Of a DNA stretch of 64,000 nt, positions 1-64,000 are shown in pieces (the stretch's first letter is position 1; the number at the start of each line of letters is the position of its first letter). The notes under the pieces are model-generated. The model was given only the letters and a program-made list of their open reading frames with translations, had not been told where the DNA came from and ran no database searches. A program made the position numbers and the translations under genes. Origin of the DNA: Candidatus Moranbacteria bacterium GW2011_GWC2_40_12 (GTDB lineage: Bacteria; Patescibacteriota; Minisyncoccia; Moranbacterales; UBA11712); the NCBI GenBank assembly GCA_000995965.1, contig LBYD01000001.1, positions 76,923 to 140,922 of the forward strand. The letters run 5' to 3'.

Positions 1-9
1 TTTCCAAAA

Positions 10-1347
10 GTGAATTTTGATGCTTTTGTTCCGGTTGTCACTTTTGCCTGCGTGGCAACGCGCCATGATGTTTTTGATCGGTTCAAATTAAGCGAGAATT
101 TCCTCGAGGAATGCCAGGATACGGATTTTTGCCTGCGGCTTCAAGAATCCGGATTTAAAGTCCTTTATAATCCGGAATGTGAAATATATCATCTGGAAAG
201 CTCTTCGCGCGACTTCCGAAAAGGGGAGGCGGACAGACAGCTTTTGAAAAAAAGATGGGGAAAAAGAATTAATGAAATAATCACCGCCGGTAATCAAAGA
301 GTGAAATTCGAACCGGAAGAATACAAAAATTCCGTCACAATTGTCCGCGACGACGGAATTGGCGATCTTTTGATGGGAGTGAGCGCTTTCAAGAATTTTC
401 GCGAAACCCGCCTTCGCCAAGGCCCGCCTGCAACGATGTTGCAACTTCGGGCAGGCTTCGGCGGGCAAGAATATCCGGAAAGAAAATTGATCCTCGCAAC
501 CTATGAGCGCAACATCGAAATGATGGCGGGCTTTGGCATTTTTGACGAATTTATTCCGATTCCAAATGGGAAAAAATATTCCCCGCTTCCGATCCCGACA
601 GGAGAAGGAGGGAAAATATATAATTTCATTGACCTTGAAATGAGCTTCGGGCCGATTTGGGGCAATGTGAAAAATGACAACAAGATAAACCGCCATTTCG
701 TTTATTCACGAAGAATGGGGCTGGATGAGAATTTCAAGTTAGTCTCGATGCCGGATTATCCGGAGGCGAGAAAAAGAGTGGAGAAACTAATTACTAAAAT
801 AGGTGTTGATATATCCGCCAAAGGCGGATCCGCCTCTGGCGGAAATCAAAAGTTTGTCGTGTTCAATCTTGGTGCCTCCAACCCCGCCCGGAGCTGGTGG
901 GGGCCGTATTATCCGAAATTGATCGAAGCGGTTGAAAAAATGGGATTCACGCCGCTTATCCTGGGAACGAAAGACAGCGAATATTATAAAGGCGAAAAAG
1001 TAGTAAATCTGGTCGGGAAAACAAAAACAATCACGGAATTTATCGAAGCCCTGAAACTTGGAAAATACGTGATTTCCGCTGACACTAGCGCAACCCACAT
1101 CGCGGCTCTCGCCGGAATTCCGTTTCTGGCCATTTTCACCGGCGGAATGACACCGGAATCTCGTCTCAATCTTTACGAAAAATACGAAGTGCTGGCTCCG
1201 CCCAAGAGCCTCAAATGCTATCCCTGCTGGGATGAAGGCTGCAAAGATTTGTCGGTCCGATGGAAAAAAGACCCCTGCCGGCTTCTGATCAAACCGGAAG
1301 AAGTGATTGATAAATTCAAGAAGCTTGTCGAAAAATATCCAAGATAA
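10..1347 (+). CDS. Two-domain glycosyltransferase, 5-prime partial (continues upstream of window): C-terminal part of a GT2 domain fused to a GT9 (heptosyltransferase-like) domain
   Basis: The ORF is open to the window edge. Segment DTDFCLRLQESGFKVLYNPECEIYHLES looks like a GT2 C-terminus. Later, FVVFNLGASNPARSWW...GKTKTITEFIEALKLGKYVISADTSATHIAALAGIPFLAIFTGGMTPES matches the GT9 ADP-heptose transferase signature. It lies adjacent to the ADP-heptose genes. Confidence 0.6.
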   Translation: MNFDAFVPVVTFACVATRHDVFDRFKLSENFLEECQDTDFCLRLQESGFKVLYNPECEIYHLESSSRDFRKGEADRQLLKKRWGKRINEIITAGNQRVKFEPEEYKNSVTIVRDDGIGDLLMGVSAFKNFRETRLRQGPPATMLQLRAGFGGQEYPERKLILATYERNIEMMAGFGIFDEFIPIPNGKKYSPLPIPTGEGGKIYNFIDLEMSFGPIWGNVKNDNKINRHFVYSRRMGLDENFKLVSMPDYPEARKRVEKLITKIGVDISAKGGSASGGNQKFVVFNLGASNPARSWWGPYYPKLIEAVEKMGFTPLILGTKDSEYYKGEKVVNLVGKTKTITEFIEALKLGKYVISADTSATHIAALAGIPFLAIFTGGMTPESRLNLYEKYEVLAPPKSLKCYPCWDEGCKDLSVRWKKDPCRLLIKPEEVIDKFKKLVEKYPR

Positions 1348-1369
1348 TATAAAAATTAAAAAAATAAAA

Positions 1370-2275
1370 ATGTGTAACAAAAAAAAGTTGCTTATTCTTT
1401 TGGTAGCGGCTTTTTCTTTCGTGCTTTTCTCAAATAAATCATTTGCCGTCACATTTGCCGTTATGGGCGATACACAAAGTTTCGAAGCTGGAAATGCGAA
1501 TGGTGCTCTGCAAAAGGCGGCAAAAAAGATAAAAAGAAAGAAAATCCGGGCGGCAATTGTAATGGGGGATTTGAAAAGTGACTGCTATAATGACACTACT
1601 TGCCTTTCATATTTCAACAACTGGAAAAGCGCGATATCTCCGATTTATAGAAAAACATATCCGGTGATGGGGAATCATGACAGGACGTATTCCGGGGCTG
1701 ACGCCATTTGGCAATCCGTTTTCAAGCTCCCGACCAATGGTCCAGAAAACTACTCCGAATTGTCATATGCTTTCAACAAGGGCAATTCTCATTTCGTTGT
1801 TCTGAACAGCTCCAAACCGGATAGCTATATCATTGATTCAAATCAGCGCAATTGGCTGGAGCAAGATCTTTCAAGAAATAGAAAAAAGAATATATTTGTT
1901 TTTTATCACATGCCGGCATTCCCGGTAAGTTCGCATATTGGGAGCGCGCTCGATCTATATCCAGAAGAACGAGATGCGCTGTGGAAAATTTTAGACCGAC
2001 ATAAGGTAACAGCTGTTTTTTCCGGACACGAACATCTTTTTGTTAGAAAAAAAATTGATTCGTCCGTTTTTTTGAGCGCGTCAAATTCAATTTATCAGTT
2101 CACGGTTGGGAACACAGACACATCAGCCTATCCTCCGCCACAAGAGGGCTCAAGTGAATACTATTATCTCGACAAACATTTCTTGATCGTAAAAGCGAAA
2201 AACAAAAAAATAACTACCGAACTATATTCAGCGGTTACTGGAAAAAAAATCAACACTTTTTCGTTCAAGAGATGA
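1370..2275 (+). CDS. Secreted calcineurin-like metallophosphoesterase
   Basis: ATG at 1370 follows an A-rich leader. N-terminal hydrophobic signal is KKLLILLVAAFSFVLF. Motifs GDTQ, GDL, GNHD and GHEH are typical of the metallophosphatase fold. Confidence 0.65.
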   Translation: MCNKKKLLILLVAAFSFVLFSNKSFAVTFAVMGDTQSFEAGNANGALQKAAKKIKRKKIRAAIVMGDLKSDCYNDTTCLSYFNNWKSAISPIYRKTYPVMGNHDRTYSGADAIWQSVFKLPTNGPENYSELSYAFNKGNSHFVVLNSSKPDSYIIDSNQRNWLEQDLSRNRKKNIFVFYHMPAFPVSSHIGSALDLYPEERDALWKILDRHKVTAVFSGHEHLFVRKKIDSSVFLSASNSIYQFTVGNTDTSAYPPPQEGSSEYYYLDKHFLIVKAKNKKITTELYSAVTGKKINTFSFKR

Positions 2276-2761
2276 TTATTTCTCTGCTTTTATTTTTTCT
2301 TCGATAAGCGAAGTCGAAAGGGGAATATCTTCTTTGGGAACGAGGAAAAGCTCTCCGCCATACTGGTCGAGGACTTCCGTTTCGACGCATTTTGTTCCGT
2401 ATTCGGCGCTGTTGGCGTGGACATCCGGGCGGATTTTTTCGAGCCACGAGTTGGGGATGAGGTCGTCGAAAAGAAAAACATAGTCCACATACATTATCGC
2501 CGCTAGAAGCTCTGCCCGGTATTTGTCGGGAATGATGGGCCGTCCCGGCTTTTTTTTGTATTCTTTCACGGACTTGTCGCTGTTCACGCCGACAATCAGA
2601 AGATCTCCTCTTTCTTTCGCTTTTTTGAGAAGGTCGATATGTCCGGCGTGAAAAAGGTCAAAAGAGCCGTTGGTTGTGACAATTTTTTTGCCTTCCTTTT
2701 TCGCTTCAGCGGCGATTTGCAGAATTTCGTCAAGCGATTTTATTTTTTCTTTGTGATTCAT
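2276..2761 (-). CDS. hldC: D-beta-D-heptose 1-phosphate adenylyltransferase (stand-alone HldE domain II / RfaE2)
   Basis: TNGSFDLFHAGHIDLL is the HxGH nucleotidyltransferase motif of the cytidylyltransferase-like family. Size is 161 aa. It sits in a cluster with gmhA, gmhB and the heptose kinase. Confidence 0.75.
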   Translation of the reverse strand: MNHKEKIKSLDEILQIAAEAKKEGKKIVTTNGSFDLFHAGHIDLLKKAKERGDLLIVGVNSDKSVKEYKKKPGRPIIPDKYRAELLAAIMYVDYVFLFDDLIPNSWLEKIRPDVHANSAEYGTKCVETEVLDQYGGELFLVPKEDIPLSTSLIEEKIKAEK

Positions 2762-2768
2762 ATGCTTT

Positions 2769-2801
2769 TACGAATTACGAATCAATTACGAATATACGAA
2801 T
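2769..2801. repeat. (TACGAAT)4 tandem heptamers in the 5-prime leader of hldC
   Basis: tTACGAATTACGAATcaatTACGAATaTACGAATtat begins 7 nt upstream of the hldC start codon (minus strand). It is a member of the window-wide ATTCGTAAT motif family. Confidence 0.6.
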
Positions 2802-2803
2802 TA

Positions 2804-3352
2804 TTATTTTTGCACAATAAATTTGGCCGCGTCGAGCAGGTCTTCGGCGATATATTCTACGTCCGTCTTGTGCTTTTCATCCGAGCCGCCCTTACCCGTT
2901 TTGACGAGGATTGATCTGATCCCGAAATTTTTTCCGCACTTCACGTCGGCCCATTTGTCTCCGATCATCCAGGAATTCGCATTGTCAATTTCAAAATCTT
3001 TTTCGGCCTGTTCAAGCATTCCAGGAGCAGGCTTTCGGCAATTTGAAGTTTTCTTGTATTTTCCAATTCCTTCGGGATGGTAGGGGGAAAAGTATGTTTT
3101 CAGAATTTCTATTCCGTTTTTTTTGAGTTCTTTTTCAACGTGGTTGTTGAAATTCCAAAAATCTTTCTCCGCATAATAGCCCCGGCCGATGCCTGACTGG
3201 TTGGTGATGATAATGAAATGAAATCCGTTTTGTTCAAGAATTTTCAGGCCGGGAATCACGTTTTTTTCAAATTCAAAATCTTCTATTTTATAAACATAAT
3301 TATGGTCGACATTGATCACCCCGTCGCGGTCGAGGAAAATTATTTTTTTCAT
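2804..3352 (-). CDS. gmhB: D-glycero-D-manno-heptose 1,7-bisphosphate phosphatase (HAD superfamily)
   Basis: HAD motif I is IIFLDRDGVIN. NCRKPAPGM and GDKWADVKCG are the GmhB/histidinol-phosphatase-like motifs. Confidence 0.75.
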   Translation of the reverse strand: MKKIIFLDRDGVINVDHNYVYKIEDFEFEKNVIPGLKILEQNGFHFIIITNQSGIGRGYYAEKDFWNFNNHVEKELKKNGIEILKTYFSPYHPEGIGKYKKTSNCRKPAPGMLEQAEKDFEIDNANSWMIGDKWADVKCGKNFGIRSILVKTGKGGSDEKHKTDVEYIAEDLLDAAKFIVQK

Positions 3353-3397
3353 AAGTTATCTGAAATTCAATGCCGGGGGAACCCCAACATTGAAAGT

Positions 3398-4435
3398 TTA
3401 CTCTCCGATCCAATCCAGAAGTTCTTCTTTCGTCACCACTGAAGTCCCGAATTTGCGGATGGCGACCTGCGAAGCGGCAGTGGCAAGCTCCAATGCTTCG
3501 TGCATTTTCGCGCCGCCGGCATAGGAAGCGATGAGCAATGCGGCGACTGTGTCTCCGGCTCCGGCGATGTCGAATTGCTCTTCGACTTCCCGGGGCCGGA
3601 CGAAATAGGGTTCTTTTCGGGGTTCGAAATAAACCGTTCCTTTTTTTCCTCGGGTGATGAAAATATGGATCGGAATTTCTTTCTGAATTATGCTCGCGAT
3701 CTCGATGATTTCGCTGTCCGTGGTTCCGTCTTTGTCAAAACCACTCATTATTTTGGCCGTTTCAACTGATTCCACCCGGTTGGGTTTCAGGAAGAACAGT
3801 TCGGGATTTTTGATGAAGCTTTTGAATTTCACGAAGGTGTTTTGTTTGAGATCGGCGAAAATTGGAATATTTTTTTCGCTTGAAATGTCAATAATTTTCT
3901 TGAAAACTTTTTCCGTGAGAAATCCCTTTGCGTAATCATGGACGGAAATAACAGCCGGGTTCATTTCTTTGGCAAGGCTTTCGAGATATGCCGATATCTC
4001 ATTTTCTTTTTCCTTGTTCAAGGGGCGGGTATCCTCCATATCTACCCGGGCAACATGCTGGGTAGTGGTTTTTATCGCCTTCACCCTCAATTTGAGGGTT
4101 GTTTTGCGGTCCGCATCAAGGCTGAAATGGGTGATTATTCCGCATTTTTTGTATTCTTCTTCCATCACTTCTGTATATCTTATTCTTCCTTTTTCACCAA
4201 TGACACCAACGAGGTGCGGCGTGAGGCCAATCGCTGCCATGCAATTCGCCGCGTTTCCGGCGCCCCCCGGAAAAAATTGCTCATCCTCCACCGCGATCAC
4301 GGGAACAGGAGCTTCCTGGGAAAATCTTTCGACGGGGCCGGTGAGATAAGCGTCAAGCATCACGTCGCCGCAGGCCAATACTGGCGCGTCTTTAGCATTT
4401 TTCAGGATTTTTTTGGCTCTTTCTATTGTTAGCAT
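3398..4435 (-). CDS. hldA: D-beta-D-heptose 7-phosphate kinase (PfkB/ribokinase family; stand-alone HldE domain I / RfaE1)
   Basis: PfkB signatures are GGAGNAAN and DIAGAGDTVAA (DTxGAGD). Length is 345 aa. It lies in the heptose cluster between gmhB and gmhA. Confidence 0.7.
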   Translation of the reverse strand: MLTIERAKKILKNAKDAPVLACGDVMLDAYLTGPVERFSQEAPVPVIAVEDEQFFPGGAGNAANCMAAIGLTPHLVGVIGEKGRIRYTEVMEEEYKKCGIITHFSLDADRKTTLKLRVKAIKTTTQHVARVDMEDTRPLNKEKENEISAYLESLAKEMNPAVISVHDYAKGFLTEKVFKKIIDISSEKNIPIFADLKQNTFVKFKSFIKNPELFFLKPNRVESVETAKIMSGFDKDGTTDSEIIEIASIIQKEIPIHIFITRGKKGTVYFEPRKEPYFVRPREVEEQFDIAGAGDTVAALLIASYAGGAKMHEALELATAASQVAIRKFGTSVVTKEELLDWIGE

Positions 4436-4549
4436 AAAAATGGAACGAAAATTCTAAACCCCAAGCTCAAAATTCTAAACAATTTCAAAATTAAAACGGA
4501 CGAAATTCAAAAGAGTATTGAAAACTTAGATTCTGGCATTTGGAGTTAT

Positions 4550-5125
4550 TTAGGATTTACTGAAGAAATATTTCTCAACTTCTTCGCAGATCCAGTGGAT
4601 TGCCATCAAGTGGATTTCCTGAATAAGGGGTATATCCCTTGACGGAATAATAATCGCGGCATCAGCCAAATTTTTCATTTTCCCCCCGTCATTTCCAAGG
4701 AGGGCTATGTTCTTGACCCCTTTCTTTTTAGCAGATTCCATGGCTTTTAGGCAATTGCCTGAATTTCCGCTGGTGCTGATAGAAAACAGGACATCATTTT
4801 CCCCTCCCAAACTTTCGACGAAGCGGAAAAATATGCCCTCGTAGCCGTAATCATTTCCGACGGCGGTCGTCGTTGCCAGATCGTACAAAGATATCGCGGG
4901 CAAAGCCGGCCGGTCAAAAGCAAAGCGTCCGACAAATTCTCCGACCATATGCGAGGCTTGTGTTGCGCTTCCTCCGTTCCCGCAGGTCATCAACTTTCCT
5001 CTGTTTTCTAGCGATTTGACAATAGTATTGCGCGCAGATTCGAGAGAATCCAGAAAAACTTTGTCTTTTGCCAGCAAATTTTGCAATTCGGCCGATTGCT
5101 TGAGCTTATTTTGCATTGATTTCAT
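4550..5125 (-). CDS. gmhA: Phosphoheptose isomerase (SIS domain)
   Basis: SIS-domain motifs are CGNGGSATQASH and ISTSGNS. Size is 191 aa. Confidence 0.8.
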   Translation of the reverse strand: MKSMQNKLKQSAELQNLLAKDKVFLDSLESARNTIVKSLENRGKLMTCGNGGSATQASHMVGEFVGRFAFDRPALPAISLYDLATTTAVGNDYGYEGIFFRFVESLGGENDVLFSISTSGNSGNCLKAMESAKKKGVKNIALLGNDGGKMKNLADAAIIIPSRDIPLIQEIHLMAIHWICEEVEKYFFSKS

Positions 5126-5175
5126 ATTTACTGTATAATTATATCAGCCAAACATAGCTTTATTAAAACAAAAAA

Positions 5176-5925
5176 ATGGACAAAAGACAAATCAGCAGCG
5201 TGATTATTGTCGCGCTGGCGATCACTTTCATCGGAGCTTCAGTCGCGAGCTCGAAAATCAAGACGCTGAAGAAAATAAAGGCGGGAAGCATCACGAATCC
5301 CTATATTGCCGACGGTGCGGTGAATTCCGCCAAAATCCAGGATGGGACAGTTTCGAACGCCGATTATTCCGACAATTCCGTCACAACCGGGAAAATAGCG
5401 GATGGAGAGGTCAGCACGGACGATCTCGCGAATAATGCGGTAACAACAGGAAAAATTTCGGATGGGACGATCGCGGCAGGGGATTTGGCTGATAGCTCGG
5501 TGACTTCGGCAAAAATTTCGGACGGAGCTATTGTCAACACGGATATAAATTCCTCGGCGGCCATCGCCGGAACGAAAATTTCGCCAAATTTTGGAAGCCA
5601 GGATGTGACAACAACGGAAGATGTTAACGCGACAAACGGTGCCGGTAATTTCTTAAGAGTAACAGTCGGAGATACCCTTGCTGGAACAGGTGGCGGACTG
5701 TATGTCGATGACGAGCTTACCGCTAACGGACTTCAAATAAATCCTTCTGATGCGTCAACAGGTGACGCAGATTCAGCAACTACGCCAACCGATGAAACAT
5801 GCAATAGTAATAATTGGGGAACTTATGAATTTGTGGATGACACGGACAGTCCCGCTGGATGGCTGTGGATTTGCCAGCGATCCGGTCCCGATACCTATGC
5901 ATGGGTGAGAGTAAGCGGCCCTTGA
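5176..5925 (+). CDS. Membrane-anchored surface protein with about 9 tandem decapeptide repeats (consensus xSVTTGKIxDGxV), Ser/Thr/Asp-rich; candidate glycoprotein
   Basis: N-terminal TM anchor is VIIVALAITFIGASVA. Repeats of the form GAVNSAKIQDGTV, NSVTTGKIADGEV, NAVTTGKISDGTI and SSVTSAKISDGAI are visible. A strong terminator follows the gene. Confidence 0.6.
   Translation: MDKRQISSVIIVALAITFIGASVASSKIKTLKKIKAGSITNPYIADGAVNSAKIQDGTVSNADYSDNSVTTGKIADGEVSTDDLANNAVTTGKISDGTIAAGDLADSSVTSAKISDGAIVNTDINSSAAIAGTKISPNFGSQDVTTTEDVNATNGAGNFLRVTVGDTLAGTGGGLYVDDELTANGLQINPSDASTGDADSATTPTDETCNSNNWGTYEFVDDTDSPAGWLWICQRSGPDTYAWVRVSGP
5300..5580 (+). repeat. In-frame ~30-33 bp tandem coding repeats (about 9 copies) inside the surface-protein gene
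   Basis: The DNA repeats aaaaatttcggatgggacg / aaaaatttcggacggagct and similar units, encoding the KIxDGxV decapeptide. Confidence 0.5.
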
Positions 5926-5970
5926 TTTGTTTGATTTAATTCGATTGGAATTGGCTTGGTTATTCAAAAT

Positions 5971-6004
5971 AAAAAAGGCCCGATGCTTTATCGGGTCTTT
6001 TTTG
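5971..6004. terminator. Bidirectional rho-independent terminator between convergent genes
   Basis: aaaaaaGGCCCGAtgctttaTCGGGTCtttttt is a GC hairpin with an A-run on one side and a T-run on the other. Confidence 0.6.
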
Positions 6005-6005
6005 A

Positions 6006-6938
6006 CTATTTGTTATTGTTTTTCTGAAACCACTCGTATGTTTTCCTAATTCCCGTTTTGAAGTCGGTTTTTGGCGTCCATCTAAAATTCTCTTTTATTT
6101 TCGCGTAGGAAAGGCAGCTGGTTTTTTGCTCGCCGATTTTGGCTGGTCCGTGAACTTCTTTGAATTTTTTTCCGAAATACTTGTTTATTTCTCGGAATAT
6201 GCCGTTTACACTCGTTTCTTTGCCGGTGCTGGCATTATATATTCCTACTTTGTCGAATTTTTCAAGCGCCTGCAGATTTGCCGAAGTTATATCGTCAATG
6301 AAAATGAAGTCCCTCGTTTGTTTTCCACTTCCGTTGATTACGGGTTGCTTTCCATTCATCATCATGTGGAGAAAAATCGCAATTACATTTACTTCTCCAT
6401 GGGGGTTTTGCCGCGGTCCATACACATTCGGATAGCGAAGAGCGGCAAATTTCAGCCCGTGGACCTTGTTGGCATAATGCAAGAATTTTTCAACGGAAAG
6501 CTTTCCAACTCCGTAGGGAGAGACGGGCCAAGGCTCGACGGTTTCCGGAGTGGGGAGGACGCGCGTGTCGCCGTAGAGGGCACCGCCGGTTGACGAAAAT
6601 ATGAATTTTTTGACTTTGTATCGGCAGGCGAGTTCAATAAGATTCATGCTTGCCAAAATATTATTATTCCCTTCGAAAAGGGGATCGGCGACGGATTTTC
6701 GAAGGTCTATTTGCGCCGCGAGATGGAAAATGACCTCCGGTTTTTCTTTTTTGACGGTAGCTTCAGTTTTTTTGTGATTGGTGAGGTCAGCTTTGAAAAA
6801 TTTTGCCTCGGGATTGATATTTTTCTCAAATCCGGTGGAAAGATTATCAATCACCAAAACCCGATGCTTCTTTTCAACAAGAGCATCGACCAGATGCGAA
6901 CCAATGAATCCCGCGCCTCCCGTGACCAAGATTTTCAT
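6006..6938 (-). CDS. NAD-dependent sugar-nucleotide epimerase/dehydratase (extended SDR; GalE/UXS-like, HldD-like not excluded)
   Basis: The Rossmann motif VTGGAGFIGSHL is present. The catalytic YGVGK (YxxxK) and NVYGPRQ motifs are present. Confidence 0.8.
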   Translation of the reverse strand: MKILVTGGAGFIGSHLVDALVEKKHRVLVIDNLSTGFEKNINPEAKFFKADLTNHKKTEATVKKEKPEVIFHLAAQIDLRKSVADPLFEGNNNILASMNLIELACRYKVKKFIFSSTGGALYGDTRVLPTPETVEPWPVSPYGVGKLSVEKFLHYANKVHGLKFAALRYPNVYGPRQNPHGEVNVIAIFLHMMMNGKQPVINGSGKQTRDFIFIDDITSANLQALEKFDKVGIYNASTGKETSVNGIFREINKYFGKKFKEVHGPAKIGEQKTSCLSYAKIKENFRWTPKTDFKTGIRKTYEWFQKNNNK

Positions 6939-6989
6939 AGTGTTTTTTCCAAAGCTAAGCTTTCGGATTTTCCTAAAGCTCAGCTTTTT

Positions 6990-8582
6990 TTATTTTATCT
7001 TCCAAATGATTGAAATGGTTTTCGACTCGATATTTTGCGCGAGACCCCATTTTTTTTCAGACGGTTCCAGAAAATTGTTATCTATTTCAATTACATCGAA
7101 AGTCCTGCTTTTGACCAGATCGGTATACCAAGTTTTTTCTTCAGCGACGGGTCCCAGGATAAAGATGTTCTCATAGCCATTCTGGTCGATGTATTTCAGG
7201 TCATCTGCGTTAAAAAAATAGACGGCTTTTTTGCCAAAAAGAGATGTCATGGGATCGCTAAGAAGCGAGAATCCGCTGCCAGTGGCCATTCGATCGACCA
7301 AAATCAGATCATTCGGGCCGAATTTTTCGGCTATTTTTTCAATTTGGGGCAAAAGATCTCTATTTTCCGAAAGAGTGAGAAAGCGCCAGCTCACGACGAC
7401 GTTTGCCGTGATAAGGGCCGCAAGGGTGATATAGAGAAATATTTTGTGATAGAAAAACCGGTTGAGAAAATATATCGAGTAAAAAATCAGGATTGGAAAA
7501 ACGGCAAAAACGAACCGGCGCAGCATCCACGGGTCATCAAGAGAAATCATCGGTGAAATAAGATAGAAAAAAGCCGGAAAAGTGAGGAGTATTGGAATAT
7601 ATTCCGGCTTTAGCCAGTTTTTTTTCACTTTTTTTGCGAGCCAGCCGATTCCAGCGAGACCAAGAATGAGATAAGCCAAAATGTTATAGCTCAAAAACAC
7701 AGTCGCGAGATGCGAATACAGGCCAGATGAGGGTGCGGAATCTTTGGTTGAGTCGGGCAGAAAAGCTTTTGTGAAATTTTTGGCGCTGTCAGTCAGATCA
7801 TGATAATTCAGAAAAATATAGAGGGCAGAGAGCAACAATGTGGAAATTAGCAGATATTTTATGAAATTTTTTGAAAGCGGGATTGTATTTTTTCTGTTAA
7901 GGAAATAAATATAGCCGGCGGCAAGGAGATAAAAAACTATTCCCTCGATTCTGGTGAGCGCCGAAAGAGCGAAAAAGAGCAAAGAAATTTGCAGAAAGCG
8001 GTTATCCATATTTTTAGACGTTGGACGTCTAAAAGAAAGCAGAAAATAAATTCCCGCCCAGACGAGAAAAAGCATGAAGATTTCCGTGAGCGCGTATTTG
8101 GCAAACCAAGGGAAAGGAAAAAAAGTCGCGGCGATGAGAAACCCGAGAAGGGAAACTTTCTCGGAAAAAAACTGGCGAAGTGCGAGCCAAAATAATACCA
8201 GAAACAAAGCCAGGTGGAGGAAGTTGGCATACTGGATTCCCTTCAATCCCAACGCGGCATAAAAAACGGCCAGATAGGCGATAAAAGCTTTTGGGAAGCG
8301 GGTTATCAGCTTTCCATCCTTGGTATAGTCAAAACCGGGGAAGTTGAGGGCTCTGCCTTGCCCGTATTTTTGAAATAAGTCGTTTGATGAGGGAGCGGAG
8401 AAAACAAATGATTTGTGTTTTACGAGATCGATCGCGGCGGTTGCGATGGCGCCCTGATCTCGCCCCCCGAAAACAGTTGGAGTCGCGAAATAGCAAGTCG
8501 TGAAAGAAATAGCAAGAGAAATTGCGATGACTACGAGAAAATAATTCCTGTTTCCCTTTTTTTTGGGAGATTGGTGTTCCAT
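6990..8582 (-). CDS. Polytopic GT-C-type glycosyltransferase (PMT/ArnT-like, GT39/GT83-like) with C-terminal extracytoplasmic domain
   Basis: The start is placed at the ATG giving MEHQSPKKKGNRNYFLVVIAISL, since the longer ORF extends into a promoter-like region. More than 10 predicted TM helices. A GGRDQGAIATAAIDL loop-1 motif follows TM1. The gene is divergent from a GtrB-like GT2. Confidence 0.6.
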   Translation of the reverse strand: MEHQSPKKKGNRNYFLVVIAISLAISFTTCYFATPTVFGGRDQGAIATAAIDLVKHKSFVFSAPSSNDLFQKYGQGRALNFPGFDYTKDGKLITRFPKAFIAYLAVFYAALGLKGIQYANFLHLALFLVLFWLALRQFFSEKVSLLGFLIAATFFPFPWFAKYALTEIFMLFLVWAGIYFLLSFRRPTSKNMDNRFLQISLLFFALSALTRIEGIVFYLLAAGYIYFLNRKNTIPLSKNFIKYLLISTLLLSALYIFLNYHDLTDSAKNFTKAFLPDSTKDSAPSSGLYSHLATVFLSYNILAYLILGLAGIGWLAKKVKKNWLKPEYIPILLTFPAFFYLISPMISLDDPWMLRRFVFAVFPILIFYSIYFLNRFFYHKIFLYITLAALITANVVVSWRFLTLSENRDLLPQIEKIAEKFGPNDLILVDRMATGSGFSLLSDPMTSLFGKKAVYFFNADDLKYIDQNGYENIFILGPVAEEKTWYTDLVKSRTFDVIEIDNNFLEPSEKKWGLAQNIESKTISIIWKIK

Positions 8583-8593
8583 TGTATTTCTTA

Positions 8594-8622
8594 TTGACAA
8601 AAGTATAGTAATGTTATAGAAT
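8594..8622 (+). promoter_or_regulatory. Sigma-70-like promoter TTGACA-N17-TAGAAT
   Basis: ttattGACAaaagtatagtaatgttaTAGAATat gives a consensus -35 with exact 17-bp spacing to a good -10. It lies in the divergent region between the GT-C gene and the + strand operon. Confidence 0.45.
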
Positions 8623-8676
8623 ATAGTTTCAAAATTAACAAAAAAACAATAAATGAAAAGGGAGGCAGGCCGGTCA

Positions 8677-9111
8677 ATGAAAATAAAATATTCAATGAAA
8701 AGTTTGAAAAAGTTTCTGGCCAACGCTTTTTCCGGGGGAAATCCGGAAAAAATCCTCGAGGATGTCCATTGCGAGCTCACCCGGAGAAATTTCGCGGTTG
8801 AGAGGTATGAGGACGTTTCCGGGATGGGGATTCGGGGCAGTTTGGACATCTACCCATCGGTTCAGGTCAATGTCTATATTCCCTTCACTTCCGCGTGGGA
8901 GCTGCAGGCGCTTCTCTTCTTCGAGGAGGATGACCAGCTCGAATTGGTGAGCCAGGTCCCCGATTTCAAGGAAAAAATCCTTTTGAGGCGCTATTCCCTG
9001 CCAATTAATCCCCGGGAAATCGCCAGAGCTTTGAGCACGGACGCCCTGCTTCTTGGCGCATTGCTGGCAACTATTCTCAAGCGCCAGGAAATTGAGGCAC
9101 GGCATGAATAG
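8677..9111 (+). CDS. Hypothetical protein (144 aa)
   Basis: aagGGAGGcaggccggtcaATG is an SD-like site 10 nt upstream of the ATG. It follows the promoter above. The alternative reverse-strand ORF 8692..9150 is less protein-like. Confidence 0.3.
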   Translation: MKIKYSMKSLKKFLANAFSGGNPEKILEDVHCELTRRNFAVERYEDVSGMGIRGSLDIYPSVQVNVYIPFTSAWELQALLFFEEDDQLELVSQVPDFKEKILLRRYSLPINPREIARALSTDALLLGALLATILKRQEIEARHE

Positions 9112-9202
9112 GGAGCGGGGCGGAGCGCCATTGGCGTCTTTGCCCCCCAATTTTCAATCAACATTTTTTGCTATAATCCTGACTTTACGTTAACATAAAT
9201 AC

Positions 9203-10150
9203 ATGAATGAATCCAGTCAGAAACCATATATATCCGTGATTGTTCCGCTTTATGACGAAGAGGGGAATGTGAGAGAATTGCACCAGAAAATAGTCGAAGC
9301 CTGCCGGGGACTTGGCAAGACTCTCGAAATTATTTTCATCGACGATGGAAGCACGGACAAGACGAATGAAATTTGCCGCGCATTGAGCCCCCTGAAGCTC
9401 ATCACCTTTCGAAAAAATTTCGGGCAGACAGCCGCCTTTGACGCGGGGATCAAAAATTCTTCGGGCGAAATCATTATCACAATGGACGGCGATCTTCAGA
9501 ATGATCCGGCGGACATCAAGCTGCTATTGGATAAATTAAGCGAAGGATACGACGTTGTTGCCGGCTGGCGGAAAAATAGGCAGGATTCCTTTATGAAGAA
9601 TCTTGCCTCGCGCGCGGCCAATATTGCCCGAAAATTTCTCATCAACGACGGAATTCATGACAGCGGGTGCAGTCTCAAGGCTTTCAAAAGGGAATGTTTT
9701 GACGATCTGGATTTGTATGGCGAGATGCACCGCTTTATCCCGGCACTCCTCAAGGTGCAGGGGTTCAAAGTGGCGGAAGTTCCAGTCAGCCATCATTCGC
9801 GCAAGAGCGGGGTGACGAAATACAACTGGAAGCGGGGAGTAAAGGGAATCGTTGATATGATCTCGGTCTGGTTCTGGAAAAAATACGCCAATCGGCCTTT
9901 GCATCTTTTTGGAGCGGGGGGTCTTGGGATATTTTTCCTGGGAATTTTGTCGGGAGCGGCGCTGGTCACGGCGCGCGTTTTCTATGCCGTCCCGATGTCG
10001 AACAAAATCTGGCCGCTCATCGCTGTTTTCCTGGTCCTGATGGGAATCCAACTCTTCATTTTCGGTCTTCTGGCTGATATCGCGGTCAAGAATTATTATA
10101 AAACGCAGGGGAAGATGAATTATAAAATAAGAGAGATTATCGAGAATTAA
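9203..10150 (+). CDS. GT2 polyprenyl-phosphate sugar synthase (GtrB/ArnC/DPM1-like undecaprenyl-phosphate glycosyltransferase) with C-terminal TM helices
   Basis: The N-terminus begins ISVIVPLYDEEGN. The DxD motif IFIDDGSTD is present. GQTAAFDAG and ITMDGDLQNDP are characteristic motifs. Two C-terminal TM segments are predicted. Confidence 0.8.
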   Translation: MNESSQKPYISVIVPLYDEEGNVRELHQKIVEACRGLGKTLEIIFIDDGSTDKTNEICRALSPLKLITFRKNFGQTAAFDAGIKNSSGEIIITMDGDLQNDPADIKLLLDKLSEGYDVVAGWRKNRQDSFMKNLASRAANIARKFLINDGIHDSGCSLKAFKRECFDDLDLYGEMHRFIPALLKVQGFKVAEVPVSHHSRKSGVTKYNWKRGVKGIVDMISVWFWKKYANRPLHLFGAGGLGIFFLGILSGAALVTARVFYAVPMSNKIWPLIAVFLVLMGIQLFIFGLLADIAVKNYYKTQGKMNYKIREIIEN

Positions 10151-11334
10151 TGAAAATTCTCACCATCGCCGCGACGCCTTTTTTTTCTGACCGGGGCGCT
10201 CATATGCGGATACTTAACGAAGCGAAATATCTCAAAAAATTGGGCGCCGAGGTGCGCCTTTGCGCTTATCATATTGGGGAAAATGTGCCGGGACTTGATA
10301 TCGAGCGTATCAAGGGCCCGAATAGCTACAAAAAAACATCTCCCGGTTTTTCCTGGGGAAAAATATGGCTGGACTGGAAACTCCTTTTTTTGGTTCGGCG
10401 GGAAATTAAAACATTTCAACCCGACGCGATCCACGCGCATCTTTGGGAGGGACTGGCTATCGGATATTTGGCGAAAAAATTGGCTTTTTGCGGAAAAATT
10501 CCGATAGTATTTGATTTGCAGGGGAATATCGATGAGGAATTTCAAAGTTACAGCCGAAAAAAATCAATCGCGCGGAAATTCTTTGTTTGGTTTTCAAAGA
10601 GAGTTATCAATTGGGCCGATAAAATTGTTGTCAGCAGTGAGAATGTCAAACTTCATCGTAGCGGTTTAATCGCTACGATCGTGCGGGATGGGATTGATTT
10701 GGATTTATTTCAAAATCTGCAAGACTTATCTAAAGTAGAATCGGATAAAATCGATAAAATTAAAAAGTGGGCTGGAGATAGTAAATTGCTGGTCTATATC
10801 GGAGGTTTGAGCGATAATAAGGGAGTCGGGGAGCTTTTGGAAGTTTTTGGAAAACTTGGCTTTGAGAAATTCCCCGACGAAAAGTCGGGGAAGGAAAAAG
10901 CCGAGCTTTGGGAAAAGAATAATTGGAAACTTCTATTGGGCGGATTTGGAAGTGACGAGGAAAAATACAAAAAATATATTACTGAAAAAAAACTGGAAAA
11001 ATCCGTGTATTTTGCCGGAAAAATTCCGTATTTTTCTTTGGCGCGCTATCTGGCATTGGCGGACGCTGGAATCGATCCCAAGAGCGGTTCGACCGAATCG
11101 AGCGGAAAGATAGCCAATCTTATGGCGGCGGGACTGCCAATAATTTGCTTCGGCACCAAATTTAATCGGGCGAGATTGGGCGAAAAGGGAATTTATTTGA
11201 AAAATATGAATGAATTGGCCGAAAAAATGAATACTTTTCAGGATACGGGAAAAATAGAATATGACATTGAAAATTTTAGCGAGGAAAAAGAAGCTCGGAA
11301 ATTGCTTGAAATTTTCCTATTACTTGTCAAATGA
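10150..11334 (+). CDS. GT4 (GT-B fold) glycosyltransferase
   Basis: TAATG stop/start overlap with the upstream gene. N-terminal MKILTIAATPFFSDRGAH. The C-terminal half carries the GT4 EX7E-like region. Confidence 0.7.
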   Translation: MKILTIAATPFFSDRGAHMRILNEAKYLKKLGAEVRLCAYHIGENVPGLDIERIKGPNSYKKTSPGFSWGKIWLDWKLLFLVRREIKTFQPDAIHAHLWEGLAIGYLAKKLAFCGKIPIVFDLQGNIDEEFQSYSRKKSIARKFFVWFSKRVINWADKIVVSSENVKLHRSGLIATIVRDGIDLDLFQNLQDLSKVESDKIDKIKKWAGDSKLLVYIGGLSDNKGVGELLEVFGKLGFEKFPDEKSGKEKAELWEKNNWKLLLGGFGSDEEKYKKYITEKKLEKSVYFAGKIPYFSLARYLALADAGIDPKSGSTESSGKIANLMAAGLPIICFGTKFNRARLGEKGIYLKNMNELAEKMNTFQDTGKIEYDIENFSEEKEARKLLEIFLLLVK

Positions 11335-12518
11335 AAACACTTCTCATAAAAACCGGAAAAGCGCTGAACGCCTTGAAGCAAGAAGGGCTGGTCCGCGGCG
11401 GAAAAAGGGTGGCAAAATCTTTTATAGCGCAATTTGGCCGGGTGCGGCCGGGGGATATTTTGTTTGTGACGCCGGGAGTGGGAGACAGCGCGATGTTTCG
11501 AGCGCATAACCAGGCTGAAGAGATGCGCCTTCATGAGTTCAAATGCAGTGTGACGATTCAGGATAATCCTTTTTTGCCGCGCTACGCGGATAAATTCAAA
11601 ATTTTCATTTTCCATCGGCCGGTTTGGACGAAAAATGTCGCAAAACTTTTTGAAAACGCCAAAAAACTTGGAAAGGAAATTATTTTCGAAACAGACGACC
11701 TGGTTTTCGACCCGAAACATGTTCAGGCGACGGAGCATTACAAAAAAATGAATATTTTTGAGCGTAAGCAATATGAAAAGGGAGCAGGAGAGGAGATCCT
11801 GAGGGATACGTATGTCAAGGCCTGCGCGACAACAACAAGCTTTCTCGCGAAAATTTTGGAAAAATACGGCAAAAAAGTCTTCATCTCGAAAAATAAGCTG
11901 TCGCTCAAAGATCTTGAAATCGCAGAAAATCTCTTGACGAAGGCTAAGCCTTCGTCAGATAATATTGGCTTGAGAATAGGATATTTTTCCGGAACCAAAG
12001 GGCATGATAAGAATTTTGCGACGATAGAAAATGCCCTGGTCAGGATTCTCGAAAAATACCCCGATATAAAATTATTTTTAGCCGGTCCGCTCAACATCAG
12101 TGAAAAATTCGGGAAGTTTCAAAGCCGGATCGAAAAATTTCCATTTGCGTTGCGCGAGGAGCACTTCAAAAATATCTCTGGAGTTGATATCAACATTATT
12201 CCTCTGGAAAAAAACAATGATTTTTGTGAGGCGAAATCGGAACTCAAATTTTTTGAAGCTGGGATTTTGGGAGTGCCCTCGGTGGCGGTAGACAATCAGA
12301 CTTATCGAGACGCGATTGATGATGGCGTTGACAGCTTTTTGGCCGGGAGTGAAAATGAGTGGGAAGAAAAAATTGAAAGGCTGATAGTTGACGGAGATCT
12401 TCGAAAAAATATGGGAAAAGAAGCGAGAGAAAAAACTATCCGCGAATATACGACAAAAAATAGCCACAGCAGCGAATATTATGATTATCTGCGGCTGAAA
12501 TTGAAAATGCAAAAGTAA
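11331..12518 (+). CDS. GT4 (GT-B fold) glycosyltransferase
   Basis: ATGA overlap with the upstream gene. C-terminal FFEAGILGVPSVAVDNQTYRDAIDDGVDSFL is a GT4 nucleotide-sugar binding motif. Confidence 0.7.
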   Translation: MKTLLIKTGKALNALKQEGLVRGGKRVAKSFIAQFGRVRPGDILFVTPGVGDSAMFRAHNQAEEMRLHEFKCSVTIQDNPFLPRYADKFKIFIFHRPVWTKNVAKLFENAKKLGKEIIFETDDLVFDPKHVQATEHYKKMNIFERKQYEKGAGEEILRDTYVKACATTTSFLAKILEKYGKKVFISKNKLSLKDLEIAENLLTKAKPSSDNIGLRIGYFSGTKGHDKNFATIENALVRILEKYPDIKLFLAGPLNISEKFGKFQSRIEKFPFALREEHFKNISGVDINIIPLEKNNDFCEAKSELKFFEAGILGVPSVAVDNQTYRDAIDDGVDSFLAGSENEWEEKIERLIVDGDLRKNMGKEAREKTIREYTTKNSHSSEYYDYLRLKLKMQK

Positions 12519-12610
12519 AAATTGTTATTTTTCGAATAGTCTGTCTTCGCACGAATGTGCGGACAAACGCGATACCTGCTTAATCGCCTTACACTTTTCA
12601 GATCAGATTT

Positions 12611-13606
12611 ATGGAAAATACCGCCATTGTCATTGTCAACTGGAACGGAAAGAAGTATCTCAAGGACTGCTTCGATTCGCTCCAAAAACAAACCTATGAA
12701 AATTTCAGGGTTATTTTTGTGGACAACGGGTCAACAGACGATTCAGTCAATTTTGTAAAAAATAACTACTTGGAAACTAAGTTTCCAAGTGTAAAAATAG
12801 TTCGATTAGAAAGGAATACCGGTTTCTGTTTTGGATATAACGTGGGCATCAAGTCGGCGCTTGAAGATCCTAAGATAAAATACGTAATTGTTCTCAATAA
12901 TGACACCAGACTGGATGAAAAATACGTCGAAGAATTGGCAAGATGCGCGAAAAAATATCCGGGTACAGGTTCCGTCCAGCCGAAAGTTTTGAATTTTTTT
13001 GAAAGGGAAAAAATTGATTGCGCCGGAATTTATATCACTCGCGACGGGACGGCCCATAACAGGGGATACGGAAGAGATGCAAGAAGATATAGTGAAGAAA
13101 AAGAAATTTTCGGCGCGAACGGGACAGCCTCGCTTTTTACCCGGGAGGCGCTTGAGAAAACAGCCCTTCTGGAGCATAATTATTTCGACAATGACCATTT
13201 TGTTTTCTATGAAGACGTGGATCTGGCCTGGCGGATGAAAAACGCGGGATTTAAGTCGTATTTTTGCCCGCAGGCGGTCGTATATCACGTCCACAGCGGA
13301 ACTGCCGGAAAAGGTTCGCTGATGAAAGCATATTATCTCCACCGAAACTATTTCTTCACTGTCATAAAAAATTATCCTTTTGGAAAAATGGCAAAAACGT
13401 TTTTTTGGCGATTTTTCAGCTATCTGAAGCTGGTCGCGAATATATTCAATAAAAAGAAACGGGAGACGGAATTCGTAAAAGGGCGGAGCAAAGCTGAAGT
13501 CGCCCTTGTGATTCTCAAGGCATGGGGGAGCGTCTTATGCAATTTATCGAGAATGATGAGAAAAAGAATGTTTATCAGAAAAAAGATTCATGAAAATCAA
13601 ATTTGA
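12611..13606 (+). CDS. GT2 glycosyltransferase (rhamnosyl/WbbL-like)
   Basis: IVIVNWNGKKYLKDCFDSL, VDNGSTDDS and YEDVDLAWR motifs are present. Confidence 0.75.
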   Translation: MENTAIVIVNWNGKKYLKDCFDSLQKQTYENFRVIFVDNGSTDDSVNFVKNNYLETKFPSVKIVRLERNTGFCFGYNVGIKSALEDPKIKYVIVLNNDTRLDEKYVEELARCAKKYPGTGSVQPKVLNFFEREKIDCAGIYITRDGTAHNRGYGRDARRYSEEKEIFGANGTASLFTREALEKTALLEHNYFDNDHFVFYEDVDLAWRMKNAGFKSYFCPQAVVYHVHSGTAGKGSLMKAYYLHRNYFFTVIKNYPFGKMAKTFFWRFFSYLKLVANIFNKKKRETEFVKGRSKAEVALVILKAWGSVLCNLSRMMRKRMFIRKKIHENQI

Positions 13607-15248
13607 CTGGAAAATAGTTTTGTTTTCGCTTGTCATCGCCCTCGCAATTTTTCTTCGCGTTTGGCATTTTTCGGACTGGCTTTTTTTCAAAATGGACCAG
13701 GCGCGGGATGCGTCAATTATAAAACAGGCCTTTGAGCTGGGCCCTGGCTGGCTTCCGCTTCTCGGTCCCAAAGCCGGCGGAACGGACCTGAACCTCGGGC
13801 CGGCCTTTTACTATTTCCAATATTTGGCGGCATCGCTTTTCCAAAGCGTCCATCCGGCAGTGCTGGCTTTTCCTGACCTCTTATTCGGAATACTTTCCAT
13901 ACCGCTTTTCTTCATATTTGCCAAAAAATATTTTTCCCGAAACTGGTCAATGATTCTGGCAAGCCTTTTTGCCGTTTCCTTTCTGGGAATCCAATATTCG
14001 CGTTTTTCCTGGAATCCAAACGGGCTCGTATTTTTCAATCTTCTGTTTTTTCTGTCGCTTCTAAATGTATTTGATAAAAATATAAAATACCATCTTCGCT
14101 GGGTGATTCTCGCCGGGATTTCCTTTGCAGTTTCGACCCAGCTTCACTTCCTTTCTTTTCTTACTTTGCCGGTGATTGCGGCGATATTTATAATATTCAA
14201 TTGGAAAGAGTCGAGAAAGGCGCTAAATTGGAGATACGTACTCTTTTTTTTGGCTATCATTCTTCTTATATATCTGCCGGTGATTCTGAATGAAATTGTT
14301 TCCAAGGGGGAAAATACCCATCAATTCATGTTGGCGCTCAAAGAAAAGCCGTCGGAGCACAGTTTTTGGAAAAACATAAAACGAGATATCCGCTATTGGG
14401 GTCAGAATTGGTTTTTGATTCTCACCAGTTGGATCAGCCGCAAGGGCGGAATAAACGGCGCGATTTTGTCATGGCTCGGCGCGATTTTTCCGGCCATTTA
14501 TCTCGGATACAAATCTTTTCGACGGGAGGAAAACGCCGTAAAGAAGAATTTTGTGCTGATTTCGCTTCTCTGGTTTTCTATATATTTTCTCGCTTATATC
14601 CCGATTGCCTATCAAATCCGGCCAAGATTTTTCCTGCCGCTTCTGGTGCTGCCTTTTATTTTCATCGGATATTTGGCGGTGTTTTTTTGGGAAAAAAAGC
14701 ATAAATTTTGGAAAATTTGCGTCTCTGCGGCCATTCTTTTGATTTTTTTGGGGAATTTGACCGGGACCTATTTTTGGTTTGAGGAAATAAGATCAGCCCA
14801 AAAAAAGGGGACTTACCCTTGGCGGACAATCATTCTAAAGGCCAAGGACGGAGTTGTGCTTTGGCACTTGGAGAAGGCGGCAAATTATATGAAAGAAAAT
14901 TGCCAGGCGAAGATAATATATTTTGACGCCCCTTCCGAATATAAAAGGCCGGTAAAATATTTGTTGAATCTGCGGGGAACAGAAGCCGCTTCGATTGAGA
15001 ATCTCAAAACAGGAGAACAAAAACAGTGTGTTTTCTCTTTGGGATTAACTCGGGCGAAAAAATTGTCCACGAGAGAGAAACTGGAAGCCGAATTCGATGT
15101 TGGCGAACAGCAAAAAATCGGCGCGCTGAGTGTCTATAAGCTTTCCCTCAAAGAAAATATTTCAGGCCAAACCTTGCCGTCTTACAAAGCAGGTGCGGAA
15201 GAGAATGAGAAATCGAATCGTATTTTTTGGAAAGATTTGTGGAAATAA
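13590..15248 (+). CDS. GT-C glycosyltransferase, ArnT/PMT family (GT83/GT39-like)
   Basis: Overlaps the upstream gene by 17 nt. The FFKMDQARDASII motif matches ArnT-type loop-1 DxxRDA. About 11 TM helices. It has a C-terminal soluble domain. Confidence 0.7.
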   Translation: MKIKFDWKIVLFSLVIALAIFLRVWHFSDWLFFKMDQARDASIIKQAFELGPGWLPLLGPKAGGTDLNLGPAFYYFQYLAASLFQSVHPAVLAFPDLLFGILSIPLFFIFAKKYFSRNWSMILASLFAVSFLGIQYSRFSWNPNGLVFFNLLFFLSLLNVFDKNIKYHLRWVILAGISFAVSTQLHFLSFLTLPVIAAIFIIFNWKESRKALNWRYVLFFLAIILLIYLPVILNEIVSKGENTHQFMLALKEKPSEHSFWKNIKRDIRYWGQNWFLILTSWISRKGGINGAILSWLGAIFPAIYLGYKSFRREENAVKKNFVLISLLWFSIYFLAYIPIAYQIRPRFFLPLLVLPFIFIGYLAVFFWEKKHKFWKICVSAAILLIFLGNLTGTYFWFEEIRSAQKKGTYPWRTIILKAKDGVVLWHLEKAANYMKENCQAKIIYFDAPSEYKRPVKYLLNLRGTEAASIENLKTGEQKQCVFSLGLTRAKKLSTREKLEAEFDVGEQQKIGALSVYKLSLKENISGQTLPSYKAGAEENEKSNRIFWKDLWK

Positions 15249-15314
15249 AACGGATTTTGATGTAAAATTAATCAGCCTGGATTCAAGTCTGGAAATTTTG
15301 AATTCTTGTTTTTT

Positions 15315-16043
15315 ATGAAAAATAAAGCAATTTCAGTTGTCATTCCCTGTTACAACGAGGAAAAGACAATCCAAAAAAATTTGTTGAAGGTTCACAATTA
15401 TCTCAAGGACCGTTTTGGGGTTTTCGAGATAATTGTCGTAAACGATGGCAGCAATGACGGGACGCTCAAGGAAATAAAAAAAATGGAGGACGATCTGCAT
15501 CTTCGCATAATTGATAATCAGGAAAATAAAGGAAAAGGCAAAGTTGTCAAGCAGGGGATTTTGGAGAGTTCCTGTGATCTTGTTATGTTTTTGGATGCTG
15601 ATCTGGGAATTCCCATAGAAGAGCTTCAAAAGTTTGTGCCTGAATTTGATCGCGGATATGATATCATTATTGCCTCAAGATTTGTTCCCGGTCTTCGCGT
15701 CATAAGGCCGGTTCTTTGGCACCGGCAGACCATGGAAAAAATTTTTCGTTTGCTCCGGTTGGCGATAATATGTGACCGGAACGTCAAGGATACGCAGTGC
15801 GGATTCAAGGTTTTTCAGAGGAAGGCAGCTATGGATATTTTTTCCCGAGTGACGGTCGGAAGGTTTGCTTTTGACGCAGAGGTAATCTTCATTGCCAATA
15901 AATTGAAATATAAAATCAAAGAGCTTCCTATTTCGCTTCAAAATCCGCCTAACAGCCATATCAGACTTTTTCGCGATCCCCTGAATATGGCGCTGGACCT
16001 GCTCAAAATCCGCTTGAATGCCTGGAGGGGAAAATACAAATAA
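15315..16043 (+). CDS. Soluble GT2 dolichyl/undecaprenyl-phosphate hexose synthase (DPM1/CsbB-like)
   Basis: SVVIPCYNEE, DxD-type IVVNDGSNDGT, FLDADLGIP and QCGFKVF motifs are present. No TM segments. Immediately followed by a GT-C-like membrane protein. Confidence 0.75.
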   Translation: MKNKAISVVIPCYNEEKTIQKNLLKVHNYLKDRFGVFEIIVVNDGSNDGTLKEIKKMEDDLHLRIIDNQENKGKGKVVKQGILESSCDLVMFLDADLGIPIEELQKFVPEFDRGYDIIIASRFVPGLRVIRPVLWHRQTMEKIFRLLRLAIICDRNVKDTQCGFKVFQRKAAMDIFSRVTVGRFAFDAEVIFIANKLKYKIKELPISLQNPPNSHIRLFRDPLNMALDLLKIRLNAWRGKYK

Positions 16044-18281
16044 ATGACGAAGGGAAAAAATCAAATGAAAAAACTCTGGAGCAACGAAAAAATCAGAATT
16101 ATTTTCTTCTACGCGCTTTTGACGGTAATTTTAACCTGGCCCTTTGCCTGGAATTTTTTCTCTTCTGTTCCGAGTCTTGGATCTGATACGATGCAGGTGA
16201 TCGGTGTAGCCGGGGAAAGAATGAATGTTCTCAAAGATCTGGGTGTTTTCAAAGGATCTGTTGAGCTTATGAAGCGATCGGAATTCAATATAGTCACTCT
16301 TTATGCCTTTTTTCAGCTCATTTTCGGCCGGATTGCCGGATATAATCTACTATTTTTCGCATCGTTTGTCCTTTCTGGTTTTGGAATGTATCTTCTTGCC
16401 TATTATTTCACCAAAAGCAAGCCGGCCTCGCTCATTGCCGGAATTATTTTCGCTTTTTTGCCGTTCCATGTCCACAATTCTTTGAGCACCAATGTTGGAA
16501 CAATGCATCAGGAGTGGCTGCCGTTTTTTGCGTTGTATCTTTTCCGGTTTTTCGATAATCTCAAGGCGAAAAACTTTCTATTGGCCGGTCTTTTTCTGGG
16601 ACTGATTGCCTTTACCGAACACCAACTTTTTGCTTTCACACTTATTTTTGTGTCTTTTTTTGTCGTATTCAAAATTTTCACCCAGCCGAGGATATTTCTC
16701 AAAAGAAAATTCTGGCTGTATGCAGTTGTCAGTTTCGTGGTCCTTTCGGCTGTTTCTCTTTTTATGTTCCGTTCACTTTTTGAGATCGCTTTTTCGGGCA
16801 ATAACTATCTTGATCCCGGATTCAAAGCGGCCGTGAAATATTCAAATGACGCCCTGAGTGTTTTCGTTCCGCCGAATTTCCATTCCTTTTGGCCCGGAGC
16901 CTTTTCGGGCTTGCGGGAAACATTCGAGCGGCGGACAGACAGCTCATTTTCGGCTTATGTCGGATTTCTGGTTCTTCTCTTGTCTGCCGCCGCATTTTTC
17001 AGGGACAGAGTATCCAAGAAATGGTTTTGGCTGGCGGTGGCAATCGGTTTTTATGTCCTTTCGCTCGGTCCGCATCTGCATTTCAAAGGAGAACTAGACC
17101 CGCCAGTCAAAATGCCATATCTTCTCGCCTATGAATATCTGCCGTTTTTCAACAACATTCGGACAGTTGGCAGATTGTTTGTGTTTTCGGCAGTGGCATT
17201 TTCGGTTTTGGCGGCGTGGGGAAGCGCGTATGTGATATTAAAAATAAGAAATAAAAGGGAAGAAATAAAAAATGAATTATTAAACGGCGATATCTCAAAA
17301 AGCGAACAAGTCGATATTTTTGGATCTAATCGCGGGCAAAAAATTTTATTTTTTGCGGTCAGCGCAGTTATCATTCTTGAATTTCTCGCAATTCCTGTCA
17401 AAACAAACTCACTCTTGCACTCCTCATTTTATGAAAAACTCGGCCAGGAAAAAGAAGATTATAACATTCTGGAGGTTCCCGGGAGCACGGATTATGACTT
17501 TGCCTCGCGCGATTTGGTTTGGAAGAGCATCCATCGAAAAAACACTATCAATGGTTATGATTTTGCCCGGGTGATTGACGATCACTACACATTTCAACGC
17601 GGAACCCCTGTCATTCGGACGCTGCTTTATGATATTCCGGAAGGGAACGAGAAACAAAATGACCGTGACATCATGAAGGATTCATATTACAAAATTTCAA
17701 ATGAAATCTTGAATTATTATAATATCCGATACGTTGTCTTGGACAAAGAGGGCCTCAAGGGAAATCCGGAAAAGGGAGACGCGGACCAGTTTTATTCCGC
17801 AAGGGCATACGCGCAAAATGTCTTGAAATGCAAAAGTGAATTCGAGGATGACTTTTTATTCGCTTGCGAGGTGAGCCGGGACGCCGCACCAAGGCATATG
17901 TTTGTGGCAATGGACTATTCCAACAAGCATTGGGTTGGAAAAGACAAAGGAAAAGACGGAATCCGGCGCTGGGCCGAGTCCGGTGCGGGAGTGAAAATTG
18001 TGAACATGTCGCCGGAGCCCCAAGAGGGAAAATTTAATTTTAAAGTAAAACTATATAAGCCGATACGGGTGATTGCGCTTCTGAACGGCGCGCCTGTTTT
18101 CGACAAATATATCACTCAATTTTCTGAAAAAACATACGTATCGGTTGATATTTCCGGCATAAAGTCCGGAGAAAATGAAATTATTTTTGAAGTCCGCGCC
18201 GCAAACGGTTTGGAAATTCGCTCTGAAAAAAAGTCAGACGTAGCGACGATATATGACGTGGAAGTGGAAGCGAAGAAATAG
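16044..18281 (+). CDS. Large polytopic membrane protein with C-terminal extracytoplasmic domain, YfhO/GT-C-like candidate glycosyltransferase
   Basis: 745 aa with at least 12 TM helices in the N-terminal 430 aa and a roughly 300-aa soluble C-terminus. Start codon abuts the stop of the DPM1-like gene. The arrangement recalls CsbB-YfhO and GtrB-GtrC pairs. Confidence 0.55.
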   Translation: MTKGKNQMKKLWSNEKIRIIFFYALLTVILTWPFAWNFFSSVPSLGSDTMQVIGVAGERMNVLKDLGVFKGSVELMKRSEFNIVTLYAFFQLIFGRIAGYNLLFFASFVLSGFGMYLLAYYFTKSKPASLIAGIIFAFLPFHVHNSLSTNVGTMHQEWLPFFALYLFRFFDNLKAKNFLLAGLFLGLIAFTEHQLFAFTLIFVSFFVVFKIFTQPRIFLKRKFWLYAVVSFVVLSAVSLFMFRSLFEIAFSGNNYLDPGFKAAVKYSNDALSVFVPPNFHSFWPGAFSGLRETFERRTDSSFSAYVGFLVLLLSAAAFFRDRVSKKWFWLAVAIGFYVLSLGPHLHFKGELDPPVKMPYLLAYEYLPFFNNIRTVGRLFVFSAVAFSVLAAWGSAYVILKIRNKREEIKNELLNGDISKSEQVDIFGSNRGQKILFFAVSAVIILEFLAIPVKTNSLLHSSFYEKLGQEKEDYNILEVPGSTDYDFASRDLVWKSIHRKNTINGYDFARVIDDHYTFQRGTPVIRTLLYDIPEGNEKQNDRDIMKDSYYKISNEILNYYNIRYVVLDKEGLKGNPEKGDADQFYSARAYAQNVLKCKSEFEDDFLFACEVSRDAAPRHMFVAMDYSNKHWVGKDKGKDGIRRWAESGAGVKIVNMSPEPQEGKFNFKVKLYKPIRVIALLNGAPVFDKYITQFSEKTYVSVDISGIKSGENEIIFEVRAANGLEIRSEKKSDVATIYDVEVEAKK

Positions 18282-18317
18282 CTTGAAAATTGGGTGAGAA
18301 AATGCTATACTTTATTC

Positions 18318-18863
18318 ATGCAAAAGCGCTTGTTTGTTGCAATAAGCCTTCCCGAGGATATAAGAAAGCGCCTGTTTCGGTTTGCCGAAAAAGAATACAA
18401 AAACTTGCCCGTAAAGTGGATCCGGCAGGAAAATATTCATCTGACGCTGAACTTTTTGGGATACATCCTGGATGAAAATGTCTTGGATATCTGCCAGTCC
18501 GTTCAAAATGCCGCTGAAAATATCAACTCTTTTGAGATGCGATTTACTGGCGCAGAATTGGGGCCAAACAGCAAGTCAAAAAAAATGATCTGGGTAACGG
18601 GAGAGAAAAGCAGAGAACTTTCGAAGCTCAAAAATGAATTGGACAAGTCATTGGGATTTTTCGAGAGAGAAATGAAAGATTTCAAGCCTCATATTACGAT
18701 TGGAAGAGTCCGGAAAAAGGAGTGGAAAAAAATCCATCCCGAGCCTTCGGTGGACAGGAACTTCAGGTTTTCAATTCCGGTTTCATCGGTTGAAATTTTT
18801 GAAAGCAGATTTGAAAAGGGAAAAAGAGTTTATTATAAATTGGAATCGTTTTCGCTAAGGTGA
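18318..18863 (+). CDS. thpR: RNA 2-prime,3-prime-cyclic phosphodiesterase / 2-prime-5-prime RNA ligase (2H family, ThpR/LigT)
   Basis: Two H-x-T/S-x motifs are present: HLTLNFLG and HITIGRV. Start is the ATG at 18318, preceded 9 nt upstream by tatact. Confidence 0.7.
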   Translation: MQKRLFVAISLPEDIRKRLFRFAEKEYKNLPVKWIRQENIHLTLNFLGYILDENVLDICQSVQNAAENINSFEMRFTGAELGPNSKSKKMIWVTGEKSRELSKLKNELDKSLGFFEREMKDFKPHITIGRVRKKEWKKIHPEPSVDRNFRFSIPVSSVEIFESRFEKGKRVYYKLESFSLR

Positions 18864-18881
18864 AAATGCGAATTATCCCGA

Positions 18882-19619
18882 ATGCAAAAAAGAATGAGCG
18901 CGACAGCAAAATTATTAGGCATGAAGATTAGCAATCTTTCAGCGGCTGAAATAAACGATTGGATAAAAATTATCCTGAGTAATCCGCCTGAACAGCGATT
19001 CGTGGTTTCGCTCAATCCGGAAATCATTCTGAAGGGGCATTGCGACGAAGGTTATAAAAAAATACTAAGCAGCGCCGATTTGGCGCTTTGCGACGGATTC
19101 GGAGTGAAGTGCGCGGCTTGGCTCAAGGGCGAAAAAATTAAAACAAGGTACACCGGAGTTGATCTGGTCGAACGCTCTCTGAAATTGGCAAAAGAAAACA
19201 ATATCAGCGCGCTGGTTGTTGTTTCGAAAAACAGTCTGAGCAGTCCCGAAGAGATAGAGAAGGGGATAAGAGACAAATATGATTTCGGGGCGCGGGCAAA
19301 ATATTGGGATGACGAAAGGTTTTTTGAATGCGAAGACGCGAAGAAAGCAGAAATAGTTTTTGTGAATTTTGGCGCTCCCCATCAGGAAAAATTCATTTTT
19401 GAAAATAAAAGGAATTTTCCGAAAGCAAAATTTTTGGCGGGAGTGGGAGGGACGTTTGATTTTCTCACAGGAAAAATCAGGCGGGCTCCACAGTGGATGA
19501 GAAAGGCGGGTCTGGAATGGTTTTGGCGAATGCTCCAGGAGCCCAAGAGACTAAAGCGCATTATAAATGCAGTCGTTGTGTTTCCTTGGGTTGTTCTAAT
19601 AAATAAAAAAAATAAATGA
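18882..19619 (+). CDS. WecB/TagA/CpsF family glycosyltransferase (GT26)
   Basis: VSLNPEIIL, FVNFGAPHQEKF and GLEWFWRMLQEPKRLKR are signature motifs of the TagA/WecG family. Confidence 0.7.
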   Translation: MQKRMSATAKLLGMKISNLSAAEINDWIKIILSNPPEQRFVVSLNPEIILKGHCDEGYKKILSSADLALCDGFGVKCAAWLKGEKIKTRYTGVDLVERSLKLAKENNISALVVVSKNSLSSPEEIEKGIRDKYDFGARAKYWDDERFFECEDAKKAEIVFVNFGAPHQEKFIFENKRNFPKAKFLAGVGGTFDFLTGKIRRAPQWMRKAGLEWFWRMLQEPKRLKRIINAVVVFPWVVLINKKNK

Positions 19620-20137
19620 CGAGACAGAGAATATTTTCATTATCCATTTCCACGTTCCTTTGCATAATTTTGGGTTTTTTTGTGATGAGAGGAGGCGTCG
19701 ATTGGGATGAAAAACTGGCTTATTTTTTGCATACCGCCTTATTTGTATATTTTTTGGCGGTTCTCATCTCTAATCAGCAGTATGAGGAAGATACAATGGC
19801 CAAAATCGAAAGGATTTTCAGCTCGGCGCTCGTTTCTTTCACTTTTTTTTTCCAGATGATATATGCTCCGATGGCCCGATATTTTTTTGGAAATATGATC
19901 CATAAGGCGGCTTTTTTTTCCGACACCCTGGCGCTTTTCCTGTTTCTTTTTTTCGCTTTCATATTTGTTATAGCGGCGGCGGCGGCGAGCAGTTTTTCGA
20001 GCACCGGATTCCTCTCCGGCTGGAAATTTTTCAACAATCCAACAGCCTATTTCGTCCTTCGCAATCTCTGGCTGGCAGCTGTTTTGATGGCGGTTTTCCT
20101 GTATTGGAAAAATCCTTTCCTAATTATAACAGTCTGA
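19616..20137 (+). CDS. Hypothetical integral membrane protein (4-5 TM)
   Basis: Hydrophobic segments throughout. ATGA overlap with the upstream gene. Confidence 0.45.
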   Translation: MTRQRIFSLSISTFLCIILGFFVMRGGVDWDEKLAYFLHTALFVYFLAVLISNQQYEEDTMAKIERIFSSALVSFTFFFQMIYAPMARYFFGNMIHKAAFFSDTLALFLFLFFAFIFVIAAAAASSFSSTGFLSGWKFFNNPTAYFVLRNLWLAAVLMAVFLYWKNPFLIITV

Positions 20138-20144
20138 ATTATAT

Positions 20145-21650
20145 ATGAGTAAAAAACCCCGGGTGCGGTTTGCGCCCAGTCCAACCGGATATTTGCATAT
20201 CGGAGGCCTGCGGACGGCTCTCTATAATTTTCTTTATGCCAAAAAATACAAGGGTGATTATTTTTTGCGGATTGAGGATACGGACCAAAAAAGAATTGTA
20301 TCAGACGCTATCGGAAAATTAATAGAATCGCTTGAATGGGCAAATATAATGCACAGCGAAGGTGTATATTTGGGCGAAGAGGGCGAAATCATCGAGAGAG
20401 GGAAATACGGGCCGTATGTCCAGTCAAGGAGACTCGATATATACCAAAAATACGCCCACGAACTTGTCGAGAAGGGGAAAGCCTATTATTGCTTCTGCAC
20501 TCCCGAGCGGCTTGACACATTGCGGGCCGTCCAAGAAAAAGCGAAACTGGCTCCCGCGTATGATAAATTGTGTCTCAAGGAGCTTTCGATGGAAGACGCA
20601 AAAAAAAGAATCGCGTCCGGGGAGAAATATGTCATCCGCTTCGATGTTCCCGAAACAGGGGAGACCGAATTTCACGACGCGGTGCGCGGGAAAATAAAAT
20701 TCGTGAACAAAAATCTTGACGACTTTGTTATTTTGAAATCGGACGGATATCCGACATACCATCTGGCACACGTCGTGGACGACCATCTTATGAAAACAAC
20801 ACTTGTTTTCAGGGGAGAGGAGTGGCTGCCGAGCACCCCAAAACATATTTTGATGTTCCGGGCTTTTGGATGGGAGGCGCCGGAATACGCACATCTGTGC
20901 GTCATTCTCAACAAAAATACGAAAAAGAAACTGTCAAAGAGGGACGGAGACGCAAGTGTCGAAGACTTTATGAAAAAAGGGTATCTTCCCGAAGCAGTCG
21001 TGAATTTCATCGCGCTTTTGGGATGGAATCCGAAAACGGAGCAGGAAATATTTTCGCTTTCCGATCTCGCAAAAGAATTTGATGTGGCAAAACTGAACCG
21101 GGCTGGAGCGATTTTAGACACGGAAAAACTCGACTGGATGAACGGGATGTATATTCGCCAGAAAAATATCAAGGACTTGGCCCAACTGTGCCGGCCTTAT
21201 CTCGAAATCGTCTCATCGGCGATCCGCCGAAAAGGCGGAAACCAAATATTATCAGATGAATATCTTGAAAAAATCGTTACAGTTGAGAGGGAGAGAATGT
21301 GTAAACTCTCGGACATCGCGGACGGGTCGGAAATATATTTTGAGAGGCCCGAATACAAAAAACAACTGCTGGCCTGGAAAAAAATGCTCGAAAAAGAAAT
21401 TCTGGATTCGCTTCAAAAATCTCTTGAGATAGTGGGGGAGATAGAAGAAAAAAAATGGGAACTGGGGAATTTGAAAAATAAATTGCTGGGAGAAGCGGAT
21501 CCGAAGAACAGGGGAATACTTTTCTGGCCGCTCCGGGTGGCGCTGACCGGAAAAGAAAAAAGCCCGTCACCTTGGGAAGTGGCGTGGGTGATAGGACGCG
21601 GTGAGAGCATGGAGAGGATTCACGCAGCCATAAAGCTGATAAAAAATTAG
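20145..21650 (+). CDS. gltX: Glutamyl-tRNA synthetase
   Basis: The HIGH motif appears as PTGYLHIGG. The KMSKS motif appears as KLSKR. Length is 501 aa. Confidence 0.9.
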   Translation: MSKKPRVRFAPSPTGYLHIGGLRTALYNFLYAKKYKGDYFLRIEDTDQKRIVSDAIGKLIESLEWANIMHSEGVYLGEEGEIIERGKYGPYVQSRRLDIYQKYAHELVEKGKAYYCFCTPERLDTLRAVQEKAKLAPAYDKLCLKELSMEDAKKRIASGEKYVIRFDVPETGETEFHDAVRGKIKFVNKNLDDFVILKSDGYPTYHLAHVVDDHLMKTTLVFRGEEWLPSTPKHILMFRAFGWEAPEYAHLCVILNKNTKKKLSKRDGDASVEDFMKKGYLPEAVVNFIALLGWNPKTEQEIFSLSDLAKEFDVAKLNRAGAILDTEKLDWMNGMYIRQKNIKDLAQLCRPYLEIVSSAIRRKGGNQILSDEYLEKIVTVERERMCKLSDIADGSEIYFERPEYKKQLLAWKKMLEKEILDSLQKSLEIVGEIEEKKWELGNLKNKLLGEADPKNRGILFWPLRVALTGKEKSPSPWEVAWVIGRGESMERIHAAIKLIKN

Positions 21651-21674
21651 ATCCTTACGTTCATATAATTCAAA

Positions 21675-23003
21675 ATGCAAAAATCAAAATTAAAAATAAC
21701 AATTCAAAATGCAAAAATATTTCTTTTTTCTCTGGGATTATTTTTTGCTGTTGGAATGGCCAATAAGATAATTGCCCAAAACACGATAAACAGCACGAAC
21801 AGCGAAAACCAGGAACTTATTGAGGATAAACAGCAACAAATCGAGGATCTCCAAAAAAAGGCTGAGAGCTACCGCCAGATGATTGAAATGAAGCAGAGCA
21901 AGGCTCAGACACTCCAAAATCAGATTACCCTTATGGAGAGCCAAATCGCTAGCCTTTCGGGTGATATAGCTCTGCTTCAGCGGGATATTGACAAAACAGG
22001 CGGTGAAATTGGCAGCCTTTCGCTTCAAATCGAAGGAAAAGAAAAAGATATTGAAAACAAAAAGAAAATACTGGCTGGCGTTATCCAGTCTTATTATGAA
22101 ACAAACCATGATTCCTTGGTGGAATTTTTCCTTCGAAACACCAACCTTTCCGATTTCCTAAGCCAGTCGGACTACGCGGCACAAACAAGCGCGAAAGTTG
22201 ATGAAGTTCTCACCACAGTGATCATAGCGAGGGATGAACTCAGCAGTGACAGGAAGGATCTTCAAAAAAAGAATGACGAGCAAAGGGAAAGGCAAGGCAA
22301 GATAATGGAAAAGAAGCGCAGCCTTGACAATGAGCAAGTTTCAAAGGAAGATCTCTTGAGCCAAACGCAGGGAGAGGAACAGAAATACCAGGATCTTCTG
22401 GTGAGGGTAGAGGAGCAAAAGCAGGAACTTTTGGGAGACATTTCGGAGCTGTCGCAGGAGAGAAGCTCGGAGCTGGCTGCTGTTGAAGCGACTCTTGAAA
22501 AACCGAAATCGGGGCTCGCCTCGACAAGCTGGTATTTTTCGCAGAGAGACTCGCGCTGGGGTGACCAGCACATTGGTTTTTCAAATACGCTTATGAAGAG
22601 CTACGGATGCGCGGTTACGGCAGTGTCGATGGTTTTCCGTTTTCATGGAATAGACATCAATCCAGGCTCTCTTGCCCAGCAGCCAATTTTTTATCATGAC
22701 CTAATTGTTTGGCCGCAATCTTGGAAAGGCGTGAATCTGGTTTCTTCGACCGGGCACGGCAACATAGATTGGGATGTTATCGATAAAGAATTGAAAGATG
22801 AAAACCCGGTCATCGTTTTCGTGAAATCAGCCAAGAGGGGAGCGGGGCATTATGTGGTTATACATGGAAAGGATAAAAAGGGAGAGTACGTTGTGCATGA
22901 TCCTTATTGGGGAAGCAATATTTTCTTGAGTTCGACGAAAGCCTATGTAGGCGCGCTGTACGGAAGCGGGACGGTTGTCGACCAGATGATAATTTATCAT
23001 TAA
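21675..23003 (+). CDS. Secreted coiled-coil protein with C-terminal C39-like cysteine peptidase domain (putative cell-wall hydrolase)
   Basis: N-terminal signal/TM followed by about 250 aa of heptad-rich Q/E/K coiled coil. C-terminal YGCAVTAVSMV (Cys) and GHYVVIHG (His) resemble a C39-like papain-fold peptidase. The layout is like CwlO/EnvC. Confidence 0.5.
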   Translation: MQKSKLKITIQNAKIFLFSLGLFFAVGMANKIIAQNTINSTNSENQELIEDKQQQIEDLQKKAESYRQMIEMKQSKAQTLQNQITLMESQIASLSGDIALLQRDIDKTGGEIGSLSLQIEGKEKDIENKKKILAGVIQSYYETNHDSLVEFFLRNTNLSDFLSQSDYAAQTSAKVDEVLTTVIIARDELSSDRKDLQKKNDEQRERQGKIMEKKRSLDNEQVSKEDLLSQTQGEEQKYQDLLVRVEEQKQELLGDISELSQERSSELAAVEATLEKPKSGLASTSWYFSQRDSRWGDQHIGFSNTLMKSYGCAVTAVSMVFRFHGIDINPGSLAQQPIFYHDLIVWPQSWKGVNLVSSTGHGNIDWDVIDKELKDENPVIVFVKSAKRGAGHYVVIHGKDKKGEYVVHDPYWGSNIFLSSTKAYVGALYGSGTVVDQMIIYH

Positions 23004-23036
23004 TTTTATTTATATTAAACATTAACCCCAAATATT

Positions 23037-23312
23037 ATGGCGAATTTTATAGAAAAAATTTTCGGAGGAAAAATGATAGCTGAAGAAGCATCGACAATAA
23101 AGGATTCAACCTTTGATGAATTGTGCAATTCTTTGCCGGAAGATCTAAGAAAGGAGCTGTGCGAGCTGGCAAAGGAAGTAAGCGGAGAAGCAGGACCGCC
23201 GACAAAGTATTTTGAGGGTAACAATGACGATCTATCACCGAAGCAGCGGAGGTTTAATGAGTTACTGTCACAAGCAAAACACGCGCACTCAGAATCAGGC
23301 GAAAGAATGTAA
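23037..23312 (+). CDS. Hypothetical small acidic protein (91 aa)
   Basis: ORF only. It is followed by a strong terminator. Confidence 0.35.
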   Translation: MANFIEKIFGGKMIAEEASTIKDSTFDELCNSLPEDLRKELCELAKEVSGEAGPPTKYFEGNNDDLSPKQRRFNELLSQAKHAHSESGERM

Positions 23313-23421
23313 GATGTCGCATAAGCTACATTGTGCGACATAGTATACCAATCCCGGCTGCCACTTCCCCGCTGTTTTATTGAAAAAAATACATTTAAGA
23401 ATATAACATTTTTTCTTATAG

Positions 23422-23461
23422 CAAAGCCCCCGATCTTCAAATGCGGGGGCTTATCTTTTTT
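23422..23461. terminator. Rho-independent terminator (GCCCCCG stem), likely bidirectional
   Basis: aaaGCCCCCGatcttcaaatGCGGGGGCttatcttttttaag. It lies between the + gene ending at 23312 and the - gene ending at 23484. Confidence 0.65.
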
Positions 23462-23483
23462 AAGTCACTATATAAGGAAAAAA

Positions 23484-23927
23484 TCATTTCTTTCTTCTGG
23501 TCCGCCGAAGCTTTCGCGGCGGCAGATTCTTCTTTTCTGTCTGCTTCCCTGATTTGGATATATAATCTTCAATAGCCCGCCTCAAGGCGTCGGCGGCCAG
23601 ATTAGAGCAATGCATTTTTGCCGGCGGCAGGCCAGAAAGGTTGTCGGCGATATCGCCGCGCGTGATTTTGAACGCGTCATTCAAAATCTTTCCCTTGGCT
23701 AATTGTGTCACCATGGACGATGTCGCGATCGCGGCGGCGCATCCCAAGGTCTCGAATTTGATGTCGGAAATGACATCTTTATTTCTTGAACGCTTCACTT
23801 TTATATAAACCGTCATAATATCACCGCAAGCCGGATTTCCGACCATGCCGACACCGTCCGGATTTTTGAGCCGTCCTTGGTTTTTCGGGTTCGTGAAATG
23901 TTTCAAAACCAGTTTTGAATATTGCAT
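23484..23927 (-). CDS. iscU: Fe-S cluster assembly scaffold, IscU/NifU-like with basic C-terminal tail
   Basis: GNPACGD, GCAAAIATS and MHCSNLA provide the three conserved Cys. Confidence 0.85.
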   Translation of the reverse strand: MQYSKLVLKHFTNPKNQGRLKNPDGVGMVGNPACGDIMTVYIKVKRSRNKDVISDIKFETLGCAAAIATSSMVTQLAKGKILNDAFKITRGDIADNLSGLPPAKMHCSNLAADALRRAIEDYISKSGKQTEKKNLPPRKLRRTRRKK

Positions 23928-23992
23928 ATGAAAAAAATTTAATTATTAATAGATTTTCCTGGTGCAATTGAAAAGATTCCGACAAGAAAGAA

Positions 23993-25192
23993 TTATTTCC
24001 CCGCTATTTTTCGAAGCCTGGCTATCGCTTCTTTGAAAGAGTTGAAAAAATAATCAATTTCCTGTTTCGTAGTAAATTTGCCGAGTGTAACTCGAAGGCT
24101 GCCGTGGCTTTCTTCCTCGCTGATGCCAATCGCCGTGAGGACATGCGACGGGCGAAGATCACCGGCGGAACATGCGCTTCCAGTGGAAACAGCTATCCCT
24201 TTCATGTCAAGCTCCAGAAGCATTCCCTCTCCCTCAACGTCCTTGACAGTGAGATTTGTGTTGTTTGGAACTCTTTTAATTTTCGATCCGTTGAGTTTCA
24301 CTCCTTGAATCTCTTTTAGTATCCTTGCGATCAGATAATCACGCATCTTTTCGACTATTTTATAATTTCTCTTCCTCTCTTTTTCGGCGATCTCGAGGGC
24401 GGTTCCGAATCCCACAATGCCAGGAACGTTCAATGTTCCCGCCCGAAAGCCAAATTCATGGCTGCCCCCGTCCTGAATGCTAAGAATAGGCGTATTTTTG
24501 CGAATGTAGAGGCATCCAATGCCCTTGGGGCCGTATATCTTGTGGCCCGAGGCCGTGAGGAGGTCAATTCCGAGATTTTGCACATTGCAGTCAAGATAAT
24601 TCACAGCCTGCACGGCGTCAGTATGGAATAAAATTTTTGGAAGATTTTTCCTTTCCCTGGCAGCATTGACTGTCCCAACAAGCTTCCCGATTTCTTTTAT
24701 GGGCTGGATTGTTCCGATTTCATTATTCACATACATCACCGAAACAAGAATTGTGTTGTTCCTTATTTCTTTCAAAACATCCGCTGCCGAAACAATCCCT
24801 TCTTTGGAAACAGGGACATAGGAAACATCGGCCATCCCCCGCTCTTCCAATTTTTTTGAAGCCTCAAGAACGCAGGAATGCTCAAATTGCGTAGTAATGA
24901 TGTGGGGCTTGGTTTTTCTTCCCGAACGCGAGGCGAGGGCAACTCCTTTGATGGCGAAATTATTGCTTTCTGTTGCTCCGGACGTAAAAATTATTTCGCC
25001 GGAATCACACCCAAAAAAATCACCCGCGATTTTCCGCGACTTTTCAACCGCCTCTTTGGCTTCTTTTCCAAAAGAGTGAAGAGACATCGGATTTCCAAAT
25101 TTTTGCGAAAAATACGGTTTCATCGCAGAAAAAACCCGCGGATCAAGCGGAGTGGTCGAAGCGTAGTCAAGATAAACTTTTTTCTTTGTCAT
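23993..25192 (-). CDS. iscS: Cysteine desulfurase (class V aminotransferase, NifS/IscS)
   Basis: YLDYASTTP is near the N-terminus. SGHKIYGPKGIGCLYIRK is the PLP-lysine region. A catalytic Cys loop is present. Confidence 0.85.
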   Translation of the reverse strand: MTKKKVYLDYASTTPLDPRVFSAMKPYFSQKFGNPMSLHSFGKEAKEAVEKSRKIAGDFFGCDSGEIIFTSGATESNNFAIKGVALASRSGRKTKPHIITTQFEHSCVLEASKKLEERGMADVSYVPVSKEGIVSAADVLKEIRNNTILVSVMYVNNEIGTIQPIKEIGKLVGTVNAARERKNLPKILFHTDAVQAVNYLDCNVQNLGIDLLTASGHKIYGPKGIGCLYIRKNTPILSIQDGGSHEFGFRAGTLNVPGIVGFGTALEIAEKERKRNYKIVEKMRDYLIARILKEIQGVKLNGSKIKRVPNNTNLTVKDVEGEGMLLELDMKGIAVSTGSACSAGDLRPSHVLTAIGISEEESHGSLRVTLGKFTTKQEIDYFFNSFKEAIARLRKIAGK

Positions 25193-25295
25193 GCAATATT
25201 ATACTATATCTTGTGGCATTTTCTTGCAAGAAAGGCAGCTTTGTTTACGATTTGCGAATTTTGAACTATGATTCAATTGTTCAAACCCGTGAATC

Positions 25296-25311
25296 ATGAA
25301 TAATTATTCAT
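25296..25311. promoter_or_regulatory. Perfect 16-bp palindrome ATGAATAATTATTCAT in divergent promoter region (candidate operator)
   Basis: It is read directly from the sequence. It lies 11 nt upstream of the nuclease ATG and about 100 nt upstream of iscS. Confidence 0.4.
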
Positions 25312-25322
25312 AATCATTTCTG

Positions 25323-26444
25323 ATGAACACATCTTATTCCGCTCTCGATACGTTTCTTACGTGTCCGCGGAAATACAAATATTCCCAGATTGATCGAATC
25401 AAAACTCCCAAATCAAAAGAGCAGTTTTTCGGAACTTTGCTTCACAGCACTTTGAAGATTGTTCATACCCCGGGAATACTTTCCCCTACTCTTGAGCAGG
25501 CGCTGGATTTTTATTCAAAAAACTGGAACGCGGAAGTTTTTGCGGACGAAACGGAGGAGCGGGCGGCTTTTGCCCAGGGAGTGGCAATGCTTCAAGACTA
25601 TTACAAAAAAAACGACCCGGCGAAAACAAACATCATTGATCTCGAATCCCGCTTTCAGGTTGAAATTGGGGAAAATGCGGAGAAACATATAGTAAGCGGA
25701 ATTATCGATCGAATTGACAAAACCGAAGACGGATATGAAATTATTGACTACAAAACCACCCGAAAGCTTCCGAGCCAGGAAAAAGTGGACAATGACCTTC
25801 AGCTTTCGATATACCTCGCCGGATTCTTGAAGCGTTATCCCAAGGAAAAGGAAAATCTAGACAAGATAAAAGTGAGTCTTTATTACCTCAAGCACGGAGT
25901 GAAACTTTCTTCTCGCAGGACGCTTGATCAAGTGAAACAAAGCGAAGAATTGATGCTCGACCTCATCGATCAGATAAGTCGGTCAAAATTCGAGCCGACA
26001 ATCTCTGGGCTGTGCGACTGGTGCGGATACCAGAACATCTGTCCGATGTGGAAGCATAAGTTCAAAGAAAAAGGACAAAAGGATATTGATACGGCAAAGA
26101 TTATTGAAGAATATATCTCTCTCAAAGACGAAGTGAAATCAAAAACGGACCGAATCGGCGAGCTGCAGGAAATATTATCCGGTTATATGGACCAGGAAAA
26201 CATCGACCAAGTTTTTTCGGACGCCGGGCGAATTTTGCGGACGCTTCGGAAGACGTATAAATACGACAAAGAGAAATTGCGCGCGATATTGGAACCGCTT
26301 GATAAATGGGAAGAAGTTCTCAAAGTTGACGGTGTCTCACTGAGAAATATTCTCGGCGTCCTGCCCTTCGAGACAAAAAATGAAGTTGAAAAAGCCAAAG
26401 TTTTGGATAAAGAATCAAAAAGCTATATTGTCAAAAAAGGGTAG
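25323..26444 (+). CDS. PD-(D/E)XK nuclease, Cas4/RecB-like with 4-Cys Fe-S cluster
   Basis: N-terminal LTCPRKYKY plus C-terminal CDWCGYQNIC form an AddB/Cas4-type 4Cys arrangement. IIDRID...YEIIDYKTT matches the D/E-x-K core. No CRISPR or cas genes are nearby. Confidence 0.6.
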   Translation: MNTSYSALDTFLTCPRKYKYSQIDRIKTPKSKEQFFGTLLHSTLKIVHTPGILSPTLEQALDFYSKNWNAEVFADETEERAAFAQGVAMLQDYYKKNDPAKTNIIDLESRFQVEIGENAEKHIVSGIIDRIDKTEDGYEIIDYKTTRKLPSQEKVDNDLQLSIYLAGFLKRYPKEKENLDKIKVSLYYLKHGVKLSSRRTLDQVKQSEELMLDLIDQISRSKFEPTISGLCDWCGYQNICPMWKHKFKEKGQKDIDTAKIIEEYISLKDEVKSKTDRIGELQEILSGYMDQENIDQVFSDAGRILRTLRKTYKYDKEKLRAILEPLDKWEEVLKVDGVSLRNILGVLPFETKNEVEKAKVLDKESKSYIVKKG

Positions 26445-26466
26445 CCTATGCGGATTGCGAATCTCA

Positions 26467-26985
26467 ATGAATACAGGAATTGATTCCATCTATTTTTTTA
26501 TGAGACGTAAAATAAAAAACTATATAAAACGATTCTTTTTGATTGACGATACGCCGCACAAAGTCGCGGCAGGGGCGGCGATGGGAATTTTTCTTGGAAT
26601 TGTTCCGGGAGAAGGAGTTCTCGCGACGCTTTTTCTTTCTTCTCTTTTTCGCTTCAATCGCTTGGCGGCATTGGCGGGTGTTCTGGCCGTCAATATGTGG
26701 ACTACTTTTTTGGTTTTGCCGCTCGCGGCTGCCGCCGGCGCTCTTATTTTCGAAAAGAATTATGCCGATTTGGTCACTCAATTTCATGGAGCTGGCGCTG
26801 GCTATTCAAAAATGTTTTTCAGCAAAATATTTTTCTTCGATGTTACGCTGCCTATTTTTGCTGGTTTTTTTATTACAGCCGGAATAATCTCATCCGCCAT
26901 TTATTTCATTTTGCTGTTGCTCCTCAATTTCAAAAAGGGAAAAAAGAAGATTCATTTGCTGCACAAGGAAGATTTGGGTGATTGA
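26467..26985 (+). CDS. DUF2062-like small membrane protein
   Basis: Motif DDTPHKVAAGAAMGIFLGIVPG is characteristic of this family. 4 TM helices. Start could be the ATG at 26467 or 26500. Confidence 0.45.
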   Translation: MNTGIDSIYFFMRRKIKNYIKRFFLIDDTPHKVAAGAAMGIFLGIVPGEGVLATLFLSSLFRFNRLAALAGVLAVNMWTTFLVLPLAAAAGALIFEKNYADLVTQFHGAGAGYSKMFFSKIFFFDVTLPIFAGFFITAGIISSAIYFILLLLLNFKKGKKKIHLLHKEDLGD

Positions 26986-27005
26986 TGTTTCAATTTGTCA
27001 GAGAA

Positions 27006-27410
27006 CTACTTTACACAGCATTTGGCGGCTTGGTATCCCCTGCCAAGCGCCTCTTCGGCGGAAGAAAAGCAAATTTTGTTTTCCGGTTTTATTTTCGCTG
27101 CCAACTGGCAAGTTGAGAGGTGGTATTTGTTTGAGTTTTTGCTCGCGACGAACGCGCATTTTTGATTTTCCAAATTTGGCTGGTCGGTAGCGGTTTTATA
27201 CTGATTATTTTGCTCGAGATTCTGATTTGCGCCGGTAGTGCTGCTTTCGCCTCTTGGGCATGGCGCGCAGGCAAGCTGGTTCACCTCAACCGGTGTTTTT
27301 TGATTTTTCTGCCCTTTCAGGAATCCTGCTTCGAAAGAAAACAGCGCGATCAAGACAATGGCGACGGCAAGAATGACTTTTTCCCCATACTTTAGCCAAA
27401 AATGCCTCAT
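27006..27410 (-). CDS. Membrane-anchored protein with C-terminal Ada-type zinc-binding-like domain
   Basis: Start is at MRHFWLKYGEK; the longer ORF would run through the rpmA promoter. One TM. The C-terminus KYHLSTCQLAAKIKPENKICFSSAEEALGRGYQAAKCC fits the Ada Zn-binding pattern (YH..sC...F.s.eeA...GyrpC). Confidence 0.45.
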   Translation of the reverse strand: MRHFWLKYGEKVILAVAIVLIALFSFEAGFLKGQKNQKTPVEVNQLACAPCPRGESSTTGANQNLEQNNQYKTATDQPNLENQKCAFVASKNSNKYHLSTCQLAAKIKPENKICFSSAEEALGRGYQAAKCCVK

Positions 27411-27466
27411 TTTCTGGAGAAAAGACGGTTTCCCCGGGTTTTGGCTTTGGCTTAGGTGTTCAAATG

Positions 27467-27495
27467 TTGACATTTGCCATATTATAATATAAAAT
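27467..27495 (+). promoter_or_regulatory. Sigma-70-like promoter TTGACA-N17-TAAAAT upstream of rpmA
   Basis: gTTGACAtttgccatattataataTAAAATcc lies about 54 nt upstream of the rpmA ATG. Confidence 0.45.
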
Positions 27496-27548
27496 CCAAT
27501 AGTCTTCAAAATATCTCGTATCTTATATTTTATTCGTTATCTAACTTT

Positions 27549-27821
27549 ATGGCACATCGTAAAGCCGGAGGAAGCACTCAATTGGGCCGAGACTCAATTT
27601 CAAAGCGCCTGGGCGTCAAAAAATTCGGCGGAGAAAAAGTCCGGACCGGAAATATCATCATCCGCCAGCGCGGAACAAAATTCCGGGCCGGAAAAAACGT
27701 GAAGCGCGGCTCGGACGATACTCTTTTCGCAATGGCTGACGGCGCCGTCAAATTCACCGCCAAAAAAATCCGAAAATTCACAGGAAAGCTTGAAAGAGTT
27801 CAGTTTGTGAACGTGGAATAA
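27549..27821 (+). CDS. rpmA: 50S ribosomal protein L27
   Basis: [16 protein letters not shown]...[12 protein letters not shown] is a canonical L27 sequence. Confidence 0.9.
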
Positions 27822-27853
27822 TATATTTTCAGAAATATAAAAAAATGGAGGCG

Positions 27854-29494
27854 CTAGCGCTTCCATTTTTTGTTTATCGCGCTTTTGATAAATTCTTTGA
27901 AAAGCGGATGCGGGTGAAGCGGAGAAGATTTGAATTCGGGGTGGAATTGGGTTCCGAGGTGGAAAGGATGCGATTTTTTGGGAAGTTCGGCGATTTCCAT
28001 GAGGCGGCCGTTGGGCGAAGTGCCGGAAAATGCGAGGCCGGATTTTTCGAGCCGCGCGATGTATTCCGGATTCACCTCCCAGCGGTGGCGGTGGCGTTCG
28101 GAAATAGTTTGGCTTTTGTAAGCTCCAAAAGCGATGGTATTTTTCTTGAGCGTTGCCGGATAAGCTCCGAGCCGCATGGTCGCGCCAAAATTTTTGTCGG
28201 CGAGATTCTTTTTTTGCTCGGGCATAATATCAATCACAGGATATTTTGTATCGCGGTTTATTTCTGTGGTATTCGCGCCCTTGAGGCCAAGGACATTTCT
28301 CGCGAATTCAATCACAAGAAGCTGCATGCCATAGCAAAGGCCAAAATAAGGTATCCGGTTTTTGCGGCAAAATTCGATCGCTTTTATTTTTCCTTCCACT
28401 CCCCGCTCTCCGAATCCACCGGGGACGATTATTCCCGCGTATTTTTTTAGTTCACGGACTTTGGCTGGATTTCTTTGATATTCTTCCGAGTTGAGCCAGT
28501 CGATTACCGGTTTTCTTTTAAATGAATAGCAAGCGTGTTTTATTGCTTCGATGACAGAAATATATGCATCAGAAAGCACAAAATCACCTGTCCCGAAATA
28601 TTTTCCGACAATGCCGATCCTAAGCGGCTTTTTTGAAATGCGGATGTTTCTCGCCATGGCCCGCCACTTAACCAAATCCTTTTTCTTGGGCCGGAGCCCC
28701 ATTTTTTTGAGAATTGTCCGGCTCAGGCCGTCATTTTCAAAATTGACCGGAACCTCATATACAGAATCAATGTCCGGCGCGCTAATAACATCCTCTTCCC
28801 GAAGATTGCAATGATCGGCTAATTTTTCTTTTCTTTTCTTGTCGAGAGATATTTCGGAGCGGGCAATGATAATGTCGGGCTGGATGCCGGCGGCATTCAA
28901 GGACCGGACGGCATATTGGGTCGGTTTCGTTTTCATCTCTCCGATTTTGTTCGGTACGGGAAGATAGCTGACAAGGACAAAAAGCACATCGCCGCGGCTG
29001 GCAAGCCGGAGCATTCTGCCTGCCTCGAGAAACAAAAGCCCCTGATATTCGCCAAGCGTTCCGCCGATTTCAATGAGCATAATATCGGCTTTCGATTTTT
29101 TTTGCGCCTTTTGGATGCGGCGGATGATTTCTTTCGGAACATCCGGCACGACGTCGACGCAGCGGCCGCCATAGCCCATCGAGCGCTCACGGTCGATGAT
29201 CGTTTTATATACCATGCCGTTGGTCATATAGTTTTCTCTCGAGAGCTTCAGATTCAAAAATCTCTCATAATGGCCCATGTCCTGGTCTGTCTCGAGTCCA
29301 TCGTCCAAAACAAACACTTCTCCATGCTCGGTCGGGTTCATAGTTCCCGCGTCAACATTGAGATACGGGTCAATTTTCATGACGGTCACGCGAAAGCCTT
29401 TTGATTGCAAAATGTTCCCGATTGAAGCAGTAGCAATCCCCTTTCCGACTCCGCTCATCACTCCTCCAACGACAAAGATGTATTTTGGTTTCAT
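27854..29494 (-). CDS. pyrG: CTP synthase
   Basis: IFVVGGVMSGVGKG is near the N-terminus. The C-terminal glutamine amidotransferase domain carries GLCYGMQ. Length is 546 aa. Confidence 0.9.
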   Translation of the reverse strand: MKPKYIFVVGGVMSGVGKGIATASIGNILQSKGFRVTVMKIDPYLNVDAGTMNPTEHGEVFVLDDGLETDQDMGHYERFLNLKLSRENYMTNGMVYKTIIDRERSMGYGGRCVDVVPDVPKEIIRRIQKAQKKSKADIMLIEIGGTLGEYQGLLFLEAGRMLRLASRGDVLFVLVSYLPVPNKIGEMKTKPTQYAVRSLNAAGIQPDIIIARSEISLDKKRKEKLADHCNLREEDVISAPDIDSVYEVPVNFENDGLSRTILKKMGLRPKKKDLVKWRAMARNIRISKKPLRIGIVGKYFGTGDFVLSDAYISVIEAIKHACYSFKRKPVIDWLNSEEYQRNPAKVRELKKYAGIIVPGGFGERGVEGKIKAIEFCRKNRIPYFGLCYGMQLLVIEFARNVLGLKGANTTEINRDTKYPVIDIMPEQKKNLADKNFGATMRLGAYPATLKKNTIAFGAYKSQTISERHRHRWEVNPEYIARLEKSGLAFSGTSPNGRLMEIAELPKKSHPFHLGTQFHPEFKSSPLHPHPLFKEFIKSAINKKWKR

Positions 29495-29619
29495 GTTTTC
29501 TTTACGAACTACGAATTAATTACGAATGCGACAATGTCTATAAAAAAGAAATTATTTCAAGAAAATAAGGGTGATAAATTCACCCCTGCCAAAAATTATT
29601 AAAAAAGCGAAACGAAACA

Positions 29620-30072
29620 TTATTTCGTCTTCTCTTCTCCGACCAAAATTATCCTTATATTTGCCTCGAGACCGTGGTTCAGGCTGATCTGCGCGTCATA
29701 TTCTCCCATTTCCTTTATCGGTTCAAGCAGTTTAATATTTTCTGAATTAATCTCAATCCCCTCGTCTTTGAAGGTCTTTGCGATAGTTTTTTCGTTGACG
29801 GATCCGAAAAGTTTTCCTTCCGTTTCTTTCACTTTGACATAGAGTTCGCGTCCTTCGAGTTGTTCAGCCAGTTTCTGGGCTTCTTCAAGCTCGAGTTTCG
29901 CACTTTCAGCTTTTTTCTTCGTTTTATCCTCGGCATTTTTTATCGCTGCGTCTGTTGCCGGTTCGGCCATCTTTTTGGGAAACAAAAAATTTCTCGCAAA
30001 TCCGTCTGCCACTTCTTTTACTTCTCCCTCCTTGCCGAGATTATCGACATTTCTTGTTAGTATGACTTTCAT
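29620..30072 (-). CDS. rplI: 50S ribosomal protein L9
   Basis: MKVILTRNVDNLGKEGEVKEVADGFARNFLFP is the L9 N-terminal domain. Length is 150 aa. Confidence 0.85.
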   Translation of the reverse strand: MKVILTRNVDNLGKEGEVKEVADGFARNFLFPKKMAEPATDAAIKNAEDKTKKKAESAKLELEEAQKLAEQLEGRELYVKVKETEGKLFGSVNEKTIAKTFKDEGIEINSENIKLLEPIKEMGEYDAQISLNHGLEANIRIILVGEEKTK

Positions 30073-30137
30073 ATTATTTCTGCCCCCTTGCGATGATTAT
30101 ATAGAAAATTTTGACAACTGCCAATAGCCGAAATCGA

Positions 30138-31409
30138 TTAAATTTCTCCTTTCAAAATTTCGAGCGCCTTGTCCATCTGCGGATCGCGGCTGTTGTTGTA
30201 GTCATCATCGCTGATATCGATTATAACATCCGGTTCAATGCCTTTTTCCATTATATAATCTCCCTTTGGAGTAAGCCAGCGGGCAATGGTGATTCGCAGA
30301 TTTGATCCGCCTGTCATTTTTTCGAGTTGCTGGACAGAACCTTTTCCAAACGTCTTATTGCCGACCAGCTTGGCTCCGAGATCATCTCTCAAAGCTCCGG
30401 CCAATATTTCTGAAGCGCTGGCGCTGCCGCTGTTTACGAGGACGGTCACGGGGATTCCTCTGAGAATATCGCCTCCCTCGGCTTTATACTCATTCCGTTT
30501 CCCGCCCCGATCCTCTTCAGAAACCACCAAAACGTCCTTTGGAATGAATTTGGAAGCAGTCTTGACAGCTGTCTCCAGGTATCCCCCGGGATTATTTCGC
30601 AAGTCGAGTATAATGCCCGAAGACCCTCGGCCGATGACTTCATTCGCGGCTTTGCTGAATTCAAAACTTGTGTCGTCCCCGAATTTTGAAATTTTGATGA
30701 CCGCGATATTGTTTTCTTTGAATTCTACCTTAACGCTCTTGACGTTTATGGTGTCGCGGGTGATGGTTATTTCTATCGGACTTCCGTTTTTATCCCGAAG
30801 GACCGTCAGTTTCACCTCCGTGCCTTTCGGGCCGCGAATTTTTGATACTGCCTCGTCAACGGACATTTCAGTTGTCACCGTGTCGCCAATTTTCAAGATC
30901 ATATCTCCGGCTTTGAGTCCCGCCTGATCGGCCGGAGTCCCATCAATTGGGGCAATAACGGTCAGTATATCATTTTTTAGGCCGATTTCCGTTCCAATTC
31001 CTTCAAATGTTCCCTGCATATCGTTTGAAAATTGCTGGCTTTCATCCGGATTCATGAAGCTTGAAAACGGGTCGCCAAGCGATTTGACCATTCCGGAAAT
31101 AGCGCCATAAAGCATCTTATTTTTGTCAATCTTTGAGGGATCAACATATTTCTCATTGATAAGGTTCCAGGCCTCCCAAAAGAGATCAGAATCCACATCC
31201 TGCGGCTGGCTTTTGTCGTGGTTTTCAAGAAGAAGATTTTGAATCAAGTCAGTCTTGTTGGCTTTTGCGGATTTGTATTGGGAATAAAAAACTCCGCCAT
31301 AAAAACTGGCGCATACAAGCACGATGATCAGGAAAAAACGGAAATGTTTTCGGAAAGAATTCCTGGGCGGCTGGATATTTGCTTCTTCAGACGAGTTTGT
31401 TTCGTTCAT
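30138..31409 (-). CDS. ctpA: Carboxyl-terminal processing protease (S41 family) with PDZ domain
   Basis: PDZ segment GAGLKAGDMILKIGD is present. S41 motifs NSGSASASEILAGAL and TFGKGSVQ are present. N-terminal TM anchor. Confidence 0.8.
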   Translation of the reverse strand: MNETNSSEEANIQPPRNSFRKHFRFFLIIVLVCASFYGGVFYSQYKSAKANKTDLIQNLLLENHDKSQPQDVDSDLFWEAWNLINEKYVDPSKIDKNKMLYGAISGMVKSLGDPFSSFMNPDESQQFSNDMQGTFEGIGTEIGLKNDILTVIAPIDGTPADQAGLKAGDMILKIGDTVTTEMSVDEAVSKIRGPKGTEVKLTVLRDKNGSPIEITITRDTINVKSVKVEFKENNIAVIKISKFGDDTSFEFSKAANEVIGRGSSGIILDLRNNPGGYLETAVKTASKFIPKDVLVVSEEDRGGKRNEYKAEGGDILRGIPVTVLVNSGSASASEILAGALRDDLGAKLVGNKTFGKGSVQQLEKMTGGSNLRITIARWLTPKGDYIMEKGIEPDVIIDISDDDYNNSRDPQMDKALEILKGEI

Positions 31410-31416
31410 TGGTTTT

Positions 31417-32238
31417 TTATTTATCTATGTGCGGGTTTGGCATTCCGATGTACTTCCAAAAATATTTGAGAGCGCTTCTGATGTGTTCCCGAGTCAGTTT
31501 GTTCAAGAAAACGGCCCTGAGCGCGCTTTGGCTTGCTGATCCTTTTCCGTGATAATGGAACATTTTCGCGTGAGGATAGTAAACGACTCTGAGTCTTTTC
31601 TCCCAAAACCGGCGGCACCAATCTACGTCTTCAAAATACATAAAGCCAAAATTTTCTTCCATCAAACCGACTTTTTCGAAAGCTCTTCGGGTGGTCATCA
31701 TGGCGGATCCCATTACCCAGTCAACATCTTGCGGTTTTCCGAGGTCCTTGTCTTTATACAAGAATTTGTCAATTTTTCTTTTGGCGAAACGGAATTTCCC
31801 AAGAAAAGTCCGTCGATAGACGATAATAGGCGGCGTATAAAACCGGAAACAGGAAGGTTGCACCTTTCCGTCAAAATTCATGAGTTTTGGCCCGATAATT
31901 CCTATTTGAGGATCTTTTTTCAGTTCCTGAAGCAGTATGTCAGCGGATTTTTTTTCGATTATTATATCCGCGTTTAGTATGAGAATAAAATTACCTTTTG
32001 ATTTTCTTAGCCCGTTGTTCACTAGCCTGGCAAAACCCAAATTGTCCTTATGCGGAAAGAAACGGATATCCGGGAAATCTTCCCGCATCATCATTTCTGT
32101 CTCTTCTTCTGTGGCGCTGTCAAAAACAAGGATTTCGCGGTTTTCATTGAGTATATTCTTTCTAAGTGATTCCAGGCAAAGCCGAAGAACCGAGGGGTTT
32201 TTGTAGCTTGAAACGATAATGGATAACTCTTTTTTCAT
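31417..32238 (-). CDS. GT2 glycosyltransferase
   Basis: LSIIVSSYKNP, FDSATEEE, ILNADII and YFEDVDWCRR motifs are present. Confidence 0.7.
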   Translation of the reverse strand: MKKELSIIVSSYKNPSVLRLCLESLRKNILNENREILVFDSATEEETEMMMREDFPDIRFFPHKDNLGFARLVNNGLRKSKGNFILILNADIIIEKKSADILLQELKKDPQIGIIGPKLMNFDGKVQPSCFRFYTPPIIVYRRTFLGKFRFAKRKIDKFLYKDKDLGKPQDVDWVMGSAMMTTRRAFEKVGLMEENFGFMYFEDVDWCRRFWEKRLRVVYYPHAKMFHYHGKGSASQSALRAVFLNKLTREHIRSALKYFWKYIGMPNPHIDK

Positions 32239-32301
32239 CTCTCACATATTAATTTCCCATTTTCAGCTTCCAGCGCGTTTAGCCAGATTAACCGATTTCT
32301 T

Positions 32302-33360
32302 CTACTGGAAAATATTTCGGCATACTTCTCGAATCTTCTCATAATTTCCTCCGGTTGGCAAAAGCACGTAGGTTTTTCCTTCTGGCGTATCGGCGCGGGT
32401 CGAATAAAGCAATCCTTCATCTGATGTGTCGAATACTTTTTGGCTTATTTGCGGGTTCTGCGTCGTATTTGCCAGATTGAAAAACTTTTTCATTTCCGAA
32501 ATATCCATATCAGTGCGGACGTCTTCTCCGAGAACATTGAGGATATTGTTCACTTTTCCGAAATCGGCAAGTGTTCCGAGGCTCATCAGCTTATCCTTGA
32601 GGGCAAGCAAAACCTGCTGCTGCCGCCGAGCCCGTTCAAAGTCCGAAGAAGCGTATCGGGCACGGACAAAAAACAGGGCCTTTGAACCGTCGATGTGGTT
32701 TTTTCCGGATGGTAATGTGAAATTGAGTGCGTTTTCTCCTTCAAATTGAGTCGGCTCGGAAAAAGGGCTGTCAAGGTAGATATCAACTCCTCCGACCGTG
32801 TCAACCAACTCCTTAAAGCCGTTAAAATCTATCCGGACAGCGTAATGGATAGGAATGCCCGTTATGTCGCCGACAATTTGCTTCATGGCCTCCATGCCTT
32901 TTCCCTCTCCTTTTTCCTCATAAAGGGCATGGACAGAGTTGATTTTTCCTTGATTTGAGGTTCCGGGATAGTTTACCCAAATATCGCGGGGAATGGACAC
33001 AATCGCAACTTTGTTTTCTTTCGGCCTTGCCATCACTACCATGATGGAATCAGCCAAAAGTCCTCCGCCGAGCATGTTGTTTCCTCGCATGCCAAGCAGA
33101 AGGATATTGATTTGGCCCTCTTCTTCTCCCTGAAGCTGGTCAGAACCAATGCCCGGAATTGATTTCCAAAGCGATTTTATAAACCCGTCCCTGGTTGAAA
33201 TTTTGCTTAGGGTCGTTCCGGTCCGATACATCGCATATCCGCCAGTCGCGATCAAAAGAAGAAGAATGACCGCCAAAATCCTAAACCATCTTTTTTTCCA
33301 GAATCTTTTTTTTCTTGGCTTCGTGATTCCGTCTTCGTGTCTTGATCCGAAAATTCCCAT
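32302..33360 (-). CDS. LytR-CpsA-Psr (LCP) family cell-wall polymer phosphotransferase
   Basis: N-terminal TM. LLLGMRGNN...ADSIMVV, IPRD and RARY...RARRQQQVL are LCP hallmarks. Confidence 0.75.
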   Translation of the reverse strand: MGIFGSRHEDGITKPRKKRFWKKRWFRILAVILLLLIATGGYAMYRTGTTLSKISTRDGFIKSLWKSIPGIGSDQLQGEEEGQINILLLGMRGNNMLGGGLLADSIMVVMARPKENKVAIVSIPRDIWVNYPGTSNQGKINSVHALYEEKGEGKGMEAMKQIVGDITGIPIHYAVRIDFNGFKELVDTVGGVDIYLDSPFSEPTQFEGENALNFTLPSGKNHIDGSKALFFVRARYASSDFERARRQQQVLLALKDKLMSLGTLADFGKVNNILNVLGEDVRTDMDISEMKKFFNLANTTQNPQISQKVFDTSDEGLLYSTRADTPEGKTYVLLPTGGNYEKIREVCRNIFQ

Positions 33361-33508
33361 ATGTTTTTAATGCTGGTTAATTTGCGCACAAAATAAAAAT
33401 AATTAGCCTTGGAGGCATCATTCACGAGTATACTATAAAAAAATATTTATGGCAAAACAAATCGAGACATAAAATAATACGCGCCCAGGGAGATGTCCTT
33501 GGGCGCGG

Positions 33509-36091
33509 TTACGGCCTGGCTTGCAGGCTGTTGATTTTTTGGATTAAGTCCTGAATTTCGCTAAGAAGCACGGCAGGCGTTGTGTTCAATCTTTTGGCCG
33601 CTGCTATGCCAATTTTTAATTTTTCAAATCCGAGTATTGCAAGCAGTCTTATCTCAGATGGCTTTAGACGCTTGATCACTCCAGCGATTTCCGGTCTGAC
33701 GCCGTTCTTTTTCGGGTCTTTTTTTTCAAGCCTAAATTGAACAGCTCCAGAAAACTCGGGATCAAGGATTAAAGTATTGTCGTCTGCGAGCAACATAGGT
33801 TGCCACTTCTTGTTAATGCTCGGCGACCTTTCCGGTGGGACGCGAGGAATCGGCATTTCGGCTGCCGGAATAACCGGAGGCTCAATCGGGAAAATCGGCG
33901 TGCCGATCTCCGAAAAAAGCATCACAATCACTTGAGGCGGTTGGCCAAAAATAAACCTCCTTTCGCCGTCATTCCTTGTGTATGAGGTGCGAAGCGGCGG
34001 AACGCGCGGAACACGTATTTTGTCTTTCAGGATAACCGGAGGCTCAATCGGAAAAATCGGCGTGCCGATCTCCGAAAAAAGCATCTCGGTTATTCTTGGA
34101 GGATCACCGAAGACAAACCTTTTTTCTCCGATAATTTCCGTATCAGGAGATTTAGGCTTTTTGGATATGGCATTCTCCGAAACGACTTCCTTATCCTCAA
34201 AGGGTGGGTAATACCTTGGATAGCAAGCCGGCGGGCGCCGCGGCCTCGGACGATGATCCTGCGGATGCTCGCAGAGCGGAATTACAACATCCTCCACTTT
34301 TCCCGAACGCCAGTGTTTGGCGTTAAAAATTATTTCGAAATGTTGACGGTCAGGAAACGCGGGATAGTACGGATTTGAGCCCTTTTTCCTGCGATTTCCG
34401 TTAGCCGAACCCTCATCATAAAAGGATTTCAATCTTGTGACACGGGACGGATGCCGAAGTTTGCGCAGGGCTTTGGCTTCAATCTGCCGGATGCGTTCGC
34501 GCGTGACTTCGAAATCTTTATCATGCCCGACCTCCTCCAAAGTCATATCTTTTGCTTCCCCGATGCCGAAGCGCTTGCGAAGGACTTTTTCCTCGCGCGG
34601 CGTCAATGTGGTCAGCATCTTGCGGGTTTGGTCTGCCAGATTGAGACTGGCGACTGCCTCAAATGGAGTGGAAACTTTCTCATCTTTTATGAAATCGCCC
34701 AGAAAATCATTCTCATCTTCACCGACAGGAGTTTCGAAGGATATTGGTTCCTTCGCGATTTTGAGGACTTTCAGCACTTTCTCCAAAGGAAATTCCATCT
34801 TGTCGGCGATTTCTTCGGCAGTTGGCTCTCGCCCCATTTCCTGGACCAGATACCGCGAGGTCCGGATAAGCTTATTGATGGTTTCGATCATATGGACCGG
34901 TATGCGGATGGTGCGAGCTTGATCGGCGATGGCGCGGGTAATGGCCTGCCTGATCCACCAGGTGGCATATGTGCTGAATTTGTAGCCGCGCTCGTATTCG
35001 AACTTTTCCACGGCTTTCATGAGACCGACATTGCCTTCCTGGATGAGATCCAGGAATTGAAGCCCGCGGTTGGCGTATTTCTTGGCGATGCTCACCACCA
35101 GCCGCAGATTGGCTTCTACCATTTCCCGTTTGGCCTTGTGAGCTTTATACTCGCATTTTTCCAGTTTTTCCACAGTGGCCAGCAACTGGCCAGAAGGGAG
35201 ACCGATAATCTGTTCGTATCTTCGCAGTTCGTTGCGGGTTTTATTTTGCAGGTATTTCAGCTCTTCGAATCTCTCCGGTGCTAAGCCGGCCGGCAGCAGA
35301 ATTTCTGCTTCCTGTTTGGACTTCCGGACAATGTCCCTGAGCTTTGTTTCAGATATTTTGGCACAGGCGAACGCCGCATTTTTCTTGCGGATGAGATCGC
35401 GCGCCGCGGAGGCGATCACGCGCAAATCCTCGGCGATTGCCTGAAAATAAATCGGCTCGAGACGCAGTGCTTCGAAGCGATCAGCCAGACGCCGACGGGC
35501 CGCGACAATGGACCGCTGAATTTGATCAACTTCATCGCTGTCCGGCGGAAGGACTGCCAATCTTTCGCCCAGCAGGTTAATTTTTTGATATTCCGCCAAA
35601 AATCCGGAAATAATCCAAGAATTCCTGGATTTTCGATCTGCCGGATCCGTGTTCAGGTCTTCTTCGCCGAAGTCGTCGATTTTTTCTTCAGCCTTCGACA
35701 TTTTATAATTCGTTCCGTGTTTCAAGCCTTTGACGAAGTCGGCGACATTTCTCAATGAGTAAGGAATCTCAAAGAGGGTCGAAAAAAATTCTCTCTCGCC
35801 AGCTTCAATCCGTTTGGCAATCGCGACTTCCTGCTCGCGGGTAAGAAGAAGAGGAATTTCACACATATCTTTGAGATACAGGCGAACAGGATCGTCGAAT
35901 TTCATCGAAGCTTCTGTTTCAGCGTCTTTTTCTTGAAGTAGCGGACGTTCGTTAATCTCCCCTTCCTCGTTTGTTTCGTCGGCAAGATCCGATTCATAAG
36001 ATGATGAAAGCGTCCCGAAGTCTTCTACGGGTTCTCCGTTTGACAGTTGGTCAATCATAATATCCGTGACAGAATCGTCGTCGTAAGACAT
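33509..36091 (-). CDS. rpoD: RNA polymerase sigma-70 factor RpoD with ~300-aa C-terminal extension (tandem Pro-rich repeats plus a second region-4-like HTH)
   Basis: Acidic region 1.1 and [10 protein letters not shown] region 1.2 are present. Regions 2-4 are canonical ([27 protein letters not shown]; [31 protein letters not shown]). The reading frame stays open about 300 aa further. A strong SD aaGGAGGtga lies 7 nt upstream of the ATG. Confidence 0.85.
33790..34120 (-). repeat. 2 x 162-bp in-frame tandem direct repeat within rpoD 3-prime extension
   Basis: ccggaggctcaatcgg(g/a)aaaatcggcgtgccgatctccgaaaaaagcatc occurs at about 33874 and 34036, a period of 162 bp (54 aa). It encodes ...[30 protein letters not shown]... 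and ...[30 protein letters not shown].... Confidence 0.7.
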
Positions 36092-36220
36092 TCGGGATCA
36101 CCTCCTTTCCCTTTCGGGATATTTTTTTGTCAAAGGGCAGTTGCCTGTTTAAAAAACAGAGCCCTCCTGCTCCTTTGTATAAACTAAAATATTATGCGTT
36201 TTTTGGCAAATTTACGGCTG

Positions 36221-36249
36221 AAAATAAAAAAGGCGGCCAGTAGGCCGCC
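36221..36249 (-). terminator. Rho-independent terminator for the small minus-strand gene
   Basis: On the + strand the hairpin is GGCGGCCagtaGGCCGCC, preceded by aaaataaaaaa. That gives a T-run after the hairpin on the - strand. Confidence 0.6.
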
Positions 36250-36269
36250 CGAGTCCGGGATAAAATTGA

Positions 36270-36455
36270 TTAACACGGGGATTGTTTCCCGGTCGAGGAA
36301 CAATCGGCGGTAGCGGTCGGTCTTATTCCGTTCAAAAAGTCCTTGGCTTCCTTAAGCGCCTGTTCGCTAATCACAGGCGGGCCGACTTTTTTGACTTGAG
36401 GACGACCGAACGGATGGTGTTTTTCGTGGACGTAATTTTTTCCGCTCCTTGACAT
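36270..36455 (-). CDS. Hypothetical small protein (61 aa)
   Basis: Strong SD GGGAGGAGGG lies 5 nt upstream of the ATG (MSRSGKNYVHEKHH...). A terminator follows the gene. Confidence 0.4.
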   Translation of the reverse strand: MSRSGKNYVHEKHHPFGRPQVKKVGPPVISEQALKEAKDFLNGIRPTATADCSSTGKQSPC

Positions 36456-36527
36456 GGTTTCCCTCCTCCCAAAAAATATTGAAATCATGAAACTTTAGCA
36501 CACTCCAATTGATAAGTCAATGACCGT

Positions 36528-37679
36528 TCAACCCAGTAAAGATGAGTATATGTGAAGCGTTTTTTGCGCGGTTTTTTGCCAGGTGAATTTTTGGGCGGTA
36601 TTTCGTCCTTTTTCGATCAAATTGTTCCTTAGGTTTGCATTATCCAATATTTTTTGAATATTTTCAGCGAATGCGGCGCTGTTTTTCGGGTCGCAAAAAA
36701 GTGCTGAATCTTCACCTATTTCACGAAAAACTGGAATGTCCGAGCAGACAACCGGCGTGCCGGCGGCCATGGATTCGATAGCTGGAATTCCAAAGCCTTC
36801 ATAAAGTGAAGGAAAAACGAGGCACTCGGCCGTTTGAATCAAGGCGGGCTTGTCTTCTTCTTCAATCCAGCCCGGGAAAATCACTTTATCTTTAAGGTTA
36901 TTTTTGTCAATTGACTCATCAATTTTTTTGTCGAAATTATGGGCTTCCCTGTTTCCGGCCAGGATCAATTTTATGTCAAGATTTTTTATCGATTCAATAA
37001 GAACCGGAATATTTTTTCTTGGCTGCAAAGTGCCGATATGGAGGATGAATTTAGCGCCAGGTATCTGATATTTGGCCTTTACGCCATCAATTTCTCCAAG
37101 AGAAAATTTTTGGCTGAATTTTTCAAAATCAACGCCGTTATGCGTAAATTCCATTTTTTCCAGAGGGATTTTATAAAAATCAATGATATTTTTTTTCTCA
37201 CTTTCGGAAACAGTGATTATTTTGTCCGCCCGTTGAATGCTTCGCGGGAGGAGCGTTTTTAGGAAAAACAAATCGGATTTTTTGATATGCTGCGGGAAAA
37301 AATTGAATGAAATATCGTGAATCGTAAGGACTAATTTTATATTTTTCGGCAGCCAAAAGGGCGCGATATATTGGGTATGAAAAATATCCACCGGATTTTT
37401 TTTGAGATAATTCGGCAGATCCCAAAAATTCCACCAAAAGCGATTTAGCGAGTTTATGAAGATAACTCTGAAACTATCATCCAATTTTAGTTTATCAATC
37501 TCTATTTTCAGAGTACTGTCTTTTTCCGGATCGCGATCAGTGAAAAGAACATACTTGTTATCCGCAGCGGTCGAACCGCTACGATTGATTTTCGCGAGAT
37601 TTTTCACCAAATTTAAAAAATATACTTCATCACCAGTGCGTTTTTTGCCTATTGTCCGTATATCTATGCCAATTTTCAT
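36528..37679 (-). CDS. GT4 (GT-B fold) glycosyltransferase
   Basis: C-terminal LVFPSLYEGFGIPAIESMAAGTPVVCSDIPVFREI is a GT4 motif. Confidence 0.75.
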   Translation of the reverse strand: MKIGIDIRTIGKKRTGDEVYFLNLVKNLAKINRSGSTAADNKYVLFTDRDPEKDSTLKIEIDKLKLDDSFRVIFINSLNRFWWNFWDLPNYLKKNPVDIFHTQYIAPFWLPKNIKLVLTIHDISFNFFPQHIKKSDLFFLKTLLPRSIQRADKIITVSESEKKNIIDFYKIPLEKMEFTHNGVDFEKFSQKFSLGEIDGVKAKYQIPGAKFILHIGTLQPRKNIPVLIESIKNLDIKLILAGNREAHNFDKKIDESIDKNNLKDKVIFPGWIEEEDKPALIQTAECLVFPSLYEGFGIPAIESMAAGTPVVCSDIPVFREIGEDSALFCDPKNSAAFAENIQKILDNANLRNNLIEKGRNTAQKFTWQKTAQKTLHIYSSLLG

Positions 37680-37701
37680 AAACTCGCGAATTTAGAACGA
37701 A

Positions 37702-39360
37702 TTAAAACGAATCAGAACGGATGTTTCTTGTGCTTACAATTATTGCCAGTCCAAACCAAAATATTCCCATAAAAAGTCCCGCGTTAAATAAATTCGGGAC
37801 GATCAAAGAAGTGATTCCTAAAACCGTGAAGACACTCATCGCTTTTTCGAAATCATCTTTCACTACTGGACAGCCGAAAAACCGGTTCATCGGACAAATC
37901 GGCGAGATGCGCCGGAAAGCATAAATAAAAAGGTAGCCAAAAACAGCTATAAACGCCATCAATCCCAAAATCCCGCTTCCCGCCCAAATCTGAAGAAAAA
38001 CGTTGCTTTCGTTGAGGCCGGCTCCCCGCTGGTCAACGCCTATTTTTTCGGTAATCGTTCCGTATCCTATGCCCAAGAGCGGCGATTTTTTGAGGATATT
38101 CCATGACTCTCGATAAATTTCGCTTCGAGTTCTCACGTTCGGGTCTTTTCGGAAAGTTTCGGCGACAATTTTTCCCCGCAATTTATAGAAATTTATTTCT
38201 TCCAGATTGATATGCCGGCAATTATATTTTGGAAGTTCGCCAATATCTTCAATTGAATCGGGAATATCCGCGCTGTTTTCGCAAGCAATCGTGATTTTCT
38301 GCTCGCTGGTGGCGGTTGAGCGCGCCCGGTCAAAAATATCGAATTTTGAAAGTTTGCCGAAATGAACCGCCAATAAGGATGCAATTATAATCGAAAATAT
38401 TATCGCCGATTCCCTCAAGAATCCTTTCCAGCCGCCGACATATTTGCTGACGGCGCCTGTCTTGCGCGACGGCGCTAGCGCGAGAAAATAAAAAGTTATG
38501 ACAACGGCCGCTCCGATCCAAGCTGAACGCGAAAGGGTCAATATGAGCAGCGTTATATCGAAAAAAATAAAAACATCCAAAAACAAAACAATGTATTGTC
38601 TCGAAATAAGCAGCATCCTCTTTGACCGGAGGAAATAAAATATCAACGCGAGAAAAACCGCCAGCGCGAAAACAAGATATATTCCCAGCCAGTCTGGTTC
38701 GGCAAATGTGGAATTTGGCCGTCCGAACATTATCTCGAAAGATTTCGCGCCCAATTTGTCGGAAAAAACCTGATAAAATCCGAATAATATTGTCGTCAGG
38801 AATGAGATCATCAAAAAAGCGGATGTTTTCGCGAGGTCTTCGCAGTTTCTCAAGAAATTGCGGACCAAAAAATATAAAGCGATAAAAGAAATCAAAATAA
38901 GATTATTTTTGAGGGAAATAGATTTGTTCGAAGCGCCTATCAGCGCCAAAAAACTGAGAGGAACCAATGTCAAAATCAGCCAATCGATCCAGTTTGGCTT
39001 CAAGAATTTGAAACCTATCCGTTTGGAGATAAAAAGGATTATCATTGCCAAAATCAATATTCCTGCCAAAAATTGATATGGCCGCAGTTGAAACGGAATA
39101 TAGTTTCCGGTCAGGATCACATTTTCAAGAGAAATGCTGCCCACGAAAAGAAAAAATATCCAGCGGGGGCGGTAGAGCGCGATTAGGAGAGCCACCAGAG
39201 ACAAAAAAACAAAGTCCCCTTTTCCGAGCGGCAATTTGTTTCCTGCCGAAAGGGCTGCGGCAACCAGGCTCAAGACAAAACCAAAAACCCAAACCCAGGC
39301 GAGTTCTCTTTTGAATATATTTTTTAAAATTTTTACTGTATTTTTCGTGTTAACCATCAT
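37702..39360 (-). CDS. O-antigen ligase / O-antigen polymerase-like membrane protein (Wzy_C domain)
   Basis: At least 11 TM helices. The motif LTLSRSAWIGAAVVITFYFLA is typical of the WaaL/Wzy_C periplasmic loop. Length is 552 aa. Confidence 0.6.
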   Translation of the reverse strand: MMVNTKNTVKILKNIFKRELAWVWVFGFVLSLVAAALSAGNKLPLGKGDFVFLSLVALLIALYRPRWIFFLFVGSISLENVILTGNYIPFQLRPYQFLAGILILAMIILFISKRIGFKFLKPNWIDWLILTLVPLSFLALIGASNKSISLKNNLILISFIALYFLVRNFLRNCEDLAKTSAFLMISFLTTILFGFYQVFSDKLGAKSFEIMFGRPNSTFAEPDWLGIYLVFALAVFLALIFYFLRSKRMLLISRQYIVLFLDVFIFFDITLLILTLSRSAWIGAAVVITFYFLALAPSRKTGAVSKYVGGWKGFLRESAIIFSIIIASLLAVHFGKLSKFDIFDRARSTATSEQKITIACENSADIPDSIEDIGELPKYNCRHINLEEINFYKLRGKIVAETFRKDPNVRTRSEIYRESWNILKKSPLLGIGYGTITEKIGVDQRGAGLNESNVFLQIWAGSGILGLMAFIAVFGYLFIYAFRRISPICPMNRFFGCPVVKDDFEKAMSVFTVLGITSLIVPNLFNAGLFMGIFWFGLAIIVSTRNIRSDSF

Positions 39361-39673
39361 TTTTTGAAATTCTCATTTCTAATCCTTCCATATTCTTCAG
39401 AAATGATTTCTCCAAGTCAATACCATAATTATTAGCTAGAACAAGAATACTCCACAAACAATCAGCTAACTCGTGTTCTAATTTTTCGTTTATATTTTTA
39501 ATATCTCGAATCCCCTCTTTAGCCATAACTAATTTCATGAGATCGCCAATGTCGCCCACGAATCCTTGGGCTATCTGGGCATTTGTCCATTTCTTGCCGT
39601 ATTTTTTCATTTCTAATTCTCCGTATTTTTCTCGAACTTCGACAGCTTTTTGAATAAGATCATTAAGTTCCAT
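39350..39673 (-). CDS. MazG-like nucleotide pyrophosphohydrolase (small all-alpha NTP-PPase)
   Basis: FVGDIGDL and EHELADCLWSILVLAN motifs are present. Length is 107 aa. Confidence 0.55.
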   Translation of the reverse strand: MELNDLIQKAVEVREKYGELEMKKYGKKWTNAQIAQGFVGDIGDLMKLVMAKEGIRDIKNINEKLEHELADCLWSILVLANNYGIDLEKSFLKNMEGLEMRISKNDG

Positions 39674-39684
39674 AAATTTCTAAA

Positions 39685-40812
39685 TCATTTCAAAATTATA
39701 TTCATAAATTTTTTCCAGCTGAATTTTTTGGACCGCTTTTTTCCTTTTTCCGAAAGATGGTGCTTGAGTTTGGGATTTTGGAGGATTTTTCCCATCACCC
39801 GGGCCATCTCTTCTTCGTCATACGGATTGAAATAGAGAACGGCGTCGCCTCCCACTTCCGGAAGTGATGACGTTTTGGAAACGGCTGCCGGTGTGCCCGA
39901 AGCCATCGCTTCAAGCGCCATAAGGCCGAAGCCTTCATAAAGGGACGGCAGGACGAACAATTCGCTTTGGCGATACAGCGCCGGCAGATCTTTTTGCTCG
40001 CAAAAACCGGTCAATACCGCGTCATTTTCAAGCCCCAGATCCTCGATTTCTTTTTTGACGTTTGTGAAAAGGGGGCTGTATTTTGATTTATCTTCTCCTC
40101 CCAGCACCATTTTCACGTCGTTTATTTCATATCTTTCTGTCAGCCTTTTATATGCTTTCAAAAGTCCGGAAACATTTTTCCGAAAATCAAATCCGCCGAC
40201 ATAGAAAATATAGCGGCCGAAAATTCCGTATTTTTCAAGAATTTTGTTGTCTTCGTCATGGTTTCCAGTCTGGAAAAATTCTTCATTGACGCTTGGGTGT
40301 GCTACTTTTATCTTTTTCTCCGGAACTTCAAGATATTTGTGAATATCTTTCTTCGACCACTCAGAAACAGTAAGTACTTCATCGGCGTGCCGAATAGATT
40401 GGTTTGAAAGATAAAAATATAATTTCTTGCGCCAGTTGTTGAGATATTCCGGGAAGACTTTCAAAATGAGATCGTGAACCAGCATTTTGTGGCGGATATT
40501 TTTCGAGAAATTCGTTGGGCATTGATAAAGCGAAATGAAGACATCACATCCGTCTTTTTTGGCCTTCCGAGGCAGAAGAAATTTTTCCCACCATATTTTT
40601 CGGAACAGATCGTCACGCCGCCAAAGCATCGGCAGAAAAACCCGCTTATGGAAATTTTTTGGAAGCTTCAAATCAATATCCTTTTCGAGATACAAAAAAT
40701 ACTCGTTTTTTTTCGAGCGGGATTTCAAAAGTTCTTGGATAAATCCATCGGTCACTTGACCAATACCGGTATCAATTTTTCTCAAAAATGAGGCGTTTAT
40801 CCCAATTTTCAT
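39685..40812 (-). CDS. GT4 (GT-B fold) glycosyltransferase
   Basis: LFVLPSLYEGFGLMALEAMASGTPAAVSKTSSLPEV is present. Start is at MKIGINASF. Confidence 0.75.
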   Translation of the reverse strand: MKIGINASFLRKIDTGIGQVTDGFIQELLKSRSKKNEYFLYLEKDIDLKLPKNFHKRVFLPMLWRRDDLFRKIWWEKFLLPRKAKKDGCDVFISLYQCPTNFSKNIRHKMLVHDLILKVFPEYLNNWRKKLYFYLSNQSIRHADEVLTVSEWSKKDIHKYLEVPEKKIKVAHPSVNEEFFQTGNHDEDNKILEKYGIFGRYIFYVGGFDFRKNVSGLLKAYKRLTERYEINDVKMVLGGEDKSKYSPLFTNVKKEIEDLGLENDAVLTGFCEQKDLPALYRQSELFVLPSLYEGFGLMALEAMASGTPAAVSKTSSLPEVGGDAVLYFNPYDEEEMARVMGKILQNPKLKHHLSEKGKKRSKKFSWKKFMNIILK

Positions 40813-40905
40813 ACCATAATTATCATACGACAAATATGGCATCAAGGCAAACTAAAAGCTCGATTTTTTCGGCCGGCTGTGGTATAGTGATTTTGTGGTT
40901 TTTTT

Positions 40906-42018
40906 ATGAAAATACTCTTTATTTCCCGGGCCTATCCCCCAATTCTAGGCGGGATAGAAAACCAGAATTTTGGAATCGGCAAAGCGCTTTCCGAAATTGC
41001 GACAACCAGGACAATTGCCAATAAATCAGGCAAAAAGAACCTGCCGTTTTTTTTGCCTTGGGTGGCTTTGAAAGTCCTTTTCATTCTTCCGGGGCACGAG
41101 GTTGTTCTTCTCGGAGACGGAGTTCTTTCGCCGCTGGCAGTTTTTTGGAAAATGTTTCACCGAAAAAAAAAATATATTTCGATTGTGCACGGGCTTGATA
41201 TCACTTTTGCGCACAAAAAATCGATTCTCGGAAGAATATACAGGGCGGTCAATATCCCCGCGCTCAAGAAACTCGATAGGCTAATCATGGTCGGCCAGGA
41301 AACGATTGCTGAAGCGCAGAAATTGGGAATCCCAGAGGAAAAATGCAAGTTTATTCCGAATGGATTCGATGCGGATGAAATAATCGCAAAAAAAACCAAA
41401 GAAGATTTGGAGAGATTGCTTGGGATGAATCTCAGCGGGAAAAAAGTAATATTTCGCGGCGGAAGATTCACGAAACATAAAGGCGTGGAATGGTTTATCC
41501 GGAATGTAATGCCGAAATTGCCGGAAAATTGTCTTTTTGTCGCAGCGGGCGGCGGAATCGCGAAAAAAACCGCGGGCGATGAAAATTATTTTCCAAAATG
41601 CGAAAAAGCCGTTCAGGATCTGGGACTGGAAAATCGGGTGAAACTGATGCTTAATCTGCCAAGGCCGCAAATAAAAATTCTTTTTAACGCGTGCGATTTG
41701 TATATTTCCCCGAATATAAAAGTCCCGGGATCTCTCGAAGGCTTTGGCATTACCGCCATTGAAGCGGCTGCTTGCGGAAGAGTCGTATTGGCGGCTGATC
41801 TTGAGGGACTCAAAGACGCCATAAAAAATGAGCAAAACGGATTTCTTCTCGAATCCGGGAAGGCCGATATGTGGGCGGATAAAATAAAAGATATTCTAGC
41901 AGATGATGATTTTCGCAATGATTTTGGGAAAAAAGCCAGCCAATTCACGATTGAAAATTATAGCTGGAACAAAATTGCTAAAAAATATCTGGAGGTTATT
42001 GAAAATACTTTTTCCTAA
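40906..42018 (+). CDS. GT4 (GT-B fold) glycosyltransferase
   Basis: MKILFISRAYPPILGGIEN is at the N-terminus. The later motif is ISPNIKVPGSLEGFGITAIEAAACGRVVLA. An extended -10 tgtgGTATAGT lies upstream. Confidence 0.75.
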   Translation: MKILFISRAYPPILGGIENQNFGIGKALSEIATTRTIANKSGKKNLPFFLPWVALKVLFILPGHEVVLLGDGVLSPLAVFWKMFHRKKKYISIVHGLDITFAHKKSILGRIYRAVNIPALKKLDRLIMVGQETIAEAQKLGIPEEKCKFIPNGFDADEIIAKKTKEDLERLLGMNLSGKKVIFRGGRFTKHKGVEWFIRNVMPKLPENCLFVAAGGGIAKKTAGDENYFPKCEKAVQDLGLENRVKLMLNLPRPQIKILFNACDLYISPNIKVPGSLEGFGITAIEAAACGRVVLAADLEGLKDAIKNEQNGFLLESGKADMWADKIKDILADDDFRNDFGKKASQFTIENYSWNKIAKKYLEVIENTFS

Positions 42019-42044
42019 TCTTCGAGATTAGGAATCGCCAACGT

Positions 42045-43928
42045 ATGATTTTAGACTTGACAAAACTTGTTCTGACTTTGCCGTTTGTCTTCGTTCTGCC
42101 CGGCTTTTTCCTTTTGCTGGCGATTTTTGGCTGGAAGTCAGCCTCTGGCGGATCAAAAATTTCCTTCTTCGAAAAAGCCGCTTTGGCAGTCCCAATGAGC
42201 GTGATCGCGGTTGATTTTCTGGTTCTGGCGCTCAACAGGCTGCGTATTTTTTTGAACGGGCCGGTGCTGATTGGGGCTATCATTGCTTTTTCGCTTCTTT
42301 GTTATATTGTTTTCCAATGGCGATTCGGGAAAAAAGCAAAAGCAAAGGATAAAAAGGAAGAAGATGCGGCCCAGAATTTTTTTGATTTTTCTTATTGGCA
42401 AGCCATATTCATCCTTCTTTCTCTTTTTTTGGCAATATTCATGCGGACGACTTATCTCTCCGACACGATTGTTCCGTCGTCGACTGACCTTGGCCATCAT
42501 ATGTTTTGGGTCCAGAAAATTGTTGACGCGGGAAGCCTTCCCGACTACGGGATGCCCGACTTTATTATTGGTGAGCATATTATTTTCGCGGTGATAAATC
42601 TCTTGAGCGGCGCGAGCCCGATGGGAGCCATGCCCGCCATTGTTCTTCTGCTTTTGAACATCATTGGAATTTTCACTTTGTCAATATTGGCCGGAAGAGT
42701 TTTTCGAAACCCGAAAACGGCGGCGATGATTTTCTTTGTCACGGGCGTTCTCTACGCAATCAATGCTCCCCAAGGGAAATACGTGAGCGGCGGCGTGGTT
42801 GGGAACATTATCGGCAATATGCTGATTCCGGTTGCTTTGTATTTTTTATATCGGGCGCTTTCCGAGAAAGATTCCGTCTTTGCCGGACTATTTCTTTTTT
42901 CGGCGGCCGGGCTTCTTTTCACCCATCATTTGTCCGCTTTTATCCTGATTTATTCGGTTGCCGCGATTGTTTTGGCATATCTCGCGCTCAATTTCACCAA
43001 ATCTTTCAAAATTGTTGGCGGCTGGTTCAGGATATTCCTGAAACCTTTTCCCATAGCGGTTTTTCTGCTGGTTATTTTTTATTTCCTGTTTGTTTTTACC
43101 CCTTCTTATTTCAACCCGGAGGCAGTTGCTCAAGCAACCGGCGAGCCGACAAAAATCACGAGATTCGGTCTCGGACTCGACCAATTGGAAACCAACGCTG
43201 GAAGCGCAAGGCTGATTCTCGGGACATTTGGCTTCGCACTTTTTTTTCTGGCGGCCAGGAGAAAAGAATACAAATTTAGCTTCGCTCTGTCTTGGGCCAT
43301 TGTGTTGCTTCTTATGAGCTGGAAGCCGGGGTGGCTTTATGTAAATATTCCGAGCGACCGGATCGGAAACTATCTTTTCCTTCCTTTCTCCCTGCTTGCG
43401 GCTTTTGGCATAGTCGAGCTGATGAAGCTCTTCAGAAAATCATCGACAAATTTTTTCTCAACCGCCTTGCTCTTTATTTTGCTGTTTTTCGCAATTACTG
43501 ACGGGCTCTCAGACAGCGCTGAGGCTTTCAAGTCGCGGCCTCAATTTCAGGAAGCGATGCAGACTTTTCATTCGGCCGACTATCTCGCCGAAAAATTAGA
43601 TTCTTCGCAGGATATATTGCTCAAGGATCATGTGAACATATACGGCGATTCGTGGTATAAATTATTCTTTATGAAAGATTATAAATACCCCTTGAGCCGC
43701 GGGAATTTGTCACGCTATGCTGATCCAACGAAGCCTAGGGAAACCTGTACGCGGGATATGATTTCCGAACCAGACTCCCTGGAAGGCCAGGCTTGTTTTT
43801 CCGAAACCGGAGTGAACTATGTCGCCCTCAACGCCCAGCTTGAAGGAAACAGTTTTGAAAAATATCCGGATTTTTCGAAAATATACAGTTCAAATTATTT
43901 ATCTATATTCAAAAGAAATATTCAATGA
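42045..43928 (+). CDS. Large polytopic membrane protein (about 14 TM), candidate GT-C-type glycosyltransferase or glycan polymerase of unknown family
   Basis: 627 aa with hydrophobic helices throughout. A conserved-looking loop TDLGHHMFWVQKIVDAGSLPDYGMPDFIIGEH is present. It is embedded among GT4 genes. Confidence 0.5.
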   Translation: MILDLTKLVLTLPFVFVLPGFFLLLAIFGWKSASGGSKISFFEKAALAVPMSVIAVDFLVLALNRLRIFLNGPVLIGAIIAFSLLCYIVFQWRFGKKAKAKDKKEEDAAQNFFDFSYWQAIFILLSLFLAIFMRTTYLSDTIVPSSTDLGHHMFWVQKIVDAGSLPDYGMPDFIIGEHIIFAVINLLSGASPMGAMPAIVLLLLNIIGIFTLSILAGRVFRNPKTAAMIFFVTGVLYAINAPQGKYVSGGVVGNIIGNMLIPVALYFLYRALSEKDSVFAGLFLFSAAGLLFTHHLSAFILIYSVAAIVLAYLALNFTKSFKIVGGWFRIFLKPFPIAVFLLVIFYFLFVFTPSYFNPEAVAQATGEPTKITRFGLGLDQLETNAGSARLILGTFGFALFFLAARRKEYKFSFALSWAIVLLLMSWKPGWLYVNIPSDRIGNYLFLPFSLLAAFGIVELMKLFRKSSTNFFSTALLFILLFFAITDGLSDSAEAFKSRPQFQEAMQTFHSADYLAEKLDSSQDILLKDHVNIYGDSWYKLFFMKDYKYPLSRGNLSRYADPTKPRETCTRDMISEPDSLEGQACFSETGVNYVALNAQLEGNSFEKYPDFSKIYSSNYLSIFKRNIQ

Positions 43929-43944
43929 GCGAAGCGAATACCAA

Positions 43945-43979
43945 ATTTTTGATTTTTGATTTTTGATTTTTGATTTTTG
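43945..43979 (+). repeat. Heptanucleotide microsatellite (ATTTTTG)5
   Basis: gATTTTTGATTTTTGATTTTTGATTTTTGATTTTTGc lies immediately upstream of tattataat and the ATG at 43991. Confidence 0.7.
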
Positions 43980-43990
43980 CATTTATTATA

Positions 43991-44353
43991 ATGTCCAGCA
44001 AAATAATCATCATCGCCACAATTATATTTCTCATCGTCAGTTTCTCGGTGCTTTTTGTCATCGAAACGAAAAATCACGACTATGATTACAAAAAATCGTG
44101 GAGCGTGGTTTATTTCGAAAATCCGCGGGATAATTCGCTTGATTTCACGATTGAAAACCACGAAGGCGAAAAATCAGAATATAACTATGAAATATCGATT
44201 GACGAAAAAAAAATATCCGACAACAAAATTGAAATTGAAAAGGGCGCCGTGCAGAAAATCTATCCGATTATAGATTTAGAAAAATCCGCTAGAGTCACAA
44301 TCGAAGTAACCGCGGATGATTTGAAGTATAGGATATATAAGAATATTCAATGA
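43991..44353 (+). CDS. Small N-terminally membrane-anchored protein (120 aa)
   Basis: TM is SKIIIIATIIFLIVSFSVLFVI, followed by a hydrophilic domain. The -10-like tattataat lies just upstream. Confidence 0.4.
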   Translation: MSSKIIIIATIIFLIVSFSVLFVIETKNHDYDYKKSWSVVYFENPRDNSLDFTIENHEGEKSEYNYEISIDEKKISDNKIEIEKGAVQKIYPIIDLEKSARVTIEVTADDLKYRIYKNIQ

Positions 44354-45486
44354 AACGAATTCTACTCCTCACCCGCCCGATTTGCCCGCCGTGGGACGAG
44401 GGCTCCAAAGATTTTGCCTACACTCTGGCGAAGCACGCCCGTGATTTTGAAGTGCACCTTTTGACTTTTGGGAAAGTAGCGGATCTTCCAGAAAGTGTGG
44501 TCCAACATTCGATTTATACGTCACCGAAGTGGGATTTTGGGCAAAAAGTGCGGGCGTACCTGTTTCTTGTCAGGGAATTTCTGATCAAGGGCGGAAAGGA
44601 CTATGATATTCTCCATTCTTTTTTCACGCCGACAAAACTGAATGTTTTCGCGCTGAAACTATGCCTTCGGAATAAAAAATTGAAAACCATCCAGACTCTG
44701 GCCACGCTTCGAGACGATATTTATAGCGACGAGCAAATAAAGAAAATTATCCACGCCGATCTTATCATCGCCTACTCCGACTACGCCAAAGAAAAGCTGG
44801 AAAAAATGGGATTCGGAAATGTGAAGCGAATCTATCCGGGAATTGACATCAATTTATTTTCCCCCGCTCCGAAAAATCCGGAACTGATGAAAAAATATGA
44901 GACAAGTGAAAGCGATTTTGTGATAAACTACACGGGAGAATACTTGCGGCTCGGGGATATGGACGACATCGCTCCCGTTTTTTCAGAGTTGTCGAAAGAA
45001 AACAAAAATTTCAAACTGCATCTGGCTGTCCGGGTGAAGAATCAGGCTGACGCGGAAAAAAAGGAAGAGGTGAAAAAAGAATTCAAAAAAGAAGGCGTGC
45101 TGGACAGGGTGGCTTTTCTGGATGACGGCGGATACACGATGGAGCAAATATATAATCTCTGCGACATTTCAATTTTTCCCGCCCGGACGATGGCCGGAAA
45201 ATTTGACATTCCTCTGGTTGTTCCGGAGGCGATGGCATGCGGGAAACCGGTGATCACCAGCAATATCCCAAGGCTCCGATATTTTTTGAATGATGAAAAC
45301 AGCCTTTTGATTGAACCGGGCGACCGAAGAGCGCTCAAAGACAATATCTTGTACCTTCATTCAAGTCCTGAAGCGCGCCGCGAGCTGGGCGACAAGGGAA
45401 TGGAATTTGCAAGGGAAAATTTTGACATAAAAAAAATAGTGAAAGAATACGAAGAAGTTTATGAAAATGTAATTAGTAATTCGTAA
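44350..45486 (+). CDS. GT4 (GT-B fold) glycosyltransferase
   Basis: GT-B C-terminal motif VVPEAMACGKPVITSNIPRLRYF is present. ATGA overlap with the upstream gene. Confidence 0.75.
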   Translation: MKRILLLTRPICPPWDEGSKDFAYTLAKHARDFEVHLLTFGKVADLPESVVQHSIYTSPKWDFGQKVRAYLFLVREFLIKGGKDYDILHSFFTPTKLNVFALKLCLRNKKLKTIQTLATLRDDIYSDEQIKKIIHADLIIAYSDYAKEKLEKMGFGNVKRIYPGIDINLFSPAPKNPELMKKYETSESDFVINYTGEYLRLGDMDDIAPVFSELSKENKNFKLHLAVRVKNQADAEKKEEVKKEFKKEGVLDRVAFLDDGGYTMEQIYNLCDISIFPARTMAGKFDIPLVVPEAMACGKPVITSNIPRLRYFLNDENSLLIEPGDRRALKDNILYLHSSPEARRELGDKGMEFARENFDIKKIVKEYEEVYENVISNS

Positions 45487-45487
45487 T

Positions 45488-46996
45488 TTGAAATGCGGAT
45501 ATTTGCGTTGTCTTGGTCACAGACTTATAATTGTTAATTGCTTTATGCAGGGTATCGAATCGCTATCAAAACACAAGAAAAAATTCCAGACGGACAAAAT
45601 GAAGGTCCCGGCGATTTTGCATTGTTCAGACGACCTTTTGCCAAATGAAAAAACTTTGCGGCAGCTTGAGAATACAGCTTCTCAAGAATATGTTTTTCAC
45701 CATGTCGCGGCCCTTTCCGACGTGCACGATAAAAAAGGACGCAAAAATCCGACCGGGACAGTCGTAGCCAGCGAAAAATACCTTTTACCGCAAATCAACG
45801 ATACGGCGCCCAATTGCGGTATGAGGCTTCTGAAAACCAATCTTACAGACTCGGATCTTTCGCCCGAAAATATTGATAAGTTGTTTAATGGCTTAATAAA
45901 AACAATCCCGACAAAGGCGTATGTCGGTACTCCAGTTCCCTATTCCCTTGTGGTCGACATTTGCCGAAACGGGCTTAGGTCAGTCACAAAATATTTCAAA
46001 ACACGAACAAAAAATGAAATTGAAAATACGTTCAAAAACGGAAATTTTTTCGACCAGGAAATAAGCAAAAAAGAAATAACCGACGCGATTCCGGAGCTAT
46101 TTTTGTGGATTGGGAAATTTCGTCTTGGAATTTTGGGAGCGGCGGGAAACCATTTTTTGGATCTCATGAAAATAACAGACATTATCGATAGTGACGTGGC
46201 GAGAAGATTCGGGCTTCAAAATGGACAATATATTTTCATGATGCACACGGGTTCGGGTCTTCTCGGGCAATATGCCTCATATCTCTATACTCCCAAAAAA
46301 AAGGAACATCTGAGCCAGCGAATTATTCTTGAACTTGGAAAATTATTTTGGCGTTCGGAGAAGAAAAAAATATATCGCGAGATTGCGAAAAAAATCTCTG
46401 CTTACAAAAATAAGGATGAATTTTTCGCCTATGATGCGGAAACTCCCGAAGGAAAAATGTTTTTGACGGCGCATCAAGCGGCGGGAAATCAGGGATTTGC
46501 AAATCGCAGCATTCTTACCCACAATCTTGACCAAACCATTGAAAAAGTTTTGGGGAAAAATCCAGAATTCGAACTCCTTTATGATTCCCCTCATATTTTT
46601 ATAAACCGGGAAAATCATTTTGGAAAAGATGTCAGGGTCCATCGCAACGGTGCTGTTCGGGCAATCGCCGGTGAGCCCGTTTTCATCCCTTCCTCAATGA
46701 GTACGCCGATGTATCTTGGCGTCGGCACAAACGAGAACGAATCAACTTTTTTTTCCGCGGGTCACGGCACCGGACGGCGCAAGAATCCCGAAAACGACAA
46801 GGCTGGCACAAAAGAAGAATTGTTTGCGAAAATGCAGAAGAGAAAAGTGAAATTGTATAACGCAAAATCAAAAGGTGTGGTTTTCCAGGACGCAAGTTAT
46901 TATAAGGATGTTGAGGAAGTGATCGCCGGCATGGAAGAAAACAAAATCGTGAAAAAAGTGGCGAAGATGGAGCCGGTGGCGGTGTTGATGTATTGA
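45488..46996 (+). CDS. rtcB: RtcB-family RNA 3-prime-phosphate ligase
   Basis: AALSDVHDKKG (PDxH), DTAPNCGMRL (CGM) and SAGHGTGR (HGAGR) are present. The start is uncertain: TTG at 45488 directly after the ATTCGTAAT motif, or ATG at 45545 or 45596. Confidence 0.7.
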   Translation: MKCGYLRCLGHRLIIVNCFMQGIESLSKHKKKFQTDKMKVPAILHCSDDLLPNEKTLRQLENTASQEYVFHHVAALSDVHDKKGRKNPTGTVVASEKYLLPQINDTAPNCGMRLLKTNLTDSDLSPENIDKLFNGLIKTIPTKAYVGTPVPYSLVVDICRNGLRSVTKYFKTRTKNEIENTFKNGNFFDQEISKKEITDAIPELFLWIGKFRLGILGAAGNHFLDLMKITDIIDSDVARRFGLQNGQYIFMMHTGSGLLGQYASYLYTPKKKEHLSQRIILELGKLFWRSEKKKIYREIAKKISAYKNKDEFFAYDAETPEGKMFLTAHQAAGNQGFANRSILTHNLDQTIEKVLGKNPEFELLYDSPHIFINRENHFGKDVRVHRNGAVRAIAGEPVFIPSSMSTPMYLGVGTNENESTFFSAGHGTGRRKNPENDKAGTKEELFAKMQKRKVKLYNAKSKGVVFQDASYYKDVEEVIAGMEENKIVKKVAKMEPVAVLMY

Positions 46997-47088
46997 AAAA
47001 TGTCTTGTATCCGGTTTTAGTATTTTTAAAAAAAGAGCCATGCAGACGGATTTATGCGCGTGGCATGGCTTCTAGGCGAAAGATGACA

Positions 47089-47322
47089 TTAAAATAATTG
47101 TGTCTGTTTGTGGGCTGCACGCGTCAGACTCTTGTGCAGATCCGGATGATATTCAAGCCTTCGGGCTAATTTAGCCGCTGCTTTCAGCTTGCAGATGCTT
47201 GGATGGTCGACGGCTTCCTTGATTTGCCTGAGAATGGCAAGTCTTGCCATATTATCCTCATGTTGTATGGCACCCTCGATAAACCGATTGATATTCTCAC
47301 TCAGACATTCAACAATTTTCAC
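47089..47322 (-). CDS. Hypothetical small protein (77 aa), GTG start
   Basis: Strong SD AGGAGGG lies 7 nt upstream of the GTG. Confidence 0.4.
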   Translation of the reverse strand: MKIVECLSENINRFIEGAIQHEDNMARLAILRQIKEAVDHPSICKLKAAAKLARRLEYHPDLHKSLTRAAHKQTQLF

Positions 47323-47393
47323 TTGATGTCCCTCCTGAATTATTTGATGTTATCTTTGATTAACAAGAATAAAATAATTTATTTTATTTGTCA

Positions 47394-47972
47394 ATGCCAA
47401 AATTCATCACCTTCTCCGGACTTGACGGCTCCGGGAAATCGACCCAAATTGAACTTTTGAAGAAATATCTTGAAGAACAAGGCAAGACTTTTTTCTATTT
47501 CCACGCGGTGGAGTTTTCAATCGGCAAAGTAACCTGTCGAGGTTTCACCTCGACAAAAAATAAAAGTGTGATAAAGGCCAATTGGCTGCAAATTCAGTTG
47601 CGCAAAATCGCGCTTTTGATTGATATGTTTAGGTTTTTTAGGTTGCTTAAGATACTCAGGGTTGATTATATCATTTCCGACCGGTATTTTTTTGACAGCG
47701 TAGTGAATATTCTGTTTTTAGAAAAGCGTAGACATCCGACGTCTAAGAATTTATGCGCGGAAAAATATATTCCCAAACCCGATTTCGCTTTCTATATCGA
47801 GGTTAAACCGGAAGCGATCATGCAGCGCGAGCGAAAACCGGATCAGGGAATTGAATATTTGGTAGCGAAAGAGAAAATATTTGCTGATAAAATCAAAGAC
47901 TGGAATTTGATTGTAATCAACGGGGAGAAAGATAAAGAAGAAATCCATCAGCAAGTAATTAGTAATTTGTAA
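47394..47972 (+). CDS. tmk: Thymidylate kinase
   Basis: The P-loop is FSGLDGSGKST. The DRY motif appears as ISDRYFFDS. Confidence 0.75.
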   Translation: MPKFITFSGLDGSGKSTQIELLKKYLEEQGKTFFYFHAVEFSIGKVTCRGFTSTKNKSVIKANWLQIQLRKIALLIDMFRFFRLLKILRVDYIISDRYFFDSVVNILFLEKRRHPTSKNLCAEKYIPKPDFAFYIEVKPEAIMQRERKPDQGIEYLVAKEKIFADKIKDWNLIVINGEKDKEEIHQQVISNL

Positions 47973-48033
47973 TTGGTAATTAGGATTTTATTTTTTTATC
48001 CCAATTACTAATTGCTAGTTACAAATTACAAAA

Positions 48034-49530
48034 ATGTCAAAATTTCTCGTAAAATCTTTTTTTTGGGTCGCTCTTAGCGAGGTGATTTACAATCTCTCCG
48101 CATACGTCATTCATTCCGGGATGGGGCGGATTTTGGGACCGGCGGAATACGGGCGTTTTGGAATTGTTGTCACTCTCACGACAATGATTGTGGTCCTCAT
48201 CGGACAGGGAGTGCCGACGGCCATGGCAAAATATTTGGGGGAAATATACGACACGAATCTGGGTCTGATTCCGACCATCAAGCGGCAAACGGCGAAAATT
48301 CAATTTGCGCTCATCGGCAGCGTCACGGTTATATTTTTTTTGTTATCCCCGGTCATTTCCAACATTTTAGGCGATCCGTCGCTAACGAACTTATTCAGGC
48401 TATCTTCGCTCGTGATCCCCGCCTTTGCGCTCGCGTCTTTTTATTTCTACTATTACACCGGTCTTCACGAGTTCAGCACTCAAGCCTGGCTCAAGACTAT
48501 CCGGTCGGTGGCACGGCTTGGTTTTATATTGGGGCTGGCCTATTATTTGAAATCCAAAGGCCTGGCTCTTGAAGGAGCGATTGTCGGCTATGTCTTTGCT
48601 CCTTTTTTCGTGTTTCTCGCGGCGACACTTTTTGATCCGTATAGAAAACTCAAGCCCGAAGGATCTTTCGACTGGCGAAAACTCTTGCATTACGCCTGGC
48701 CGATGACGCTTTTTCTCATCGCCTATGAATTTTTGATTACGATCGATCTCTATCTCGTGAAAGGGATCTTGCGCGACGACGCTTTGACGGGGCTATACAA
48801 CGGCGCGATCACTGTCGGACGGATCCCCTATTTCTTGTTTTATGCCCTGACAATTATTATCCTCCCCGCAGTTTCGAAATCCACGTCAAGCGAAAATCAC
48901 AGTGAAACAAAGAAGTTGATCAGCCAGTCTTTGCGCTTGATGACGATGTTTCTTCTCCCTATCGCGATTTTGATGTCCGTCTATTCCGAGCCGATTCTCG
49001 AGATTTTCTACGGCCAAAAATTTCTGGGAGCGGCCGGACCGATGTCGATTCTCATGAGCGGTGTCACTTTTCTGACTATTTTCTATGTCATGGCCTTTGC
49101 CTTGAACGGCGCGGGGAAAGTGAAAGCGCCGATGATGATTGCTTTTGCGGGACTTGCGACAAATATAGCCCTTAGCTATTTTTTTATCCATCAGTACGGC
49201 ATCACGGGCGCGGCCGTAGCCACATCAATCACCTCTTTTGTTTCAATGGCGTTGGTTCTTGCATATTCTTACCGATTTTTCGGCTATCTGTTCAAGTTTT
49301 CGAGTTTTTTGAAAATCTTGCTTGCTTCGGCGATCATGTATTTTGCCTCAATATTTTTCCCGGAAGGGAAATACGTTTTCATTCTCTGGTCGGCGATTTT
49401 GTTCGCCGTCTATATCTTTATTTTATATATCTTTCGCGAATTCGGCGCGTCAGATCTCGAGATTCTGAAGCAGCTTATCGCCAAAAAGAAGCTGAAAACC
49501 GCATCCGACGTGGAAGAAGAGGTTTTATAG
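48034..49530 (+). CDS. Wzx-like polysaccharide/oligosaccharide flippase (MOP superfamily)
   Basis: 498 aa with 12-14 TM helices. N-terminal VALSEVIYNLSAYVIHSGMGRILGPAEYGRFGIV is typical of polysaccharide biosynthesis protein (RfbX/Wzx) families. Confidence 0.7.
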   Translation: MSKFLVKSFFWVALSEVIYNLSAYVIHSGMGRILGPAEYGRFGIVVTLTTMIVVLIGQGVPTAMAKYLGEIYDTNLGLIPTIKRQTAKIQFALIGSVTVIFFLLSPVISNILGDPSLTNLFRLSSLVIPAFALASFYFYYYTGLHEFSTQAWLKTIRSVARLGFILGLAYYLKSKGLALEGAIVGYVFAPFFVFLAATLFDPYRKLKPEGSFDWRKLLHYAWPMTLFLIAYEFLITIDLYLVKGILRDDALTGLYNGAITVGRIPYFLFYALTIIILPAVSKSTSSENHSETKKLISQSLRLMTMFLLPIAILMSVYSEPILEIFYGQKFLGAAGPMSILMSGVTFLTIFYVMAFALNGAGKVKAPMMIAFAGLATNIALSYFFIHQYGITGAAVATSITSFVSMALVLAYSYRFFGYLFKFSSFLKILLASAIMYFASIFFPEGKYVFILWSAILFAVYIFILYIFREFGASDLEILKQLIAKKKLKTASDVEEEVL

Positions 49531-49581
49531 AAAACACAAAAAACTATCCGAAGAGGAGTTGCTATATCAAAACATTTTTGA

Positions 49582-50415
49582 TTATTTCTGCGCCAATCTC
49601 ACTGTGTTCCAAAGCAACATCGCAATCGTGATCGGGCCGACGCCGCCGGGGACGGGGGTGATGAAGGAGGCTTTTTTGGAAACTGACGCGAAATCCACAT
49701 CACCAAATATTCTTTTACCTTTGCGGTTCACTCCGACGTCAATCACGACAACCCCCTTTTGCACCATATCAGCCTTGATCAAATTCATTTTTCCAACAGC
49801 CACGACCAGAATGTCGGCCTTCTGGGTATAGCTTTTGAGGTTTTTAGTATGCCGATGGCAGACTGTGACCGTCGCACCTCGATTCAAAAGAAACTGGGCC
49901 ATCGGTTTTCCCACGATATTCGAGCGGCCGACAACAACCGCGTTTTTGCCTTCGATTTTTATTTTATTTTCCTTCAGCAATTTGATTATTCCCAGAGGTG
50001 TAGCGGGCGCGACAATGGAATATTCTTCGCCGTTCTGGACGAACCTTCCAAAATTTAGCGGGTGAAGGCAATCAGCGTCTTTTTGGGGATCAATCGCTTC
50101 AATAATCTTATTCTTATCCATATGCTTCGGCAGAGGCAGTTGGACCATTATCGCCGAAATATTCCCGTTTGCATTTAGACTAGAAATGATTTCAAGAATT
50201 TCTCTCTCCGAAGTTTTTTCAGGAAAAGTGAATACTCGTGACCCGATTCCCGCTTTCGCGCAAAATATTTTTTTTCGGTCCACGTATATCTTTGAAGCCG
50301 GATCATTGCCGACCAGGATCATCGCCAAAACAGGCTTCTTTTTCCGGCGAGAAACCTGTTTCTTCAGGTCAAGAATAATTTTTCCGGACAATTTTTTTCC
50401 GTCGAGGAGCTGCAT
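49582..50415 (-). CDS. folD: Bifunctional methylenetetrahydrofolate dehydrogenase/cyclohydrolase
   Basis: MQLLDGKKLSGKI, AIMVQLPLP, VVVGRSNIVGKP and PVPGGVGPITIAML are all present. Confidence 0.85.
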   Translation of the reverse strand: MQLLDGKKLSGKIILDLKKQVSRRKKKPVLAMILVGNDPASKIYVDRKKIFCAKAGIGSRVFTFPEKTSEREILEIISSLNANGNISAIMVQLPLPKHMDKNKIIEAIDPQKDADCLHPLNFGRFVQNGEEYSIVAPATPLGIIKLLKENKIKIEGKNAVVVGRSNIVGKPMAQFLLNRGATVTVCHRHTKNLKSYTQKADILVVAVGKMNLIKADMVQKGVVVIDVGVNRKGKRIFGDVDFASVSKKASFITPVPGGVGPITIAMLLWNTVRLAQK

Positions 50416-50473
50416 TTCTTCGGAATGATTTCTTATGCTAGAATTGTAATAGAGAATTGAGCGAAAGGCAACT

Positions 50474-51271
50474 ATGATACGCTTTGCCGCGATTACTCCT
50501 CATCCGCCAATTATTATTCCGACTATCGGTCGGAGTAATTTGAATTTGAGCAGAAAAACCGTGAATGCGATGAAGGCGGCTGGAGAAAAATTCCGTTCCG
50601 TAAAAGCGAATACGATTGTTCTGATTTCACCCCATGGTCCGGTGCAATACGATAAATTCATTATCAACTATTCTCCCACTCTTCGCGGAGATTTGTCCTC
50701 TTTCGGCGATCATCGCCGGTTTATTTTCGAAAATGACCGCGAACTCATTGACGAGATTATGGAAAGTAGCCGGATGGCCCGATTGCCGATTGGCCTAGCG
50801 AGGGAACTCGAACTTGATCATGGAGCCCTGGTGCCTCTTTATTATTTGATGAATGAAAAGGATTTGGGCTATAATCCGCGGCTGATCCATATGTCATATT
50901 CAATGCTGCCTTTGGATTATCATTTCCGATTTGGAGAAATTTTGGGGAGTGTCTTGCAAGGCAGCCCAAAACTGATCTCTTTCATTGCGAGTGGAGATTT
51001 GTCGCACCGGGTTTCGCTTGATGCTCCGGCCGGATACTCCCCCCAAGGAAGAGTGTTTGACAGGATGCTCATTGATTTAATCCAGCAAAAAAACACCAAA
51101 GGCGTTCTGAATATCGACCCATATCTCATTGAAGAATCCGGAGAATGCGGTTTGCGTTCGATTATCATGCTCTTGGGTGCTCTCAAGAACACGAGATGGG
51201 AAGTGAAGAATTTGAGTTATGAAGCTCCTTTCGGAGTGGGATACATGGTGGCGAGCCTTAATATCAAATAA
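50474..51271 (+). CDS. Class III extradiol dioxygenase subunit B-like protein (LigB/YgiD family)
   Basis: AAITPHPPII, ISPHGP, LDHGALVPL and SGDLSHR match the LigB-type metal-binding motifs. Confidence 0.55.
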   Translation: MIRFAAITPHPPIIIPTIGRSNLNLSRKTVNAMKAAGEKFRSVKANTIVLISPHGPVQYDKFIINYSPTLRGDLSSFGDHRRFIFENDRELIDEIMESSRMARLPIGLARELELDHGALVPLYYLMNEKDLGYNPRLIHMSYSMLPLDYHFRFGEILGSVLQGSPKLISFIASGDLSHRVSLDAPAGYSPQGRVFDRMLIDLIQQKNTKGVLNIDPYLIEESGECGLRSIIMLLGALKNTRWEVKNLSYEAPFGVGYMVASLNIK

Positions 51272-51355
51272 TTAGATAATCAAAAAACGCAAAGCGAGGA
51301 ACGAAAATCATTAGTATCGCTTCGCAATTAATCACTATTCTTTCCCCGAAAAAAA

Positions 51356-53290
51356 ATGAAAGGCAATTATATAATAAAAATCGCTCCGCTCATTCGCTTG
51401 CCAATCGCGAGAACGCAGGTTTTCTCGTATTTATTCCGGAAGCCGATAAAAAGCGGGAGCCTGGTGGAAATACCTTTCTATAATCGCGTCATTTCAGGGA
51501 TCGCATTGGACAGCCGAGAGGATTTTCCCCGAAAAGGAAATTTTGAACTGAAGAATGTGAAAAACATCGTGGAAGAAGAAATGCTTACCGAAAAACAAAT
51601 CAAATTTGCAAAAAAAATGGCGGATTTCTATCTTTCTCCGCTTGGGATAATTTTGAAGATGATGGTTCCGAAAATCTCGGAAATGAAGAAAAAAAAACGA
51701 ATGAATGCGGCGAAGATTGAGATAATAAAAAAAAGCGGTCGGACGAAGGAAATAACAGGCGCAAAAAGCAAAGAAGTCGTCTTGGTCGGTCCCGAAGATG
51801 AAAGAGATAAGGATATATTTTCAGCCATGAAGCAGGCAATTGCAGAAAATAAGCAATTATTGTATCTTATTTCTGAGATATTTCCTGCAGCTGCTTTTTT
51901 TGAAAATCTCAAAAAACATTTTCAAACAGAAGAAATTGCCCTGATTCACGGATCGGTCTCAAAAGGAAATTTCTTTGACGTTTGGGAAAAAATCAAAAAT
52001 GGAGAAATCAAGATAGTCGTCGCTACGAAAACGGGCCTATTTCTCCCCTTTTGCGGGCTTGGGACGATCGCGGTCGAGGAATCCGGTGAAATTTCACACA
52101 AGCAATGGGACATGAACCCGAGATACAACGCGGCTCGAGCCGCCAAGTTGCTGGCCGATATCCATGGTGCGAAAATAATATATTCAAATTCCGTTCCAAC
52201 TGTTGAAATGTGGAAAAGAAAAAAAGAGAAGTTTGTTCAAGCATCGGATTTGGGTGAAGATAATTCAAACCGGAGCGAAATCAGAATATCGAACATCTTC
52301 AGAGAAAAAAAGAGCGCTGACTTTCCGATTGCAAAGGAGCTTTACAAGTCGCTCTCAAGCATAATAGACAGAAAAGAAAAGGCGCTGCTGGTCGTGAACC
52401 GAAAAGGATTTTCAAGTTATTCGATTTGCCGAAGCTGCAAAACAGTTTTGCGCTGTCCAGAATGCAACCGGGCGCTGGTCTATTTTGAAGAAAAAGAAAA
52501 ATACAGATGCCTTCATTGCAGCCATAAAATGGATCTTTTTTGCGCCTGTCCTTCTTGCGGGGCATGCCAATTTTCACATCAGGGAATAGGTATCCAGCTG
52601 GTCGAGAAAAAAATCAGAAGGCTTTTCCCGTCAGCGCGAATACTGCGTCTTGAAGCTGACGCTTCGAAATCGAAAAAGAAAAGCGAAAAAATGTTGAAAG
52701 ATTTGTCGGATGAAAATTTCGACATTCTCATCGGCACGCAAGTCGCCTTGAAAATTGGCAGACTTTGCAAATTCAACCTAGTTGCTTTTCCCAGCTTTGA
52801 CGATTTGGGAAGCATTCCCGATTTCAACTCGAGAGAAATGGTCTTTGCGATTCTTGGCCAAGCTGAGGGCCTTCTGAAAAAAAGCGGCATTTTGATCGTT
52901 CAAACGGTTTATCCCGACAGTTTTTTGCTGGGCTCGTTCAAAAACCGAAATTGGGCTGAGTTTTTCGAAAAAGAGCTGAAGGAAAGAAAAAAAACCATGA
53001 ATCCCCCGTTTTCAAGGATAATCAAAATTATTTTTAGAGATAAAAACAAAATAAAAGCGAAAAATGAGGCTAACAAGGTATATGGCTTGCTCGAAGCGCT
53101 TGCGGATAGTAATATTGATATAGGCGAACCATACGATCCCTTTGCGGCCAAAAGAAGAGGATACTATCATAAAAATATACTGATCAAAGCCGTGCCAGGA
53201 ACCGAAATGCGCAAATTACCTTTTTTTTCCGTGATTAGCGGCCTGCGAAAGGGCTGGGTGGTTGATGTTGATCCGATAAGCACGCTTTAG
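51356..53290 (+). CDS. priA: Primosomal protein N-prime (PriA) with C-terminal 4-Cys zinc-binding region; Walker A/B appear degenerate
   Basis: N-terminal 3-prime-BD-like RLPIARTQVFSYL...SGSLVEIPFYNRVISGIAL is present. SVSKGNFFDVWEKIKNGEIKIVVATKTGLFLP and AVEESGEISHKQWDMNPRYNARAAA align with the PriA helicase core. CRSCK...CPECN...CLHCSHK...CPSCG is the Zn ribbon. Where E. coli PriA has GVTGSGKT, this sequence has VGPEDERDKD. Confidence 0.7.
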   Translation: MKGNYIIKIAPLIRLPIARTQVFSYLFRKPIKSGSLVEIPFYNRVISGIALDSREDFPRKGNFELKNVKNIVEEEMLTEKQIKFAKKMADFYLSPLGIILKMMVPKISEMKKKKRMNAAKIEIIKKSGRTKEITGAKSKEVVLVGPEDERDKDIFSAMKQAIAENKQLLYLISEIFPAAAFFENLKKHFQTEEIALIHGSVSKGNFFDVWEKIKNGEIKIVVATKTGLFLPFCGLGTIAVEESGEISHKQWDMNPRYNAARAAKLLADIHGAKIIYSNSVPTVEMWKRKKEKFVQASDLGEDNSNRSEIRISNIFREKKSADFPIAKELYKSLSSIIDRKEKALLVVNRKGFSSYSICRSCKTVLRCPECNRALVYFEEKEKYRCLHCSHKMDLFCACPSCGACQFSHQGIGIQLVEKKIRRLFPSARILRLEADASKSKKKSEKMLKDLSDENFDILIGTQVALKIGRLCKFNLVAFPSFDDLGSIPDFNSREMVFAILGQAEGLLKKSGILIVQTVYPDSFLLGSFKNRNWAEFFEKELKERKKTMNPPFSRIIKIIFRDKNKIKAKNEANKVYGLLEALADSNIDIGEPYDPFAAKRRGYYHKNILIKAVPGTEMRKLPFFSVISGLRKGWVVDVDPISTL

Positions 53291-53376
53291 CTGTACGAAT
53301 CTCTCTCGAATCCGAAAAAATGAAGTTCGAAATTCGTATAAGCATGCAACGTCGCGAATTAGTAATTCGTAATGTT

Positions 53377-53817
53377 ATGCTGAAGATTATAAAATATCCT
53401 GATGATTTTCTCCGCAAAAAGTCGGAAGAAGTGAAAGATTTCAAAGACCCGCAGATCGCGAAGCTGGTTTCAGATATGTTGAAAACAATGGAAGCGGAAA
53501 AAGGAATTGGACTTGCCGCGCCGCAGGTCAATTCCAGCCTTCGAATTTGCGTCGTCCGGGTTGACAACACAGCGCATATATTAATCAATCCAAAAATAAA
53601 ATCTTTTTCCCGAAAAAAAGAAGTTTTCGAAGAGGGGTGCCTGAGCTTTCCGGGAAAGTTTTTTCCGGTTGAACGGCCGGTAAAGGTGAAAATAAAAGCA
53701 AAAGATCTTGATGGCAGGAAAATAAAGATCAAAGCTGAAGGGCTTTTGGCGCGCGTGCTTCAGCATGAAATAGATCATCTTGACGGAGTTTTGATAATTG
53801 ACAGAATTGTAAAATGA
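53377..53817 (+). CDS. def: Peptide deformylase
   Basis: GIGLAAPQV, EGCLSFPG and QHEIDHLDG are the three PDF motifs. Confidence 0.85.
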   Translation: MLKIIKYPDDFLRKKSEEVKDFKDPQIAKLVSDMLKTMEAEKGIGLAAPQVNSSLRICVVRVDNTAHILINPKIKSFSRKKEVFEEGCLSFPGKFFPVERPVKVKIKAKDLDGRKIKIKAEGLLARVLQHEIDHLDGVLIIDRIVK

Positions 53818-54812
53818 TGATTGGGATTTCTCCCAAGATCCGATCTTGGGAAAGTTTGAGGAAAGAGAATATCAAGATTATTTTTTTTGGAACTCCGCAT
53901 TTTGCGGAAAAAATTCTCAAGGAAATAATCACGGCTGGCTATAGTGTCGTGGCCGTCTTCACCCAGCCGGATAAAAAATTTGGGAGGTCGCGGATGATGA
54001 AAAAATCAGCTGTCAAAGAACTGGCCGAAAAAAAAACCATTCCCGTTTTTGAGTCGCAGAATCTCAGGCAAGAAAAGGCAGTCAAGGAAATTATGAAACT
54101 GCGCCCGGATCTTATCGTCGTCGCCGCGTATGGAAAGATTCTTCCCAAATCAATTCTTGAAATTCCGAAATACGGGGCAATAAATATTCATGCTTCGCTT
54201 CTTCCAAAATTCCGCGGCGCCTCCCCCGTTCAAGAGGCCATACTTTCAGGGGAAAATAAAACGGGGATCACTTTGATGCTGATGAACGAAAAATTAGATG
54301 CCGGAGAGATCATAAACCAGGAATCGATTTCAATCAAAAAAAAAGACACCACTCACAGTTTGAGCGAAAAATTGGCTGACGTCGGAGGAAGAGCTTTGCT
54401 CGAAACCATTCCCCTTTGGATTAGCGGATCAATCAAGCCAACTTTGCAAAATGAAAAAGAAGCCACTTTTTGCCGAACAGTAAAAAAAGAAGATGGAAAA
54501 ATCGATTGGAATGATCCGGCGGAAACAATTTTTAGGAAATGGAGAGCATATAAAGTTTGGCCGGGAATATTTGCTTATTTTACCTTAAGAATGGGGAAAA
54601 AAAGGCTGAAGCTGGCGGAGATAGAGATGGAAGAAAAGGAGGATATTGGAGAATTGCCCGGAAAAGTGATAAAATATAAAGACAAGATAGCCGTTCAAGC
54701 AAAAAAAGGATTAATAGTGCTGGAGAGAGTCCAACTCGAGGGGAAAAAAGAAATGACAGTCGAGGAGTTTTTGAAAGGACACAAAGATTTTTTAGGCAAT
54801 GTCTTGGTTTAA
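53814..54812 (+). CDS. fmt: Methionyl-tRNA formyltransferase
   Basis: IIFFGTP, INIHASLLPKFRGASPVQ and a C-terminal domain are present. ATGA overlap with def. Confidence 0.85.
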   Translation: MMIGISPKIRSWESLRKENIKIIFFGTPHFAEKILKEIITAGYSVVAVFTQPDKKFGRSRMMKKSAVKELAEKKTIPVFESQNLRQEKAVKEIMKLRPDLIVVAAYGKILPKSILEIPKYGAINIHASLLPKFRGASPVQEAILSGENKTGITLMLMNEKLDAGEIINQESISIKKKDTTHSLSEKLADVGGRALLETIPLWISGSIKPTLQNEKEATFCRTVKKEDGKIDWNDPAETIFRKWRAYKVWPGIFAYFTLRMGKKRLKLAEIEMEEKEDIGELPGKVIKYKDKIAVQAKKGLIVLERVQLEGKKEMTVEEFLKGHKDFLGNVLV

Positions 54813-54824
54813 TAAAACAAAAAA

Positions 54825-55664
54825 ATGCAAAAAGAAAATCCGGAATTTTATCGGAAAAATCAAAACAAAATTTTTATTCTGGGGTTTGTCCTGATTTTAG
54901 CCGTGATCAGCTGGTCTTTAGTCCGGCCGATTATCTTCAAAAATACCCAAAAAGAAGAAAAAGATTCAAAAATAAATGAAGAGATTCTCAAAGCTCCATT
55001 GATTACTTTGAAAGAATTTTCCGAAAAAATTAGGGACAACGAAAAACTGTTCATCGTCGATCTCCGAAACGCCGGTGATTTTTCCGCGGGGCATATAGCC
55101 GGTGCAATAAATTTTCTGCCCGGAACAGGCCTGGCAGATCAAATCAAAAAGGCCGGTGCTGAAAATACGACCAACATTGTTATCGTGAATAAAGGCGAAA
55201 ATGTTTTTGAGGCTGCCGAAGCGGCTAATGATATCATTGCCGCGGGTTTCGTGAATGCGAAATATCTTCGCGGGGGAATAACGGACTGGCGCAATGAAGG
55301 TTATACTTTGGTTTCAGGAGGAAATTCTCCAGGCGATCAAAGCAAAATAAAAAAAATAACAGTTGAAAAATTAGCCAGTGAACTTTCAGGCGGAGACGAA
55401 CTTGTCCAATTTATTGATATAAGAGACAAAGAAAAATTCAATCAAGGCCACATACCAAGGTCAATCAATCTTCCGCTTCCCCATCTTGAATCAAACCAGA
55501 AAGCCATTTCTCCCGTAAAAAAAGCAGTTGTTTATGGTGAAAACGAGGAAGAAGCGAGCAAGGCGGCAGTGATTCTATTCGACCTGAATTTTTTCAATGT
55601 CTATGTTCTTGACGGCGGATTGGCATCCTGGAAAAACAATAACGGAAAAATAGTGAGCGACTGA
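54825..55664 (+). CDS. Membrane-anchored tandem rhodanese-domain protein (sulfurtransferase-like)
   Basis: N-terminal TM. Two rhodanese-like modules carry LFIVDLRNAGDFSAGHIAGAINF and QFIDIRDKEKFNQGHIPRSINLP. Confidence 0.65.
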   Translation: MQKENPEFYRKNQNKIFILGFVLILAVISWSLVRPIIFKNTQKEEKDSKINEEILKAPLITLKEFSEKIRDNEKLFIVDLRNAGDFSAGHIAGAINFLPGTGLADQIKKAGAENTTNIVIVNKGENVFEAAEAANDIIAAGFVNAKYLRGGITDWRNEGYTLVSGGNSPGDQSKIKKITVEKLASELSGGDELVQFIDIRDKEKFNQGHIPRSINLPLPHLESNQKAISPVKKAVVYGENEEEASKAAVILFDLNFFNVYVLDGGLASWKNNNGKIVSD

Positions 55665-55735
55665 CAGTTTAAAGCCGAGCCTTAAAAAAAATCCCGCGGA
55701 AAGCGGGATTTCAAAATGCTTGGCTTTTGTTGTCT

Positions 55736-56011
55736 CTATTTTACTATTGCCAAAATGTCCTCGTTCTTGACCAAAAGATATTCAGCTTCCCCGATCTTGA
55801 TTTCATTTCCGGAATATTTCGAATAGATCACCTTTTGTCCGGCCTTCACTTTGATTTTTTTATCCATTCCGACGGCGATAACAACACCTTCCTGCGGCTT
55901 TTCTTCACTTGTGTCGGGAAGGACGATGCCGGAAGCGGTTTTCGAGTTTGATTTCGCGGGTTCAATCAGGACGTTCTCGCCTAGAGGTTCAATATTGGGT
56001 TTTTTTGCCAT
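55736..56011 (-). CDS. groES: Co-chaperonin GroES
   Basis: IEPLGENVLIEPAKSNSKTASGIVLPDTSEEKPQEGVVIAVG is canonical. Length is 91 aa. No groEL is adjacent. Confidence 0.85.
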   Translation of the reverse strand: MAKKPNIEPLGENVLIEPAKSNSKTASGIVLPDTSEEKPQEGVVIAVGMDKKIKVKAGQKVIYSKYSGNEIKIGEAEYLLVKNEDILAIVK

Positions 56012-56051
56012 GGCTTTGAAAAATTATGATTAGCTGTTTTGGAAAAATTAT

Positions 56052-56303
56052 TTAAACCATTCTTTTTTTCGTGAATTCTTCAATTTTCGCGTCGGGCTGG
56101 ATACCAACTGTTTTTTTTCTCTCAATAATGAATATATATATTATTTCAAGGATTCCGAGGGTGTTTAGGAGCAAAAGTGCTATAAACCAAATCATTTCGC
56201 CTTGTCTGGCCGATTTCCACAGTGCAATTCCTTTCCAGACAAGGGTCCAGATGATGAGCGGAATCAGAATCAAATAATTGTTGAGCAGCGATGTTAGATC
56301 CAC
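56052..56303 (-). CDS. Hypothetical small membrane protein (2 TM)
   Basis: ORF with two hydrophobic helices. Confidence 0.4.
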   Translation of the reverse strand: MDLTSLLNNYLILIPLIIWTLVWKGIALWKSARQGEMIWFIALLLLNTLGILEIIYIFIIERKKTVGIQPDAKIEEFTKKRMV

Positions 56304-56367
56304 AGAAAAAAATTAAACACGAGGGTTATATCTATTGCACCCCATTAGAGTACTTTTTGGATTCACT

Positions 56368-56625
56368 TTAGGCTTCTTTGACTTTAAAAACAGTGGCTCC
56401 TTCTTTTGTCGGACTTGGCACCTTGATCGCAATCTCTTCGCCCTTTTTTCCTTTGCTGACGGGCTCATGGTTGAGCTGGATCGAATCAGCTTTGAGCTCA
56501 AATTCATTGTCTCCTTTCACGAATTTGAGCGGATCCCCCGCCTTGACGACTTTCGACAGTTTCACGACAGCTACCATCGCCTTGTCAAAATAATGAACCA
56601 CTTTTCCGATTTCTTGATCGGCCAT
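56368..56625 (-). CDS. Hypothetical small protein (85 aa), beta-rich (EF-Tu domain-2-like?)
   Basis: ORF only. Sequence composition KVVHYFDKAMVAVVKLSK...GDPLKFVKG suggests a small beta-barrel. Function unknown. Confidence 0.4.
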   Translation of the reverse strand: MADQEIGKVVHYFDKAMVAVVKLSKVVKAGDPLKFVKGDNEFELKADSIQLNHEPVSKGKKGEEIAIKVPSPTKEGATVFKVKEA

Positions 56626-56681
56626 ATTTTTGTGGTTAACGTATTCCTAATACTAGCAAACTTTCATTTTTTTTTCAACCC

Positions 56682-56710
56682 TTGAAAAATTGGGCGAATT
56701 TCAGTAGAAT
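56682..56710 (+). promoter_or_regulatory. Sigma-70-like promoter TTGAAA-N17-TAGAAT driving the tRNA-Gln fragment, GIY-YIG gene and tRNA-Gln
   Basis: cTTGAAAaattgggcgaatttcagTAGAATatg. The predicted TSS is about 10 nt before the tRNA-like 5-prime end. Confidence 0.45.
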
Positions 56711-56726
56711 ATGAAGGTTGATATAT

Positions 56727-56772
56727 TCCGGGATCGTCTAATGGTAGGACGCCTGACTCTGGATCAGGTAAT
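56727..56772 (+). pseudogene. tRNA-Gln 5-prime half (46 nt identical to positions 1-46 of the downstream tRNA-Gln), followed by divergent GC-rich hairpins
   Basis: TCCGGGATCGTCTAATGGTAGGACGCCTGACTCTGGATCAGGTAAT is identical to 57104..57149. No matching 3-prime acceptor strand (TCCCGGA) follows. Confidence 0.6.
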
Positions 56773-56837
56773 TGGGGTTCGCCCGATCATCCGATCGGGC
56801 GGCCGGTCGTATGACCGGCCGAATCCCTCAAACATGA

Positions 56838-57098
56838 ATGCATTACATTTATATTCTTTCACTAGGAAATAATAGCTTGTATAAAGGCAGGACTGATAAT
56901 ATTAAAAGGAGAGTATCAGAGCATCAGGCCGGGAAAGTGGAAGCAACCAAATATAAACTTCCAGCCAGATTAATTCACTTTGAATGCTACGTTGTAAAGA
57001 GTGATTGTATACGGCGGGAGAAATATTTAAAAACTACTGAAGGCAGAAGATTTTTAAAACAACAGTTGAGAGATTTATTTAAAAAAATTGTTGGTTAA
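56838..57098 (+). CDS. GIY-YIG nuclease superfamily protein (YhbQ/UPF0213-like)
   Basis: HYIYILSLGNNSLYKGRTDNIKRRVSEHQAG contains the GIY, YIG, Arg and Glu core. The overall sequence is collinear with E. coli YhbQ ([30 protein letters not shown]...). Confidence 0.7.
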   Translation: MHYIYILSLGNNSLYKGRTDNIKRRVSEHQAGKVEATKYKLPARLIHFECYVVKSDCIRREKYLKTTEGRRFLKQQLRDLFKKIVG

Positions 57099-57103
57099 CA
57101 TAT

Positions 57104-57177
57104 TCCGGGATCGTCTAATGGTAGGACGCCTGACTCTGGATCAGGTAATCTTGGTTCGAATCCAAGTCCCGGAGCCA
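57104..57177 (+). tRNA. tRNA-Gln (anticodon CTG)
   Basis: Cloverleaf: acceptor TCCGGGA/TCCCGGA with U1-A72, discriminator G73 and encoded CCA. Anticodon arm is CCTGA-CTCTGGA-TCAGG. T arm is CTTGG-TTCGAAT-CCAAG. Confidence 0.75.
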
Positions 57178-57354
57178 CATTGTATGTTCAGCGTTTTCCA
57201 CTATGCCATTAAAGAGTGTTTAACCTCAAATAAAAGGTTATTGACTTGTAAAGAAAAATTCTGAAGTAAGAAACCCATCAGTTGGGTTTTTTTGGTTCGA
57301 AAATTTGGAATAAGTCCCAAGACTGTAGAACAATATTCTGGTATACTCATATAT

Positions 57355-58170
57355 ATGAAAAAAAACATTCTCATTGTCCTTGTTTTGGTTATTTTCATTG
57401 CTTTTGCATGGTGGCACTTCACTGCCACTGAAGACGAAAGAACTGGCTCGCAAAAAAACAATCAGCCAACGCTTTCCGACTATTCAACCGCGCCTGCCGA
57501 CAATGTCACTGCACCTGCAAAAAAAGTCAGGTGGAACTTTGATGGCGAAGAGTATGCTCCTTCCGGGACGCCCCGGGCATGCCCTGATCCGCTTGAGATC
57601 GAATCGCCCGTTGATGTTTCAAAAGCGTCTTCGATCCTGTATCCGGGCCAATACCGCGGTGATGATTTTAAGGCGCACGGCGGATTTAGGTTTGATGGGT
57701 ATCGGAGCGACGCCATAACCGTCACAGTGCCTCTGGATGCCCGGCTGCAAGACGCGAGCCGGTATATTGAGGATGGGCAGGTTCAATATTTATTTGATTT
57801 TATCCATGACTGCGGCATCATGTACCGATTTGATCATCTGGCAACCCTAACTCCGCGATTTGAGGCGTATGCCCGGCAATTGCCTGAAGCGAAAGTGAAT
57901 GATTCACGAACGACCCTGTTTCCCGATGATGTGTACGTCACGACGGGCGATGTCATCGCAACCAGCGTCAATCGGGAGGGTAATGTATTTGTCGATTTCG
58001 GCGTGTATGATCTGCGCCAAAAAAATGGCATAACCATTGATGAAAAAAATTCGTTGGCGAGACATGGCATCTGTTGGTTTGACCTGCTGCCCGCTTCAGA
58101 CGCGCAGAGAGTAAAATCATTACCTGCCAGCGATGAACGGTCAGGCGCGAAGAGTGAGTATTGCAGGTAA
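57355..58170 (+). CDS. Secreted/membrane-anchored hypothetical protein; GC-rich relative to surroundings
   Basis: Start at MKKNILIVLVLVIFIAFAWW (signal/TM). -10 tatact lies 7 nt upstream. Codon composition is visibly GC-richer (about 50%). Confidence 0.5.
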   Translation: MKKNILIVLVLVIFIAFAWWHFTATEDERTGSQKNNQPTLSDYSTAPADNVTAPAKKVRWNFDGEEYAPSGTPRACPDPLEIESPVDVSKASSILYPGQYRGDDFKAHGGFRFDGYRSDAITVTVPLDARLQDASRYIEDGQVQYLFDFIHDCGIMYRFDHLATLTPRFEAYARQLPEAKVNDSRTTLFPDDVYVTTGDVIATSVNREGNVFVDFGVYDLRQKNGITIDEKNSLARHGICWFDLLPASDAQRVKSLPASDERSGAKSEYCR

Positions 58171-58190
58171 ACCACCGTAACATTCGATTT

Positions 58191-59027
58191 ATGAAAAAAA
58201 CAAAACAACCAAAAATCGGTCTGGCTTTGGGTAGCGGAGCGGCGAGGGGTCTCGCCCACATTGGCGTGATAAAAGTCTTGGAAGAGAATAACATTCCAAT
58301 CGACTGCGTTGCCGGCTCCAGTATCGGCGCCGTGATTGGCGGCCTTTGGGCGTCAGGGCTGGGCATAGCAGAAATTGAAAAAATTGTTTTGGATATGACC
58401 AATCGGGATGTGTTCTCTTTGGTCGATCCTCGCATGGGGAAAGGATTTATAAAGGGAGAAAGGATAAAATCTTTCATTGAAAGCAACTTGGTGGCCAAAA
58501 ACTTCGAGGATTGCCGGGTGCCGTTTGCGGCCACCGCGACTGACATAAAAACAGGCGAAATCGTGGTTCTTCGCAGCGGGAATATAGCCGATGCCATTCG
58601 AGCCAGCATTTCCATGCCATTGGTTTTTCAACCGGTGGAAAAGGACGGAAAAACATTGGTTGATGGAGGAGTGGGAGCGCCGGTTCCGGTTGAAATTGTG
58701 CGAAAAATGGGCGCGGATATTGTTATTGCCGTCAATTTAGACAAACACTATGTGGATGATAATTGGCGATCCGGCCTGTTGGACATCGCCCATGATTCGA
58801 TGAATATCATGCGCCATTATTTATCCTTTTATCAATCAAAAGAAGCGGATATCGTCATAAATTTAGATTTGGGATCCAACAAATGGTATGATTTTGTGAA
58901 CGGACAAAATAAAATTCTGGCCGGTGAAAAAATGATGAAAAAAGAAATACCTTCTCTCAAAGAACTTATTCGCTCGAAAAGGAAAAGCAATCTCGGAAAA
59001 TTGTTTGATTTTTTTAAGAATGTTTAA
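58191..59027 (+). CDS. Patatin-like phospholipase
   Basis: GLALGSGAARGLAHIGV is the oxyanion GxGxxG motif. AGSSIGA is the GxSxG nucleophile. VDGGV is the catalytic Asp. Confidence 0.7.
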   Translation: MKKTKQPKIGLALGSGAARGLAHIGVIKVLEENNIPIDCVAGSSIGAVIGGLWASGLGIAEIEKIVLDMTNRDVFSLVDPRMGKGFIKGERIKSFIESNLVAKNFEDCRVPFAATATDIKTGEIVVLRSGNIADAIRASISMPLVFQPVEKDGKTLVDGGVGAPVPVEIVRKMGADIVIAVNLDKHYVDDNWRSGLLDIAHDSMNIMRHYLSFYQSKEADIVINLDLGSNKWYDFVNGQNKILAGEKMMKKEIPSLKELIRSKRKSNLGKLFDFFKNV

Positions 59028-59260
59028 ATTTAAACAATTTTCCGTAAGGATACTTTTTGGAAATTGATTAAAAATTCAGACGGCGCGCCAGCTCCGCTGG
59101 CACGAAATTCGGCGACGGCGGAAAAGCGAAAGCAGGCAAAAATTCCTTCCCCCAACCCCTTTTCTTTTTGCCCGCCCGAGCGTAAAAGTTTTTCAAAATT
59201 CAGCGTTCGGATTTTCGCTAAAAAAAGTTCGGATTTCGTTCAGCGTTCGGAGCCAAATTT

Positions 59261-59818
59261 ATGAAATATAAATTCTGCCCAAAATGTGGAGGAAGATTGA
59301 AAATAAAGAAAGCTGCTTTTCCAAGGTTTTGGTGTTTGGATTGCGAATTTGTTTTCTACCAAAATTCGAAACCAACAGCAAGCGCCTTAATAATCGATGG
59401 AGATAAAGTGTTGCTTGGAAAAAGAAGGATCAATCCTTCAAAGGGAAAATGGGATATTATCGGCGGATTTTTGGAAGATGGAGAACATCCCGAAGCTGGA
59501 ATGAAAAGAGAAGTCCTGGAGGAAAGCGGTCTCAGAGTCCGTGTTATCGACAGACTTGATTTTATAATGGATACCTACGGAGCAGAAAAAGAATCAACTC
59601 TTAATATTACATACATTGTGAAAATTAGGAGCGGCAAAATGAAACCGGGCGACGATATTTCAGAACTGCGATGGTTCAGTATTGGAAAATATCCTAAAAA
59701 TATTGCATTCAAAAATGGGAAGCAAATGCTTCGGGATTTGAAAAGGTGGTATTCGAAAAGAAATATATATGTTCGAAGTTTTCCTCACAGCCCCAGAATA
59801 AAAAAATTACGTAACTAG
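59261..59818 (+). CDS. NUDIX hydrolase with N-terminal zinc ribbon (NudC-like architecture)
   Basis: CPKCGG...CLDCEF is the Zn ribbon. GGFLEDGEHPEAGMKREVLEESGL is the Nudix box. Confidence 0.7.
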   Translation: MKYKFCPKCGGRLKIKKAAFPRFWCLDCEFVFYQNSKPTASALIIDGDKVLLGKRRINPSKGKWDIIGGFLEDGEHPEAGMKREVLEESGLRVRVIDRLDFIMDTYGAEKESTLNITYIVKIRSGKMKPGDDISELRWFSIGKYPKNIAFKNGKQMLRDLKRWYSKRNIYVRSFPHSPRIKKLRN

Positions 59819-59828
59819 TTACGTAATT
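59805..59828. terminator. Perfect 24-bp palindrome AATTACGTAACTAGTTACGTAATT (hairpin terminator, likely for the convergent ftsEX transcript)
   Basis: The palindrome contains the NUDIX stop codon. It is flanked by an A7 run on the + strand, which is a T7 run on the - strand. Confidence 0.5.
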
Positions 59829-59853
59829 GGTGCTGCACGGCAAGATAATTTAT

Positions 59854-60765
59854 TTACACCTTCAAATATCTCCTGATCGCGAGGATACTGCTGATGATAC
59901 CCAAAAAAACACCCACAAAAAGCTGGGCAATGAAGATCAAAACGAAATATCTGATGAAATCAGCCTGAATGATCTGAACATACGCCGAACCGACGACGTA
60001 GGGAGTGACAACTTTCATGATCGGATAAAGAAGAATAATCGAAATAACAGCCGCGAAAATTCCATAAATTACGCCCTCGAAAACAAAGGGCAGGCGAATG
60101 AAATTGTTTGAAGCCCCGACGAGCCGCATTATTTCAATTTCCGTTCCGTGGTTGAAAATTGTCATCCGGATGACGTTGAAAGTGATGAGAATCGCGATAA
60201 GGGAAAATAAAACGAAAAGAAACGCCCCGGTCTTTCGGATCGTTTTGATGGTCGTATTGAAGCGGTCAATAACAAGCTTATATTGCTGGTAGTTGATGCT
60301 GGCTATATTGTCCCGATAGCTTGAATTCTCAACCGATTTGGCAATAATATCATATTGCTCCGGGTTTGCGGCTTTGATGTTCACGGAGGCAAGAAGCGGA
60401 TTTTCTTCGACGGCCTCGACAGCTTTCAGGATGTCGGGTTTTCCGGCATTGGCAGCCTTGAAATCATCGAGGGCTTTGTTCTTCGAAATATATTCGGCGG
60501 CCTTGACTTCCTTGTATTTTTGAATTTCGGAACGAAAAGCCATTATGTCCTGCTCCTCAACATTGCCTTTGAAATAAACTCGAATATCAATCTTATCCTG
60601 GACATACTTGAGTCCCATATTAGCACTGATAGAAATAACCAGGATAACGCTGATGATGAGAAGCGCCAGCGTCAGAATACTGACCGCCGCCACAGTCAAA
60701 GACCCATTTCGAAAGAAATTTTGAAAACCGGACTTGAAAGTTCTGGTGAGAGTCAAAATTATCAT
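59854..60765 (-). CDS. ftsX: Cell division ABC transporter permease FtsX
   Basis: Four TM helices with a large extracytoplasmic loop. Translationally coupled to ftsE by an ATGA overlap. Confidence 0.8.
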   Translation of the reverse strand: MIILTLTRTFKSGFQNFFRNGSLTVAAVSILTLALLIISVILVISISANMGLKYVQDKIDIRVYFKGNVEEQDIMAFRSEIQKYKEVKAAEYISKNKALDDFKAANAGKPDILKAVEAVEENPLLASVNIKAANPEQYDIIAKSVENSSYRDNIASINYQQYKLVIDRFNTTIKTIRKTGAFLFVLFSLIAILITFNVIRMTIFNHGTEIEIMRLVGASNNFIRLPFVFEGVIYGIFAAVISIILLYPIMKVVTPYVVGSAYVQIIQADFIRYFVLIFIAQLFVGVFLGIISSILAIRRYLKV

Positions 60766-61457
60766 ATGGCGTAGCGTCCTTTGCTATGATCCCTGATTAT
60801 TCTTCCTTGATCAAGGGTAATGACGCGTCTTTTGATATTATTGACGACTTCCTTGTCATGAGTGGCTAGAACCACTGTTGTTCCCAGTTTATTAATTTTC
60901 ATAAGCAGCTGGATAATTCCCCAAGCGCTGATCGGGTCAAGATTTCCAGTCGGCTCATCGGCGATAATGAGGGCCGGACGGTGAACAAGCGCCCGGGCGA
61001 TCGCCACCCGTTGCTTCTCACCGCCGGAAATTTCATGGGGATAGTTTTCCGCCTTGTTTGATAATCCCACAATTTCAAGAATTTGGGGAACGCTTTTCCG
61101 GATTTCGCTGTTTGGATAACCCGAAACTTCGAGTGCAAAAGCAACATTTTCAAAGACTGTCTTTTTTTGGAGGAGCTTATAATCCTGAAATACCGTTCCG
61201 ATACGGCGGCGATGGAGAGGCATCCCTTTCGGTTTTATGTGTGTTATGTCCTCCCCGTTGAACAATACTTCTCCCGACGAAGGTTTTTCTTCGGCATATA
61301 TCATTTTCAATATTGTTGACTTTCCCGCTCCGCTGTGGCCGACAAAAGAAACAAACTCTTTCTCATCAATGGAAAAACTGACATCATCAAGAGCGCAAGT
61401 GTTCATTATGCCGCCTGTGTATATTTTTTTTACGCTTTTAAATTCAATCATTGACAT
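60762..61457 (-). CDS. ftsE: Cell division ABC transporter ATP-binding protein FtsE
   Basis: GHSGAGKST is the Walker A. LSGGEKQRVAIARAL is the ABC signature. IIADEPTGNLD is the Walker B. Confidence 0.9.
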   Translation of the reverse strand: MSMIEFKSVKKIYTGGIMNTCALDDVSFSIDEKEFVSFVGHSGAGKSTILKMIYAEEKPSSGEVLFNGEDITHIKPKGMPLHRRRIGTVFQDYKLLQKKTVFENVAFALEVSGYPNSEIRKSVPQILEIVGLSNKAENYPHEISGGEKQRVAIARALVHRPALIIADEPTGNLDPISAWGIIQLLMKINKLGTTVVLATHDKEVVNNIKRRVITLDQGRIIRDHSKGRYAI

Positions 61458-62533
61458 TTTTCAGGTATGCTTCAATGAAATCTTCAATTTTCCCCTCAAG
61501 CACCTCGTTTGGATTTTTTGATTCGAATTTTGTGCGGTGGTCTTTGACGAGCTTGTAGGGATGCAGAATATAGGAACGAATCTGACTTCCCCACTGGACT
61601 TCGGCGTGTTTTCCTTTCAGTTTTTTTTCTTTGTCTTCTTGCTCTTTGAGATTTTTTTGATTCAGCTTGGCCTTGAGTATTTTCATCGCCTGCTCTCTGT
61701 TTTGCAGCTGGCTGCGTTCGCTTTGAGAACTGGAAGAGAGGCCAGTTGGAATATGGGTAATGCGAACCGCGCTTGAAGTTTTGTTCACATGCTGGCCACC
61801 GGCTCCTCCCGCTCTGAATGTGTCGATTCTCAAATCAGCGGGATTGATTTCGACATTTTCTATTTTATCAATTTCGGGCAAAATTTCAACTAGCGCAAAC
61901 GAAGTTTGCCGGAGATTATTGGAATTAAATGGCGACAAACGCACCAATCGGTGCACGCCCGCTTCTGCCTTGAGGTGTCCGTAGGCCGATATGCCGTCAA
62001 TCTCTATTGTCGCGCTTTTTATTCCCGCTTCCTGGCCTCGCGTTGAGGAAACAATCTTTGCTTTCCATTTTTTTCTTTCGGCGTAACGGAGATACATCCG
62101 AAGAAGCATCTCTGCCCAGTCCTGAGCGTCTGTCCCTCCTGTTCCGCTGTGGATAAATAGTATGGCATTGCGGCGATCATATTTGCCTTGAAACAGCTTT
62201 CTAATTTCGATTTTTTCAACTTTATTTTTGATTTCCGGCAGTTTTTTCAATATTTCTTCCTTAAGCTCGTCATCATCGCCGGCGATTTGGGCCATTTCCC
62301 AAAGATTGGTTATTTCCGCTTCCAGTTCATTTGCCTCGCGGGATTCATTTCGCAGAGTTTCGAGTTCCTGCATTATTTTTTTGGCTGTTTCGGCATCCTG
62401 CCAGAAATTTTTCCGCTTTGTTTGTTTTTCAAGCTCTTGAATTCTTTTGTTCTTTTCCAGCAAGTCAAAGACGGTCACCCGCGAGGATGATTTTATTTTT
62501 CAAATCTTCGATTATCGCAATAATTTCTTTCAT
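61444..62533 (-). CDS. prfB: Peptide chain release factor 2, with programmed +1 ribosomal frameshift
   Basis: The SPF and GGQ motifs are present. A 22-codon upstream ORF (MKEIIAIIEDLKNKIILAGDRL) ends at CTT TGA C (about 62464..62470). The main frame continues +1 as DLLEKNKRIQ.... Confidence 0.85.
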
Positions 62534-62603
62534 TGAAGTTATTTTAACACAATTGATATTATGTTGCCAGATTCACAATAGTTGGTATAATTTGTTTGTG
62601 CGC

Positions 62604-62674
62604 GCGGGTGTAGTATAGTGGTAATACACGACCTTCCCAAGGTTGAGTTGTGGGTTCGATTCCCATCACCCGCT
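62604..62674 (+). tRNA. tRNA-Gly (anticodon CCC)
   Basis: Acceptor is GCGGGTG/CACCCGC. Anticodon arm is CGACC-TTCCCAA-GGTTG. T arm is GTGGG-TTCGATT-CCCAT. CCA is not encoded. Confidence 0.7.
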
Positions 62675-62755
62675 TAATATTTTATACAAGCCGATGTAGC
62701 TCCCGCCGACGCTAAAGCTTTGGCGGGCAAGGCAGTTGGCGGAAAAATAAAATAA

Positions 62756-62827
62756 GCCGGAATAGCTCAGTGGTAGAGCAGCGCTTTCGTAAAGCGAAGG
62801 TCGCGAGTTCGACTCTCGCTTCCGGCT
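62756..62827 (+). tRNA. tRNA-Thr (anticodon CGT)
   Basis: Acceptor is GCCGGAA/TTCCGGC. D arm is GCTC-AGTGGTA-GAGC. Anticodon loop is TTCGTAA. T arm is GCGAG-TTCGACT-CTCGC. Confidence 0.7.
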
Positions 62828-62913
62828 CAAATGATGTGGGGGGTAAACTCTGGTCCGCGTTTTTTGCCTGCCGAAGCTTTAGCGGAGGAGGGCGATCCCG
62901 CGCATCGGCTCTA

Positions 62914-62947
62914 AAAAACTCGGTCGCGCAAAAACCGAGTTTTTTTG
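62914..62947. terminator. Bidirectional rho-independent terminator
   Basis: aaaaaACTCGGTcgcgcaaaaACCGAGTttttttt lies between the tRNA operon (+) and the convergent ppiC-like gene (-). Confidence 0.6.
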
Positions 62948-62966
62948 ACTTATTTTCACCAAGTGA

Positions 62967-63986
62967 TTAGAAGAAAACGGACGGATCCCCTTGCGAATTG
63001 ACATCCAAATTGCTTTCAAAATCAATCATATCTTTGTTTTTGAATTCAATTCTGGCCTTTTCCGCGTTCCATTGATAGTCCTTCAAAAAAACCGCCACGT
63101 CGTATTTTTTCATCTGATCCAGAAGCCAATCACCGAAAGTGACTGTTTTCACGAAAATTTGGCGTATGCGGACGAGATTTTCTCCTTCTTCAATTTTCTT
63201 TTCTTCCAGTTTTATAATGTGAAATCCGAGAGAACTTCTTATTACCGGACTAATCTCACCGACTTGCATAGAAAAAGCTTTCTCGGAAATTTCGGGAACA
63301 AGCTGGCTCTCAGTCGACCAACCAAGATCCCCGCCGTTTTTCGCGCTTTCTCCCTCTGAAGTTTCCGTTGCGACTTTGGCAAAATCTTCTTTTTTCGAGG
63401 CAACTCTTTCGCGGAGCGAATTTGCCTTCGCCTCTTGTTCGGCAATATCTATTTCATTTTTATAAATTTCGGACAGCTTGCCGGCATATAGTTCCGGCTT
63501 CACGACTTTTTTCTTGAAATCATCTAAGCTCCAGCCATAAAGACGGGCCAAATCACTCATCAGGTTCTGGCGGTTGCCGAATTCATCTATGCTTGAGTTT
63601 ACCTGCTGATCTACGATCGCATCTGTTATACTAATGTCCCTTTTTTCCGCCAAAGCAATAACAATCTTGTTTTCTACCAGCTTATTGATAATTCCCTTTT
63701 CCGTCACCTTAAGCCTTTTTTCGCCCTGTTCGGTGCTGAAATCAACGCGCATTCCGACTTTGTCAAAGTCTTGAGATTCATAGAATTTCCTTATCGCCTG
63801 ATTATCTTCCTTGATTTCATCAATATTTATAAAGCCAGCTCCCTTTATATATAAGGCTGGGAAAGGAATGGCGTTTTCCGCGGTTTTTAGGAGACGATTA
63901 TCCCAATCAGAGCGGTATACCCCAAAAATAAGAGCGGCTAAGGTCAAAAAAATAAGGAGTGCGGCGAGGAATATCCAAATCGCCAA
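62967..63986 (-). CDS. Membrane-anchored parvulin-type peptidyl-prolyl isomerase (PrsA/SurA-like)
   Basis: N-terminal TM. The parvulin domain carries GGDLGWSTESQLVPEISEKAFSMQVGEISPVIRSSLGFHIIKL. Confidence 0.65.
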   Translation of the reverse strand: MAIWIFLAALLIFLTLAALIFGVYRSDWDNRLLKTAENAIPFPALYIKGAGFINIDEIKEDNQAIRKFYESQDFDKVGMRVDFSTEQGEKRLKVTEKGIINKLVENKIVIALAEKRDISITDAIVDQQVNSSIDEFGNRQNLMSDLARLYGWSLDDFKKKVVKPELYAGKLSEIYKNEIDIAEQEAKANSLRERVASKKEDFAKVATETSEGESAKNGGDLGWSTESQLVPEISEKAFSMQVGEISPVIRSSLGFHIIKLEEKKIEEGENLVRIRQIFVKTVTFGDWLLDQMKKYDVAVFLKDYQWNAEKARIEFKNKDMIDFESNLDVNSQGDPSVFF

Positions 63987-64000
63987 ATTTTTTGATTTTT

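Follow-up and report, generated by a model that had tools for sequence, protein, structure and literature searches.

Within the window (the whole 64-kb stretch of Moranbacterium DNA analyzed), a segment of 496 nt contains a promoter, a partial copy of tRNA-Gln(CTG) that is interrupted by two hairpins, a small GIY-YIG nuclease gene, and an intact tRNA-Gln(CTG) gene (Table 1). Because 10 independent contigs from different assemblies and samples carry this segment (56682-57177) in identical form, the arrangement is not an assembly artifact. The inserted segment measures 377 nt and includes the 86-aa ORF as its sole ORF; no tyrosine or serine recombinase gene was found in it. The ORF has no Shine-Dalgarno-like sequence on its 5' side, and its stop codon precedes the intact tRNA-Gln by 5 nt, as had been described from the sequence alone. 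The promoter previously noted here is also real; no second plus-strand promoter-like site is present in 56300-57500, such that both the ORF and the intact tRNA have only this site upstream. The same promoter precedes the single tRNA-Gln at the corresponding locus of a related Moranbacterium that lacks the insertion (L098), as well as the tRNA-Gln of another locus that is occupied (L103). It is the native tRNA-Gln promoter. At the other end, the terminator-like hairpin possibly marks the end of the transcription unit, judging from its sequence.

Table 1. Features of the tRNA-Gln locus in the 64-kb window.
Feature	Position	Strand	Basis or remark
Sigma-70-type promoter, TTGAAA-N17-TAGAAT	56682..56710	+	10/12 consensus matches
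Partial tRNA-Gln(CTG) copy	56723..56781	+	Repeat comparison; 4-nt leader, tRNA positions 1-46, and T-arm start
Module X, 40-bp double hairpin	56782..56821	.	Between TTCG and AATCC of T loop
X hairpin 1, CCCGATC-atcc-GATCGGG	56782-56799		Loop ATCC; CG next
X hairpin 2, GCCGGTC-gtat-GACCGGC	56802-56819		Loop GTAT; CG next
Remainder of split T arm, AATCCC TC	56822..56829	+	3' T-loop part and T-stem 3' bases
GIY-YIG nuclease ORF, 86 aa	56838..57098	+	Pfam GIY-YIG match
Spacer CATAT, 5 nt	57099..57103	+	Last 4 nt belong to the 50-nt repeat
Intact tRNA-Gln(CTG), CCA encoded	57104..57177	+	ARAGORN; Rfam 64.6 bits
Terminator-like hairpin AAACCCA-tcagt-TGGGTTT, then T run	57271..57293	+	Read off the sequence; not listed by a simple scan

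For the first tRNA copy, the sequence-only reading reported 46 nt of identity with tRNA-Gln and a divergence straight into two strong GC hairpins. The identity of positions 1-46 is exact, but the repeat is really 50 nt long and includes the 4-nt leader (56723-56772 = 57100-57149). The divergence does not occur where it was placed, since the copy runs on into the T arm. Positions 56773-56781, which read TGGGGTTCG where the intact gene has CTTGGTTCG, correspond to the 5' strand of the T stem, in diverged form, followed by TTCG, the first four bases of the T loop; after the hairpins, the tRNA sequence resumes as AATCCC (56822-56827), and the T-stem 3' bases within 56822-56829 pair with GGGG at 56774-56777. 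The hairpins are an insertion inside the T loop, because TTCG stands before them and AATCC after them. They are present as described, but rather than a local oddity, they constitute a conserved 40-bp module (here termed X). The fold of X with the split T stem is a three-way junction of -42.3 kcal/mol (z = -7.1), and none of 200 shuffled sequences was equally stable (0/200). The X-bearing T arm is GGGG/CCCT, compared with CTTGG/CCAAG in the intact gene, yet it is complementary to itself; by its sequence, it looks as if this arm arrived together with the element.

The first copy stops at 56829 and has no acceptor 3' strand. It is not a tRNA. ARAGORN called the second copy as tRNA-Gln(CTG) and made no call for the first. 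The Rfam tRNA model does match the first copy at 56729-56794 (30.9 bits, compared to a threshold of 29 bits), but this match arises only when hairpin 1 is threaded as a false T stem and acceptor strand. The passing of this threshold by a dead tRNA copy is of practical consequence for public sequence data. The locus has no Rfam match to an intron or ribozyme, and a tRNA intron is also contradicted by the complete downstream tRNA and by the missing 3' acceptor strand of the first copy. Another proposal was that the 5' half-tRNA and hairpins serve as a tRNA-like leader, through which RNase P or RNase Z would process or stabilize the nuclease message. The Rfam score and the tRNA-like sequences on both sides of the ORF are consistent with such a role, but ARAGORN rejects the copy, the score depends on the false threading, and RNase P and RNase Z both require an acceptor 3' strand, which the copy lacks. 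Moreover, in related loci, the fragment keeps other parts of the tRNA or stands 3' of the ORF, and X has properties that belong to DNA. A leader function is very improbable.

The 86-aa protein matches the Pfam GIY-YIG domain (PF01541) over residues 1-70 with 45.9 bits (E = 6.9e-12; cut-off 22.6), in agreement with its original assignment. Among 16 homologs, Y3, Y5, Y15, G17, R25, and H29 are nearly invariant and E49 and E61 are invariant; the GIY-YIG family membership suggests which of these residues may be catalytic. The AlphaFold model (pLDDT 94.5) has the strand-strand-helix-strand-helix-helix order of the GIY-YIG fold, in which helices flank a three-stranded sheet, and its fold matches are, from the best, UPF0213 proteins (1zg2 and 1ywl), Slx1, and I-TevI. 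Profile comparisons against the PDB gave significant matches to the same two UPF0213 proteins (E = 1e-11 for 1zg2 and 5e-11 for 1ywl). With a single domain and significant similarity to BH0048/EF2693, the protein is UPF0213/YhbQ-like, as had been suggested. Its architecture is a bare catalytic domain with one C-terminal helix, and this REKYLKTTEGKRFLKQQ helix is the mark of the subfamily. The protein, 86 aa in all, lacks a DNA-binding module for a long specific target in the style of I-TevI or SegB. With UPF0213 and Slx1 as its nearest relatives, it is not the classic homing endonuclease of the I-TevI type that it had been taken for. By analogy with UPF0213 and Slx1, the nuclease is probably structure-specific. 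No family was assigned to the protein in PHROGs or NCBIfam, and no substrate assigned to the UPF0213/bacterial Slx1-like family was found in the literature searched. Low dN/dS values (0.06-0.14) in pairs of close homologs indicate that the ORF is under purifying selection.

Homologous ORFs (88 copies in 80 genome loci) were used for comparison. An intact tRNA on the same strand is located no more than 60 nt away from 67 of these 88 copies. Of the other 21, nine are close to the end of a contig, and several further copies belong to the interior of tandem arrays. One example of a tandem array is L014, with three 394-nt units. About 20 tRNA species adjoin these ORFs, and the hosts are mostly uncultured bacteria of the Patescibacteria, Lentisphaerota, Kiritimatiellia, Cloacimonadota, and other groups. 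Most loci have a partial second copy of the adjacent tRNA, which ends at a loop and is split by X at YCG^A, and no more than a few nucleotides ever separate X from the start or the end of the ORF. The tRNA parts kept in the fragment vary between loci. When X is upstream of the intact tRNA, its 5' flank is the full 5' part of the tRNA and its 3' flank matches for 4-8 nt only. When X is downstream, the rule is mirrored, with the ORF fused in frame to (G)GGTTCG-X and its TGA stop falling inside hairpin 2. The hairpin-bearing fragment is 3' rather than 5' of the ORF in 14 loci. The ORF of the element has no untranslated regions, and its own stop codon is often missing. In three loci (L017, L090, and L025), the ORF lies between two different intact tRNAs with no X nearby. 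As separate observations, contig breaks are frequent at such elements, and some database proteins have false N-terminal extensions that are apparent translations of the hairpins.

A passive history may be considered, in which an old tandem duplication of tRNA-Gln decayed while an unrelated small ORF and GC-rich repeats came to occupy the gap by chance. The first copy is indeed truncated, and tandem tRNA duplicates and pseudogenes occur in bacteria. However, about 80 genomes of several phyla share the three-part arrangement, which is found at about 20 tRNA species, and X was confined to the vicinity of the ORF in both the 64-kb window and the control DNA (114 kb). Furthermore, the 50-nt repeat is still exact even though the ORF shares only 59.5% identity with the orthologous copy in L103. 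Such a history is scarcely credible.

The related loci contain 57 distinct copies of X, whereas 0.2 would be expected by chance. Although pairing was not used as a selection criterion, 56 of the 57 copies pair well; all 14 pairs covary, and 98.6% of the cells are paired, almost only by Watson-Crick pairs (about 5/728 cells are G-U). One locus (L011) has X in both orientations. The insertion sites are the T loop in about 40 of the 57 copies, the anticodon loop (CTCG^AAA) in nine, and the D loop for single hairpins; CG (or TG) flanks the insert on both sides. Single hairpins are also scattered in the D and anticodon loops of dead tRNA copies, and hairpins nested in the loop of another hairpin were found in L044 and L131. 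The remainder of the 64-kb window and 114 kb of related control DNA yielded no further X copy; in these sequences, X is found only beside the ORF, and it was rejected as a dispersed REP-like repeat. The hammerhead or another known RNA motif or ribozyme, a candidate raised by the three-way junction, was rejected as well: there is neither an Rfam match nor a conserved unpaired core, and in Rfam 15, the hairpin region of the window and of five related loci matched the tRNA model alone. A bias toward G-U was not adopted as a test of RNA pairing, since G-T and A-C mismatches are equal in number (18 each) and G-U is rare. The strand symmetry, the near-exclusive use of Watson-Crick pairs, and the occurrence in both orientations indicate that X acts at the DNA level and is not an RNA leader.

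These properties also bear on the possibility that the locus is a host-serving system at the RNA level, with a protein that acts on tRNA or tRNA metabolism and a hairpin-bearing pseudo-tRNA that is a cis-acting stabilizer, regulator, or decoy. Such a system would be in line with the strong purifying selection on the ORF, the retention at the same locus in the window and L103, and the position of X near the ORF ends: once tRNA processing has freed the message, a very stable hairpin there could shield it. In addition, a fusion of a bacterial Slx1-like GIY-YIG domain with a TrmH-like tRNA methyltransferase has been described (PMC1564403). Nevertheless, a strand-symmetric module with almost only Watson-Crick pairs and both orientations does not suit a role as RNA, nor does the variable placement of X, which is 5' of the ORF in some loci and 3' in others. 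The scattered and in part nested single hairpins in dead copies are likewise unexpected for such a system, and the presence/absence polymorphism, the hopping between tRNA species, and the tandem arrays are marks of mobile DNA. We consider a host-serving RNA system improbable.

The evidence for mobility comes from loci with the same gene context and from the distribution among tRNA species. The L098 locus is an empty site with the same promoter and one intact tRNA-Gln, whereas the window and L103 carry the element in the same syntenic position. The ORFs of the window and L103 share 59.5% identity, compared to 62% for a neighboring protein; because this divergence at a shared locus is roughly host-like, long vertical retention and a role useful to the host are possible. 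The closest relatives of the window ORF (74% and 69% identity) adjoin tRNA-Ser(GCT) rather than tRNA-Gln. Only 18 of 64 nearest-neighbor ORFs share an anticodon (6 expected), which is incompatible with strict co-inheritance of the ORF and tRNA. The earlier idea of a tRNA gene duplicated or disrupted by a small nuclease-encoding element is supported in outline by the empty site and by the ORFs with partial local copies at about 20 tRNA species. Carriage by phages was rejected, as viral contigs gave three distant protein relatives and one chance motif match, none of them beside a tRNA.

Mobility could result from classical sequence-specific homing only. In this scenario, an enzyme similar to SegB or I-TevI cuts the empty tRNA allele, and double-strand-break repair between homologous alleles copies a block of X, the ORF, and the replacement tRNA part. 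The partial duplication would then be carried by the element, as in organellar homing genes that bring a replacement gene end. The empty and occupied alleles at shared synteny would be expected, and so would, through co-conversion of the donor flank, the difference between the X-bearing and the resident T arms seen in the window, L063, and L079. The association between ORF lineage and anticodon is above chance (18 compared to 6), and phage T4 SegB provides a precedent for a GIY-YIG homing endonuclease in a tRNA cluster (PMC2330249). However, a domain for binding a long DNA target is missing from the 86-aa protein, and its fold is nearer to UPF0213 and Slx1 than to I-TevI. Moreover, ORFs that share 70-80% identity adjoin different tRNA species and are in each case accompanied by a duplicate of the tRNA found there, a pattern that allele-to-allele copying cannot produce. 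X splits the loop of one copy, and the intact tRNA beside the ORF keeps an intact loop. Because the intact tRNA and the putative target loop are regenerated, the insertion would not shield the locus from its own nuclease, unlike in classical homing. Homing as the only process is an unlikely explanation.

On balance, the locus appears to be one copy of a mobile and selfish mini-element that combines a GIY-YIG ORF with hairpins, resides in tRNA genes, and is expressed from the tRNA promoter. Because relatives in about 80 other uncultured bacteria share the arrangement at many tRNA genes, we lean toward this reading of the sequences, with some reserve in view of the regenerated loop, the roughly host-like divergence between the window and L103, and the few loci without X near the ORF. 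The comparisons establish the anatomy of the locus, the rules common to the family, the presence/absence polymorphism, the DNA-level nature of X, and the purifying selection on the ORF; from them, we infer the activity and specificity of the nuclease, the co-transcription and processing of its message, and the mode of tRNA-segment duplication. The element would consist of a "naked" ORF of about 250 bp and the 40-bp double hairpin X. X would enter YCG^A in a loop of the tRNA gene (here the T loop, GGTTCG^AATCC), and insertion would be coupled to duplication of the tRNA segment between the target loop and the nearer tRNA end, which here would be the leader and positions 1-57. The X-bearing copy would be dead and the intact tRNA would be kept next to the ORF. 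The promoter-less ORF would be transcribed by read-through from the tRNA promoter, and RNase P, at the 5' end of the downstream tRNA, would release the ORF message. The nuclease would recognize hairpin loops with TCGRAT, a description that applies to the T arm as well as to the X hairpins, and its cuts would fall at CG, staggered by 2 nt. A duplication model that fits all junction rules is a DNA cloverleaf cut at the loop and at the base of the acceptor stem, after which the cassette would bridge two sister copies.

Several other routes to this duplication were considered and set aside. Double-strand-break repair from a donor at another tRNA would yield chimeric tRNAs and no intact local tRNA. 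An intact local tRNA at a new tRNA species would also be missing after Campbell integration of a circle that contains only the T arm and X, or after cut-and-paste movement of a cassette with a 2-bp duplication. Homing from allele to allele cannot explain the duplication of a local tRNA segment at each new tRNA species. A bolder and tentative version of the mini-element reading, which we regard as rather unlikely, holds that a new class of DNA transposons, one that acts on folded DNA, has the 86-aa protein as its recombinase. The protein would recognize the TCGRAT loops in a tRNA gene extruded as a DNA cloverleaf, cut at CG with the 2-nt stagger, and paste in 20-bp hairpin modules together with a promoter-less and stop-less ORF; cuts of the same kind at the base of the acceptor stem would give rise to the tRNA-bounded duplications.

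Several known systems share parts of this arrangement. The gene for phage T4 SegB, a free-standing homing endonuclease of the GIY-YIG type, lies in a cluster of tRNA genes (PMC2330249); it resembles the present element as a selfish GIY-YIG gene among tRNA genes, with its inheritance tied to the tRNA region. The CG on either side of X would agree with the 2-nt 3' overhangs that such GIY-YIG enzymes produce. However, SegB is a full-length, phage-borne enzyme with DNA-binding regions and has no hairpin module, tRNA-loop insertion, or partial tRNA duplication, whereas the present family is almost absent from viral contigs. In organelles, free-standing GIY-YIG and LAGLIDADG genes bring along a duplicated piece of the gene that they enter, as in atp6 of Allomyces. 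These genes are similar in that an ORF sits in an essential gene and the duplicated segment keeps a functional copy next to a dead remnant, but they target mitochondrial protein-coding genes and encode enzymes with DNA-binding domains. The present element, by comparison, targets a tRNA loop, its duplication extends to the tRNA end, and its junction is marked by a conserved double hairpin.

Among hairpin elements, double-hairpin elements or GC-rich palindromic clusters were reportedly described in fungal and algal mitochondrial DNA by Paquin and coworkers in 2000. Like X, these are short GC-rich hairpin pairs in AT-rich genomes, mobile, and sometimes located beside endonuclease ORFs, but they are dispersed in many copies per genome. 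To our knowledge, they have no dedicated enzyme. X, in contrast, is present once or a few times per element, beside the ORF only, with a fixed architecture and a YCG^A target in tRNA loops. The REP/REPIN and RAYT systems are similar in their short palindromic hairpins (often inverted pairs), covariation, and one dedicated nuclease gene. However, RAYT is an HUH/Y1 enzyme rather than a GIY-YIG enzyme, and REPs have tens to hundreds of dispersed copies; compared with REP sequences and MITEs, the 64-kb window has one X and the 114 kb of related DNA outside the element has none.

UPF0213 proteins (YhbQ, BH0048, and EF2693) and Slx1, the closest relatives in sequence and fold, are likewise stand-alone catalytic domains of about 90 aa. 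Hairpin or cruciform substrates would be in keeping with Slx1, which cleaves branched and stem-loop DNA. No linkage to tRNA genes, hairpin module, or mobility was reported for UPF0213 or Slx1 in the literature searched. Within the same host group, rRNA genes of CPR bacteria contain insertions, some with GIY-YIG ORFs, that are not introns and are mostly located at the tops or bases of stem-loops (PMC11270868). These share with the present element the GIY-YIG ORFs inside structural RNA genes, but they concern rRNA, and neither a duplication of a gene segment nor a hairpin module was described for them (PMC11270868). Integrative elements and prophages at tRNA genes have the same landing site and also keep the gene intact by partial duplication. 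However, they rely on tyrosine or serine integrases, extend over kilobases, and usually duplicate the 3' part, whereas the present element, about 0.4 kb long, has no integrase and duplicates the 5' part in some loci and the 3' part in others. In the literature searched, no account was found of bacterial tRNA genes accompanied by a small GIY-YIG gene and hairpins.

Large integrative elements classically insert at tRNA genes, which are among the most conserved cellular sequences. Structures of UPF0213/bacterial Slx1-like proteins have been available since 2005, and the present locus suggests hairpin loops containing TCGRAT as a candidate substrate; a nuclease that is truly specific to loop structure could serve as an experimental tool. 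If the protein were a recombinase, DNA transposition would for the first time be attributable to a lone GIY-YIG domain, tRNA genes would be both landing pads and expression and processing machinery, and the 20-bp hairpin modules would rank among the smallest mobile DNA units known. The locus has the look of selfish DNA of a kind not described so far, able to colonize tRNA genes without destroying them. If true, a parasite of about 0.4 kb would exploit tRNA genes in a new way across phyla of mostly uncultured bacteria, borrowing the tRNA promoter, and probably tRNA processing, while the partial tRNA duplication would spare the host.

The first tRNA-Gln(CTG) copy in the window carries a 40-bp double-hairpin module (X) within its T loop. 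A sequence-only reading had described this copy as a 5' half followed by hairpins. The 46 identical nucleotides are exact, but the copy goes on into the T arm on both sides of the hairpins, which therefore represent a T-loop insertion between TTCG and AATCC. Apart from this split, only the acceptor 3' strand is missing. When both copies were checked with ARAGORN, as that reading had proposed, the first received no call and the second is intact. Although the truncated, hairpin-bearing copy is not a tRNA, the Rfam tRNA model scores 30.9 bits on it (56729-56794; 29-bit gathering threshold), reached only with hairpin 1 mis-threaded, and likewise passes threshold at two related loci (L014 and L024); automated annotation may label copies of this type tRNAs or pseudogenes of tRNAs. 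The hairpins and the split T stem form a three-way junction (-42.3 kcal/mol, z = -7.1). The host is a Candidatus Moranbacteria bacterium (CPR/Patescibacteria), and the 496-nt arrangement recurs unchanged in ten contigs that come from separate assemblies and samples.

Features of the tRNA-Gln(CTG) locus in the window
Feature	Coordinates	Strand	Remarks
Sigma-70-type promoter	56682-56710	+	TTGAAA-N17-TAGAAT
50-nt repeat, first copy	56723-56772	+	4 nt leader and tRNA-Gln(CTG) positions 1-46; identical to 57100-57149
T-stem 5' strand and T-loop bases 1-4	56773-56781	+	TGGGGTTCG
X	56782-56821		Two perfect GC-rich hairpins, CG after each
Remainder of T loop and T-stem 3' strand	56822-56827	+	AATCCC
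Spacer			10 nt, between AATCCC and the ORF
GIY-YIG ORF	56838-57098	+	86 aa; Pfam GIY-YIG E = 6.9e-12
Intact tRNA-Gln(CTG)	57104-57177	+	5 nt after the ORF
Terminator-like hairpin and T run	57271-57293		About 95 nt past tRNA-Gln; absent from the list of a simple scan

The tRNA promoter is the only plus-strand promoter-like site within 56300-57500, suggesting that the ORF is transcribed from it; the message would be cut off by RNase P at the downstream tRNA. Promoter-like sites at 56650-56710 are divergent and back to back, and their -35 hexamers make the palindrome TTTTCAA-CCC-TTGAAAA (56672-56688). The minus-strand member of the pair, a TG-extended TTGAAA-N17-TAGTAT, would drive the minus-strand genes at 55736-56625 that encode an 85-aa protein of unassigned family, a DUF5652 small membrane protein, and GroES (Cpn10, 55736-56011). 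The next gene downstream of groES in the window is not groEL; it encodes a rhodanese on the opposite strand. A similar divergent promoter pair is visible in the related locus L098.

The Pfam match bears out the GIY-YIG assignment made from the sequence. Close pairs of ORF homologs have dN/dS of 0.06-0.14, indicating that the ORF is kept functional. The AlphaFold model (pLDDT 94.5) shows a GIY-YIG core and one long basic C-terminal helix, and the best PDB matches are, in order, the UPF0213 proteins BH0048 and EF2693, Slx1, and the I-TevI catalytic domain. The 86-aa protein has no DNA-binding domain; such a lone catalytic core would more likely read DNA structure than long sequence. The database versions of three homologs (P0003, P0008, and P0011) have N-terminal extensions (e.g., ..VHPVIRLGGESND..) that resemble a translated upstream hairpin module (compare RPIIRSGGRSYD, translated from the X of the window) and are probably wrongly called starts.

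One genome per species was scanned with a protein pattern that contained nothing about tRNAs, and 356 relatives were found, in hosts of several phyla. Among the best 80 loci, an intact tRNA on the same strand lies within 60 nt of 67 of the 88 ORF copies (51 downstream, 14 upstream, and 2 on both sides). Of the remaining 21, nine lie close to the end of a contig, several occupy inner positions in tandem arrays, and most others have a tRNA 115-200 nt away. The adjoining tRNAs include Ser (four anticodons), Gln, Arg, Lys, Tyr, Leu, Ala, Asn, Thr, Pro, Ile, and Gly, and most loci have a partial second copy of the adjoining tRNA at the opposite end of the ORF. Many contigs in public databases stop at such elements, with six (L023, L029, L050, L055, L077, and L078) ending 5-70 nt past the ORF, as expected if short-read assemblies break at repeated tRNA segments; both copy numbers and tandem arrays are thus probably under-counted.

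The junctions follow two patterns, and in every case the duplication is bounded by the loop site and by one end of the tRNA. Where X lies upstream of the intact tRNA, as in the window, its 5' side is the full tRNA 5' part, from 0-12 nt before position 1. The tRNA match on its 3' side is merely 4-8 nt, followed by an unrelated spacer of 5-40 nt and the ORF, which ends between 18 nt before and 15 nt inside the intact tRNA. Where X lies downstream, the ORF starts 0-54 nt past the tRNA 3' end and continues in frame into (G)GGTTCG-X, with a TGA within hairpin 2 as its stop; the 3' side of X is the full tRNA 3' part plus a trailer of 0-8 nt. No conserved flanks accompany the ORF, and it often lacks its own stop codon; the coding sequence itself seems to end without one. 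At nine loci (L016, L038, L041, L052, L068, L072, L076, L081, and L083) it ends inside the tRNA, reaching 10-15 nt into it and using a TAG of the D-arm region (e.g., GCATAGTGG and CCCATAGTTC). L014 (2887-4140) has three complete 394-nt units of partial tRNA, X, and ORF before one intact tRNA-Gln, and L011 (3356-3540) has ORF-less 76-nt units (GGTTCG, X, tRNA 3' part, and 13-nt trailer) after an intact tRNA-Ser.

X has the consensus [CCnnnnC-ATNC-GnnnnGG]-CG-[CCnnnnC-GNAT-GnnnnGG]-CG, with 57 distinct copies; 0.2 would be expected by chance from shuffled sequence. With the loops and CGs as sole anchors, both stems still pair at five or more of seven positions in 56 of the 57. All 14 stem pairs covary, with 98.6% of cells paired and 133 double changes (27.5 in shuffles). 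G-U occurs in only about 5 of 728 cells, and G-T mismatches are as frequent as A-C mismatches. The two hairpin loops are reverse complements, such that X reads alike on either strand, and two copies in L011 are exact reverse complements of one another. This Watson-Crick-type covariation, strand symmetry, occurrence in both orientations, and mismatch equality indicate that X behaves as a DNA element rather than a strand-specific RNA motif. It is accordingly unlikely that X serves the host at the RNA level by stabilizing a message, although a reported bacterial Slx1-like domain fused to a tRNA methyltransferase provides a hint of such a role (PMC1564403). Very improbable is the alternative in the sequence-only reading, a tRNA-like leader processed by RNase P or RNase Z. 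No Rfam family matches X. It is restricted to the surroundings of the ORF, with one copy in the 64-kb window and none outside ORF-bearing loci in 114 kb of related control DNA.

About 40 of the 57 copies are flanked by the T-loop sequence GGTTCG^A(A/G/T)TCC and nine by CTCG^AAAAC, the anticodon loop of tRNA-Ser(CGA). The others follow CG (TG once); Arg, Lys, and Gln tRNAs host most of these, in the anticodon loop or the variable region. Lone hairpins of this kind occur in D loops (after position 13) and anticodon loops of dead tRNA copies. In L044 (about 570-630) and L131 (about 55-105) one hairpin is nested within the loop of another, so hairpin loops themselves seem to serve as targets. A CG flanks every module on either side, the trace expected of a 2-bp target duplication or of a cut staggered by 2 nt. 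Hairpin 2 has the T-loop sequence TCGAAT at its core, and the hairpins thus look like T-arm mimics.

The search for an empty site in relatives, suggested from the sequence, succeeded: in L098, with 79% identity in the neighboring 85-aa protein, the promoter is shared and a single intact tRNA-Gln follows it, with no ORF. In the more distant L103 (62% for the neighboring protein) this site is occupied, and the two tRNA copies there both have the L103 sequence. The closest relatives of the window ORF (74 and 69% identity) are at tRNA-Ser(GCT), both with X in the T loop of a partial tRNA-Ser copy. Nearest-neighbor ORFs share an anticodon in 18 of 64 cases (6 expected); ORF lineage and anticodon are associated, with frequent switches. 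The X-bearing T arm of the window (GGGG/CCCT, compared to CTTGG/CCAAG in the intact gene) still self-pairs, as if it had arrived with the element, and the same holds for L063 and L079. At L028 (2880-3340), the upstream partial and downstream intact tRNA-Gln(CTG) are of different sequence types, suggesting either transfer of the block from one allele to another or replacement of the resident gene.

The locus is most likely a selfish mini-element resident in tRNA genes. Its anatomy, junction and insertion rules, presence/absence polymorphism, DNA-level X, and selection on the ORF are established by these comparisons. The nuclease would cut hairpin loops at CG, leaving a 2-nt stagger. In one model compatible with every junction rule, the tRNA gene would fold into a DNA cloverleaf and be cut at two points, a loop and the acceptor-stem base; the cassette would then bridge two sister copies. 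Allele-to-allele homing explains spread among genomes with the same tRNA gene but accounts neither for arrival at a new tRNA species nor for duplication of the local tRNA segment there. Classical sequence-specific homing is, on the whole, unlikely, and passive decay of an old duplication very improbable.

The systems nearest in concept are T4 SegB, organellar endonuclease genes accompanied by a partial duplicate of a gene, double-hairpin elements of mitochondria, REP/RAYT systems, CPR rRNA-gene insertions that carry GIY-YIG ORFs (PMC11270868), and integrase-type elements at tRNA genes. Each has one or two features in common with the element, and none has the whole combination. A full-text literature search found no description of this combination, although much subscription literature lies outside such a search and an earlier description is possible. 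The element would belong to a known kind, endonuclease-based selfish DNA.
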